A DNA stretch of 29,904 nucleotides from Planctomycetota bacterium. Lineage in GTDB: Bacteria; Planctomycetota; SKW154. The DNA lies in NCBI GenBank assembly GCA_026418755.1, contig JAOAAR010000001.1, positions 1 through 29,904 on the forward strand, given 5' to 3'. Below the pieces are notes generated by a model, which had not been told where the DNA came from, made no database searches, and saw only the letters and a program-made list of their open reading frames with translations. Position numbers and translations under genes: made by a program. Of this stretch, positions 1 to 29,904 are shown piece by piece (within the stretch, counting starts at the first letter, position 1; every line of letters begins with the position of its first letter).

Positions 1-2
1 GG

Positions 3-386
3 GAGAAAGAGGAGGATGAGACGAGGTTTATAAAGCAAATTGTCGAGGCAAACACGAAGAAAAAGATATTAGAAGAGTTTGAACGGTGCAAGGGAGATTC
101 TGTTAAGAAATACGAGATTCTTCTTGATGCACTCAAGAATCTGCCAACCGAGTTAGTAAGAGACAGAGAATCTTTATGGAGCGCCGTTAGTGTTGTGCTA
201 AATAAGCACCAAAACAGGCGCCTGTTTGAATGGTTCGTTAATGAGCGCAAGTTGTCGTTAGATAGAGTAAAAAGTATGCTTAAGAGTCTTGAGGAAGAAT
301 TACGCAGATTCAAATCTCCCGTTGGAGTGGGGGGAAAGAAAGGGCTTTCCGAGAAACTCCTTTCGATTTTGGGGTTTGAAAAATGA
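3..386 (+). CDS. 3' part of an unknown charged, alpha-helical protein (5' end outside the window)
   Basis: The frame is open from base 3 (EKEEDETRFIKQIVEAN...) to TGA at 384-386. The stop overlaps the mlaE start as ATGA. No recognisable motif. Confidence 0.8.
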   Translation, partial: EKEEDETRFIKQIVEANTKKKILEEFERCKGDSVKKYEILLDALKNLPTELVRDRESLWSAVSVVLNKHQNRRLFEWFVNERKLSLDRVKSMLKSLEEELRRFKSPVGVGGKKGLSEKLLSILGFEK

Positions 387-1165
387 AGAGAGTGATAGAG
401 AAGTCAGGTGGTTTTGTTCTCTCCGCATTGAAAAGCGGAGGCTACGGGGTTCTTTTAGTGGTAGAGTCTCTTCTATGGCTGCGGGCTGCTTTTTCGAAGA
501 GAAGAGAGGTGTTAGCGCAGTTGTATGTCTGTGCAGTGCAAAGTCTACCTGTGACGATGCTGGTTGGTGCTTTTGTTGGAATGGTGCTAGCGCTTCAGAC
601 AGGACTCTCTTTGAGGCAATACGGACTACAGAATCTTATTTCGCAGGTTGCAGGCGCCTCGATGACGAGAGAGATGGGTCACTTGATGACGGCGATAATA
701 CTTGCAGGCAGAGTAGGCAGCGCTATGGCGGCAGAACTCGGCTCTATGAGAGTCTCGGAGGAGATTGAAGCGCTTGAGGTGATGTCAATCAGTCCTATAA
801 AATTTCTGGTCATGCCGCGCATTTTAGCGCTCACTCTTGCCGCCCCGATTCTTACAGTCTACGCCAACCTCATCGGAATCATCGGCGCCGCCGTGGTCGG
901 AAACCTCCAGATAGGAGTAGGTTTCTATGTCTTCTTCCGCGATTGCTTCAATTTTGTCACATTCAAAGACTTATACACCGGTCTTGCCAAGTCGGTCGTT
1001 TTTGGTACAACAATAGCCGCAGTCTCCTGCTCGGAAGGGATGCGCTGCACAGGTGGAACGATGGGAGTTGGCGTCGCCACTCGCCACGCTGTCGTCGTCT
1101 CTCTCCTTATGATACTTCTCTTCAACTACATAATGACCAGTCTGATAGTAAGGTTCATTTATTGA
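383..1165 (+). CDS. mlaE: MlaE/Ttg2B family ABC permease (MCE lipid transport)
   Basis: REMGHLMTAIILAGRVGSAMAAELGSMRVSEEIEALEVM and FLVMPRILAL are MlaE hallmarks. Multiple TM segments. Followed by an ATPase and an MCE gene. Confidence 0.95.
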   Translation: MKRVIEKSGGFVLSALKSGGYGVLLVVESLLWLRAAFSKRREVLAQLYVCAVQSLPVTMLVGAFVGMVLALQTGLSLRQYGLQNLISQVAGASMTREMGHLMTAIILAGRVGSAMAAELGSMRVSEEIEALEVMSISPIKFLVMPRILALTLAAPILTVYANLIGIIGAAVVGNLQIGVGFYVFFRDCFNFVTFKDLYTGLAKSVVFGTTIAAVSCSEGMRCTGGTMGVGVATRHAVVVSLLMILLFNYIMTSLIVRFIY

Positions 1166-1171
1166 GGTGTA

Positions 1172-1927
1172 TTGATGATAGAACTGATTGATGTTCATAA
1201 GACGCTCGGCGGAAAAAAGGTCCTCGTAGGAATGAACCTCTCGATAAAGCGTGGAGAGACATACACTGTCATAGGGAGAAGCGGAATCGGAAAAAGTGTC
1301 ACTCTCAAGCACATCGTCGGCGTAATGAAGCCTGATAAAGGGAGAGTAATTGTTGATGGGGTCGAAGTTCAGAACCTGAACAGACGGCAGTTAGAGCGGT
1401 TCCGTGTGAAGTTTGGCTATCTTTTTCAGTCGTCGGCGCTTCTCAATTCGCTGAATGTGTTCGAGAATGTCGCCCTCCCACTAAGGGAGCACACGAGGAT
1501 GAGTGAAGAGGAGATACAAGAGCGCGTGGTTCAAAAACTTTCGCTGGTAGGGCTTAAAGGAACAGAGAAGATGATGCCATCGGATTTATCGGGCGGTATG
1601 CGCAAAAGGGTTGCACTTGCAAGAGCAATCGTTATGGAGCCAGAGGTCATCCTTTACGATGAACCGACAACAGGTCTTGACCCCATCACAGCCGATGCGA
1701 TAAACGGCTTGATAAGAGACATGCAACAAAGGCTTAAGGTGACAAGCGTAGTCGTAACCCACGATATGAAAAGCGCCTATAAAATTTCCGATAGAATTGG
1801 GCTGCTTCACGAGGGGCGAATCATTCAGGAAGGAACGCCCGATAACATAAAAGATTCTAACGACCCTCGAGTAAAGCAGTTTATAAACGGAGAGGCGATA
1901 GGACCTCTCACAACGAGTAGGGACTAA
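1172..1927 (+). CDS. mlaF: MlaF/Ttg2A family ABC ATPase
   Basis: Walker A GRSGIGKS, signature LSGGMRKRVALARA, Walker B ILYDEPTTGLDP, H-loop VVTHD. The true start may be ATG 1175, since GAGGTG overlaps the mlaE stop. Confidence 0.95.
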   Translation: MMIELIDVHKTLGGKKVLVGMNLSIKRGETYTVIGRSGIGKSVTLKHIVGVMKPDKGRVIVDGVEVQNLNRRQLERFRVKFGYLFQSSALLNSLNVFENVALPLREHTRMSEEEIQERVVQKLSLVGLKGTEKMMPSDLSGGMRKRVALARAIVMEPEVILYDEPTTGLDPITADAINGLIRDMQQRLKVTSVVVTHDMKSAYKISDRIGLLHEGRIIQEGTPDNIKDSNDPRVKQFINGEAIGPLTTSRD

Positions 1928-1958
1928 AAACAAGAGGTAAAGAGGTAAGGAGAAGAAT

Positions 1959-3695
1959 ATGACTACGGAGTTAAAGGTCGGATTCCTGTTTTTCGTAGGG
2001 CTTGCGGCTCTTTTTGTCTTCACTCTTGCAATCTCAGATGTGCCTTTCCTGAAGAAAGGATACGAGTTCGAAATAGTGTTTCCGGACGCCGCCGGCATCG
2101 AGAAAGGTGACAAAGTCCTCCTTTCAGGTGTCACAGTCGGAGACATTTCTGACCTCTCCTTCACGGAGGACGGAGAAGTTCTCATGACCTGCCACATATC
2201 CAACGAGCAGACAAGAATTCCTGCCGATTCTCGGTTTATGATAAAACCCTTTTCCCTCCTCGGAGGTCTCTCCGTCTACATCTTCCCAGGCAAGTCCCCT
2301 CAAACGGTAAAAGAGGTAAGAAGAGTGAGAGGAGAACCTCCACCTGACTTGGTAACTTCTCTGTCGAAAGCAGGGGATACACTTTCCGACAGTTTCGCAT
2401 CCCTGGAGAAGAAGTTGAGCGATGTGCTGGCGGAAGTGAAGAAAGCGGTAGGCATGTTCACGGAGAACGACGGCACCGTTCAGAGACTTCTGAAGGAGAG
2501 GAAACTCTATGATGATATTGCACAGGTAGCGGAAGATTTGAAGAGATTGAGTGGAGATGTAAGAGAAGGGAAAGGAACGATAGGGAAACTGTTTGCAGAT
2601 GATTCCCTTTACAACGACTTAAAAGGAGCGGTAACGGAGATAAAGACAACTGTCAAAGAGGCAAGTGATGTTTTAGGGAAAGCAAAGGAGAGCATAGAGC
2701 AGGGGAAAGGATTGTTAGGAAAGATTTTTACGGACGAAGAAGTGTATGAGAATCTGAAGAAAGCCTCCCGCGATATAGAGGCGCTCACATCGAAGTTGCG
2801 AACATCGACGGAAACAGATAGTCTGCTCAATCAGTTACTCAAGCCGGGCGGCGGCAGAATCTTTGACGACCTTTCCGGTGCTTTTGCGGATGTGAAAGAC
2901 TTATTTTCGCAGATAAAGGAAGGAAAAGGGCTTCTTCATACATTGCTCTATGACGAAAATGTTTCAAAAGATGTAAAGGAGGCGGTCGCATCTGTGAAGA
3001 ATGTGGTGAAGAGACTGGACGAGTCAAAAGAAGGCTCCCTCTGGAAACTGATAACTGAGCCAGAACTTTATGAGAAGGCGAAGAAAACTTTAGATGATGC
3101 ATCTGAAGCGCTTGCACCGATTGCACGCCTTACTGTCTTCGTCGGACTTGAATCCTCATATTACGATTACCAGAAGGAGACAGCATCAAGCATATATTTG
3201 AAGATATTCCCTCGCAGGAACAGGTATTTTCATCTGGGTGTGACTTTCTTCTATTTTGACGAGACAAGCCCTGTCGGATTCGATTTGATGGAGCAGGAGG
3301 CAGGCTCGTATGTGAACAAGGTGACCTTTCTAATGGCGCAGATTTTCCGCTTTAACGACAAGGACAAAGAGCCCAAAAATGACTGGGCGGTAGTGTTTCG
3401 CGCAGGTTTGCTAGAAGGCACTGGCGGAGGCGGCATTGATTTCGAATTTTTTGAAAGGAGACTGCTTTTTACTCTTGAAGGACGCGCAGCACACACCGAC
3501 CCAAACAGATTCTACGAACCTGTCGAGCCCTTCCTTCTGCGCTTCAGAGCATCATACCTTATCTGGGGCTTTTTAAGAGTTTATGTTGGTGTGAACAACA
3601 TCTTGGACAAAACAGAGTTGTCTGTTGGAATATCAGTTGAATGGGAAGACAAAGACATAAAGTCCATAGTCGGAATCGCAGGGGCGATGCAATAA
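1959..3695 (+). CDS. mlaD: Long MlaD/MCE protein: N-terminal TM anchor, MCE domain, helical repeats, C-terminal beta-barrel-like domain
   Basis: N-terminal TM (ELKVGFLFFVGLAALFVFTL), MCE motif FPDAAGIEKGDKVLLSGVTVG, about six G[TL]xGKLxxDxxLY-type repeats, and about 190 C-terminal residues of amphipathic beta-strands. Confidence 0.9.
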   Translation: MTTELKVGFLFFVGLAALFVFTLAISDVPFLKKGYEFEIVFPDAAGIEKGDKVLLSGVTVGDISDLSFTEDGEVLMTCHISNEQTRIPADSRFMIKPFSLLGGLSVYIFPGKSPQTVKEVRRVRGEPPPDLVTSLSKAGDTLSDSFASLEKKLSDVLAEVKKAVGMFTENDGTVQRLLKERKLYDDIAQVAEDLKRLSGDVREGKGTIGKLFADDSLYNDLKGAVTEIKTTVKEASDVLGKAKESIEQGKGLLGKIFTDEEVYENLKKASRDIEALTSKLRTSTETDSLLNQLLKPGGGRIFDDLSGAFADVKDLFSQIKEGKGLLHTLLYDENVSKDVKEAVASVKNVVKRLDESKEGSLWKLITEPELYEKAKKTLDDASEALAPIARLTVFVGLESSYYDYQKETASSIYLKIFPRRNRYFHLGVTFFYFDETSPVGFDLMEQEAGSYVNKVTFLMAQIFRFNDKDKEPKNDWAVVFRAGLLEGTGGGGIDFEFFERRLLFTLEGRAAHTDPNRFYEPVEPFLLRFRASYLIWGFLRVYVGVNNILDKTELSVGISVEWEDKDIKSIVGIAGAMQ

Positions 3696-4627
3696 AAATC
3701 TGCATAGTCGGACCGGGAGCGATAGGAAGGCTGTTTGCTTCCCTGTTCTCCAAAAGCGGAGCAGATGTGGTTCTTGCCGACCATCGTCCTGAAAGAGCAG
3801 AAAGTCTTACCAGAAATGGTTTGATTCTTCGCGGCTTACAAGAGATTAAGACTCAGGTTCCAGTCACCATGGCTCCTTCCGATTTTGCGCCTTTTGACCT
3901 CGTGTTCATCTGCGTGAAATCCTATTCGACAAAAGAGGTGGCAAAACAGATAGTATCTTGGGCATCCAATTCCACACTTGTAACTCTACAAAATGGTATG
4001 GGCAACATAGAAGCACTTCTTGAGTATTTCCCTCCTGAGCAAATTATAGGAGGAGTAACCGGCTGCGGCGCCAACATCCCCCCCGACTCCCCTGAAACTG
4101 TAATCTTCGCCGGCTGCGGAGAGACCGTCATCGGACAAGTCGGAACAAAAAGTCTAAACGGCAGAAACAAAGAACTCGAAAGAGTGGAATCCCTTTTTCG
4201 CAAGGCAGGGCTGCCTGTGAGAAAGACTGAGAATCTGCAAAGCGAATTGTGGGGGAAACTGTTAATTAATGCAGCAATCAACCCTCTCTGCGCACTCCTC
4301 CGGATTCGCAACGGCTTCTTACCAAAGATTCCTTCTCTTTGGGAACTTGCCCGCCTGGTATTGAAAGAAGCCATAAGCGTAGCGAATGCTGAAGGAGTAG
4401 TCCTTCCTTACCCTGACGCCGCAGAGAAGGTGAAAGCGGTCTGCGAAGCAACCGCACAGAACCGCTGCTCAACACTGCAGGATGTAGAAAAAGGAAAGCG
4501 CACAGAAATAGACTCAATCAACGGCTATATCTGTCGAATCGGAGAAAAACACGGAATTCCCACTCCATACAACCTCACTTTGAATCTACTGCTCGGCTCC
4601 CAAACAGCCAATGCTCCCGGATACTGA
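3692..4627 (+). CDS. panE: 2-dehydropantoate 2-reductase (ketopantoate reductase, PanE/ApbA family)
   Basis: KICIVGPGAIG Rossmann motif, FICVKSY, LQNGMG, LWGKLLINAAINPL, STLQDVEKGKRTEIDSING. Start placed at ATA 3692 (see findings); the alternative is ATG 3641. Confidence 0.9.
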   Translation: MKICIVGPGAIGRLFASLFSKSGADVVLADHRPERAESLTRNGLILRGLQEIKTQVPVTMAPSDFAPFDLVFICVKSYSTKEVAKQIVSWASNSTLVTLQNGMGNIEALLEYFPPEQIIGGVTGCGANIPPDSPETVIFAGCGETVIGQVGTKSLNGRNKELERVESLFRKAGLPVRKTENLQSELWGKLLINAAINPLCALLRIRNGFLPKIPSLWELARLVLKEAISVANAEGVVLPYPDAAEKVKAVCEATAQNRCSTLQDVEKGKRTEIDSINGYICRIGEKHGIPTPYNLTLNLLLGSQTANAPGY

Positions 4628-4666
4628 TAACACTGGTGTATAAAAAAAATAGTAGGAGGTGATAAG

Positions 4667-5277
4667 ATGTGGAGAAAAGTAGCACTATGGGTAGTGATTT
4701 CTCTCCTTACTGCCAACTGGATGGTTGCCCAAGAGGAGAAAAAAAAGAGCGCCATGTGAGAGAAACTCTACTGACGCAGGTTGCCGCAGGCTGGATACCA
4801 CGATCCTTCGTGGTTGCTCCCGACCTAAGACATGTAGCATATGTAGTAAGAGCAACAGACGGAAAACTGTATGTGGTCGTGGATGGAAAGGAAGGGAAAA
4901 GATACGATGACCTTGCTTTTCTCACTTTCAGCCCTGATGGCAAACGGTTCGCATATGCCGCGAAAGAGGGGGATAAATGGCTCGTCGTAATTGATGGCAA
5001 AGAAGAGAAAAAATACAACGGCATCGGAGAGGGAACCATCGCTTTCAGCCCCAATAGCGACACAGTTGCTTACGCAGCCATAACAGACACAGGATGGACA
5101 ATGGTCGTCAACGGAAATGAAGGAGAAAAATACGATGTCATCGTCACCATCGGACCCAAAAAGATAGTCTTCGACCCCACAGAGAACTTAAGCCATCTCT
5201 CCGGAACAGGTTGCAGTTTTCGTTATCTCGCCGCAAAAGGGAGCAGCGTTTACCTCGTAGAGGAGAGATTAAAATAG
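4667..5277 (+). CDS. Secreted PD40/WD40-like beta-propeller repeat protein, split by a -1 frameshift at an A8 tract (4739-4746)
   Basis: AGGAGGT (4654-4660) then ATG 4667 encodes a signal peptide, MWRKVALWVVISLLTANWMVA-QEE, and this frame stops at 4757-4759. The repeat body (FSPDGKRFAYAAKEGDKWLVVIDG, about 4 copies) lies in the -1 frame to 5277. Confidence 0.8.
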
Positions 5278-5343
5278 AGATAGAGACAAAAAAACTGCAA
5301 AAAAGAAAGAGAACAGGAAGCAAATTGCACGAAACTGTAAAGT

Positions 5344-5445
5344 CTACTCCTTCCTCTTATCTCTGTAACTCTGAAGCCCTAAAATAGTTGGGAGAGACGA
5401 CAGTCGCTGTTCTCTTTCCACAATTTCCTTTGGTGTTACAGCCAT
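5344..5445 (-). pseudogene. 33-aa ORF resembling the N-terminus of an HDOD-domain protein (probable truncated remnant)
   Basis: Translates as MAVTPKEIVEREQRLSSLPTILGLQSYRDKRKE. The first 22 aa resemble the 'TPxELV...L(P/S)SLP' start of HDOD proteins (recognised from memory, not by search). Confidence 0.3.
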
Positions 5446-5725
5446 TTCTCTTTAACATACAGCGAAGATTTGATTCTTTTGCCCTACTTGACTGAAATGA
5501 TAAGAAAGGTAAGAAGTTTTGATGAAGGATTTTTCCAACGGCTTTATTCAAGAGATTTCCGCGCTATTCTGTTTAAATAAACCACCCCCCGCCCAAAAAC
5601 TCCTCTCCTGTTTGAGGAGGAAAAAGCCATCCGAAACGCCAAGAGCAGCGCCATTTTTTGAGAAAAGAAGCGAAAAAGACTTGAAATTCTGATTCTATGT
5701 GTTAAATAAGTATTAGTCGTAGTGA

Positions 5726-5849
5726 GGCGATAAAGCCATCGAAGAAGACCGTAATGAGGACGGCGAAGTCCCCTTAGAAGATAAGAGAATCTTGCTTAAT
5801 CCTTATTCTATCTGCGAGATGTATCGTGTTGTTTTATTAACCATCTCGC
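5726..5849 (+). promoter_or_regulatory. Candidate structured 5' leader of the methyltransferase-ligase gene
   Basis: A series of short inverted repeats: 5726-5737, 5749-5763 versus 5758-5771, 5775-5810, and a perfect 8-bp stem at 5814-5821/5842-5849. No match to a riboswitch class I can recall. Confidence 0.25.
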
Positions 5850-5920
5850 CCATCATTGTATTTCTTCGAGTCCCATTCCGCCGCTTTCTTAAACAAGAAT
5901 TCCTGTAGGGAGGATATATT

Positions 5921-7933
5921 ATGAAGGAGGAGATGGCGAAAAGCAGCAAACCGTCGAAACGGAGCAAATCGATTCTTACTGTAACGAAATCGTTCGGACC
6001 CGTGCCGAACTTGGAAGAGTATGTGAAACCTGACTGGTGGCGCTATATTTTCGATGCGACTTATCTTAAGACTGACGGTGATGTGGTTGACGACGCAAAC
6101 ATAACAAAAAAAGAGGTAGACACATTCTCTGCAATCCTTAAGATGGATACCTCCGACAAGATTCTGGACCTCTGTTGTGGACAGGGAAGGCATTCGTTAG
6201 AACTCGCAAGACGGGGCTTTCAGAATGTAGAGGGGCTTGACCGCTCACACTATCTTATTCAGAAAGCGAAGGCTCAAGCAAAAAAAGAGAACTTGAATGT
6301 GAAGTTTAGGGAAGGCGACGCCCGCAAACTTCCGTATCCGCCCGACTCTTTCGATGTAGTCCTGATTCTGGGAAACAGTTTTGGCTATTTCGACACCGTC
6401 AGAGACGATTTGAGAGTCTTGAAGGAAGTCAAAAGAGTCTTAAAACCTTGGGGGAAACTTCTTATTGACGCCGCGGACGGAGAATACCTGAGGCAGAATT
6501 ATAAACCCCGCTCGTGGGAATGGATTGATAAAAAACATTTTGTATGCAGAGAGCGTTCCCTCTCTTTCGACAGGCAGTGTCTTATATCAAGAGAGGTTGT
6601 CGTTCAGGTAGAAAAAGGAGTGATTGTTGACCAGTTCTATTCCGAGAGGCTCTATACGAGAGAAACCCTTATGGAACTGTTGAAGACGGTAGGCTTCGAC
6701 GACATCGTTTCCCACAGTGTCATTTCTCCTGACTCGCAGCGCAATCAAGACCTCGGAATGATGGAACAGCGGGTCATAATGACGGCTGTAGCTAGAAAAG
6801 AATGGACGCCTGTAAAAAAGAAGGAAGACATAAAAGAGGTTGTCGTTCTGTTAGGAGACCCTTCAAAACCTGACCCCCTCAAACCTATGGGCGTATTCGA
6901 CGACGATGACTTCTACACCATAGACCAGTTGAAAGGAGCTTTAAGAGAATTAAAGGGTTACAACTTCACCTATCTGAACAACCACAGCACAATGCTGCAA
7001 GACCTCATGAAACTGAAAGGCAAGATTGACTACGCCTTTAATCTTTGTGACGAAGGATATGACAACAATCCCCGACAGGAACTTCATATCCCCTCAATCC
7101 TTGAAATGTTGGGAATCAATTACACAGGAGCAGGGCCTCAATGTCTCGCCTTCTGCTACGACAAGTCGCTGGTAAGAGGCATCGCTAAAGAGATGGGGAT
7201 TCCTGTAGCAGATGGTTTCTTCATCAAGCCTGAAGACACAACTTTTGAACTACCATTTGGGTTTCCTGTCATCGCAAAACCGAACTACGGAGACTCGAGT
7301 TTTGGAATCACCCAGCGATGTGTCGCAAATAGTGTGGAAGAACTCACCCTCGCCATTGCAGAGATAAGGGGAAAGTTCGGATACGAGAAACCTATTCTGG
7401 TTGAGGAGTTTTTGGTCGGGAAGGACATGAGCCTCGGAATAATCGGTAACCCGCCAGAATCTTACACCCTGCTGCCCATAATAGAAGAAGATTATTCCTG
7501 CCTCCCCGAAGGTTTGCCTCACATCTGCGGTTACGAAGCAAAATGGCTGCCAGACTCCCCTTACTGGAACATCGTCTCTAAACCTGCTGAACTGCCTGAA
7601 AGTACCAAAAGATTCATTGAAGAGTGCAGTTTAAAACTGTTTGAAAGGCTTGGAGCCAGAGACTACTGCCGCTTCGACTGGAGACTCGACGGTGAAGGGG
7701 TTCCGCATCTCCTCGAAGTGAATCCAAATCCAGGCTGGTGCTGGGACGGACACCTGGCGAAGATGGCAAAAGCGGCAGGAATGGAATACCACGAGATGTT
7801 AGAGGCTATTCTGAAAGCAGCAGAACAGCGATTCGCTCTTCTTCAGGAGAGTGGAAAAGAAAACGGAAAAGGAAACGGAAAAGAAGAAGAAACTTCACAC
7901 AAGATACCCACAGCCATACGCAGCGAAACATAA
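5921..7933 (+). CDS. Fusion of a class I SAM-dependent methyltransferase and a D-Ala-D-Ala ligase-like ATP-grasp domain
   Basis: N-terminal half: ILDLCCGQGRHS (motif I), EGDARKLP, LGNSFGYF. C-terminal half: GINYTG, DKSLV, VIAKPNYGDSSFGI, EEFLVG, YEAKW, RFDWR, LEVNPNPG. GGGAGG RBS. Confidence 0.9.
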   Translation: MKEEMAKSSKPSKRSKSILTVTKSFGPVPNLEEYVKPDWWRYIFDATYLKTDGDVVDDANITKKEVDTFSAILKMDTSDKILDLCCGQGRHSLELARRGFQNVEGLDRSHYLIQKAKAQAKKENLNVKFREGDARKLPYPPDSFDVVLILGNSFGYFDTVRDDLRVLKEVKRVLKPWGKLLIDAADGEYLRQNYKPRSWEWIDKKHFVCRERSLSFDRQCLISREVVVQVEKGVIVDQFYSERLYTRETLMELLKTVGFDDIVSHSVISPDSQRNQDLGMMEQRVIMTAVARKEWTPVKKKEDIKEVVVLLGDPSKPDPLKPMGVFDDDDFYTIDQLKGALRELKGYNFTYLNNHSTMLQDLMKLKGKIDYAFNLCDEGYDNNPRQELHIPSILEMLGINYTGAGPQCLAFCYDKSLVRGIAKEMGIPVADGFFIKPEDTTFELPFGFPVIAKPNYGDSSFGITQRCVANSVEELTLAIAEIRGKFGYEKPILVEEFLVGKDMSLGIIGNPPESYTLLPIIEEDYSCLPEGLPHICGYEAKWLPDSPYWNIVSKPAELPESTKRFIEECSLKLFERLGARDYCRFDWRLDGEGVPHLLEVNPNPGWCWDGHLAKMAKAAGMEYHEMLEAILKAAEQRFALLQESGKENGKGNGKEEETSHKIPTAIRSET

Positions 7934-8006
7934 ACGCTCCTACCTTTATAGAAAGCGCCGACATTCTGTCATCCCTGTTCAACTGTTTAATAGTGTCCCA
8001 TTCGCT

Positions 8007-8035
8007 TTGACAAAAATCTCTTTTTGTGGTATAAT
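8007..8035 (+). promoter_or_regulatory. Perfect-consensus sigma70 promoter with an inverted repeat in the spacer
   Basis: TTGACA (8007-8012), 17 bp, TGnTATAAT (8027-8035). ACAAAAA-TCTC-TTTTTGT (8010-8027) overlaps it. Confidence 0.85.
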
Positions 8036-8064
8036 TATCCGTAGTAATGAGGAAATAATAGAAA

Positions 8065-9006
8065 ATGGACGCCCTTAAATCTATTCTCACAAACCTCATC
8101 AAACGAACAGTCAACACTGAAGATATAGAGTCCGCCCTTAAACCCCTCTGCCGTGAGATTGTCAACTTCAAAATCGCCGACAGAGCATCCGTCATCCTCA
8201 ACAACCTCGAAAAAGCACAACAGTTCACCCGATTTGTGGAAGACAAAATTCCAGGAGCCCCTCCTGACGCATTCGAACTTCCTCAAATTGAGCAACTCCG
8301 CAACTGCGACGAGCCCATAATCTACGAGGATAAAAACGGCGTAGTTAAAACTCGCCTCGCTGTGAGGATCTCCGCCCACAATAGATTCCTCGGTATCTTA
8401 TCTCTCTCCTCCCGCACCCTCCGCAAGTTCTCCACCACCGCCATCCAAACCATCAAAGAAATCGCCTCCGTCCTTGCTATCATGCTCGAGAACCGCATTC
8501 TCCTTATGGATATTCCTCTTCCTCTCTGCCGCACTCACTTACCTGGTCTTTTAGCCTTAAACAGACTCCGTAACAAAGTGATGGAAGAGATAAACAGAGT
8601 TGACCGTTACGGGGGCGTATTTTCGATTCTTATTCTCTCCCCCTCTCCATCGGGAAAACCCCCTGCCCTGTCAAATGGTGAAGCACTCAACTCCCTCAAA
8701 GCATTCATCAACGAAAATGTCCGTCAGACTGATTTTGTCTCACTCTCTCACGATACCGTCGCTGTAGTTATGCCAAATACTTCCGCCAGCGGCGCCACAG
8801 CCGCAGCAAAACGGCTCCGTAAACTCGTCAAAGACAACTGGGGACTCGAACAAGGATTCCTTCTCGAACCCTTCTTCGGAATCTCCACCTACCCACAAGA
8901 TAGTCCTTTCGCTACCACTCTGATTGAAGCGGCAGAAATCGCATTAAACCGCGCCATCAACCAGCACCGCCCACCCATCGAAAACTACTCCTCCCTTTCC
9001 CATTGA
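8065..9006 (+). CDS. GAF domain plus degenerate GGDEF-like domain protein
   Basis: GAF features (ADRASVIL; LAVRISAHNRFLGILSLSSRTLRKFS). GGDEF-fold features (HLPGL, EINRVDRYGGVFSILIL, RQTD, VAVVMP, FGISTYPQD, LIEAAEIAL) without the GG(D/E)EF motif. Confidence 0.75.
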   Translation: MDALKSILTNLIKRTVNTEDIESALKPLCREIVNFKIADRASVILNNLEKAQQFTRFVEDKIPGAPPDAFELPQIEQLRNCDEPIIYEDKNGVVKTRLAVRISAHNRFLGILSLSSRTLRKFSTTAIQTIKEIASVLAIMLENRILLMDIPLPLCRTHLPGLLALNRLRNKVMEEINRVDRYGGVFSILILSPSPSGKPPALSNGEALNSLKAFINENVRQTDFVSLSHDTVAVVMPNTSASGATAAAKRLRKLVKDNWGLEQGFLLEPFFGISTYPQDSPFATTLIEAAEIALNRAINQHRPPIENYSSLSH

Positions 9007-9066
9007 CACCTCTATAACTGTTACCACCATTCCGCCTTAACATCTCCTTGAATGATAAAGTTTTAC

Positions 9067-9095
9067 TTGAAAATTGTAGAATGAGACTTTATTTT
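9067..9095 (+). promoter_or_regulatory. Possible sigma70 promoter for the PilZ gene
   Basis: TTGAAA (9067-9072), 17 bp, TATTTT (9090-9095). The region is AT-rich, so a chance match is possible. Confidence 0.35.
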
Positions 9096-9236
9096 AATAG
9101 AGATGGGGGGTCATAAAGGTGAAATCTCATATGCTGCGAAAACAGCGACAATAAGAAGCGAAAAGGTAGGTTGTTAATAGAATCTGCAATATATAATTCG
9201 TCTAAAATTATAGAGGAGGAAGGAGAGAAAGAAAGT

Positions 9237-9620
9237 ATGAGACAGTTTGGGAAGATACAAGCAGACATTAGTGTTCTTTATAAATTCATCACGAAGGATA
9301 CAGGAACTCCCGAGCAAAGCGTCCATCAAGGGACTTCAAGAGACATTTCCGCAACAGGGTTGACTCTGCGCGCACAACTGCCCGAACCAAGTATCCTCCA
9401 TTCCATCATCTCAGGAAACACATACATTGGGTTAAATATTATACTTCCCAACCGGGAATCTCCTGTAAAGGCATTGTCGCGCCTTATCTGGCTTGAGATT
9501 GATGAGCGCGACCCCCGCTTCATCCATATGGGACTAAAGTTTGTTACGATTGATAAATCCGACAAAGACGAGTTAACGAGGTTTGTGATTCGCTCACAGA
9601 TTTCGCGCGGTAGTCTTTAA
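9237..9620 (+). CDS. Stand-alone PilZ domain protein
   Basis: DISATG (D/NxSxxG), KALSRLIW, MGLKFVTID...LTRFV are typical of PilZ. ATG 9237 follows AGGAG; the ORF track start at TTG 9171 is less likely. Confidence 0.85.
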   Translation: MRQFGKIQADISVLYKFITKDTGTPEQSVHQGTSRDISATGLTLRAQLPEPSILHSIISGNTYIGLNIILPNRESPVKALSRLIWLEIDERDPRFIHMGLKFVTIDKSDKDELTRFVIRSQISRGSL

Positions 9621-9632
9621 CCCTCTTACTCA

Positions 9633-10670
9633 TCACAACCGTTCATGTAACCGCACCAACGAGAAGTTCTCGTTTTCAAACATCTCAACCTTCTTTTCTA
9701 TGAAGCGAGAGATGGTATATATGTTGGTTTTGATATGTTCACTTAGACGGTTGGTCGAAAGAGAGCATTCCGCCTCGACAGTAGCAAAAGGAAGCAGAAG
9801 TTGGTCTGCACACCTTGCATCTACAGCTCCATCTGAGCGCAAAAACGAAAGAGCCTCCTCGGCAACTTCGTCAGCCACTTCCTCAGCCGCTCTGCCCTTC
9901 TCTCCAACCGCCGCAAACCCTGCCACTGTATCCTCAAACTCACAAAGAAGCAAAACAGCGTTTCCAGGAGATGTCGCAGGTGGCGCCACTACCTCTGCCT
10001 CTATTTTGCCGAACCCTTTCAACCGGTTTTGAATTGTGGAGATTTCACGCTCCGCAATGTGCCAGGGAAGAGATGTGAGAGTAATAAAAACAAAGAGGCG
10101 TTTCATCTCCCCTCTCTTCTCCAGTTTAAGGGGAGAAAGGCTTCTGACGGCAGGAACCTCCGCGGTGATTCTCCCACCCCCTTTGGGATAGTATCCTGCC
10201 CTTTCAAGGGAGAGAGAAAGAGGAAGCCCCACCTTTTCGAGAAAGTGTGAAAAGACAAGTCTGATGTAGTCATAAGAAGGGCTCCATTTGGTATGAGTCC
10301 CTCCAATGATGGAGACTCTGCCTCCTCCTGCGAACGCAAGAGGAAGGTAGACGGTCTGAAGGAGAAGAAGAGAAGAGCCCGCTGTCTTTATCTCAAATTC
10401 AAACTCTCCGCCTTTCAGACTTTTAGGTCTGAAAACTATTTCACTTGAGCCGAGCGTTGCACCTTCAACCTCGGCATCGCAGATTCTCGCCATTGCGAGA
10501 AGCGCTTCCAGATGTTGTGCCGCAAGACCAGGCTTCGGTCTATTCGCCCTGATTCGGACCATCCTGAAAGGCTTCCCTGTCAGGGCAGAAAGAGTAAGCG
10601 AACTCCTTAACATCTGTCCCCCGCCTTCCCCTATACCACCGTCTATCTCTATCACTGAAATCCCTTTCAA
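9633..10670 (-). CDS. rtcA: RNA 3'-terminal phosphate cyclase
   Basis: [50 protein letters not shown], and the catalytic His region EHIKTN. The start may be GTG 10655. Confidence 0.95.
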
Positions 10671-10771
10671 ACCTCCACCATTATAATAAAAAAGTCGCAG
10701 AACGGAGAAGAAATCCTAACGGCACAAGGAGCCTTTGCGTATAATGTTTTTGAGAGTAGGGGGAGGGAAAA

Positions 10772-11524
10772 ATGCGTGCTATTGTGTTAGCGGTAGTCGG
10801 AGGAGCAGTTGCTGTTTTATCTGCGCTGCTCTACTCCCGATTTAGCGTAATTGAAAGGAATGAGTCGAAAGCGGTTTCAAGTGCCGACAAAGAACACCTT
10901 GAAAGAATCGAGAAGACTTTAAACGAAATCCAGCGACGGCTTCAGCGGTTAGAGACGCTCTCAGCCACTCTGGAGGATGCGGTTCTTCGACCGCCTGACT
11001 TCTCTCCGCCAAAGAGCAGTACATCCTCTTCTTCTCTCAGCACACCGTCCCCTTCTTCGTCGAGTAACCCGCCCGAGAAGAAAGCGGTTCCGGCGACTGC
11101 AGAGGCGTCTGAAACCGAGCGTCTGCGCCAACTCATTCGCGAAGAGTTAAAGCGCTCCAAAGAGGAAGAGATGAAAAGATGGCGTGAGCAGAGCAGAATA
11201 GAACAACCGGAAGAATGGGAAAAACAAGAGTTTGGTGAGTATGCCTGGTATGTCCGCCAGAGAGGAAAAGAACTGAATTTGACAGATGCCCAAAAACGGC
11301 AATATTACGCCATAATAAAGGACTACTACGACAGGTCTCGGACCTTGTGGGAGGAACTGCGAAAGAACAATCCTAATAGCGACTGGCGCAAGTTGGGCGA
11401 ACTCTATCAGGAGCGCTCGAGCGAACTACTCAAAACTACGAGAGAACTCGTCCTTCGTATCCTCGATTCTGAACAGCAGAAAAAATATCGCGAAATGTTT
11501 GAAGACAATGAATGGTATCGTTAA
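10772..11524 (+). CDS. Membrane-anchored or exported hypothetical protein: coiled coil, Ser/Pro linker, LTxxQ (Spy/CpxP-like) helical C-terminus
   Basis: Hydrophobic N-terminus, heptad-like segment LERIEKTLNEIQRRLQRLE, linker SSTSSSSLSTPSPSSSS, motifs LNLTDAQ and LDSEQQKKY. GGGAGG RBS. Confidence 0.75.
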   Translation: MRAIVLAVVGGAVAVLSALLYSRFSVIERNESKAVSSADKEHLERIEKTLNEIQRRLQRLETLSATLEDAVLRPPDFSPPKSSTSSSSLSTPSPSSSSNPPEKKAVPATAEASETERLRQLIREELKRSKEEEMKRWREQSRIEQPEEWEKQEFGEYAWYVRQRGKELNLTDAQKRQYYAIIKDYYDRSRTLWEELRKNNPNSDWRKLGELYQERSSELLKTTRELVLRILDSEQQKKYREMFEDNEWYR

Positions 11525-11714
11525 TTTTCTGATACAGCCTGCATCAGACCCTTTCTTCCTGCCTCTCCTCTCTACCAAATCTTGTTGGTTCGGTTCCCCG
11601 CTCGTAACGACATGATGAATGGGCACAATCCTCCTTCAAGTAAAATTGGATGGCGTATGTTGAAATCAAGAGAAGAATTTGGAGAATAATGGGGAGTAGA
11701 TAGGAGAAGATGAT

Positions 11715-12860
11715 ATGGATACGGAATGGAGCAAGATACGGTCAGAGTTTCCTGCGCTGTCGAGGTTCTGTTATCTGAACACAGCGGGGAGCGGCGTCGT
11801 ATCCCAACGAGTTGCTGCTGCAGGGGCACGGAATTTCAGCGACTACACACAGTTTGGCGGCGTCCCATCACCCCAGTGGAACGAGCAGATTGAAAAGATT
11901 CGAGCCAATGTGGGCAGATTCCTCGGAGTAACTCCCGAAGAGATAGCATTTGTCCCTTCTACATCATGGGGAATGAACCTAATTGCGTTGATGTTGAAGC
12001 AATCGTCAAAGCGGAAAGTCGTAATGTCTGATTTGGAGTTTCCGTCAACATCTCTGCCATTTTTGAATGCAGGCTTCGATGTAGTGTTCGTAGAGAGTAA
12101 AAACGGAGCAGCAAAGGTGGAGAAGTATGCAGAAGCGGCGGACAGTGCTACTCTGGCAGTAGTAGCCTCTGTGACACAGTATTTGACAGGATGGCGAAAT
12201 GATGCGAAAGAGTTGGCGAAAGTGGCGAGAAAAAACGAGGCGTATCTTGTTCTCAACCTAAATCAGGTAGCAGGCTCCTTCAAGGTCAACTTACGAGAAG
12301 CAGACGCTGATTTTGCGTGTTTTACAGGGGTAAAATGGCTCTGTGCCGGAGAGGTAATGGGAGTGTTGTATGTGAGAAGGCAGTTGCTAGACGCATTCAC
12401 ACCCCCAGTTTTCGGCTGGAGAAGCGTGCAAGAGCCATATGATATGGATAACAGAAACATTGTGCCAGTAGATTCTTGCCGCAGATTCGAACTCGGAAAC
12501 ATTCCCCTGCCCTGTGTCTTTGCGTTAGACGAGGCAATCAAGTTCTACGAAGAGGTAGGCGCAAAAAGAGTCGAAGACCGAACGCTTTATTTGTCGAAAA
12601 AATTAGCAGAGTCCTTGATTGAGGCAGGATACAGTGTGGTCACGCCTTATGAGGAAGCAAAACACAGGAGTGGAATCATCTATTTTGAAGTGGAAGATGC
12701 TAAAGAAGTTGTCGAGAGATTAGGAAGAATGGGAGTGATTGTGTCTTACAGGCGGGGAGGTGTGCGAGCATCTATCCACTATTACAACAATGAAGAGGAT
12801 ATAGAGAGGTTCATTGATTCTTTAAGGATGGTGAAGGCGGTGCCGAAAAGGAAGAAGTAA
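11715..12860 (+). CDS. Class V PLP-dependent enzyme (cysteine desulfurase/selenocysteine lyase/kynureninase-like superfamily), function unknown
   Basis: RSEFPAL..CYLNTAG, FVPSTSWG, EFPS, PLP lysine in TGVKWL, RFELGN, VRASIHYYNNEEDI. Confidence 0.85.
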   Translation: MDTEWSKIRSEFPALSRFCYLNTAGSGVVSQRVAAAGARNFSDYTQFGGVPSPQWNEQIEKIRANVGRFLGVTPEEIAFVPSTSWGMNLIALMLKQSSKRKVVMSDLEFPSTSLPFLNAGFDVVFVESKNGAAKVEKYAEAADSATLAVVASVTQYLTGWRNDAKELAKVARKNEAYLVLNLNQVAGSFKVNLREADADFACFTGVKWLCAGEVMGVLYVRRQLLDAFTPPVFGWRSVQEPYDMDNRNIVPVDSCRRFELGNIPLPCVFALDEAIKFYEEVGAKRVEDRTLYLSKKLAESLIEAGYSVVTPYEEAKHRSGIIYFEVEDAKEVVERLGRMGVIVSYRRGGVRASIHYYNNEEDIERFIDSLRMVKAVPKRKK

Positions 12861-12863
12861 GCG

Positions 12864-13385
12864 ATGAAGAAAGTTCTTTTTGTAGTAGATATGTTGAAGG
12901 CATTTCTGAAAGAGGGGAGCGCACTTTATTGCGGGGAGAAATCTCGCTCTATAATCCCTTTTGTTCGTAAAAAGATAGAAGAGTTTAATTCAAGAGACGA
13001 GTTTGTTTTTTTTATCTGTGACAGACACAAAAAAAACGATAAAGAGTTCGAGAGATTCCCAGCACACTCGATTGAAGGAACAGAAGAGGCAGAACTGGTC
13101 GACGAGTTAAAGAATTCCGCCAAAAACTGCGTATATATTTACAAACGAAGGTACAGCGGGTTCTACGAGACCGTGCTAGACGAGCACCTCAAAGCAATCA
13201 AGCCCGACCTGGTTGAGGTGGTAGGAGTCTGCACGAACATATGTATCCTATACACAGTGGAGGAGTTGTGCAACCGAGATATAAAGGTGCGTGTTTTTCG
13301 TGAAGGAGTAGCGTCATTTGATGAAGATGCACATAATTGGGCGTTAAAACAGATGAAGACAGTCCTCGGAGCAGAGGTGGTTTGA
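12864..13385 (+). CDS. Isochorismatase-family cysteine hydrolase, probably nicotinamidase (PncA-like)
   Basis: Asp-Lys-Cys triad (VVDML, YKRRYSGF, GVCTNIC) and metal ligands (CDRH, FPAH). A pncB-like gene lies 7 kb away. Confidence 0.8.
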   Translation: MKKVLFVVDMLKAFLKEGSALYCGEKSRSIIPFVRKKIEEFNSRDEFVFFICDRHKKNDKEFERFPAHSIEGTEEAELVDELKNSAKNCVYIYKRRYSGFYETVLDEHLKAIKPDLVEVVGVCTNICILYTVEELCNRDIKVRVFREGVASFDEDAHNWALKQMKTVLGAEVV

Positions 13386-13402
13386 ATAAAGGAGAGAAGA
13401 AA

Positions 13403-13594
13403 ATGTGTGAGTCAAATGCGTATTTGAGAGACGGGAAAAAAGAGGTTCTAATTATGAAAGATGTAAGCCGTGTAGATGTTGAGTGGGAGAGAATCATTCT
13501 GGTTGATGTGATGGGAAACCGCAAGGAGGTTAAAGGGGTATTGTTACAAGTAGATTTTGATGAGCATCGGTTCTACATAGAGAGGCGTGAATGA
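13403..13594 (+). CDS. cooT: CooT family nickel-binding protein
   Basis: 63 aa MCESNAYL...IMKDV..V.....ILVDVMGNRKEV.G.LLQVDFDEH, with Cys2 and the late His. AGGAG upstream of ATG 13403. Confidence 0.8.
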   Translation: MCESNAYLRDGKKEVLIMKDVSRVDVEWERIILVDVMGNRKEVKGVLLQVDFDEHRFYIERRE

Positions 13595-13633
13595 AGTGGA
13601 TGCCACTCAACTCTTTTGACAGGCTGATAAGAG

Positions 13634-15463
13634 ATGACTCACGGTTTCGGAGGCGGCGGGAGAGGCTTCGGAGGCGGCGGGCGGCTTACACCTGCTTCAA
13701 GTGACGAAGAAGAATCTGTAAGTCTTTCCTACCTGAAAAAGATTTTTCCATACCTGCGCCCGTATAGAACAGCCATATTTTTAGGTTTCTTCGGCAGTCT
13801 CATTACAAAGGGGGGGCAGGTGATAAGCCCATTTTTTGTCGGCAAGGCAGTGGATGCAATTGTTCTCTGGAACGACCAGACTCTGGTCTACTGGTGCATA
13901 GGTGCAATAATGCTGGCAATCATAACAGAAGTATCAGGTGAGTTCATATGGCGCACTACTCTCGTAGGAACAAGTTATCAAGTGGAGACAGACATAAGGA
14001 ACAAGTTCTTCTCCCATGTGTTGAAGATGTCGCATTCGTGGTTCGACAAGGCGAGAACAGGAGACTTGATGAGCCGTGCGACGAGCGATATTGGTACGAT
14101 TAGAGGAATGGTCGAGTTTGGACTTGTGAGTATCGTTCGGAACACGATTCTTTGTATAGGTGCCCTCGCGCTAATGCTGCGTATCAGTCCGTTCTTGACT
14201 CTTCTCTCGCTTGCGCCGCTTGCAGGCCTGACAATAACAGTGCGCCTAATGGGACCTATGCTACATCGGCGTGCGAGAGAGGTTCAAGAGCAAATAGCAG
14301 AGGTGAGTGCGAAAGCACAGGAAAACTTCACAGGTATCCGCGTGGTAAAATCATATGGAATGGAGGAAGCAGAAAAGAACCGCTTTGCAGCCCTCTCAAA
14401 GGATTACTACAAAAAGACAATGTCTCTGGCGAAAGCATCCGCATTCTTGCACACTCTTCTCGGGATGATATTTGAGACAGCCATCCTTTTAATTCTGTTT
14501 GTCGGAGGGCGCTCTATCATTTTCGGGAAGTTGTCATATGGCGAGTTCGTCGAGTTCATAGGGTATCAGATGATGTTAATATGGCCTATGATCTCGTTCG
14601 GAATGATTATTGCTGTAATGCAGAGGGGGGCTGCGTCGTTGTATCGAATTGAGAAAATCCTCTCGGAAGATGTGCAGATTGTAGAGCCGCAGGATACGGT
14701 TGAGATGAAGAGTCTGCGCGGCGACATAATTATCAGGAATCTGAACTTCTCATATAACGCCACACCTGTCCTGAAAGAATTGAATCTCAAGATAGAGGGA
14801 GGAAAAGTCACAGCGATAACAGGTCCTGTAGGGTGTGGAAAAAGCACTCTTGTCCTACTTCTCTCACGGCTTTACGAAGTTCCAGAAGGGACGATTTTCT
14901 ATGGCGGAGTAGATGTAAGGAAAATTCCACTCCGCCTGTTGCACAGGAAAATAGCATATGCACCACAAGAACCGTTCCTCTTCTCGGAAACCGTCGCTGA
15001 CAACATCAAGTTTGGAAAACCCGAAGCGACTGACGAAGAGGTGCGTTACTATGCAAAACTCGCAGGGATTGCAGAAGAGATAGAAGAGTTGCCCGACAAA
15101 TATGCGCAGATTGTCGGAGAACGAGGAGTCACCCTCTCAGGAGGACAGAAACAGCGCGTCTCTCTGGCAAGAGCACTCATTTCACAGCCTGATGTTCTGA
15201 TAATGGACGACACCCTTTCGTCAGTAGACAGTCAAAAAGAAGATGAAATCATGAACGGTCTACGCGACTATTTCAAAGGAAGAACAGTAATAATAGTCTC
15301 TCACAGAATTTCGACTCTGAAGTATGCTGACAAGATAGTGGTAATTTCAGAGGGGAGAATCGTTGAAGAGGGCTCACACCAAGAGTTGACAACAAAGAAC
15401 GGCTTATACAAGCAACTCTACGAGAGACAGAGAATAAAAGAGATGGTTGCGGAGACAAGATGA
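13634..15463 (+). CDS. Type IV ABC exporter half-transporter (TMD+NBD), subunit with a degenerate Walker B
   Basis: Six-TM TMD (RTGDLMSRATSD), Walker A GPVGCGKST, LSGGQKQR, Walker B IMDDTLSSVD (D in place of the catalytic E). Confidence 0.92.
   Translation: MTHGFGGGGRGFGGGGRLTPASSDEEESVSLSYLKKIFPYLRPYRTAIFLGFFGSLITKGGQVISPFFVGKAVDAIVLWNDQTLVYWCIGAIMLAIITEVSGEFIWRTTLVGTSYQVETDIRNKFFSHVLKMSHSWFDKARTGDLMSRATSDIGTIRGMVEFGLVSIVRNTILCIGALALMLRISPFLTLLSLAPLAGLTITVRLMGPMLHRRAREVQEQIAEVSAKAQENFTGIRVVKSYGMEEAEKNRFAALSKDYYKKTMSLAKASAFLHTLLGMIFETAILLILFVGGRSIIFGKLSYGEFVEFIGYQMMLIWPMISFGMIIAVMQRGAASLYRIEKILSEDVQIVEPQDTVEMKSLRGDIIIRNLNFSYNATPVLKELNLKIEGGKVTAITGPVGCGKSTLVLLLSRLYEVPEGTIFYGGVDVRKIPLRLLHRKIAYAPQEPFLFSETVADNIKFGKPEATDEEVRYYAKLAGIAEEIEELPDKYAQIVGERGVTLSGGQKQRVSLARALISQPDVLIMDDTLSSVDSQKEDEIMNGLRDYFKGRTVIIVSHRISTLKYADKIVVISEGRIVEEGSHQELTTKNGLYKQLYERQRIKEMVAETR
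13643..13684 (+). repeat. Tandem 21-nt near-duplicate encoding GFGGGGR twice
   Basis: ggtttcggaggcggcgggaga / ggcttcggaggcggcgggcgg. Confidence 0.8.
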
Positions 15464-17271
15464 TGGCTGGCAGCGCAAGTTCAGATTTTCGCGAGGAGGA
15501 AATATTAGGACGCGCCTACGACTGGCGCCTTATAAAGCGATTTCTAGCCTATTTGAAGCCTTACAAAAGTTATCTGGTACTGATTGTTCTCGTGCTCCTT
15601 TTGCTCACATTCGTGGGACTTGTAACTCCACTGATAATGAAGAAAGCACTGGATGGACCCATAAAGAACGCTCTTAATGCGATCGACAAGACCCCCTTTC
15701 TAAGAGAACTCTTCTATCTGGGGATACTCTACCTTGCTGCACTCTGCGCGCGGTTTGGCTTGAGTTATGCCCAGGTCTACCTCGTGCGCTTAGTGGGACA
15801 GGGAGCAATCCACGATTTGAGGTGTAGCCTCTTTTCCCATTTGCAGAAACTGTCGCTCTCGTTCTTCAGCAAAAACCCAGTAGGACGCCTGGTGACCAGA
15901 GTAACAAACGATATTGAAGCGTTAAACGAGTTATTTGCGTCAGGTATAGTTGCTCTGCTCAACGACGCCTTTATTCTGTTCGGTATCATCATCATACTGG
16001 CAACCGTGAGTTGGAGAATGACTTTGGTTGCGATGGTTATCGTTCCGCCTCTTATACTTATAACTCTTCTCTTCCGCCGTAAAGCTCGCTATTATTTCGG
16101 CGAAATCCGTAGAAGACTGGCTCGACTCAATGCATTCATAAACGAATCGTTTCTGGGCATCCGAGTGATTCAGATGTTCAACAAGCAGAACGAACGAAGC
16201 AACCAACACTCAGACTTAAACAAAGAACTCCTTAAAGAGTACAAAAGTTCAAACCTTTGTACCGCTATATTCTATCCCGCCATTGAGGTACTGGGGTCCG
16301 CAGGAACCTGCGCACTGATTTATTACGCCTCCTTCGCAATCCATTCAGGTGTAGTTACCCTCGGAGAGTTCTTTCTCTTCTGGAGCCTTCTCGGAAGGTT
16401 CTTCGGTCCCATTATGGACTTGGTTGACAAATACAGCGTGCTGCAAAGCGCAATGGCATCAGCAGAGCGCATCTTCAGAATAATGGACACCCAACCTGAT
16501 GTGCAGATGCCCCCAGATGGACATACTCCAAGCGAAGTAAAAGGAGAGATCAGGCTGGAGAATGTGAGTTTCTCCTACAACAACCATGATGTCGTGCTGA
16601 AAGATATAAACCTTGTTGTGAAGCCTGGAGAGCGGGTTGCACTTGTAGGACCGACAGGAGCAGGAAAAACGAGCATAATAAACCTGGTTGCGAGATTCTA
16701 CGACCCGCAAAAAGGGAGAGTGCTGATTGATGGCGTAGATGTACGGCATTGGAACGGACGGGCTCTTCGCTCATCTCTTGCCATCGTGCCTCAGGATGTG
16801 TTCATTTTCTATGGCACCGTCAAAGAGAATATCAGCCTCTGGGATGAAAACATCTCTGAAGAGAGATTGAAGGAAGCAGCAAGAGCGGCTAAAGCGGATG
16901 ATTTCATCAGAAATCTTGAGAACGGCTACGATACGGTGATGGCGGAGCGAGGTGCGACTTTGAGTGCAGGGCAAAGGCAGTTATTGTCGTTCGCACGGGC
17001 AATTGCGCGGAAGCCACCCATCATCGTCCTGGATGAAGCCACCTCCTCCATAGATTCAGAGACCGAGCACTCCATCCAAGAGGCGATGGAAAACACCCTA
17101 AAGGGGCGGACAGCACTCATAATTGCCCATCGCCTTTCAACCATCGAGAAATGCGACAGAATTTTGGTGGTTGATGAAGGCAGAATCGTAGAAGAAGGAA
17201 CGCATTCAGAACTCTTGAAAAGACAAGGGCTATACTCCTGCCTTTACAGAATGCAGGGAGGAAGGTTTTGA
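15460..17271 (+). CDS. Type IV ABC exporter half-transporter, consensus subunit (heterodimer partner)
   Basis: PVGRLVTRVTNDIE, GPTGAGKT, LSAGQRQL, LDEATSSID, IAHRLST. ATGA overlap with the previous gene. Confidence 0.92.
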   Translation: MMAGSASSDFREEEILGRAYDWRLIKRFLAYLKPYKSYLVLIVLVLLLLTFVGLVTPLIMKKALDGPIKNALNAIDKTPFLRELFYLGILYLAALCARFGLSYAQVYLVRLVGQGAIHDLRCSLFSHLQKLSLSFFSKNPVGRLVTRVTNDIEALNELFASGIVALLNDAFILFGIIIILATVSWRMTLVAMVIVPPLILITLLFRRKARYYFGEIRRRLARLNAFINESFLGIRVIQMFNKQNERSNQHSDLNKELLKEYKSSNLCTAIFYPAIEVLGSAGTCALIYYASFAIHSGVVTLGEFFLFWSLLGRFFGPIMDLVDKYSVLQSAMASAERIFRIMDTQPDVQMPPDGHTPSEVKGEIRLENVSFSYNNHDVVLKDINLVVKPGERVALVGPTGAGKTSIINLVARFYDPQKGRVLIDGVDVRHWNGRALRSSLAIVPQDVFIFYGTVKENISLWDENISEERLKEAARAAKADDFIRNLENGYDTVMAERGATLSAGQRQLLSFARAIARKPPIIVLDEATSSIDSETEHSIQEAMENTLKGRTALIIAHRLSTIEKCDRILVVDEGRIVEEGTHSELLKRQGLYSCLYRMQGGRF

Positions 17272-18500
17272 GAAAGGTGATTTCAGTCAGTCTTATCATC
17301 GTTACATCAATCCTGTCCGCCCAAGAGACAGGTAGAAGAACAATTTTTCTAAAAAGTGGTGAAAGGCTGGACGGAGAGGTCGTTAAACGCAGCGAGGAGC
17401 ACCTGGTTCTCAAAGTGGAAGAAGAAGAGAAGAGAGTTCCCCTCAAAAGCGTAAAAGGGGAGATGTCGCGTAAAACAGCAGATTCTATGACGGAGATGCT
17501 GAAACTTCTGGGTAGCGACTATGAATGGTGGGTAACAGACTCCCCCTCCATGGTAGCGGTTTTCCCTAAGAGTTCAGATTGGCAGCAAAGAATCAACTCT
17601 TTAAGAGGGTTTTTCTCTTATCTTGCAAAACTGTTTTCTGTCGAGTTTGAGTATGAACCTCTCATTGTGATTGCATCCCCCAACGACGCTAAGGGAAAAC
17701 TGGATCTTACCCATTACGGTTATTATGACGATTCGACGATGCGCCTTTTTATCCGTTCCGATTCGGGTGACACCGTGCTAAAGCACGAGGCGGTTCACCT
17801 ATTCCACCTTGAGCATTCAAAGAAGAACGGACTGCCACAAGCCCTCTGGGTAATCGAAGGACTTGCCGCATTGTTTGAAAACGCTACCCTCGAATGCGGC
17901 AGAGTAAAACCCCCTCCAGCCAACAGGTCGGAAGAGACAAGAAAACTATTCTCTTTCGACGCCTTACCGAAACTCACAGATTTCATTGAACAGGACTTCT
18001 CCGCATTTTATCAAAATCCCGCAGAGAATTACTCCCTCGCCTCCTGCCTCCTCAATTTCGTCTATAAAAAGAACCTTCTTGAGAAGTTCTTGAAAGAATA
18101 CTCCAAAACCTGCAAAGACGACAGAGGCGGAACAAAGGCACTTGAAAAAGTGTTTGAAAAGAAAATGGAGGAGATTGAAACAGAGTTCCACCTCTTCATC
18201 AAATCCCTTCCGCGTCCTTCCGACCTGCCCCCTGTAGACTCGCCCTTCATCGGAGTCGAAACCCAAGAGATAGATAAGAGACTCAGAATAGCAAAGGTGA
18301 TTCGCAACAGCCCGGCAGAGAGAAGCGGATTCAAAGTAGGTGACATCCTCATCTCGTTGAATGGAGTCTATGTGAAATCCTTTGATAACTTAAGAAGAAT
18401 CCTTTCCTCCTGTAAGAGCGGCGATAGACTTAAATTCATCTTATTAAGAGATGACTCCATCTTTGAAGGAGAGGTGACAACAAATGGAGTCAGAGATTAA
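17268..18500 (+). CDS. Secreted gluzincin-like metallopeptidase (DUF1570/Peptidase_MA-like) with a C-terminal PDZ domain
   Basis: Signal peptide ending LSA-QE, HEAVH plus WVIEGLAALFE, PDZ (FIGVE...VIRNSPAERSGFKVGDILISLNG). TTGA overlap with the previous stop. Confidence 0.8.
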   Translation: MRKVISVSLIIVTSILSAQETGRRTIFLKSGERLDGEVVKRSEEHLVLKVEEEEKRVPLKSVKGEMSRKTADSMTEMLKLLGSDYEWWVTDSPSMVAVFPKSSDWQQRINSLRGFFSYLAKLFSVEFEYEPLIVIASPNDAKGKLDLTHYGYYDDSTMRLFIRSDSGDTVLKHEAVHLFHLEHSKKNGLPQALWVIEGLAALFENATLECGRVKPPPANRSEETRKLFSFDALPKLTDFIEQDFSAFYQNPAENYSLASCLLNFVYKKNLLEKFLKEYSKTCKDDRGGTKALEKVFEKKMEEIETEFHLFIKSLPRPSDLPPVDSPFIGVETQEIDKRLRIAKVIRNSPAERSGFKVGDILISLNGVYVKSFDNLRRILSSCKSGDRLKFILLRDDSIFEGEVTTNGVRD

Positions 18501-19572
18501 CAGATTCATTCCTGGTCCTGTGGCGGTGGATAAGACAGTATTGGATGCAATGGGGCGACAACCTCTTTATCATCGCTCCTCAGAGATGCATTCTATCCTG
18601 GAAGAGGTAAACGAAAACCTACGGTGGCTCTTCAGGACAAGCGGAAAGGTGTTCATAGCAACAGCATCGGCAAGCGCCGTTATGGAGGCTTCTTTGAGAA
18701 ACTTAGTCACTACGCATGCACTGTGTGTGGTGAACGGTTCATTCGGGCAATTGTGGCAAAAGATGGCTCGCTCAAACGGAATCCGTGCTACCGCCCTCCA
18801 CTTCGAGAACGGCAGAGCCGCAGAACCAGAAAGAATTGCAGAAGAATTGAAGAGAAACTATTACGATGTGGTTACCGTGGTGCATACAGAGTCCTCAACG
18901 GGAGTCCAGAATCCTCTTGAGGCGATTGCCGCAGTTGTGAAACTTCATTCCAACACCCTCCTTGTGGTAGATGCCGTCTCGTCACTTTTGACTACACCAC
19001 TTGATGTTGACGGACTGGGGATAGATGTCTGCATAACAGCGTCCCAGAAAGGGCTTGCCTTGCCCCCTGGACTCGCAATCTTCTCTGTCAGTGAACAGGC
19101 ATTACGCCGAGCATCAAAGGTCGAAAACCGCGGCTACTACCTCGATTTCCTGAGGTTCCGCGATTACGAGAAACTCTCAGAGACACCCAATACACCAGCA
19201 GTGAACCTGATTTACGCCCTCGCAGTACGCCTGAAGAGCCTACGCAAGAGCGGAATCGGCGCAGAAATCAGAAAATGCGAGGAAATGGCGGAAATCTGCC
19301 GCGAGTGGGCAAAACAACGATTTGCTCTATTTCCCGACGAGCGCTACGCAGCCTCCGCACTTACGGTGGTCAAAAACACAAAATCAGTCTCTATCCCAGA
19401 ATTGAATCAATTTCTCCGTCAACGCGGCTTCGAAATCGCCGACGGATACAGAGAACTGAAAGGACAAACTTTTAGAATATCCCATATGGGAGCAGTCTCA
19501 AAAGAATCTCTTTCCTCACTTCTTGACTCAATAGACTCGTTTCTTAAAGAGAAGAATTCGTACGCTTCTTGA
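18484..19572 (+). CDS. Class V aminotransferase (serine-pyruvate/alanine-glyoxylate type)
   Basis: FIPGPV, HRSSEM, VHTESSTGV, VDAVSS, ASQKGLALPPG, FRISHMG. Confidence 0.9.
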   Translation: MESEINRFIPGPVAVDKTVLDAMGRQPLYHRSSEMHSILEEVNENLRWLFRTSGKVFIATASASAVMEASLRNLVTTHALCVVNGSFGQLWQKMARSNGIRATALHFENGRAAEPERIAEELKRNYYDVVTVVHTESSTGVQNPLEAIAAVVKLHSNTLLVVDAVSSLLTTPLDVDGLGIDVCITASQKGLALPPGLAIFSVSEQALRRASKVENRGYYLDFLRFRDYEKLSETPNTPAVNLIYALAVRLKSLRKSGIGAEIRKCEEMAEICREWAKQRFALFPDERYAASALTVVKNTKSVSIPELNQFLRQRGFEIADGYRELKGQTFRISHMGAVSKESLSSLLDSIDSFLKEKNSYAS

Positions 19573-20560
19573 AGTCTAAATAAGACTGAAGCGTACGACG
19601 GATTGATTCTGCAATAGAAAACGAAGGTTTAAAGTTCAACTCCCTCTTTGCGCGGTCACAACGAATTGTCCAAAAACGCTGGGCAAAATGCGGTAGTTTG
19701 TAAAGGTTAAGCGATGGCACGAACCCAAAAACCGAACCGAACAGATGGGCAAGAGCAGCGAAAAACTTGACTTCTGCCGCTGTAACCGTAAGCCTCCGCA
19801 CCAACCTCTTCTTCCCATCCGCCATTCCGTCAAACGCATCCTCAATTAAATCAAAAAAACCATCAAGCGAAACTGGCTCATCATAGCAGAAGAAATATGT
19901 CCTCCCTTTCGCAATCTCCGCAGTAGCAGCGCTGATTACTCCTTCTACCAAATCCTCCACATAAACAAGACTAATCGCTTTAAGAAAACCCGCGATTCGG
20001 AAGCGCCACCCTTTCGCAACCGCACGGAAAAGTTCCCCTGTCGCAGGGTCTTTCTCCCCGAAAACGACAGGAGGTCTTATGATAGTGAAGGGACACGCCT
20101 CTTTAGCCGCCAAGAAAATTTCAGCAAGCATCTTACTTCTTCCATAATGGCAAACAGGTTTACAAGGTGCGCTTTCGTCAATCCCCTCGACCGTCGGAGA
20201 AGGTCCTGCCGCCGCCTGACTGCTGAAAAAAACGAACCTCTTTATGTTTCCATGTTTTGACGCCATTCCATATAGAAGTCTGGTCCCCTCAAAATTGATG
20301 CGATAAAAATCGTCTTTGTTGAGCGATTTTATCACTCCCGCCAGGTGAAAAACAATGTCCACCTCCGCAAGAGCCTTCTCCAATTCCTCACTCGGTTCGG
20401 AAGAGACATCCCACTCAACAAAATCAATCTGAGAAGCAGGAAGATGCTCTAAAGAACTTCTGCGTCTTTTTGTAGCAACCACTCTCCATCCATCTGCAAT
20501 CAAACGCCTAACCAAATGCGAACCAACGAACCCTGTTGCACCTGTAACAAGCGCCTTCAT
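19544..20560 (-). CDS. NAD-dependent epimerase/dehydratase (extended SDR)
   Basis: MKALVTGATGFVG, VFHLAG, SSQAA, YGRSK (YxxxK), IRPPVVFG. ATG 20560 overlaps the pncB stop (ATGA). Confidence 0.9.
   Translation of the reverse strand: MKALVTGATGFVGSHLVRRLIADGWRVVATKRRRSSLEHLPASQIDFVEWDVSSEPSEELEKALAEVDIVFHLAGVIKSLNKDDFYRINFEGTRLLYGMASKHGNIKRFVFFSSQAAAGPSPTVEGIDESAPCKPVCHYGRSKMLAEIFLAAKEACPFTIIRPPVVFGEKDPATGELFRAVAKGWRFRIAGFLKAISLVYVEDLVEGVISAATAEIAKGRTYFFCYDEPVSLDGFFDLIEDAFDGMADGKKRLVRRLTVTAAEVKFFAALAHLFGSVFGFVPSLNLYKLPHFAQRFWTIRCDRAKRELNFKPSFSIAESIRRTLQSYLDFKKRTNSSL
19558..19598. terminator. Long hairpin at the overlap of two convergent genes (possible bidirectional terminator or processing stem)
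   Basis: tcgtacgcttc (19558-19568) pairs perfectly with gaagcgtacga (19588-19598). Inner stem agtct/agact. No clear U-tract. Confidence 0.4.
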
Positions 20561-21825
20561 TTCACACGCCTTAATGCAGGATTCTTCCACGGTGCCCTTC
20601 CCACCTTGGCAACAGGATAGAACCTCTTACCAATCTTCACTCTCACTACATCTGCCGTGAAATCCACTAGATTTCTGCTCAAAAAAGCAGAACCTATACC
20701 ATAGAAATCTACCTTCCCATCCTCGACTGAAAACCGCTTAAGTTTCTCCTCATTGAATCCGCCCGATGCGACCACCTTCACTCCCCGAAAATACTTCACA
20801 GCATCTCTCTTTTTTTCTCCTGTGTAACCAAGTCTTACAGCAAGAGAATCTAACGCCTCTCTCATCTTCCTCGTAAGCGCAGGAACGACCCCACACTCTC
20901 CACCGGGTTGTAACGAAACATCCATCACATCCTCCGCCGTATCCGCCCTCACCCCATACAATCTGTACAACTCAGCCTCTTTATCCCTACCCCTCTTTTT
21001 AAGAGACCAGAATGTTTCAAAAAACGCCTCAGCCACTCTTTCGCTGTCGCCAACGCAGTCGTTATTACTATCAACGAGCGCAACCCTTAATACATCAGGA
21101 GGAAGGATTCGCGCAAACTGAAGCATCGCCTCAACAGTGTCTCTTAAAAAAACCATCATCAAAGCGTGTGCAGTAGTCCCGCTCGCCACCCCACCCCACA
21201 AATGCGCCTGCGCAGGAGTGGCAACGACAGGTGGAACTTTCGCTCTGAAAATTCTGTTGTAGGTGTTGACGCCGATGCAATACGCCTCTCCGTCAAGCGC
21301 CTGTGTCTGAGGCAAATCAAATCTTCCCCCAAAAAAGAAAACAGGCCTCCCGTTTGATGCTTTAAGAAATCTGTAGGCGTTTGTCGCCACTCTAGTCTGT
21401 CTTGCAAGAATGCCTAAAAGCACCGTCTCAAGGTATCCGAAATAGCGATAAACACCACGAATCTTCATCACCGGTTTCCTGTTATAAGAGAGTTCCCCGT
21501 CCTTTAACGCATAGATTTCGAGTGTATCGTAGCACTTGACAAACTCTTTGCCTTTGAAATAGCCCGCACATTCCTTAAGAATATCAAGACAATGGCTGAT
21601 TCCGCAGACCACCGCCTCATCTCTTTTGTGAAAAAACTGCATCTCTACCTCTACATCCCCTGTTTTCAAGTCCGATGTATCCAGACCCTGCAACTCTCTA
21701 ACAGGGCTTATCCCTGCAAACCGATAGTTCTCCGCACTCAACCTTTCCAACAAGAGACGGATGTTCGTAAAGTACACATCCGTGTAAAACCCTCCTCTTA
21801 TTCCATCAATGTCGAACGGTTCCAC
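20557..21825 (-). CDS. pncB: Nicotinate phosphoribosyltransferase family protein
   Basis: FYTDVYF, LETVLLGIL...TRVATN, GTTAHAL (phospho-His motif), LVDSNND, GVRADT, VVASGGF, GIGS, FTADVV. AAGGAG RBS before GTG. Confidence 0.85.
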   Translation of the reverse strand: MEPFDIDGIRGGFYTDVYFTNIRLLLERLSAENYRFAGISPVRELQGLDTSDLKTGDVEVEMQFFHKRDEAVVCGISHCLDILKECAGYFKGKEFVKCYDTLEIYALKDGELSYNRKPVMKIRGVYRYFGYLETVLLGILARQTRVATNAYRFLKASNGRPVFFFGGRFDLPQTQALDGEAYCIGVNTYNRIFRAKVPPVVATPAQAHLWGGVASGTTAHALMMVFLRDTVEAMLQFARILPPDVLRVALVDSNNDCVGDSERVAEAFFETFWSLKKRGRDKEAELYRLYGVRADTAEDVMDVSLQPGGECGVVPALTRKMREALDSLAVRLGYTGEKKRDAVKYFRGVKVVASGGFNEEKLKRFSVEDGKVDFYGIGSAFLSRNLVDFTADVVRVKIGKRFYPVAKVGRAPWKNPALRRVK

Positions 21826-21851
21826 ACAATCTCTCCTTTGCGGACGGAAAG

Positions 21852-21880
21852 ATTATACCGTTTATCTCCTGCAAGAGCAA
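21852..21880 (-). promoter_or_regulatory. sigma70 promoter for pncB-epimerase
   Basis: On the - strand: TTGCTC (21880-21875), 17 bp, TATAAT (21857-21852). Confidence 0.65.
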
Positions 21881-21901
21881 ACAGACAATCCTTGTAGGGC
21901 T

Positions 21902-21934
21902 CCTCGATAGATGTAGTAACAGTATCTACCGAGG
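21902..21934 (-). terminator. Hairpin immediately after the coaD stop
   Basis: The - strand RNA CCUCGGUAGAU-11 nt-AUCUAUCGAGG forms an 11-bp stem with one G-U pair. On the + strand that position is an A-C mismatch, so it works better on the coding strand. No U-tract. Confidence 0.5.
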
Positions 21935-22426
21935 TCATTTTGTTTGTTTCAGTTTCTGTTTGAGGCAGCGGAGCACGATTTGAGGAATGAACTGGCTCAA
22001 ATCGCCGCCGAGAGAGACAGCCTGTTTAACCATAGAACTTGAAAGAAAAGAAAACTCCTCAGAAGGCATAATAAAGATGGTTTCAATATCAGGAGCAAGA
22101 GAGCGGTTTGTGAGAGCCATCTGAAATTCGTATTCGTAGTCACTGAAAGTGCGGATTCCACGAACAATGCAGACAGCGTTGTGCCGACGGCACAGTTCGA
22201 CAGTCAGTCCGTTGAAAGCGACCACCTCGACATTAGGTATGTTCTGAGTCAATTCTTTTATCATCTTGATTCTTTCCGCTACAGTGAAAAGAGGCTTCTT
22301 ATCAGGGTTTTCTGCGATAGCGACGATGAGTTTGTCGAACAATTTTGAGGCGCGCTTCATCACATCAAGGTGGCCGTTCGTTGGGGGGTCGAATGTACCA
22401 GGATAAACCGCAACCCTTTCGCCCAT
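21935..22426 (-). CDS. coaD: Phosphopantetheine adenylyltransferase
   Basis: AVYPGTFDPPTNGHLDV, VRGIRTFSDYEYE, FLSSSMVKQ. Confidence 0.97.
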   Translation of the reverse strand: MGERVAVYPGTFDPPTNGHLDVMKRASKLFDKLIVAIAENPDKKPLFTVAERIKMIKELTQNIPNVEVVAFNGLTVELCRRHNAVCIVRGIRTFSDYEYEFQMALTNRSLAPDIETIFIMPSEEFSFLSSSMVKQAVSLGGDLSQFIPQIVLRCLKQKLKQTK

Positions 22427-22441
22427 CTTTCTCCCCTCAAT

Positions 22442-24514
22442 TCATTCTTCTCTTGAGCGCATAGTAAGCGGCTCGATTCTGCGCTCCCCATAGAACTCAA
22501 ACGGCGACAGATAAAAAGTGAACCGCCGCTCATCGTTCACATTATCGTACTCGCAGCCGAACTCGATTATCCAGCAATGGAGTCTGTGTGTCAAAGAGAA
22601 AGAGATTTTAGAGTACTCTTTTTTGATAATGTCGTATTGATAGAGAAGAGAAGGCGCCCATCTCTTTTCATAAGACGCACCCAAACGGAAAGTGAGAAGA
22701 TGACGCATACCGCGCAGGTAGTAATCCTCTACCGAGAAATCCCATTTCTTGTGGTTAACGGCAACCCGCAACCGGCGCGTCAAAAGCGAAAGAGAGTCAC
22801 CAGAAAAATTAAAACTGGCGAGAAGAGCGAGAAAAGTAAAAGGCAAAGCGTTCACATCGAGGTATAATCTGTCCCTCCCGTTTCTTGCGTCAATACGGTA
22901 AGCAGAGCGGAAATCCAGACAGCGTCTGCTCTCAACTTGCAGAAGATTTACGATGGCAAGTTCTACATACTGCTCTTTTTCCACCTGTTCCAGTTCGTCA
23001 TAGTACGGCACCTCGTCAGGTTCGAGCGTGAGAGCAAAGCGGTGAAAGTATGAGAGTGACGGCAGAATCGAGTGGAGTGTTCTGTTGTTGTAGCAGCGCC
23101 ATAGAAGCGTAGAGAAAATGAATCCTGCCGACGATTCTGCCCTCGAAACCTCTTCATCGCTGTAGAAAGCGCGAGAGTACGAAGTGAACGAGGACGCAAG
23201 ATATGGGTTTAAGCGGATGAAAGAGATGTCCGTCGGCGCGCTTACTTTTGTAGAGAGAAAAACTCTGCGGCATTCGTTGTCAGCAAATCCTACGGTTTCT
23301 GCGTAGTTACGGCGAATGTATTCAACACGTGCTGTCGCATCCAGAAGAAAATTTCCAAAAAGCGATAAACCGATAACCTCGGTGTTGAAAGATGGAACGT
23401 ACTCTGTCTGCGTTCTAAAAGGCTCCGCCCTCGCCAAAATGAGTGCCTCTGAGAAAATAGAACCGCTCCACCAGTAGCGGAGGAATCCGTAACTCTCCTG
23501 AGGCTCATCCTCCCTGTAGATTCGCTCAAAGTAGTCTCTGAGCACCAATGAATCCGATGCCCGCCTCCAGCGGAAGCAAAAAAGCAGACTCCTTTGAGGA
23601 GAAGCCCAATCACAGTCTAACGCCGTGCGCCAGCGGCTTCGCTCTTCAAAAGCAAATCTTTCTCCCTCATCGTGAATATAAAATCCTGAAAGACGGACAG
23701 AGGGAATATTCTTTTCTCTGTAGCGAACTTCAAGCCCTGTCCCGTCTCCGCGCAAGGAATAGTGCTCATAGCGGATATCCGAAGTGATAGTCCTGCTCTG
23801 CCAGATGCGGATAGCGGTGGAGAAAATCGAACCGAAATCAGAACGGCTGCCAAAATAAAGTCTTCTCAATGGCATCCACCATTCCTCTTCTATATAAAAC
23901 GAGGGCAGAGGAAAAGAGATAAAACTTGCAAAGAAATGGTTGCCACTCGCCTTGAATGTACCGTCCCGTTCAAGTTCCACTCTTGCCGAACGGAACCCCC
24001 AATGAGGCTCGTCAAACGAGCAGGTCGAAATTATACAGTTTTCTGCTACAAATCTTTTCAGATTGTTCTCCGCATAGATCCGCTCGGCTTTCAGAAAAAT
24101 CTCTTCCACTCTTTCAGGCAAGTCTCGGCTCAGAACCCTCCTCTCTTCTTTCATCTCCTTCACTCTTAAGCGAAGTCTTGCGGAAATGAAAATCCCTCCT
24201 TGTTGCGAAAAATCATAGAATGCGGAGTCGGCTTCGAGCGTGACGGTTCCATCCGTAAGAAATACAGAGCCTTCAGCGCGGATACTCATCATGTCGTTTG
24301 AACTGTCAAGAGAAATAAGAGCAGAATCGCAAAGGAACCTGAGTTTGGCACGTTCAACTTCAACAGAACCGTAAAGAATTATACGCCTCTCCTTCAGTTC
24401 TATCCGTTTTCTCAAAGCACGCACTCTGAAAGGAACCTCTTCCTCCCCAACAAGCGGCATAACAGCAAATAGCAGCCAGAGACCAACGAATATTTTGAAA
24501 GAGAACTCTCGCAA
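22442..24514 (-). CDS. lptD: LptD/OstA-like outer-membrane LPS assembly protein
   Basis: Signal peptide, N-terminal beta-jellyroll (LYGSVEV, AEGSVFL), ISTCSFDEPHW motif, long aromatic-rich beta-strand C-terminus with LHCW near the end. Confidence 0.75.
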   Translation of the reverse strand: MREFSFKIFVGLWLLFAVMPLVGEEEVPFRVRALRKRIELKERRIILYGSVEVERAKLRFLCDSALISLDSSNDMMSIRAEGSVFLTDGTVTLEADSAFYDFSQQGGIFISARLRLRVKEMKEERRVLSRDLPERVEEIFLKAERIYAENNLKRFVAENCIISTCSFDEPHWGFRSARVELERDGTFKASGNHFFASFISFPLPSFYIEEEWWMPLRRLYFGSRSDFGSIFSTAIRIWQSRTITSDIRYEHYSLRGDGTGLEVRYREKNIPSVRLSGFYIHDEGERFAFEERSRWRTALDCDWASPQRSLLFCFRWRRASDSLVLRDYFERIYREDEPQESYGFLRYWWSGSIFSEALILARAEPFRTQTEYVPSFNTEVIGLSLFGNFLLDATARVEYIRRNYAETVGFADNECRRVFLSTKVSAPTDISFIRLNPYLASSFTSYSRAFYSDEEVSRAESSAGFIFSTLLWRCYNNRTLHSILPSLSYFHRFALTLEPDEVPYYDELEQVEKEQYVELAIVNLLQVESRRCLDFRSAYRIDARNGRDRLYLDVNALPFTFLALLASFNFSGDSLSLLTRRLRVAVNHKKWDFSVEDYYLRGMRHLLTFRLGASYEKRWAPSLLYQYDIIKKEYSKISFSLTHRLHCWIIEFGCEYDNVNDERRFTFYLSPFEFYGERRIEPLTMRSREE

Positions 24515-24525
24515 ATGTGAGCGCC

Positions 24526-24741
24526 TTACCGCTTCCCTTGATTTTTACTCTCTTCATATCTGCGCAACTGCGACCACACAGGACCCCTAATCTTAGGCAT
24601 CCCGTTCGGATGCCAAGAAATACGCCAGAGGATTCCACAGCGCGGACAACCATATTGCTCAACCCCCTTCGGTATCACAATCCGCTCAAAACAATGCAGA
24701 CATCTCACCTGCCTCTTCCTCTCGTCAGCACTCTCCACCAT
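24526..24741 (-). CDS. Small zinc-ribbon protein (CxxC...CPxC)
   Basis: 71 aa containing VRCLHCFERIVIPKGVEQYGCPRCGILWRISW. It fills the space just upstream of lptD on the same strand. Confidence 0.7.
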   Translation of the reverse strand: MVESADERKRQVRCLHCFERIVIPKGVEQYGCPRCGILWRISWHPNGMPKIRGPVWSQLRRYEESKNQGKR

Positions 24742-24993
24742 ACCCTATCTCCAACATCCACTTCACGAAGAAACCTCTCTTGAAAATACCGCCCTCAAAC
24801 TATGGTCACTCGAACAGATCTTAAGCACTCCTTTTCTCCTCTCTAAGCACAGTTCAATCATCTCAATAAGCCCGATTCCACAGACTCATATTGTGAAAAG
24901 CAACTCCTCTCCTATTCCCTCCTAACTTCCAACGGCAAAATGTCCGCCTTTTCCTGAACAAATCACCCCATAAGTTGCTCCGTCCGCCATGCC

Positions 24994-26142
24994 TCATACG
25001 ACGCTCTTCTCCCGGATGAATTCGCCTTTCTTGAACCGCTCAATCGAGTACTCTTCTATCGAAAGCGTTTTCGGTCTGCCAAAAACGAAGAGTTCAGCCA
25101 TGATCTTCCCAACAGCAGGCGAAATCATAAACCCGTGTCCCGACCATCCTGTAGCGCAGAAGAAGTTCTCATATTCGTTGACGCGACCAAGAATTGGCTG
25201 CGCATCAGGCGTAACAGCGTAAAGCCCCGCCCACTGCCGCAGAACATTCACCTTCCTAAGACATGGATAATGGTAAAGGAGTTTTCTCGAAATCTCGACT
25301 ACGAACCTCCAACTGTTCATCATATTAAAAGAGGGCTTCTCATCCTCATCTGTCTGCCCTGTGATAAACCCCCCTTCCTCAGACTGCGAAAAATATATGT
25401 TATGGTAAAGGTCAATCACCATCGGTCTATGAATTATCTCAAGCGGCTCCGTGACGAGAATCTGATGCCTGTACGGCGTAACGGGAATCTCCGTACCCAA
25501 CAGTTTCGTGACTTCTCCTGCCCAAGCGCCCGCGGCGTTTAAGACAAGAGAACAGTCTATTTCCGTGCCGTCATCTAAAATAGCGGTTTGAACTCTACTT
25601 CCGCTTGTCCTGAAACCAACCACCGAACGGCGAAGAAGAAACCTGGCTCCTTTTCGTCTCGCAGCATTCGCATAGCCGTCAGTAACGAGAAAGGGGTTAG
25701 CAACCCCGTCCGTAGGGCAGAAAGTCGCCGCTAAAATCTCGCTCCTGTTCATAAGAGGAACAATCTCCGCAACCTCTTCAGGGCTAATAAGACGAGAAGG
25801 AACACCGTGTTTGTTCTGAAGAGACACATTCTGCTTGAACTGCTCGACCATCTCCTGAGTGTAGGCAGGCAGTAAATAGCCGCCCTGACGGAACTGAATC
25901 TCCGCCCCCGTAATCTCCTTAAAATTCTCAAACTCTTTTATAGAGTGTTGAGCAAGTTTGATGTTCCCTTCAGTTGACCATTGCGCACGGATTCCGCCTC
26001 CACATCTGCCTGTCGCACCCGACGCCAAAAAATCGCGCTCCACAACCAACACATCCGTCCTGCCAAACTGCGTCAAATGGAAAGCAACAGAACAACCCAC
26101 CACCCCGCCACCTATAATGAGAATATCACAAGATTCCCTCAC
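24994..26142 (-). CDS. FAD-dependent oxidoreductase of the DAO family (sarcosine oxidase beta / proline dehydrogenase beta-like)
   Basis: IIGGGVVG, GATGRCGGGIRAQW, QWAGLYAVTPDAQPILG, GWSGHGFMISPAVG. GGAGG 6 nt before GTG. Confidence 0.9.
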   Translation of the reverse strand: MRESCDILIIGGGVVGCSVAFHLTQFGRTDVLVVERDFLASGATGRCGGGIRAQWSTEGNIKLAQHSIKEFENFKEITGAEIQFRQGGYLLPAYTQEMVEQFKQNVSLQNKHGVPSRLISPEEVAEIVPLMNRSEILAATFCPTDGVANPFLVTDGYANAARRKGARFLLRRSVVGFRTSGSRVQTAILDDGTEIDCSLVLNAAGAWAGEVTKLLGTEIPVTPYRHQILVTEPLEIIHRPMVIDLYHNIYFSQSEEGGFITGQTDEDEKPSFNMMNSWRFVVEISRKLLYHYPCLRKVNVLRQWAGLYAVTPDAQPILGRVNEYENFFCATGWSGHGFMISPAVGKIMAELFVFGRPKTLSIEEYSIERFKKGEFIREKSVV

Positions 26143-26295
26143 ATCATCCCTCCGTATCCATCAAACTATATTATCCGAGATACACCATTAACAAGCAAGC
26201 CTTATAAGGACTGTTAACTCTTAACCGGTAAATGAACAGTACACACCTACTCTCTAAAATTATACCCTTTGAGATACAACTCCCCGTAAGAGATG

Positions 26296-26316
26296 TGAAA
26301 AGCGGTCACCTTTTCA
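26296..26316 (-). terminator. Weak hairpin after the QW-barrel gene
   Basis: TGAAAAG-7 nt-CTTTTCA just downstream of the TAG stop. The stem is AT-rich. Confidence 0.3.
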
Positions 26317-26318
26317 GA

Positions 26319-27824
26319 CTATTTGGGCTTCTCAGAAGGCTCCTTGGCAGGTCCTAACACCCCTTTACCCGTATAAATGTCTTCGGGCAGTTTGACAATA
26401 GGGGCGGTCGCACGCTTCAAAAAGAGTATGGCAAAACAAGTGTTGACCGTCTCGTCCAACGCCGCTGCGTTAATGATGAGTTGCCCCACCTGCCGCTGTT
26501 GACCCTCCTCACCTGGCCACGAGCCATCAGCGCGCTGTGCACCCAACAAAAATTCAGCACCTTCCTTATACCAGTTGTGCGTCCCAAACTCATAGACAAG
26601 CGAAAGAATTCCAGCGCGTTCGAGCCCATAAAGATAGTAGTAGTGCCAATCAGGACAGTTGGGGTTCTTGTTGACAGCAAAATTGTGAGCAAGCCAAGCA
26701 CAGCCATCCCGAATCGCTTCATTAACCGCTTTCTTAAGGTCACCTGAGAGCCCACTTAGATTCGCCTTACAGATAGCAAGTGCAGCAACTCCACTGCAAG
26801 TCATACTGCCGACCGCCTTGCAGAAAATATCGTCTTTGGGAATCTCTGGCTGATTCTGCGGCAGGACATAACCCCAACCGCGCGCCCTCATATCCTTCAA
26901 CTCCCCTCCAAACTTCCGATAAGGACTTTCATCTATAGTCACACCTTCCGTCCGAACCTTTCTCAACAGTTCACTCACATCCTTCTCTTCTCCCTTTTCC
27001 ACCGCCTCTATGAACTTTCCTCGCATCCTTTCAAGAATCTGCCTCTCAAGTTGCTTCAACTCTTTCACATCAAAATCAGCAATCGGAACCGGAAACCCCT
27101 TGACTTTTGGTCCGTCTTGTTCCTGCGCAACAAGGAAATACTGGACTATTTTGAAAAAAACAGCATCCGGAACGGTCAAACCGCAGCGAGAAGCAGCGTG
27201 AAGCGCAAGCAGCGCATACTGTGAGTTAGATGCGTCAACTCGCGCGTTCGGCCCCACCTGATATTGCCCCCCATAACTCCAGACATCCTTTTGTTGCTGA
27301 AGAAGCCATTCCAGCGCCCGCTTCATCCAGTCCTTATATACATCAGGCAACTTCCCAAAATCTCTTTTCTGCTTCTCCTCAGGAGGAATAAAAACCTGCG
27401 TCCTTTTAGCCTTTATCTCCTTCTCTATCTCCTTCTCCGTAAGCACATCATCCGATTCCGCCAAAGCGGCGAGCGCAAGAATGAGGCAAGAGACCGAATA
27501 TGTCGAGCGAAATTGCTGCTTGTAAAGATAGTCGAGCGCCTTTTTGACAGCCTCGGAAGTCTTCGGCTCACCTCCTTTCAAAAGCGCAAGAAGACACAAA
27601 GCCGTTGCACCTTCTGGGAACCCCGTCGCACGCTTCGTCACAGGCCACGAACCGTCCGCATTCTGCTTGCTCTTTAAAAATTCTATGCCTTTCTGAACCG
27701 CCGCCTTTACACGCGCCTGGTCAACTCCCGCGACCTGCCCTGCCGCCTGCTCCCGCTCCTTGTCCTGCGCAAAAACAAAAACAGCACCGCATAGAAGAAC
27801 CAAGATTGCGATAAACACTCTCAT
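26319..27824 (-). CDS. Secreted prenyltransferase/squalene-cyclase-repeat (alpha-alpha barrel) protein
   Basis: Signal peptide ending VFA-QD, QW motifs QNADGSW and QRADGSW, DASNSQYALLAL, HYYYLYGLERAG, TCFAILFL. Confidence 0.8.
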   Translation of the reverse strand: MRVFIAILVLLCGAVFVFAQDKEREQAAGQVAGVDQARVKAAVQKGIEFLKSKQNADGSWPVTKRATGFPEGATALCLLALLKGGEPKTSEAVKKALDYLYKQQFRSTYSVSCLILALAALAESDDVLTEKEIEKEIKAKRTQVFIPPEEKQKRDFGKLPDVYKDWMKRALEWLLQQQKDVWSYGGQYQVGPNARVDASNSQYALLALHAASRCGLTVPDAVFFKIVQYFLVAQEQDGPKVKGFPVPIADFDVKELKQLERQILERMRGKFIEAVEKGEEKDVSELLRKVRTEGVTIDESPYRKFGGELKDMRARGWGYVLPQNQPEIPKDDIFCKAVGSMTCSGVAALAICKANLSGLSGDLKKAVNEAIRDGCAWLAHNFAVNKNPNCPDWHYYYLYGLERAGILSLVYEFGTHNWYKEGAEFLLGAQRADGSWPGEEGQQRQVGQLIINAAALDETVNTCFAILFLKRATAPIVKLPEDIYTGKGVLGPAKEPSEKPK

Positions 27825-27857
27825 CTAAAATCCTCCTCCGACTTTGCTCCTCCTTAT

Positions 27858-27896
27858 ATTATACACTGACACCTGCCCAAAAATTGTAACAATTTT
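27858..27896 (-). promoter_or_regulatory. -10 box plus a 17-bp palindromic operator in the divergent intergenic region
   Basis: TATAAT on the - strand at 27863-27858. AAAATTGT-A-ACAATTTT at 27880-27896. Confidence 0.55.
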
Positions 27897-27996
27897 ATAC
27901 ATCAATCTTCGAAAGTCAGTCTACCAATGTAGCAGAAAATTCTCAAAGAGTCAAACCAGAAGGAGACAACCTAAACACAGTAGATTCTTTCGCTAA

Positions 27997-29106
27997 ATGA
28001 GGTTAAAGAGAGAGTCTAACTTGAAAGGAGGACGACCGCTGGTTAAAATGAAAAAGAGGCTTGTGAGAGGAACAAGTATGGAAACCTTCGAAGGAAAACC
28101 CGTCATTGGCGAGATTCAAGATGTGACTCGATTCATCCTCGTCAGAAAGATAGCAGAAGGTGGAATGGGAACGATTTACGAAGCGCTTCAATTAGGGGCG
28201 GAGGGTTTTCGCAAGACTGTGGCAATCAAGATGATTCGGGCAGAATTCGGAGACGACAAGCAATTCGCCGAGATGTTCATAGGAGAGGCTAAACTGGTAG
28301 CAGATTTAGTCCATCAAAACATCGTCCAAATCTATCAATTGGGAAAAATAGGCAAACAGTATTATATGGCAATGGAGTATATATTTGGAGTAGACCTTGC
28401 AACTTTTATAGAGAGGCACAGAGAATTGAAAAAGCCGATACCTGTTGAAATAGCCACATTCATAATATCCCGTGTCTGCCGTGCGCTTCGTTATGCGCAC
28501 GAAAAGCGCGACAGAAATGGCAACCTCCTAGGAATCGTCCATCGGGATATAAGTCCTGCCAACATAATGTTGGCATACGAAGGAGAAGTGCGAGTAACCG
28601 ATTTTGGAATCGCAAAGGCGCGGAATTTAAAGCATGCACGAGAAGGTGAAGTCTTGATGGGAAAGTTACAATATATGTCACCTGAACAGGCACAGTTTAA
28701 AGAAACAGACGGTCGCTCCGACTTGTTCTCCACAGGCGTAGTTCTATACGAGATGCTGGCTGCTCGCCAACTGTGGCAGCCTTCCAACACGATGAAGATG
28801 CTCCACGACATCTGCTACCAGCCTGTTGAGCCAATCAGAAAATACAGAAGCGATGTTCCTGAGGCTGTCTCGAAAATCATAGAGCGGGCGCTCCAGAAAG
28901 ACCGCGAACTTCGCTATCAGAGAGCTCAAGAGATGCTCTTTGACCTCGAATACTATATGTATCACGACCGTTACGGACCTACGACGAGCACATTAGAGCA
29001 TTATCTTGCGAAGATATTCCCAGACAAGGTCACATATCAGCCGATAGACAAGACTGAAGAGCGAAGAATGCCGCAAATCTTCGGACAGAAGGAGGGCAAA
29101 TTATGA
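27997..29106 (+). CDS. Soluble Hanks-type Ser/Thr protein kinase
   Basis: IAEGGMGTIY, VAIK, HRDISPANIML, DFGIAK, YMSPE, DLFSTGVVLYEML. No TM. The likely start is ATG 28078 (GAGGA 7 nt upstream). Confidence 0.95.
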   Translation: MRLKRESNLKGGRPLVKMKKRLVRGTSMETFEGKPVIGEIQDVTRFILVRKIAEGGMGTIYEALQLGAEGFRKTVAIKMIRAEFGDDKQFAEMFIGEAKLVADLVHQNIVQIYQLGKIGKQYYMAMEYIFGVDLATFIERHRELKKPIPVEIATFIISRVCRALRYAHEKRDRNGNLLGIVHRDISPANIMLAYEGEVRVTDFGIAKARNLKHAREGEVLMGKLQYMSPEQAQFKETDGRSDLFSTGVVLYEMLAARQLWQPSNTMKMLHDICYQPVEPIRKYRSDVPEAVSKIIERALQKDRELRYQRAQEMLFDLEYYMYHDRYGPTTSTLEHYLAKIFPDKVTYQPIDKTEERRMPQIFGQKEGKL

Positions 29107-29904
29107 GGCTTGTTTGCATACTTATAACAACTCTCTTTTTCTCGGTATGGATAGCCGCTCAGCAGAGTGAGGACGACTTACAAACGAACTCCTCCGTTTC
29201 GCTGAACGCATTCTCTGACCCCGAAGGAATCATCGACGAGGTGCGTTCCCGTCTGAAACAGCAAAAATTCAGAGAGGGTATCGAACTTCTCCAGATACTT
29301 TTGGAGAAAACCCTCACCGAAGCATCCTTTGCCGGCAAACTCTACCATAGAAGCGAAAATGTGTATATACCGCTCGACGATTTCTGTGTTCAACTTCTTA
29401 GAGAGATGCCACTCGGAGGATACGACACCTACATCACTTTATACGGAGCCACAGCAGAGAGAAGCCTCGAACAAGCGCTCTCCTCCGGCAACACGGAAGG
29501 AATCGAGACGGTGAGCCGACTTTACCCCTTGACCGAAGCAGGACAAAAAGCGCTTCTGTATCTGGCAGACACCGCCCTTGAATCAGGAGACGGTGCTAAA
29601 GCGCTTTACTACTTGAATCGTAGCATTCAGACAACAGGCAGACGAAGTACACTCACCTCTCTTAAAATGGCAGCAGCGATGTTAATTCAGACACTTAAAG
29701 AGAGTGCAAAAGAGATTCTTCTCTCATTGGATGACAAAACCCTGAGTAAAGAAGAAGCCGCCATCAAAGCGAAACTTCTCGAACAGACTAAAGGATCTAC
29801 TACCACTTCCTCTTCCCGCAAACAAGATATTTATAACTCCTTCTATGACTCATCTTCATCGATTGCGATACCGCAAGATTGGAGAACAGTCCTGTTTCGA
29901 GGCT
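29103..29904 (+). CDS. 5' part of a large secreted protein (TPR-like helical N-terminus, probably leading into a PQQ/BamB-like propeller); runs off the window
   Basis: ATG 29103 (ATGA overlap with the kinase). My translation: MRLVCILITTLFFSVWIAA-QQSEDD...KFREGIELLQILLE...YPLTEAGQKALLYLADTALESGD...QDWRTVLFRG, with no stop to the window end. Confidence 0.75.
   Translation, partial: MRLVCILITTLFFSVWIAAQQSEDDLQTNSSVSLNAFSDPEGIIDEVRSRLKQQKFREGIELLQILLEKTLTEASFAGKLYHRSENVYIPLDDFCVQLLREMPLGGYDTYITLYGATAERSLEQALSSGNTEGIETVSRLYPLTEAGQKALLYLADTALESGDGAKALYYLNRSIQTTGRRSTLTSLKMAAAMLIQTLKESAKEILLSLDDKTLSKEEAAIKAKLLEQTKGSTTTSSSRKQDIYNSFYDSSSSIAIPQDWRTVLFRG

Follow-up and report, generated by a model that had tools for sequence, protein, structure and literature searches.

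A small gene whose export signal and body lie in different frames

The window, i.e., the whole stretch of DNA analyzed, comprises 29,904 nt of a contig from an uncultured hot-spring bacterium of the Planctomycetota. Behind panE lies the gene of a small exported, propeller-type protein, whose export signal and body are in different reading frames on either side of a run of eight A residues (A8). The features of the locus are:

4643..4650, + strand: a second A8 run, read from the letters, within the 26 nt that separate the panE stop codon (4625-4627) from the ribosome-binding site
4654..4660, + strand: AGGAGGT, the Shine-Dalgarno sequence, 7 nt upstream of ATG 4667 and 9 nt upstream of GTG 4669
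4667..4729, + strand: signal peptide MWRKVALWVVISLLTANWMVA, 21 aa, zero frame, recognized by its hydrophobic core and its relatives
4667..4759, + strand: zero-frame open reading frame, encoding the signal peptide and QEEKKKSAM in 30 codons and closed by TGA 4757-4759
4669..4671, + strand: GTG in the -1 frame, start of the 202-aa ORF of the gene caller, without signal peptide
4739..4746, + strand: A8 tract coding for Lys-Lys-(Lys), the site of the frame break, with the downstream part in the -1 frame
4741..4747, + strand: heptamer A_AAA_AAG in the X_XXY_YYZ phase, read from the letters
4747..5277, + strand: gene body, read in the -1 frame over 176 codons up to TAG (5275-5277)

The zero frame from ATG 4667 reads MWRKVALWVVISLLTANWMVAQEEKKKSAM, and its codons across the A8 tract are GAG GAG AAA AAA AAG AGC. 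Judged by a basic n-region, an h-region of 10-15 residues and a small residue at position -1, its beginning has the layout of a Sec signal peptide, i.e., M-WRK, then VALWVVISLLTA as the hydrophobic region, then NWMVA followed by Q. Cleavage is predicted before this Q by analogy with relatives that read ..VASA-QEK, ..VAWA-QEK and ..IVSS-QEV. No stop interrupts the -1 frame between 4666 and the TAG at 5275-5277, and the body contains a linker (ERHVRETLLTQV..W.P.SF), some four PD40-type blades and a C-terminal cap (..YLVEERLK). The two parts join to a protein of about 203 aa by addition of one A, by loss of two, or by a -1 slip; the tract lengths that keep the gene in frame are A9 or A6, and the length sequenced is A8. 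A sequence of the AAGAAGAAG type is a synonymous, interrupted version of the tract.

An earlier note on this DNA had described the Shine-Dalgarno sequence, ATG 4667 and the frame running through A8 into TGA 4757-4759, all of which proved correct. It had also seen an A-Q(E/D/Q) pattern in three neighboring proteins, and their signal peptides do end SA-QE, FA-QD and AA-QQ. The other A8 run, at 4643..4650, may belong to the promoter or to the 5' leader. A promoter scan of 4400-6000 gave 0 sigma-70-like sites (1.7 expected), and no terminator was found on the + strand behind the gene.

The two candidate N-termini differed sharply in hydrophobicity, and the split did not arise by chance. The largest 12-residue Kyte-Doolittle mean was 2.48 for the zero frame and 2.27-3.55 for six intact relatives, but -0.13 for the -1 frame read from GTG 4669. 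In five of the nine homologues fetched (P0004, P0005, P0010, P0022 and P0031), and in a paralogue on contig C234 of the same genome, the signal peptide, the "QE.." linker and the repeats all lie in one frame. The joined reading is colinear with these six relatives on both sides of the break, with 13-17 identities in 35-38 aligned columns after it. Because the relatives are in one frame and colinear with the joined reading, the propeller gene is broken at the A8 tract, and the sequence comparison supports the view that signal peptide and repeat domain are parts of one gene, joined only across it.

A search of 5.8 billion proteins gave a best non-self identity of 47-48%, and with nothing closer no orthologue was found for comparison. 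An exact-flank pattern with a free gap of 4-14 had 0 matches in metagenome contigs, a collection from which the window's own genome may be missing. A DNA search of the own genome did not turn up another copy of the gene, but just a 58-nt repeat match in C234. Synteny, examined in two same-family and two same-order genomes, also yielded no orthologous locus: both same-family genomes and one same-order genome lacked a match at E <= 1e-20 to the downstream 670-aa methyltransferase/ATP-grasp protein, and the other same-order genome had only partial matches to it, at 33-34% identity.

GTG 4669 shares the ribosome-binding site and the -1 frame is open behind it, so the gene caller returns a whole-looking 202-aa ORF in which the break is hidden; the public protein P0001 is exactly this ORF. 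If that ORF were the gene, there would be no break and the product would be a cytoplasmic repeat protein, for which one could cite its presence as such in a public collection, the open frame from 4666 and the position of GTG 9 nt behind the Shine-Dalgarno sequence. However, its first 26 residues lack a hydrophobic core and a counterpart in the relatives, whereas the overlapping zero frame encodes a textbook signal peptide resembling theirs. The spacing from the Shine-Dalgarno sequence is also better for ATG 4667, and by our own estimate 26 codons would be open by chance in roughly a quarter of cases. We regard an unbroken 202-aa gene as very improbable. As it stands the locus is mainly a point of annotation, in that the public 202-aa protein hides a frameshift and has the wrong N-terminus.

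The beta-propeller assignment made in the earlier note was supported to the extent of a propeller-like domain. The body matched Pfam PD40 (PF07676) with 22.5 bits (cut-off 20.9; E = 1.1e-4; one repeat scored), and most homologues have precomputed PF07676 matches. An AlphaFold2 model of the body was all-beta, with a mean pLDDT of 93.4 and a pTM of 0.87. Foldseek returned 151 matches at E <= 0.001 (best E = 3e-5), headed by propeller fragments, WD40 proteins and TolB, although the query TM-scores were only 0.31-0.52. Profile match and model indicate a propeller-like domain of about four putative PD40/TolB-type blades, which may close a ring by themselves or pair with another chain. Like known proteins of this type, the gene has a repeat motif, FSPDGKR.AY...G...VVVDGKEGK.YD, and the model resembles propeller blades, TolB and propeller fragments. 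Unlike them, it would have only about four blades in 176 residues; solved propellers have 5-8, which explains why the TM-scores do not exceed 0.52. It also has an N-terminal linker of its own and a C-terminal cap (..IYLVEERIK) common to a family of small secreted proteins, and it lacks the N-terminal domain of TolB. The true product would be a secreted PD40-type protein of small size, with four blades, whose family has no described function.

Tract length in the assembly and across the genome

The A8 tract was also found in a Logan contig of sequencing run X1, which showed 0 differences over 4661-5400 at a word depth of 6.4. Positions 4649-4660 were uncovered in the Logan contigs of X1; such a hole proves nothing. 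This second assembly was probably made from the same reads as the first: X1 may be the source of the assembly and is represented by contigs only, so that A8 is without independent confirmation. The Nextera mosaic-end adaptor occurs 80 times in the assembly, for the most part at the ends of contigs, which shows that Illumina reads were used. Illumina homopolymer errors are random and rare at A8, and a consensus in which the majority is wrong is accordingly unlikely.

The earlier note had named a homopolymer error as the main alternative to its own reading. In that case the true tract would be in frame, most simply A9, and the gene would encode an ordinary intact secreted protein. Homopolymers are the commonest sites of indel errors, the depth was only about 6-8, and the draft genome is in pieces, with 420 contigs, 57 runs of N and adaptor remnants. 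Furthermore, the propeller gene is otherwise perfect, and A/T runs drop from 102 of length 8 to only 5 of length 9 in 2.09 Mb. An ABC ATPase gene on contig C166, broken at a G9 run (C166:728) with Pfam ABC_tran matches at 3-40 and 44-136 in different frames, looks like such an error and, like the propeller A8, is short by one base; some assembly errors or general decay do therefore exist in this genome. This ATPase is a gene without an obvious reason to vary. A stricter frame-switch screen at homopolymers gave 44 candidate pairs, with Pfam run on C166 only and the others judged by eye to be neighboring genes or noise; a first, ORF-based screen (219 rows) was too permissive and was discarded.

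Against an error, 81 of 130 homopolymer runs of at least 8 bases lay in long intact frames, as did 300 of 686 runs of at least 7 bases, these in the middle of genes, so that the assembly is mostly accurate at homopolymers. A second broken gene also argued against it. On contig C117 of this genome (G000), a lipoprotein signal peptide starting at ATG 3249 is out of frame with a repeat domain, the break lying in an A7/A6 lysine tract at 3360-3376. Relatives of the C117 repeat domain were present in 7 of 21 genomes (G000 included) but matched from the domain onward only, so the break was placed by an intact paralogue on C162, which reads ..GGKKKKHT.. at this position. The C117 tract has one base too many, the opposite sense to the propeller A8; since it needs one base fewer, there is no uniform under-calling of homopolymers.

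The broken tracts were unevenly distributed. Behind signal peptides, 2 tracts were broken and 24 intact (2/26), as against 1 broken and 300 intact in mid-gene (1/301; Fisher p = 0.017, in a post hoc test using crude classes that were partly judged by eye). Breaks that cluster in exported genes with paralogues are unlike random errors: mutations tolerated in dispensable genes with paralogues would fit the excess behind signal peptides, whereas random assembly errors would not. From the Illumina remnants and the A8 in both assemblies (probably of the same reads), we infer that A8 is real in the DNA. The error explanation is thus weakened, and we judge it unlikely.

Runs of A were scarce in genes. 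A7 and A8 were depleted in all three phases relative to codon shuffles (z = -7.9 to -10.0), with 8-19 occurrences of A8 per phase where 70-102 were expected. A-tracts thus look hazardous in this genome whatever the frame, and the depletion is as expected if they are hot spots for indels or slippage.

The dnaX-type heptamer

The heptamer at the A8 tract is identical in sequence and phase to the frameshift site of E. coli dnaX, and in both genes a zero-frame stop follows closely, here 10 nt downstream. It was on this basis that the earlier note proposed recoded or ON/OFF-switchable expression; A_AAA_AAG is indeed in phase, but recoding did not fare well on tRNA content, RNA structure, frequency of the heptamer or conservation. 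Programmed recoding would mean that the full-length protein is made from the A8 template, with the 30-aa stub as the default product. Either the ribosome would shift by -1 on A_AAA_AAG, the mechanism of E. coli dnaX, or RNA polymerase would add an A to the transcript, that of Thermus thermophilus dnaX. The gene body is intact, and this, together with the perfect heptamer in phase, would be expected of a decoded gene as well.

An AGGAG lies just upstream of the heptamer (4734-4738). However, dnaX has its internal Shine-Dalgarno sequence about 10 nt upstream and a strong stem-loop about 6 nt downstream, whereas AGGAG here is only 2-3 nt before the heptamer. A frameshift stimulator is expected to be a stable stem-loop or pseudoknot after a spacer of about 5-8 nt; what follows here, after 1-2 nt, is the following element, no better than shuffled sequence:

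4749..4777, + strand: weak irregular hairpin, -8.1 kcal/mol, z = -1.36, with 23 of 200 shuffles folding as well

A 93-nt fold was similar (z = -1.42; 14 of 200 shuffles as good), and a search of Rfam gave no relevant match, only a chance match to U6atac (E = 9.7).

Among the 43 tRNAs detected by ARAGORN were tRNA-Lys(ttt) on contig C11 and tRNA-Lys(ctt) on C44, so that tRNA-Lys(CUU) is encoded beside tRNA-Lys(UUU). According to a review (PMC5009743), the shiftiness of A_AAA_AAG in E. coli dnaX rests on a sole tRNA-Lys, tRNA-Lys(UUU), which pairs weakly with AAG; for Thermus, which does without the ribosomal route in dnaX, the explanation proposed is a second tRNA cognate to AAG. The presence of tRNA-Lys(CUU) therefore speaks against frameshifting by the E. 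coli route.

As to the polymerase route, the same review (PMC5009743) describes a thermophile, Thermus, as the known user of slippage at A/T runs, and the bacterium studied here is a hot-spring organism and likewise has two tRNA-Lys. In Thermus thermophilus dnaX, and in the poly(A) rescue of genes in Buchnera and Blochmannia, the A/T tract also lies inside the coding region; RNA polymerase can add bases at such tracts, and a gene that is out of frame still gives some product (PMC5009743). However, the efficient cases described there use runs of 9 or more As or Ts (PMC5009743), whereas the tract here has 8, and in this genome long A-tracts are avoided rather than used. Some leak by polymerase or ribosome slippage on A8 is possible, and would be expected to be small.

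In 1404 long ORFs, A_AAA_AAG occurred in frame 136 times, 17% under the shuffle expectation (z = -2.2), while a non-shifty phase of the heptamer gave z = -2.6; there was thus no phase-specific avoidance, and ordinary genes often contain the heptamer in frame. In the propeller gene it follows automatically from A8 plus G in the zero frame. The tract in homologues, which the earlier note had offered as a check, told against recoding: the slippery site occurred in no homologue or paralogue, and the five fetched relatives and the own paralogue were in one frame throughout. E. coli dnaX yields two functional products and is conserved, whereas the zero-frame product here is a signal-peptide stub without conceivable function.

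These observations make the dnaX-type reading of the A8 site weak. The heptamer is probably a by-product of the tract rather than a programmed signal, programmed decoding is probably absent, and we consider recoding by either route improbable. If a perfect dnaX heptamer in phase is part of a homopolymer and tRNA-Lys(CUU) is present, it does not count as evidence for recoding.

Change of tract length and switching

The reading that we prefer, with a probability of about 0.5, is a real change of tract length in the DNA, which has made the gene an OFF allele or a young pseudogene, maybe a reversible one. An ordinary one-base slip in DNA, rather than a programmed ribosomal frameshift, is the most likely cause. 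The gene would encode a small Sec-exported protein of about 203 aa, with a signal peptide, a "QE.." linker, about four blades and the conserved C-terminal cap. A slipped-strand indel at the mutable homopolymer behind the signal-peptide cleavage site would have left A8 instead of A9 or A6, and ribosomes starting at ATG 4667 would now make the 30-residue stub and stop at TGA 4757. The gene would thus be OFF, either as a pseudogene of very recent origin or as an allele that can revert. Since the body is so well kept (176 codons without a stop, the high pLDDT of its model, the C-terminal cap), the break should be either recent or reversible.

Selected phase variation overlaps with this reading and differs in claiming that the switch is frequent, reversible and used, i.e., that cells with the gene ON (A9 or A6) and OFF (A8) coexist, and likewise for the C117 lipoprotein. 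The locus has the layout of a contingency locus: a homopolymer in the 5' coding part of an exported gene, whose product is truncated when the length is out of frame. The opa genes of Neisseria and outer-membrane protein genes of Helicobacter are phase-variable and carry a slippery repeat within the region coding for the signal peptide or immediately after it. The propeller gene resembles them in having its tract at the start of the mature part of the exported protein, the classic place for a switch, and in that only a short stub is made at an out-of-frame length, there are paralogues and a second locus is in a like state. The intact body, the C117 break at A7 in the opposite sense and the post hoc excess of broken tracts behind signal peptides are all in its favor, as are in-frame A8 tracts just behind the signal peptides of several other exported or lipoprotein genes, e.g., C5:6584, C5:3381 and C7:4668.

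However, length heterogeneity was not seen, in Logan contigs of one run that drop rare variants, and A8 is short for high-rate switching. Genomes that use contingency tracts show the opposite of the strong depletion of long A-tracts observed here. Unlike Neisseria and Helicobacter, the bacterium lives free in a hot spring and is not known to need antigenic switching, and plain decay of redundant paralogues would also give two OFF loci. ON/OFF switching by tract length is possible, and the C117 break makes it somewhat more plausible, but that it is frequent and selected we find doubtful.

One may tentatively extend this to the small genome of the hot-spring bacterium as a whole, though with no greater confidence. 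Short lysine poly-A tracts behind signal peptides would then act as reversible switches for exported proteins that have paralogues, with at least two loci OFF in opposite senses (the propeller A8 and the C117 A7), several others ON, and perhaps a constant leak by RNA polymerase slippage on these tracts at high temperature. Contingency loci are mostly known from host-associated bacteria, so that a free-living thermophile with phase-variable exported proteins, if borne out by length heterogeneity at A8 and C117 in reads, would be of moderate interest.

The signal peptide and the repeat body

A small gene is located between panE and a fused methyltransferase/ATP-grasp gene, in the following arrangement.

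Features in and around the small gene
3641-4627, forward strand: panE (Pfam ApbA and ApbA_C)
4654-4660, forward strand: strong ribosome-binding site, AGGAGGT (sequence reading)
4739-4746, forward strand: run of eight A residues (sequence reading)
5921-7933, forward strand: fused methyltransferase/ATP-grasp gene (Pfam)

From ATG 4667 the zero frame encodes MWRKVALWVVISLLTANWMVA-QEEKKKSAM, ending at TGA 4757-4759. No stop interrupts the -1 frame between 4666 and TAG 5275-5277; its part from 4747 onward codes for 176 residues, in which the motif FSPDGKR.AY..(G)..VVVDGKEGK.YD recurs. On re-reading the sequence, all of the coordinates and readings of the earlier note at this gene proved correct, as did its observation that three neighboring proteins have signal peptides ending in A-Q(E/D/Q).

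When 5.8 billion proteins were searched with the 176-residue body as query, 80 of 182 candidates matched at E ≤ 1e-5, all with ≤47% identity except the window's own ORF. We compared the N-termini of nine matches (P0002, P0004, P0005, P0009, P0010, P0022, P0031, P0042, and P0047). Five (P0004, P0005, P0010, P0022, and P0031) carry a signal peptide or lipobox-like signal, followed by QEKS, QEES, EEKT or QTKS, the linker (N/E)R.V(S/T)E.LI...W...(S/T)(F/L).VSPD, and then the repeats; P0047 has a signal of another kind, and P0002, P0009, and P0042 start without a signal peptide. An intact paralogue is also present in the window's own draft genome (contig C234, MVMFRTLFTILVVLISLAGIVSS-QEVSDREVSEKLVAQV..). 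In the broken gene, the zero frame contributes the signal peptide and QEEKKK, and the -1 frame contributes ERHVRETLLTQVAAGWIPRSFVVAPD.., which aligns to the linker of the relatives. With the two frames joined by an X at the break, the read-through was colinear with 6/6 relatives, with 13-17 identities in 35-38 aligned columns past the break. Judged by these alignments, the signal peptide and the repeat body are one gene, broken at the A tract. The proposal in the earlier note that the two frames belong together is thus borne out by the colinear one-frame relatives, the C234 paralogue among them.

A cytoplasmic protein of 202 aa could instead start at GTG 4669. This codon uses the same ribosome-binding site as ATG 4667, which explains the apparently complete ORF in the public collection (P0001). 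However, the hydrophobic maximum of the N-terminus is -0.13 from GTG 4669, versus 2.27-3.55 in the relatives and 2.48 in the zero frame, and such a product is scarcely credible.

The Pfam PD40 match was barely over the cut-off (22.5 versus 20.9 bits). AlphaFold2, given a 46-sequence alignment, produced a confident, all-beta model (pLDDT 93.4, pTM 0.87), and Foldseek returned 151 PDB matches at E ≤ 0.001, the best being propeller fragments (6r60, 6r5y), WD40 proteins, and TolB (4r40, 7mx5, 4pwz). The TM-scores were just 0.31-0.52, a consequence of the roughly four blades in the query. Family matches occurred in 14 of 41 genomes, counting the window's own, and the members in related genomes are mostly repeat-rich, with lengths of about 440-580 aa. 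The product is an exported blade-repeat protein, probably periplasmic or at the surface.

The A8 tract in the assembly

The draft genome comprises 2.09 Mb in 420 contigs and is 84% complete. The stretch occurs in a single public run (X1), from a hot-springs metagenome in the form of Logan contigs; the assembly may derive from this run. Its contig spanning 4661-5400 had 0 differences and 0 gaps relative to the window (word depth 6.4), so that a second assembler also chose A8, although probably from the same reads. The draft assembly contains 80 copies, mostly at contig ends, of the 19-nt Nextera mosaic-end adaptor, and these point to Illumina reads. With such reads the majority call at an A8 is seldom wrong. 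The untrimmed adaptor copies mostly sit within 19-40 bases of a contig end (e.g., C2:1, C11:16150, C400:3045), with others beside N gaps; translated in open frames, they yield spurious peptide termini such as ..EMCIRDR.., and the window's own contig, C114, carries none.

Of the homopolymers of at least 8 bases in the assembly, 81/130 lie within long intact frames, and 300/686 of those of at least 7 bases are mid-gene in intact frames. One clear mid-gene break was found.

C166 703-1011 and 2-736, reverse strand: split ABC transporter ATPase (G9 at 728-736, then T7 and G6)

One frame here encodes the Walker A region (Pfam ABC_tran positions 3-40), and the -1 frame encodes positions 44-136; the split probably reflects an assembly error or a pseudogene. 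Broken homopolymers thus do occur in this assembly, though rarely. While that lends some substance to an assembly error at the A8 tract, we consider one improbable given the agreement of two assemblers (on what are probably the same reads), the adaptors pointing to Illumina reads, and the many long homopolymers inside intact frames. The reading we prefer, with a probability of about one half, is a real one-base change in tract length. This would leave the gene for the exported protein OFF, as a young pseudogene or a reversible OFF allele, and any leak at the tract in that state would be small and unprogrammed at most.

Proposed recoding and possible slippage at A tracts

The earlier note had suggested recoded, dnaX-type expression or an ON/OFF switch. 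The A_AAA_AAG heptamer is indeed at the tract in the right phase, as A8 followed by G in this frame gives it automatically. The review PMC5009743 attributes the shift-prone behavior of this motif in E. coli to a sole tRNA-Lys that pairs weakly with AAG, whereas both tRNA-Lys(UUU) and the AAG-cognate tRNA-Lys(CUU) are among the 43 tRNAs found here by ARAGORN. The same review proposes two tRNA-Lys in Thermus as the reason for polymerase slippage there instead, and describes such slippage as efficient at runs of 9, whereas the present tract has 8.

The 93 nt downstream of the heptamer folded no better than shuffles (z -1.42, 14/200 as good), nor did a local hairpin (-8.1 kcal/mol, 23/200 as good) beginning just 1-2 nt past the site. 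An AGGAG lies 2-3 nt upstream of the heptamer, whereas in dnaX the Shine-Dalgarno sequence precedes the site by about 10 nt. An Rfam search of the site region gave nothing relevant, A_AAA_AAG was found in none of the relatives, and in the zero frame nothing but a signal peptide would be made. The motif is also frequent in ordinary ORFs, occurring in the shifty phase 136 times in 1404 long ORFs (codon shuffles 163 ± 12, z -2.2). A non-shifty phase was equally depleted (76 versus 99 expected, z -2.6), so the motif is not singled out by selection as a hazard in this genome. E. coli differs: PMC4066793 describes its in-frame copies as markedly under-represented. Programmed recoding from an A8 template is accordingly unsupported and decidedly improbable.

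In genes of this genome, A7 and A8 were depleted in all three phases (z -7.9 to -10.0), being 2- to 9-fold rarer than codon shuffles predict. Frame-independent avoidance is expected from indel mutation or polymerase slippage, not from ribosomal slippage, and for E. coli the same explanations are put forward in PMC4066793. The assembly contains 102 A/T runs of length 8 (about one per 20 kb) and 5 of length 9. A second A8 run (4643-4650) lies 89 nt upstream of the tract, between the panE stop and the ribosome-binding site; around it the Logan contigs end at 4648 and restart at 4661. In other exported or lipoprotein genes, an in-frame A8 tract closely follows the signal peptide or lipobox, inside the first 25-50 codons.

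C5:6584-6591: in-frame A8 tract
C5:3381-3388: in-frame A8 tract
C7:4668-4675: in-frame A8 tract
C260:692-699: in-frame A8 tract

A second broken exported gene and other observations

We also looked for runs of at least 7 at which a signal-peptide-like N-terminus and a long downstream ORF fall into different frames. Of the nine rows obtained, only two look real by eye, the window gene and one on contig C117.

C117 (L030) 3249-3389: lipoprotein-signal frame, ATG 3249, MQKKFITLLVCTVATFSFASC
C117 (L030) 3268-3963: repeat-domain frame, +1, ..NPSPTQGATDVPV..YYWRVDS..

Both frames are open across A7 3360-3366 and A6 3371-3376, and the repeat domains (~95 aa) are of the type YYWR.DS.N..G.TKG..W.FTT. 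An intact paralogue on C162 (L037 155-1351; MRKAILLFVCLFLLSSC-GPVGPVSVAATLFGLGGKKKKHTVESLPAKASNPRP..) reads GGKKKKHT at the position of the break. The signal-frame peptide aligns to its residues 2-43 (E 1e-4), and the alignment of the other frame is strong and begins at the Lys run (E 1e-37). This places the break, too, in a Lys-coding A tract, about 18 codons behind the signal peptide; here there is one base too many. The C117 sequence also has a 10-N gap at 3681-3690.

Behind signal-peptide-like N-termini, 2 tracts were broken and 24 intact, versus 1 and 300 mid-gene (Fisher p = 0.017). This was a post hoc comparison of crude classes, with the signal-peptide filter passing some cytoplasmic proteins and with the screen for N-terminal breaks covering proteins of the exported type. 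As a hint, this enrichment argues against random assembly errors and fits real mutations persisting in dispensable exported proteins backed by paralogues. Such mutations might reflect simple decay, the genome being small (2.1 Mb, versus 3.5-4.3 Mb in the same order), or a switch. Selected phase variation at the A8 tract of the window gene seems unlikely.

Elsewhere in the window, no Pfam family was found at E ≤ 1e-5 for the ORFs at 22442-24514 (reverse strand, 690 aa), 10772-11524 (forward, 250 aa), and 29103-29903 (forward, more than 267 aa), the last of which begins with a signal peptide. In the 670-aa product of 5921-7933, a SAM-methyltransferase domain (residues ~75-185) is fused to a D-Ala-D-Ala-ligase-type ATP-grasp domain (residues ~423-631). 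The fusion protein had no match at E ≤ 1e-20 in two same-family genomes; one same-order genome has two tandem ATP-grasp-only genes with 33-34% identity to it. A tRNA scan of the draft genome revealed a tRNA-SeC (anticodon tca), so the organism probably uses selenocysteine. Upstream of panE lies an MlaD-domain gene.

383-1165: mlaE, upstream of the MlaD-domain gene
1172-1927: ABC ATPase, upstream of the MlaD-domain gene
1959-3695, forward strand: MlaD-domain protein, 578 aa

In the MlaD-domain protein, a long extension is coiled and of low complexity and the C-terminal part matches no family; the end of its ORF overlaps the start of the panE ORF by 55 nt.

Follow-up and report, generated by a model that had tools for sequence, protein, structure and literature searches.

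What does a protein make when a methyltransferase and a D-alanine-D-alanine ligase (Ddl)-type enzyme share one polypeptide? The question is raised by an open reading frame (ORF) at positions 5921 to 7933 of the window, by which we mean the whole 29.9-kb stretch of Planctomycetota DNA analyzed here; all features given below lie on its + strand. ORF calling, Pfam, and NCBIfam define a 670-aa fusion of an S-adenosylmethionine (SAM) methyltransferase (MT) and a Ddl-type ATP-grasp ligase, intact and without internal stops. Members of the family are labeled in databases either "methyltransferase domain-containing protein" or, wrongly, "D-alanine-D-alanine ligase." A biochemical study of any member was not found in the full-text literature, the Swiss-Prot models, or the PDB, in agreement with an earlier reading of the sequence alone (the sequence-only reading), which knew of no characterization of this architecture. 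The same reading called the fusion an orphan, which is wrong because the family is very large: >5,500 relatives were retrieved from ~25 phyla of Bacteria and Archaea.

The gene looks monocistronic in the window, as had been suggested. Its ATG start codon lies 7 nt past a GGGAGG Shine-Dalgarno sequence (5908 to 5913) and follows a 643-nt gap (5278 to 5920) that contains no convincing ORF and matches no Rfam family. The next gene, which encodes a GAF/GGDEF protein, has its own predicted sigma-70-type promoter (TTGACA-17-TATAAT, 8007 to 8035; 12/12 matches, with a TG extension), and this perfect promoter speaks for separate transcription of the fusion gene. The sole conserved block upstream of the gene is the 17-nt GGYGAAGTCCCMTTAGA (5762 to 5778), located ~150 nt before the start codon and shared only with the locus of the nearest relative (present in the window, L092, and L093 only). 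Control by a leader RNA or riboswitch was rejected, since neither the window nor nine CorA-linked loci (described below) gave an Rfam match and the lone conserved block is common to one close relative. None of the public RNA runs contained the fusion sequence; the only match was a hot-spring DNA metagenome from 2014.

The C-terminal domain (residues 305 to 645; 6833 to 7855) is a Ddl-type ATP-grasp ligase by Pfam, NCBIfam, and Foldseek. Pfam Dala_Dala_lig_C matched residues 423 to 631 with 88 bits (cutoff, 24), and Foldseek returned TM scores by hit of ~0.8 to DdlB, DdlA, and VanA. Individual residues were read from an alignment with Escherichia coli DdlB, whose numbering is used here, and with the Ddl of the same genome; conservation was counted in a larger alignment of 129 nonredundant relatives. 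The ATP, Mg, and acyl-phosphate residues (K97, K144, S150/S151, E180, K215, R255, D257, E270, N272, and G276) are kept, and the catalytic residues are intact in 126 to 129 of the 129 relatives. The equivalents of R255 and D257, found in the segment RDYCRFDWRLD (7658 to 7690), are each present in 129/129. Pfam and the DdlB alignment thus bear out the description of an intact SAM MT fused to a Ddl-like ligase that keeps its ATP and amide-forming motifs.

The residues that contact D-Ala in Ddl are exchanged. As previously noted from the sequence, GDPSKPDPLK (residues 312 to 321; 6854 to 6883) replaces the Ddl motif GGxSxE(R/H)xxS and lies opposite GGTSAEREVS in DdlB. E15 becomes P in 109/129 relatives, with E absent from the three commonest residues listed at this position. 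Within the E15-S150-Y216 triad that binds the D-Ala1 amino group, S150 alone is kept. The lid (omega-loop; 7484 to 7567) carries an insertion, DYSxLPxxLPxICG, and a YEAKW motif, in which K215 (K541 in the fusion protein) is kept and Y216 is replaced by W, each in 129/129. In the segment LLEVNPNPGWCWDGHLAKM (7709 to 7765), the Mg ligands E270 and N272 and also G276 are retained, and the D-Ala2 pocket is rebuilt (M277W, S279W, H280D, S281G, and L282H); at the D-Ala2 carboxylate site, S281 is G in 128/129 and L282 is H in 129/129. A family-specific block, NLCDEGYDNNPRQELH (7040 to 7087), stands where Ddl has HGxxGEDG. The reported absence of the latter motif holds in the pairwise alignment, where NLCDEGYDNNP faces HGRGGEDG; the larger alignment places this stretch differently, which leaves the residue match ambiguous. 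Judged from these alignments, the Ddl scaffold appears to be retuned through a constant set of substitutions, namely, E15P, Y216W, S281G, L282H, and Trp at two more positions. Because both substrate pockets are rebuilt, the partners joined by the ligase are probably not D-alanine, and swaps fixed family-wide point to one defined non-D-Ala substrate.

A variant cell wall D-Ala-D-X ligase (Ddl/Van type) would explain the fold and the catalytic residues, and one stand-alone relative of the ligase (P0157) does follow murD-ftsW-murG. This explanation is nevertheless close to refuted. The binding residues for both D-Ala substrates are replaced, and scores fall far under every cutoff (best NCBIfam Ddl model, 115.5 bits versus 243; Van models, 56 to 86 bits versus 495 to 775). 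The same genome encodes a canonical ddl on contig C65 (186 bits to PF07478) that keeps GGTSSEREIS and HGRFGEDG. Furthermore, members are found in archaea and fungi, whose cells have no D-Ala-D-Ala peptidoglycan, and profile searches detected neither mur nor fts genes in any part of the 29.9-kb window. The fusion ligase is not a cell wall Ddl. On this point the sequence-only reading was right, as it was about the lack of mur and fts genes nearby, and the separate canonical ddl whose presence it wanted confirmed does exist. Relative to the Ddl/Van ligases (DdlB, DdlA, and VanA; EC 6.3.2.4; PF07478), the fusion shares the three-subdomain ATP-grasp fold, the catalytic residues, and the YEAK lid motif but differs in E15P, Y216W, S281G, and L282H, in two family-specific insertions, in its attached MT, and in having no dcw context. 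Kinship with SET-domain/ATP-grasp fusions was rejected, as the L086 ligases are only 23 to 24% identical and do not belong to the same clade.

The N-terminal domain (residues 24 to 295; 5990 to 6805) is a class I SAM-dependent MT with a four-strand cap subdomain, as defined by Pfam and a domain model. Pfam Methyltransf_25/31/11 matched residues 78 to 186 with 73 to 81 bits (cutoffs, 21 to 27), and the domain modeled alone reached a pLDDT of 90 and a pTM of 0.89. The Rossmann core is complete: SAM-binding motif I (ILDLCCGQGRH, residues 81 to 91; 6161 to 6193), the acidic residues of motifs II/III, and motif IV are all present. D83 and G89 do not vary among 40 relatives, nor does D133 among the relatives compared, and D107 and D145 are retained in ≥90%. 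Foldseek neighbors of the domain include 3D2L, 1WZN, NmbA, CypM, CcbJ, TylM1, and GSMT, the named ones being mostly N-directed small-molecule methyltransferases; the fold class also takes in the C-methyltransferases PsmD and SeMT. CypM, CcbJ, TylM1, GSMT, and GNMT share the fold class and the cap subdomain with the fusion MT (Foldseek E values of 1e-15 to 1e-18), but identity is only 17 to 22% and the same match list includes indole C-methyltransferases.

No curated MT family matched above its cutoff, and the glycine/sarcosine model NF051855 (bacterial GSMT) gave 54.8 bits against a cutoff of 350. It had been proposed that the MT N-methylates a small amino acid by glycine/sarcosine-type chemistry and that the ligase then condenses it. 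The fold relatives make small-molecule N-methylation jointly with the ligase plausible; the GSMT score lends no support to the glycine/sarcosine part. Assignments to the mycosporine pathway, ArsM, UbiE, and GSMT were rejected because scores lay under curated cutoffs or the required context was missing. The mycosporine-like amino acid pathway (MysB O-methyltransferase, MysC ATP-grasp, and MysD Ddl-like enzyme) likewise pairs a methyltransferase with a Ddl-like ligase whose substrate is not D-Ala; however, its genes are separate, its O-methyltransferase is of another family, and it requires a DDGS/EEVS gene, which was not present near the fusion at any locus examined. A role in antiphage defense was also rejected, as PADLOC returned a generic MT-domain match only.

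The best PDB sequence match of the MT is NmbA (9RI2; E value of 3e-21, residues 77 to 259, 79 bits), an N-methyl-bacillithiol synthase that N-methylates the cysteine amine of bacillithiol (PMC12719100). NmbA has the same class I Rossmann core and four-strand cap and is N-directed, acting on the alpha-amine of an amide-linked amino acid. It differs in being a separate protein of 266 aa, found in combination with bshA, bshB, and bshC, and the cap topology of its crystal structure differs from that of the AlphaFold models. With NmbA as the nearest solved MT, the fusion might be an undescribed low-molecular-weight thiol synthase, in which the ligase joins cysteine (or a cysteine unit) to a partner and the MT N-methylates the cysteine amine, yielding a redox or metal buffer where glutathione or bacillithiol is lacking. 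The bifunctional glutathione synthetase GshF speaks for such a role: its Ddl-like ATP-grasp domain, fused to a gamma-glutamylcysteine ligase, completes the small peptide glutathione. GshF chains were absent from the PDB sequence matches at E values of ≤0.001. Also in favor, metal and metalloid transport genes recur nearby (the CorA Mg/Co channel and an ArsB-type permease accompanied by a small MT), and a search that recovered BshC (PF10079) in Bacillus subtilis, Thermus, and Deinococcus found none in this genome (84% complete). If the MT acts on a thiol, that thiol is then not bacillithiol. We consider a thiol product quite unlikely, as the similarity to NmbA is modest (79 bits versus 66 for the runner-up, an MT without known function), NmbA ranks only fifth by structure (TM score, 0.56 to 0.70), and no sequence feature points specifically to cysteine.

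The MT could instead add a short-lived methyl ester, or a methyl group on C or S, to shield or steer the substrate of the ligase, in a manner resembling CysG in cystargolide/belactosin assembly, and the product would then be a specialized metabolite rather than a solute. Transient carboxyl-methyl protection of this type is documented alongside ATP-grasp enzymes in one pathway (PMC11427300), and the presence of C-methyltransferases in the fold class is compatible with it. We nonetheless regard this route as decidedly improbable: the named fold neighbors are mostly N-directed, no biosynthetic gene cluster surrounds the fusion in ~135 distinct loci, and the conservation and breadth of the family are atypical of specialized metabolism.

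Family members were found in >1,000 species-level genomes or metagenome contigs, and chytrid and ascomycete fungi also carry them. Among cultivable carriers is Thermotoga sp. 38H-to (ortholog P0040), in which a 115-nt gap lies between corA and the fusion gene. Pairwise identity among relatives is 62 to 81% (median, 70%). The habitats of the family are largely dark and anoxic. Within its own phylum, the gene is present in 8/401 sampled genomes (2%), and a search of five genomes from the same family or order did not recover it. Archaeal rows are interspersed among bacterial ones in the tree, which is star-like. Carriage on mobile elements was rejected, as 72,556 plasmids contained no full-length match. 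We propose that horizontal transfer spreads the fusion gene as an accessory trait and that no partner gene is required.

Relatives of the separate domains bear on whether the two halves work together. Stand-alone ligases (338 to 370 aa, 40 to 57% identical) and stand-alone MTs both occur, and no MT gene lies directly adjacent to the ligase relatives with readable context. In the AlphaFold model of the whole protein (pLDDT, 84), both domains are confident and their mutual orientation is uncertain (pTM, 0.55), so channeling between the domains cannot be claimed. Such observations would suit domains that are chemically uncoupled, either because the MT-like domain is a SAM sensor that regulates the ligase or because each domain has an unrelated substrate. 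Uncoupling is very improbable in our estimation, however, because both domains, with catalytic motifs intact, are kept in all 120 best relatives and in all 129 nonredundant loci, the pattern expected under joint selective constraint. Split neighboring MT and ligase genes were rejected as proof of coupling, given that no adjacent partner was seen where the context was readable and that several contigs were too short.

Gene neighborhoods were compared across the 129 nonredundant loci (~135 distinct loci in all). No neighbor is conserved across most loci, and ~90% of loci have no transporter neighbor. The CorA Mg/Co channel lies on the same strand in 9/129 loci and is adjacent in 7, although not in the window. 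By gene rank, CorA occupies 7/241 positions at rank 1 versus 0/719 at rank 4 or beyond (Fisher P = 1.2e-4). Of the nine linked CorAs, eight belong to a single subfamily (46 to 78% mutual identity), and a newly fetched genome (G040) replicates the link in the order MFS-CorA-MscS-fusion. An obligate CorA partnership was rejected because co-occurrence at the genome level is weak: the subfamily is present in 94/401 genomes, comprising 4/8 fusion-positive genomes versus 90/393 others. ArsB/CitMHS-type permeases occur near the fusion in five loci and NAAT amino acid transporters in four. The UPF0316 membrane protein recurs in eight loci and again in G350; the literature yielded nothing useful on the function of UPF0316/DUF2179. 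A link to MgtE was rejected as confined to a single Asgard lineage, as was MFS as a tight partner, since three loci share an MFS of 54 to 67% identity and the rest are 21 to 27% identical. The statistical link between the fusion gene and ion and solute transport genes is new here.

A different context is seen in 19 nonredundant Planctomycetota loci, where the fusion gene lies within ffh-rpsP-x-trmD-[fusion]-rplS on the same strand. This placement would fit a modifier of proteins or peptides, with the ATP-grasp domain extending a protein of the translation apparatus by at least one residue in the manner of RimK on S6 and the MT methylating the new terminal amine in the manner of CypM, itself a fold neighbor. 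Separate RimK-type ATP-grasp genes are adjacent in 3/103 loci, and the median pairwise identity of 70% would suit a conserved macromolecular substrate. The protein is also predicted to have basic, disordered tails at both termini: a low-complexity N-terminal tail (residues 1 to 23; 5921 to 5989; pLDDT of <50), which is poorly conserved and of undefined consensus, and a Gly/Lys/Glu-rich C-terminal tail (residues 646 to 670; 7856 to 7930). On the other hand, the operon placement is limited to one phylum, and presence in 2% of the genomes of that phylum is oddly patchy if the target is a ribosomal component found everywhere. With its closing lid (YEAKW), the ligase belongs to the Ddl and not to the RimK/TTL type, and the fusion protein gave no RimK match in Pfam or NCBIfam. 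NmbA, the closest MT relative, has a narrow small-molecule basket (PMC12719100). We therefore judge a protein substrate unlikely. Even so, identity of ~70% between members from different domains of life exceeds what is usual for an accessory enzyme of solute synthesis and could point to a macromolecular substrate, and the Planctomycetota ribosomal-protein/tRNA-modification operon counts against a solute as well.

On balance, we find it somewhat probable that the fusion is an accessory, two-step small-molecule enzyme making an N-methylated, dipeptide-like amide solute. The chemistry assigned to it rests on homology. By analogy to Ddl, the C-terminal domain would use ATP and Mg to phosphorylate a carboxylate, and attack of an amine on the acyl phosphate would yield an amide. 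The ligase pocket would be lined by three invariant Trp residues, Asp, and His, from which we infer a larger substrate bearing a probably cationic or N-methylated amine. The N-terminal MT, of the NmbA/CypM/GSMT structural type, would most likely N-methylate a free amine of either the ligase substrate or the ligase product, and the outcome would be an N-methylated dipeptide-like amide. A comparable logic reportedly underlies Ngg, the bifunctional enzyme of the N-acetylglutaminylglutamine amide (NAGGN) osmoprotectant pathway, in which an N-capping acetyltransferase is fused to an ATP-grasp dipeptide ligase. The likeness is that an amine-capping domain and an ATP-grasp dipeptide ligase together give an N-capped dipeptide solute; the Ngg cap is reportedly acetyl from a GNAT domain instead of methyl, and its ATP-grasp domain is said not to be of Ddl type.

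The recurrence of CorA, MFS, MscS, ArsB/CitMHS-type permease, and small-neutral-amino-acid transporter neighbors suggests that the product is probably a cytoplasmic solute for ionic or osmotic balance. The sequence-only reading had named a compatible solute as one possible product, and the neighbors lend this idea some contextual support, making it plausible. The fuller proposal is tentative, and we hold it to be possible but rather doubtful: an undescribed N-methylated dipeptide-like cytoplasmic solute, made from one horizontally mobile gene in bacteria, archaea, and early fungi, that serves ionic or osmotic homeostasis together with Mg/Co (CorA) and mechanosensitive or solute channels. If true, this compound would be a new and widespread small molecule of anoxic-habitat microbes. 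Identification of the product would name a probably new, common metabolite, show how the Ddl scaffold can be retuned for a new substrate, and correct a misannotation, the "Ddl" label being misleading in archaea and fungi. The CorA/MFS/MscS link offers testable conditions, namely, Mg/Co limitation or excess and osmotic shifts. Transport genes also border one of the stand-alone ligase relatives, which is flanked by a CitMHS permease and Kef-type antiporters.

The open reading frame at 5921-7933(+) runs uninterrupted through 670 codons, and its ATG is preceded by the sequence GGGAGG at 5908-5913(+). It encodes a class I S-adenosylmethionine (SAM) methyltransferase (MT) domain (residues 78-186; Pfam Methyltransf_25/31/11, 73-81 bits) and the C-terminal half of a D-Ala-D-Ala ligase (residues 423-631; Pfam, 88 bits). 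The sequence-only reading had described an MT joined to a Ddl-type ligase that keeps its ATP- and amide-forming motifs; this observation is confirmed, while the accompanying interpretation is partly supported. In an alignment of the ligase half with Escherichia coli DdlB and the same genome's own Ddl, the ATP, Mg, and acyl-phosphate residues were retained, and GDPSKPDPLK occupied the position of GGTSAEREVS, as first proposed. At the second Ddl motif, NLCDEGYDNNP occupied the position of HGRGGEDG in this alignment, but the residue match is ambiguous there because a later, larger alignment sets the stretch differently. The ligase also carries two family-specific insertions, one after the first motif and one (DYSxLPxxLPxICG) before YEAKW. 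All NCBIfam Ddl and Van models match residues ∼336 to 639 (best, 115 bits versus a cutoff of 243), and structural superposition of the ligase half on DdlB, DdlA, and VanA gives a TM by hit of ∼0.8.

A residue census of 129 nonredundant fusions used DdlB numbering, with residue roles that we take to be established by the 2DLN and 1IOW structures. K97, K144, S150, S151, E180, K215, R255, D257, E270, N272, and G276 were identical in 126 to 129 members. Replacements were nearly as uniform: Y216 and M277 to Trp, H280 to Asp, and L282 to His (129/129 each), S279 to Trp and S281 to Gly (128/129 each), and E15 to Pro (109/129, with Glu outside the three commonest residues listed). The census indicates a ligase with conserved chemistry in which both D-alanine sites have been rebuilt in a single fixed manner. 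Moreover, the genome (2.09 Mb, 84% complete) contains the separate canonical ddl that the earlier reading had wished to see confirmed (contig C65, 186 bits, Ddl motifs intact). A variant cell-wall ligase is thus close to excluded, as that reading had held.

The full-length model (pLDDT 84, pTM 0.55) predicts the individual domains well and leaves their mutual orientation unsure. Modeled alone, the MT domain (pLDDT 90, pTM 0.89) retrieved three groups of PDB neighbors: three structural-genomics proteins without known function; NmbA, CypM, CcbJ, TylM1, GSMT, GNMT, ToxA, and CgnL, which have a four-strand cap in common with it; and some indole C-methyltransferases. The second group consists mostly of N-directed small-molecule enzymes, which is the prevailing character of this fold class. 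No curated MT family was reached by the domain. Its best solved sequence relative is NmbA (9RI2; E value of 3e-21), an enzyme that adds a methyl group to the cysteine amine of bacillithiol (PMC12719100). This likeness, along with metal-related neighbors, would fit a less favored alternative, a synthase for a new low-molecular-weight thiol. Bacillithiol itself is not the substrate in this organism, since BshC was not found in the 84% complete genome. The best Swiss-Prot match is the uncharacterized protein y4sG, no reviewed UniProt model carries both domains, and AlphaFold DB clusters hold unnamed fusions only, in line with the initial view that the architecture is uncharacterized. The family combines known kinds of enzyme, a Ddl-type ATP-grasp ligase and a class I N-methyltransferase.

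The description of the gene as an orphan did not hold. A word-index search retrieved 5,560 relatives, of which the best 120 were all full-length fusions (636 to 698 amino acids, 69 to 86% identity). Separate scans confirmed at least 595 loci in species genomes and at least 565 in metagenomes. On the archaeal side, the sources named include the Asgard group, Methanophagales, Halobacteria, and Altiarchaeota; on the bacterial side, they include Thermotogota, Planctomycetota, Atribacterota, Chloroflexota, and Patescibacteria. Many candidate phyla are also represented, and ESM Atlas clusters add members in Chytridiomycota and Ascomycota. Pairwise identity across 164 loci ranged from 62% to 81% (median, 70%). 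Occurrence among relatives of the host is sparse: the gene was found in only 2 of 40 relatives, in 8 of 401 evenly sampled phylum genomes (4 of the 243 of high quality), in none of two same-family and three same-order genomes, and on none of 72,556 plasmids. A maximum-likelihood tree of 82 members was star-like: its internal branches are short and its terminal ones long. The 19 Planctomycetota members, the Atribacterota, and Frey- with Jordarchaeia formed clusters, and Hodarchaeota, Altiarchaeota, and one Methanophagales row were placed among bacteria. We read this pattern as that of an accessory gene under strong purifying selection with horizontal movement. The fusions of a Methanophagales MAG (L035) and a Nitrosotalea MAG (L052) are near-identical (terminal branches of 0.01 to 0.02), which suggests a misbinned contig or a very recent transfer.

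An exhaustive representative search gave 671 clusters at an E value of <1e-30, including stand-alone ligases (338 to 370 amino acids, 40 to 57% identical) and stand-alone MTs. One such ligase, P0167 (49% identical), is flanked on one side by a CitMHS/PAS permease and on the other by two Kef-type antiporters. Another, P0157 (L085:8001-9017; 338 amino acids, 51% identical), sits directly 3' of murD-ftsW-murG, the usual ddl site, despite its fusion-type motifs (GDPNLPDQVK, CDEGY, YESKW, and NPNPGWCWDGH); a 458-residue unknown protein and an 807-residue double ATP-grasp protein follow. The cluster at L086:619-8843 comprises the MT-only relative P0209, a 692-residue Ddl_C protein, an 863-residue Ddl_C and SET-domain fusion, and an ABC exporter that carries a cNMP-binding domain. 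The ligases of this cluster share just 23 to 24% identity with that of the window.

For the neighborhood survey, ORFs were called in the 164 loci (129 groups at 90% identity), and four genes per side were clustered. In 19 Planctomycetota loci, the order is ffh-rpsP-x-trmD-fusion-rplS-yraN-tatD, with the fusion on the same strand, a placement limited to this one phylum. Such a position could indicate an enzyme of the translation apparatus that tails and methylates proteins, as could RimK neighbors, the CypM likeness of the MT, and extreme conservation; the patchy distribution and the Ddl-type lid speak against it. The rpsP ORFs of these operons (L006, L014, L016, L021, L024, L031, L056, and others) are unusually long, at 341 to 385 amino acids as called versus a 62-residue S16 domain.

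Outside Planctomycetota, the commonest neighbor is the CorA Mg/Co channel, and this transport-neighbor signal, with CorA foremost, is the new part of the analysis. CorA proteins transport Mg2+ and Co2+ (PMC3629940). The corA gene occurs in nine loci, always on the same strand, and is directly adjacent in seven (four upstream, three downstream; gaps of 67 to 420 nucleotides). Of the Pfam families represented in the 103 adjacent same-strand genes, CorA is the largest, with seven members; the next best have three. By rank, it accounts for 7/241 genes in first position, 1/219 in second, 1/193 in third, and 0/719 beyond (rank 1 versus the rest by Fisher's test, odds ratio of 17, P = 1.2e-4, for loci that represent about six separate lineages and are not fully independent). 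Eight of the nine linked proteins are mutually 46 to 78% identical and pass the TIGR00383 equivalog cutoff; their loci are from Thermotoga, Clostridia, Sumerlaeota, and Aminicenantes. The link recurs in G040, a genome fetched afterwards, as MFS-CorA-MscS-fusion on one strand (fusion 52% identical to that of the window). Weaker recurrences were UPF0316 (eight loci, and again in the later-fetched G350, where this membrane protein lies 8 nucleotides 5' of the fusion), an ArsB/CitMHS-type permease and a small daptide-type N-methyltransferase (five each), and the MarC/NAAT small-neutral-amino-acid transporter and MFS proteins (four each), with MscS in L010 and an amino acid permease in L003. The fusion is a stand-alone, patchy, horizontally spread gene enriched beside ion and solute transport genes. 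Nevertheless, ∼90% of loci lack any of these transport-type neighbors, the CorA subfamily occurs in 94/401 phylum genomes and in only 4/8 fusion-positive ones, and corA lies elsewhere in the window's genome, although it is 175 nucleotides downstream in the nearest relative (86% identical). We therefore regard the link as one of co-regulation or co-location rather than of obligate partners. The TmCorA-type corA of the window's genome is split over two contig ends (C103:23-715 and C82:1-399), and its neighbors are only partly known because the assembly breaks inside the gene.

The analysis shows an acyl-phosphate ligase of the Ddl type whose substrate pocket is new and fixed, constantly fused to an intact SAM MT. 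The ligase would couple a carboxylate with some amine that is not D-Ala, the pocket replacements (three Trp, Asp, and His) may accommodate a bulkier, cationic, or N-methylated group, and the MT would methylate a free amine, either ahead of the ligation step or following it. A parallel fusion logic is found in Ngg of the NAGGN pathway and in GshF. We consider this general chemistry, carboxylate-amine ligation with amine methylation, modestly favored. The product might be an N-methylated dipeptide-like solute tied to ionic or osmotic balance, a role we put forward only tentatively. The compatible-solute idea of the sequence-only reading thus gains modest contextual support from the transport-gene neighbors, tempered by the many loci that lack them. 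By analogy with cystargolide (PMC11427300), a methyl-ester or C-methyl "protecting" route could be envisaged; the absence of a biosynthetic cluster around the fusion gene weighs against it. The two domains might also be uncoupled. The identity of the product is a worthwhile and directly testable question.

Within the window, a 643-nucleotide gap upstream of the fusion and a perfect sigma-70 consensus (8007-8035) ahead of the next gene make the original monocistronic reading reasonable. The remaining annotated ORFs include MlaFED, PanE, a TmcD-like fragment, GAF-GGDEF, PilZ, RtcA, aminotransferases, ABC exporters, and a Ser/Thr kinase; as stated at the outset, no mur or fts genes are among them. 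Two ORFs, of 690 residues (22442-24514(-)) and 267 residues (29103-29903(+), open-ended), had no Pfam match at an E value of 1e-5 or better. For the 202-residue ORF at 4669-5277, the match to the TmcD electron-transfer subunit model (41 bits versus a cutoff of 440) is confined to the first third of that model, and the ORF may be a fragment or distant relative. RtcA, the RNA 3'-terminal phosphate cyclase (9633-10670(-)), scores 358 bits, above its equivalog cutoff; neither the RtcB ligase nor the RtcR regulator was found among its annotated neighbors. Just 3' of the fusion lies a small c-di-GMP pair (8065-9620) with its own perfect sigma-70 promoter. Finally, a 17-nucleotide block, GGYGAAGTCCCMTTAGA, at 5762-5778, ∼150 nucleotides 5' of the fusion start codon, is conserved at the locus of the 86%-identical relative and at no other among the 180 loci; it may serve as a local promoter or operator.
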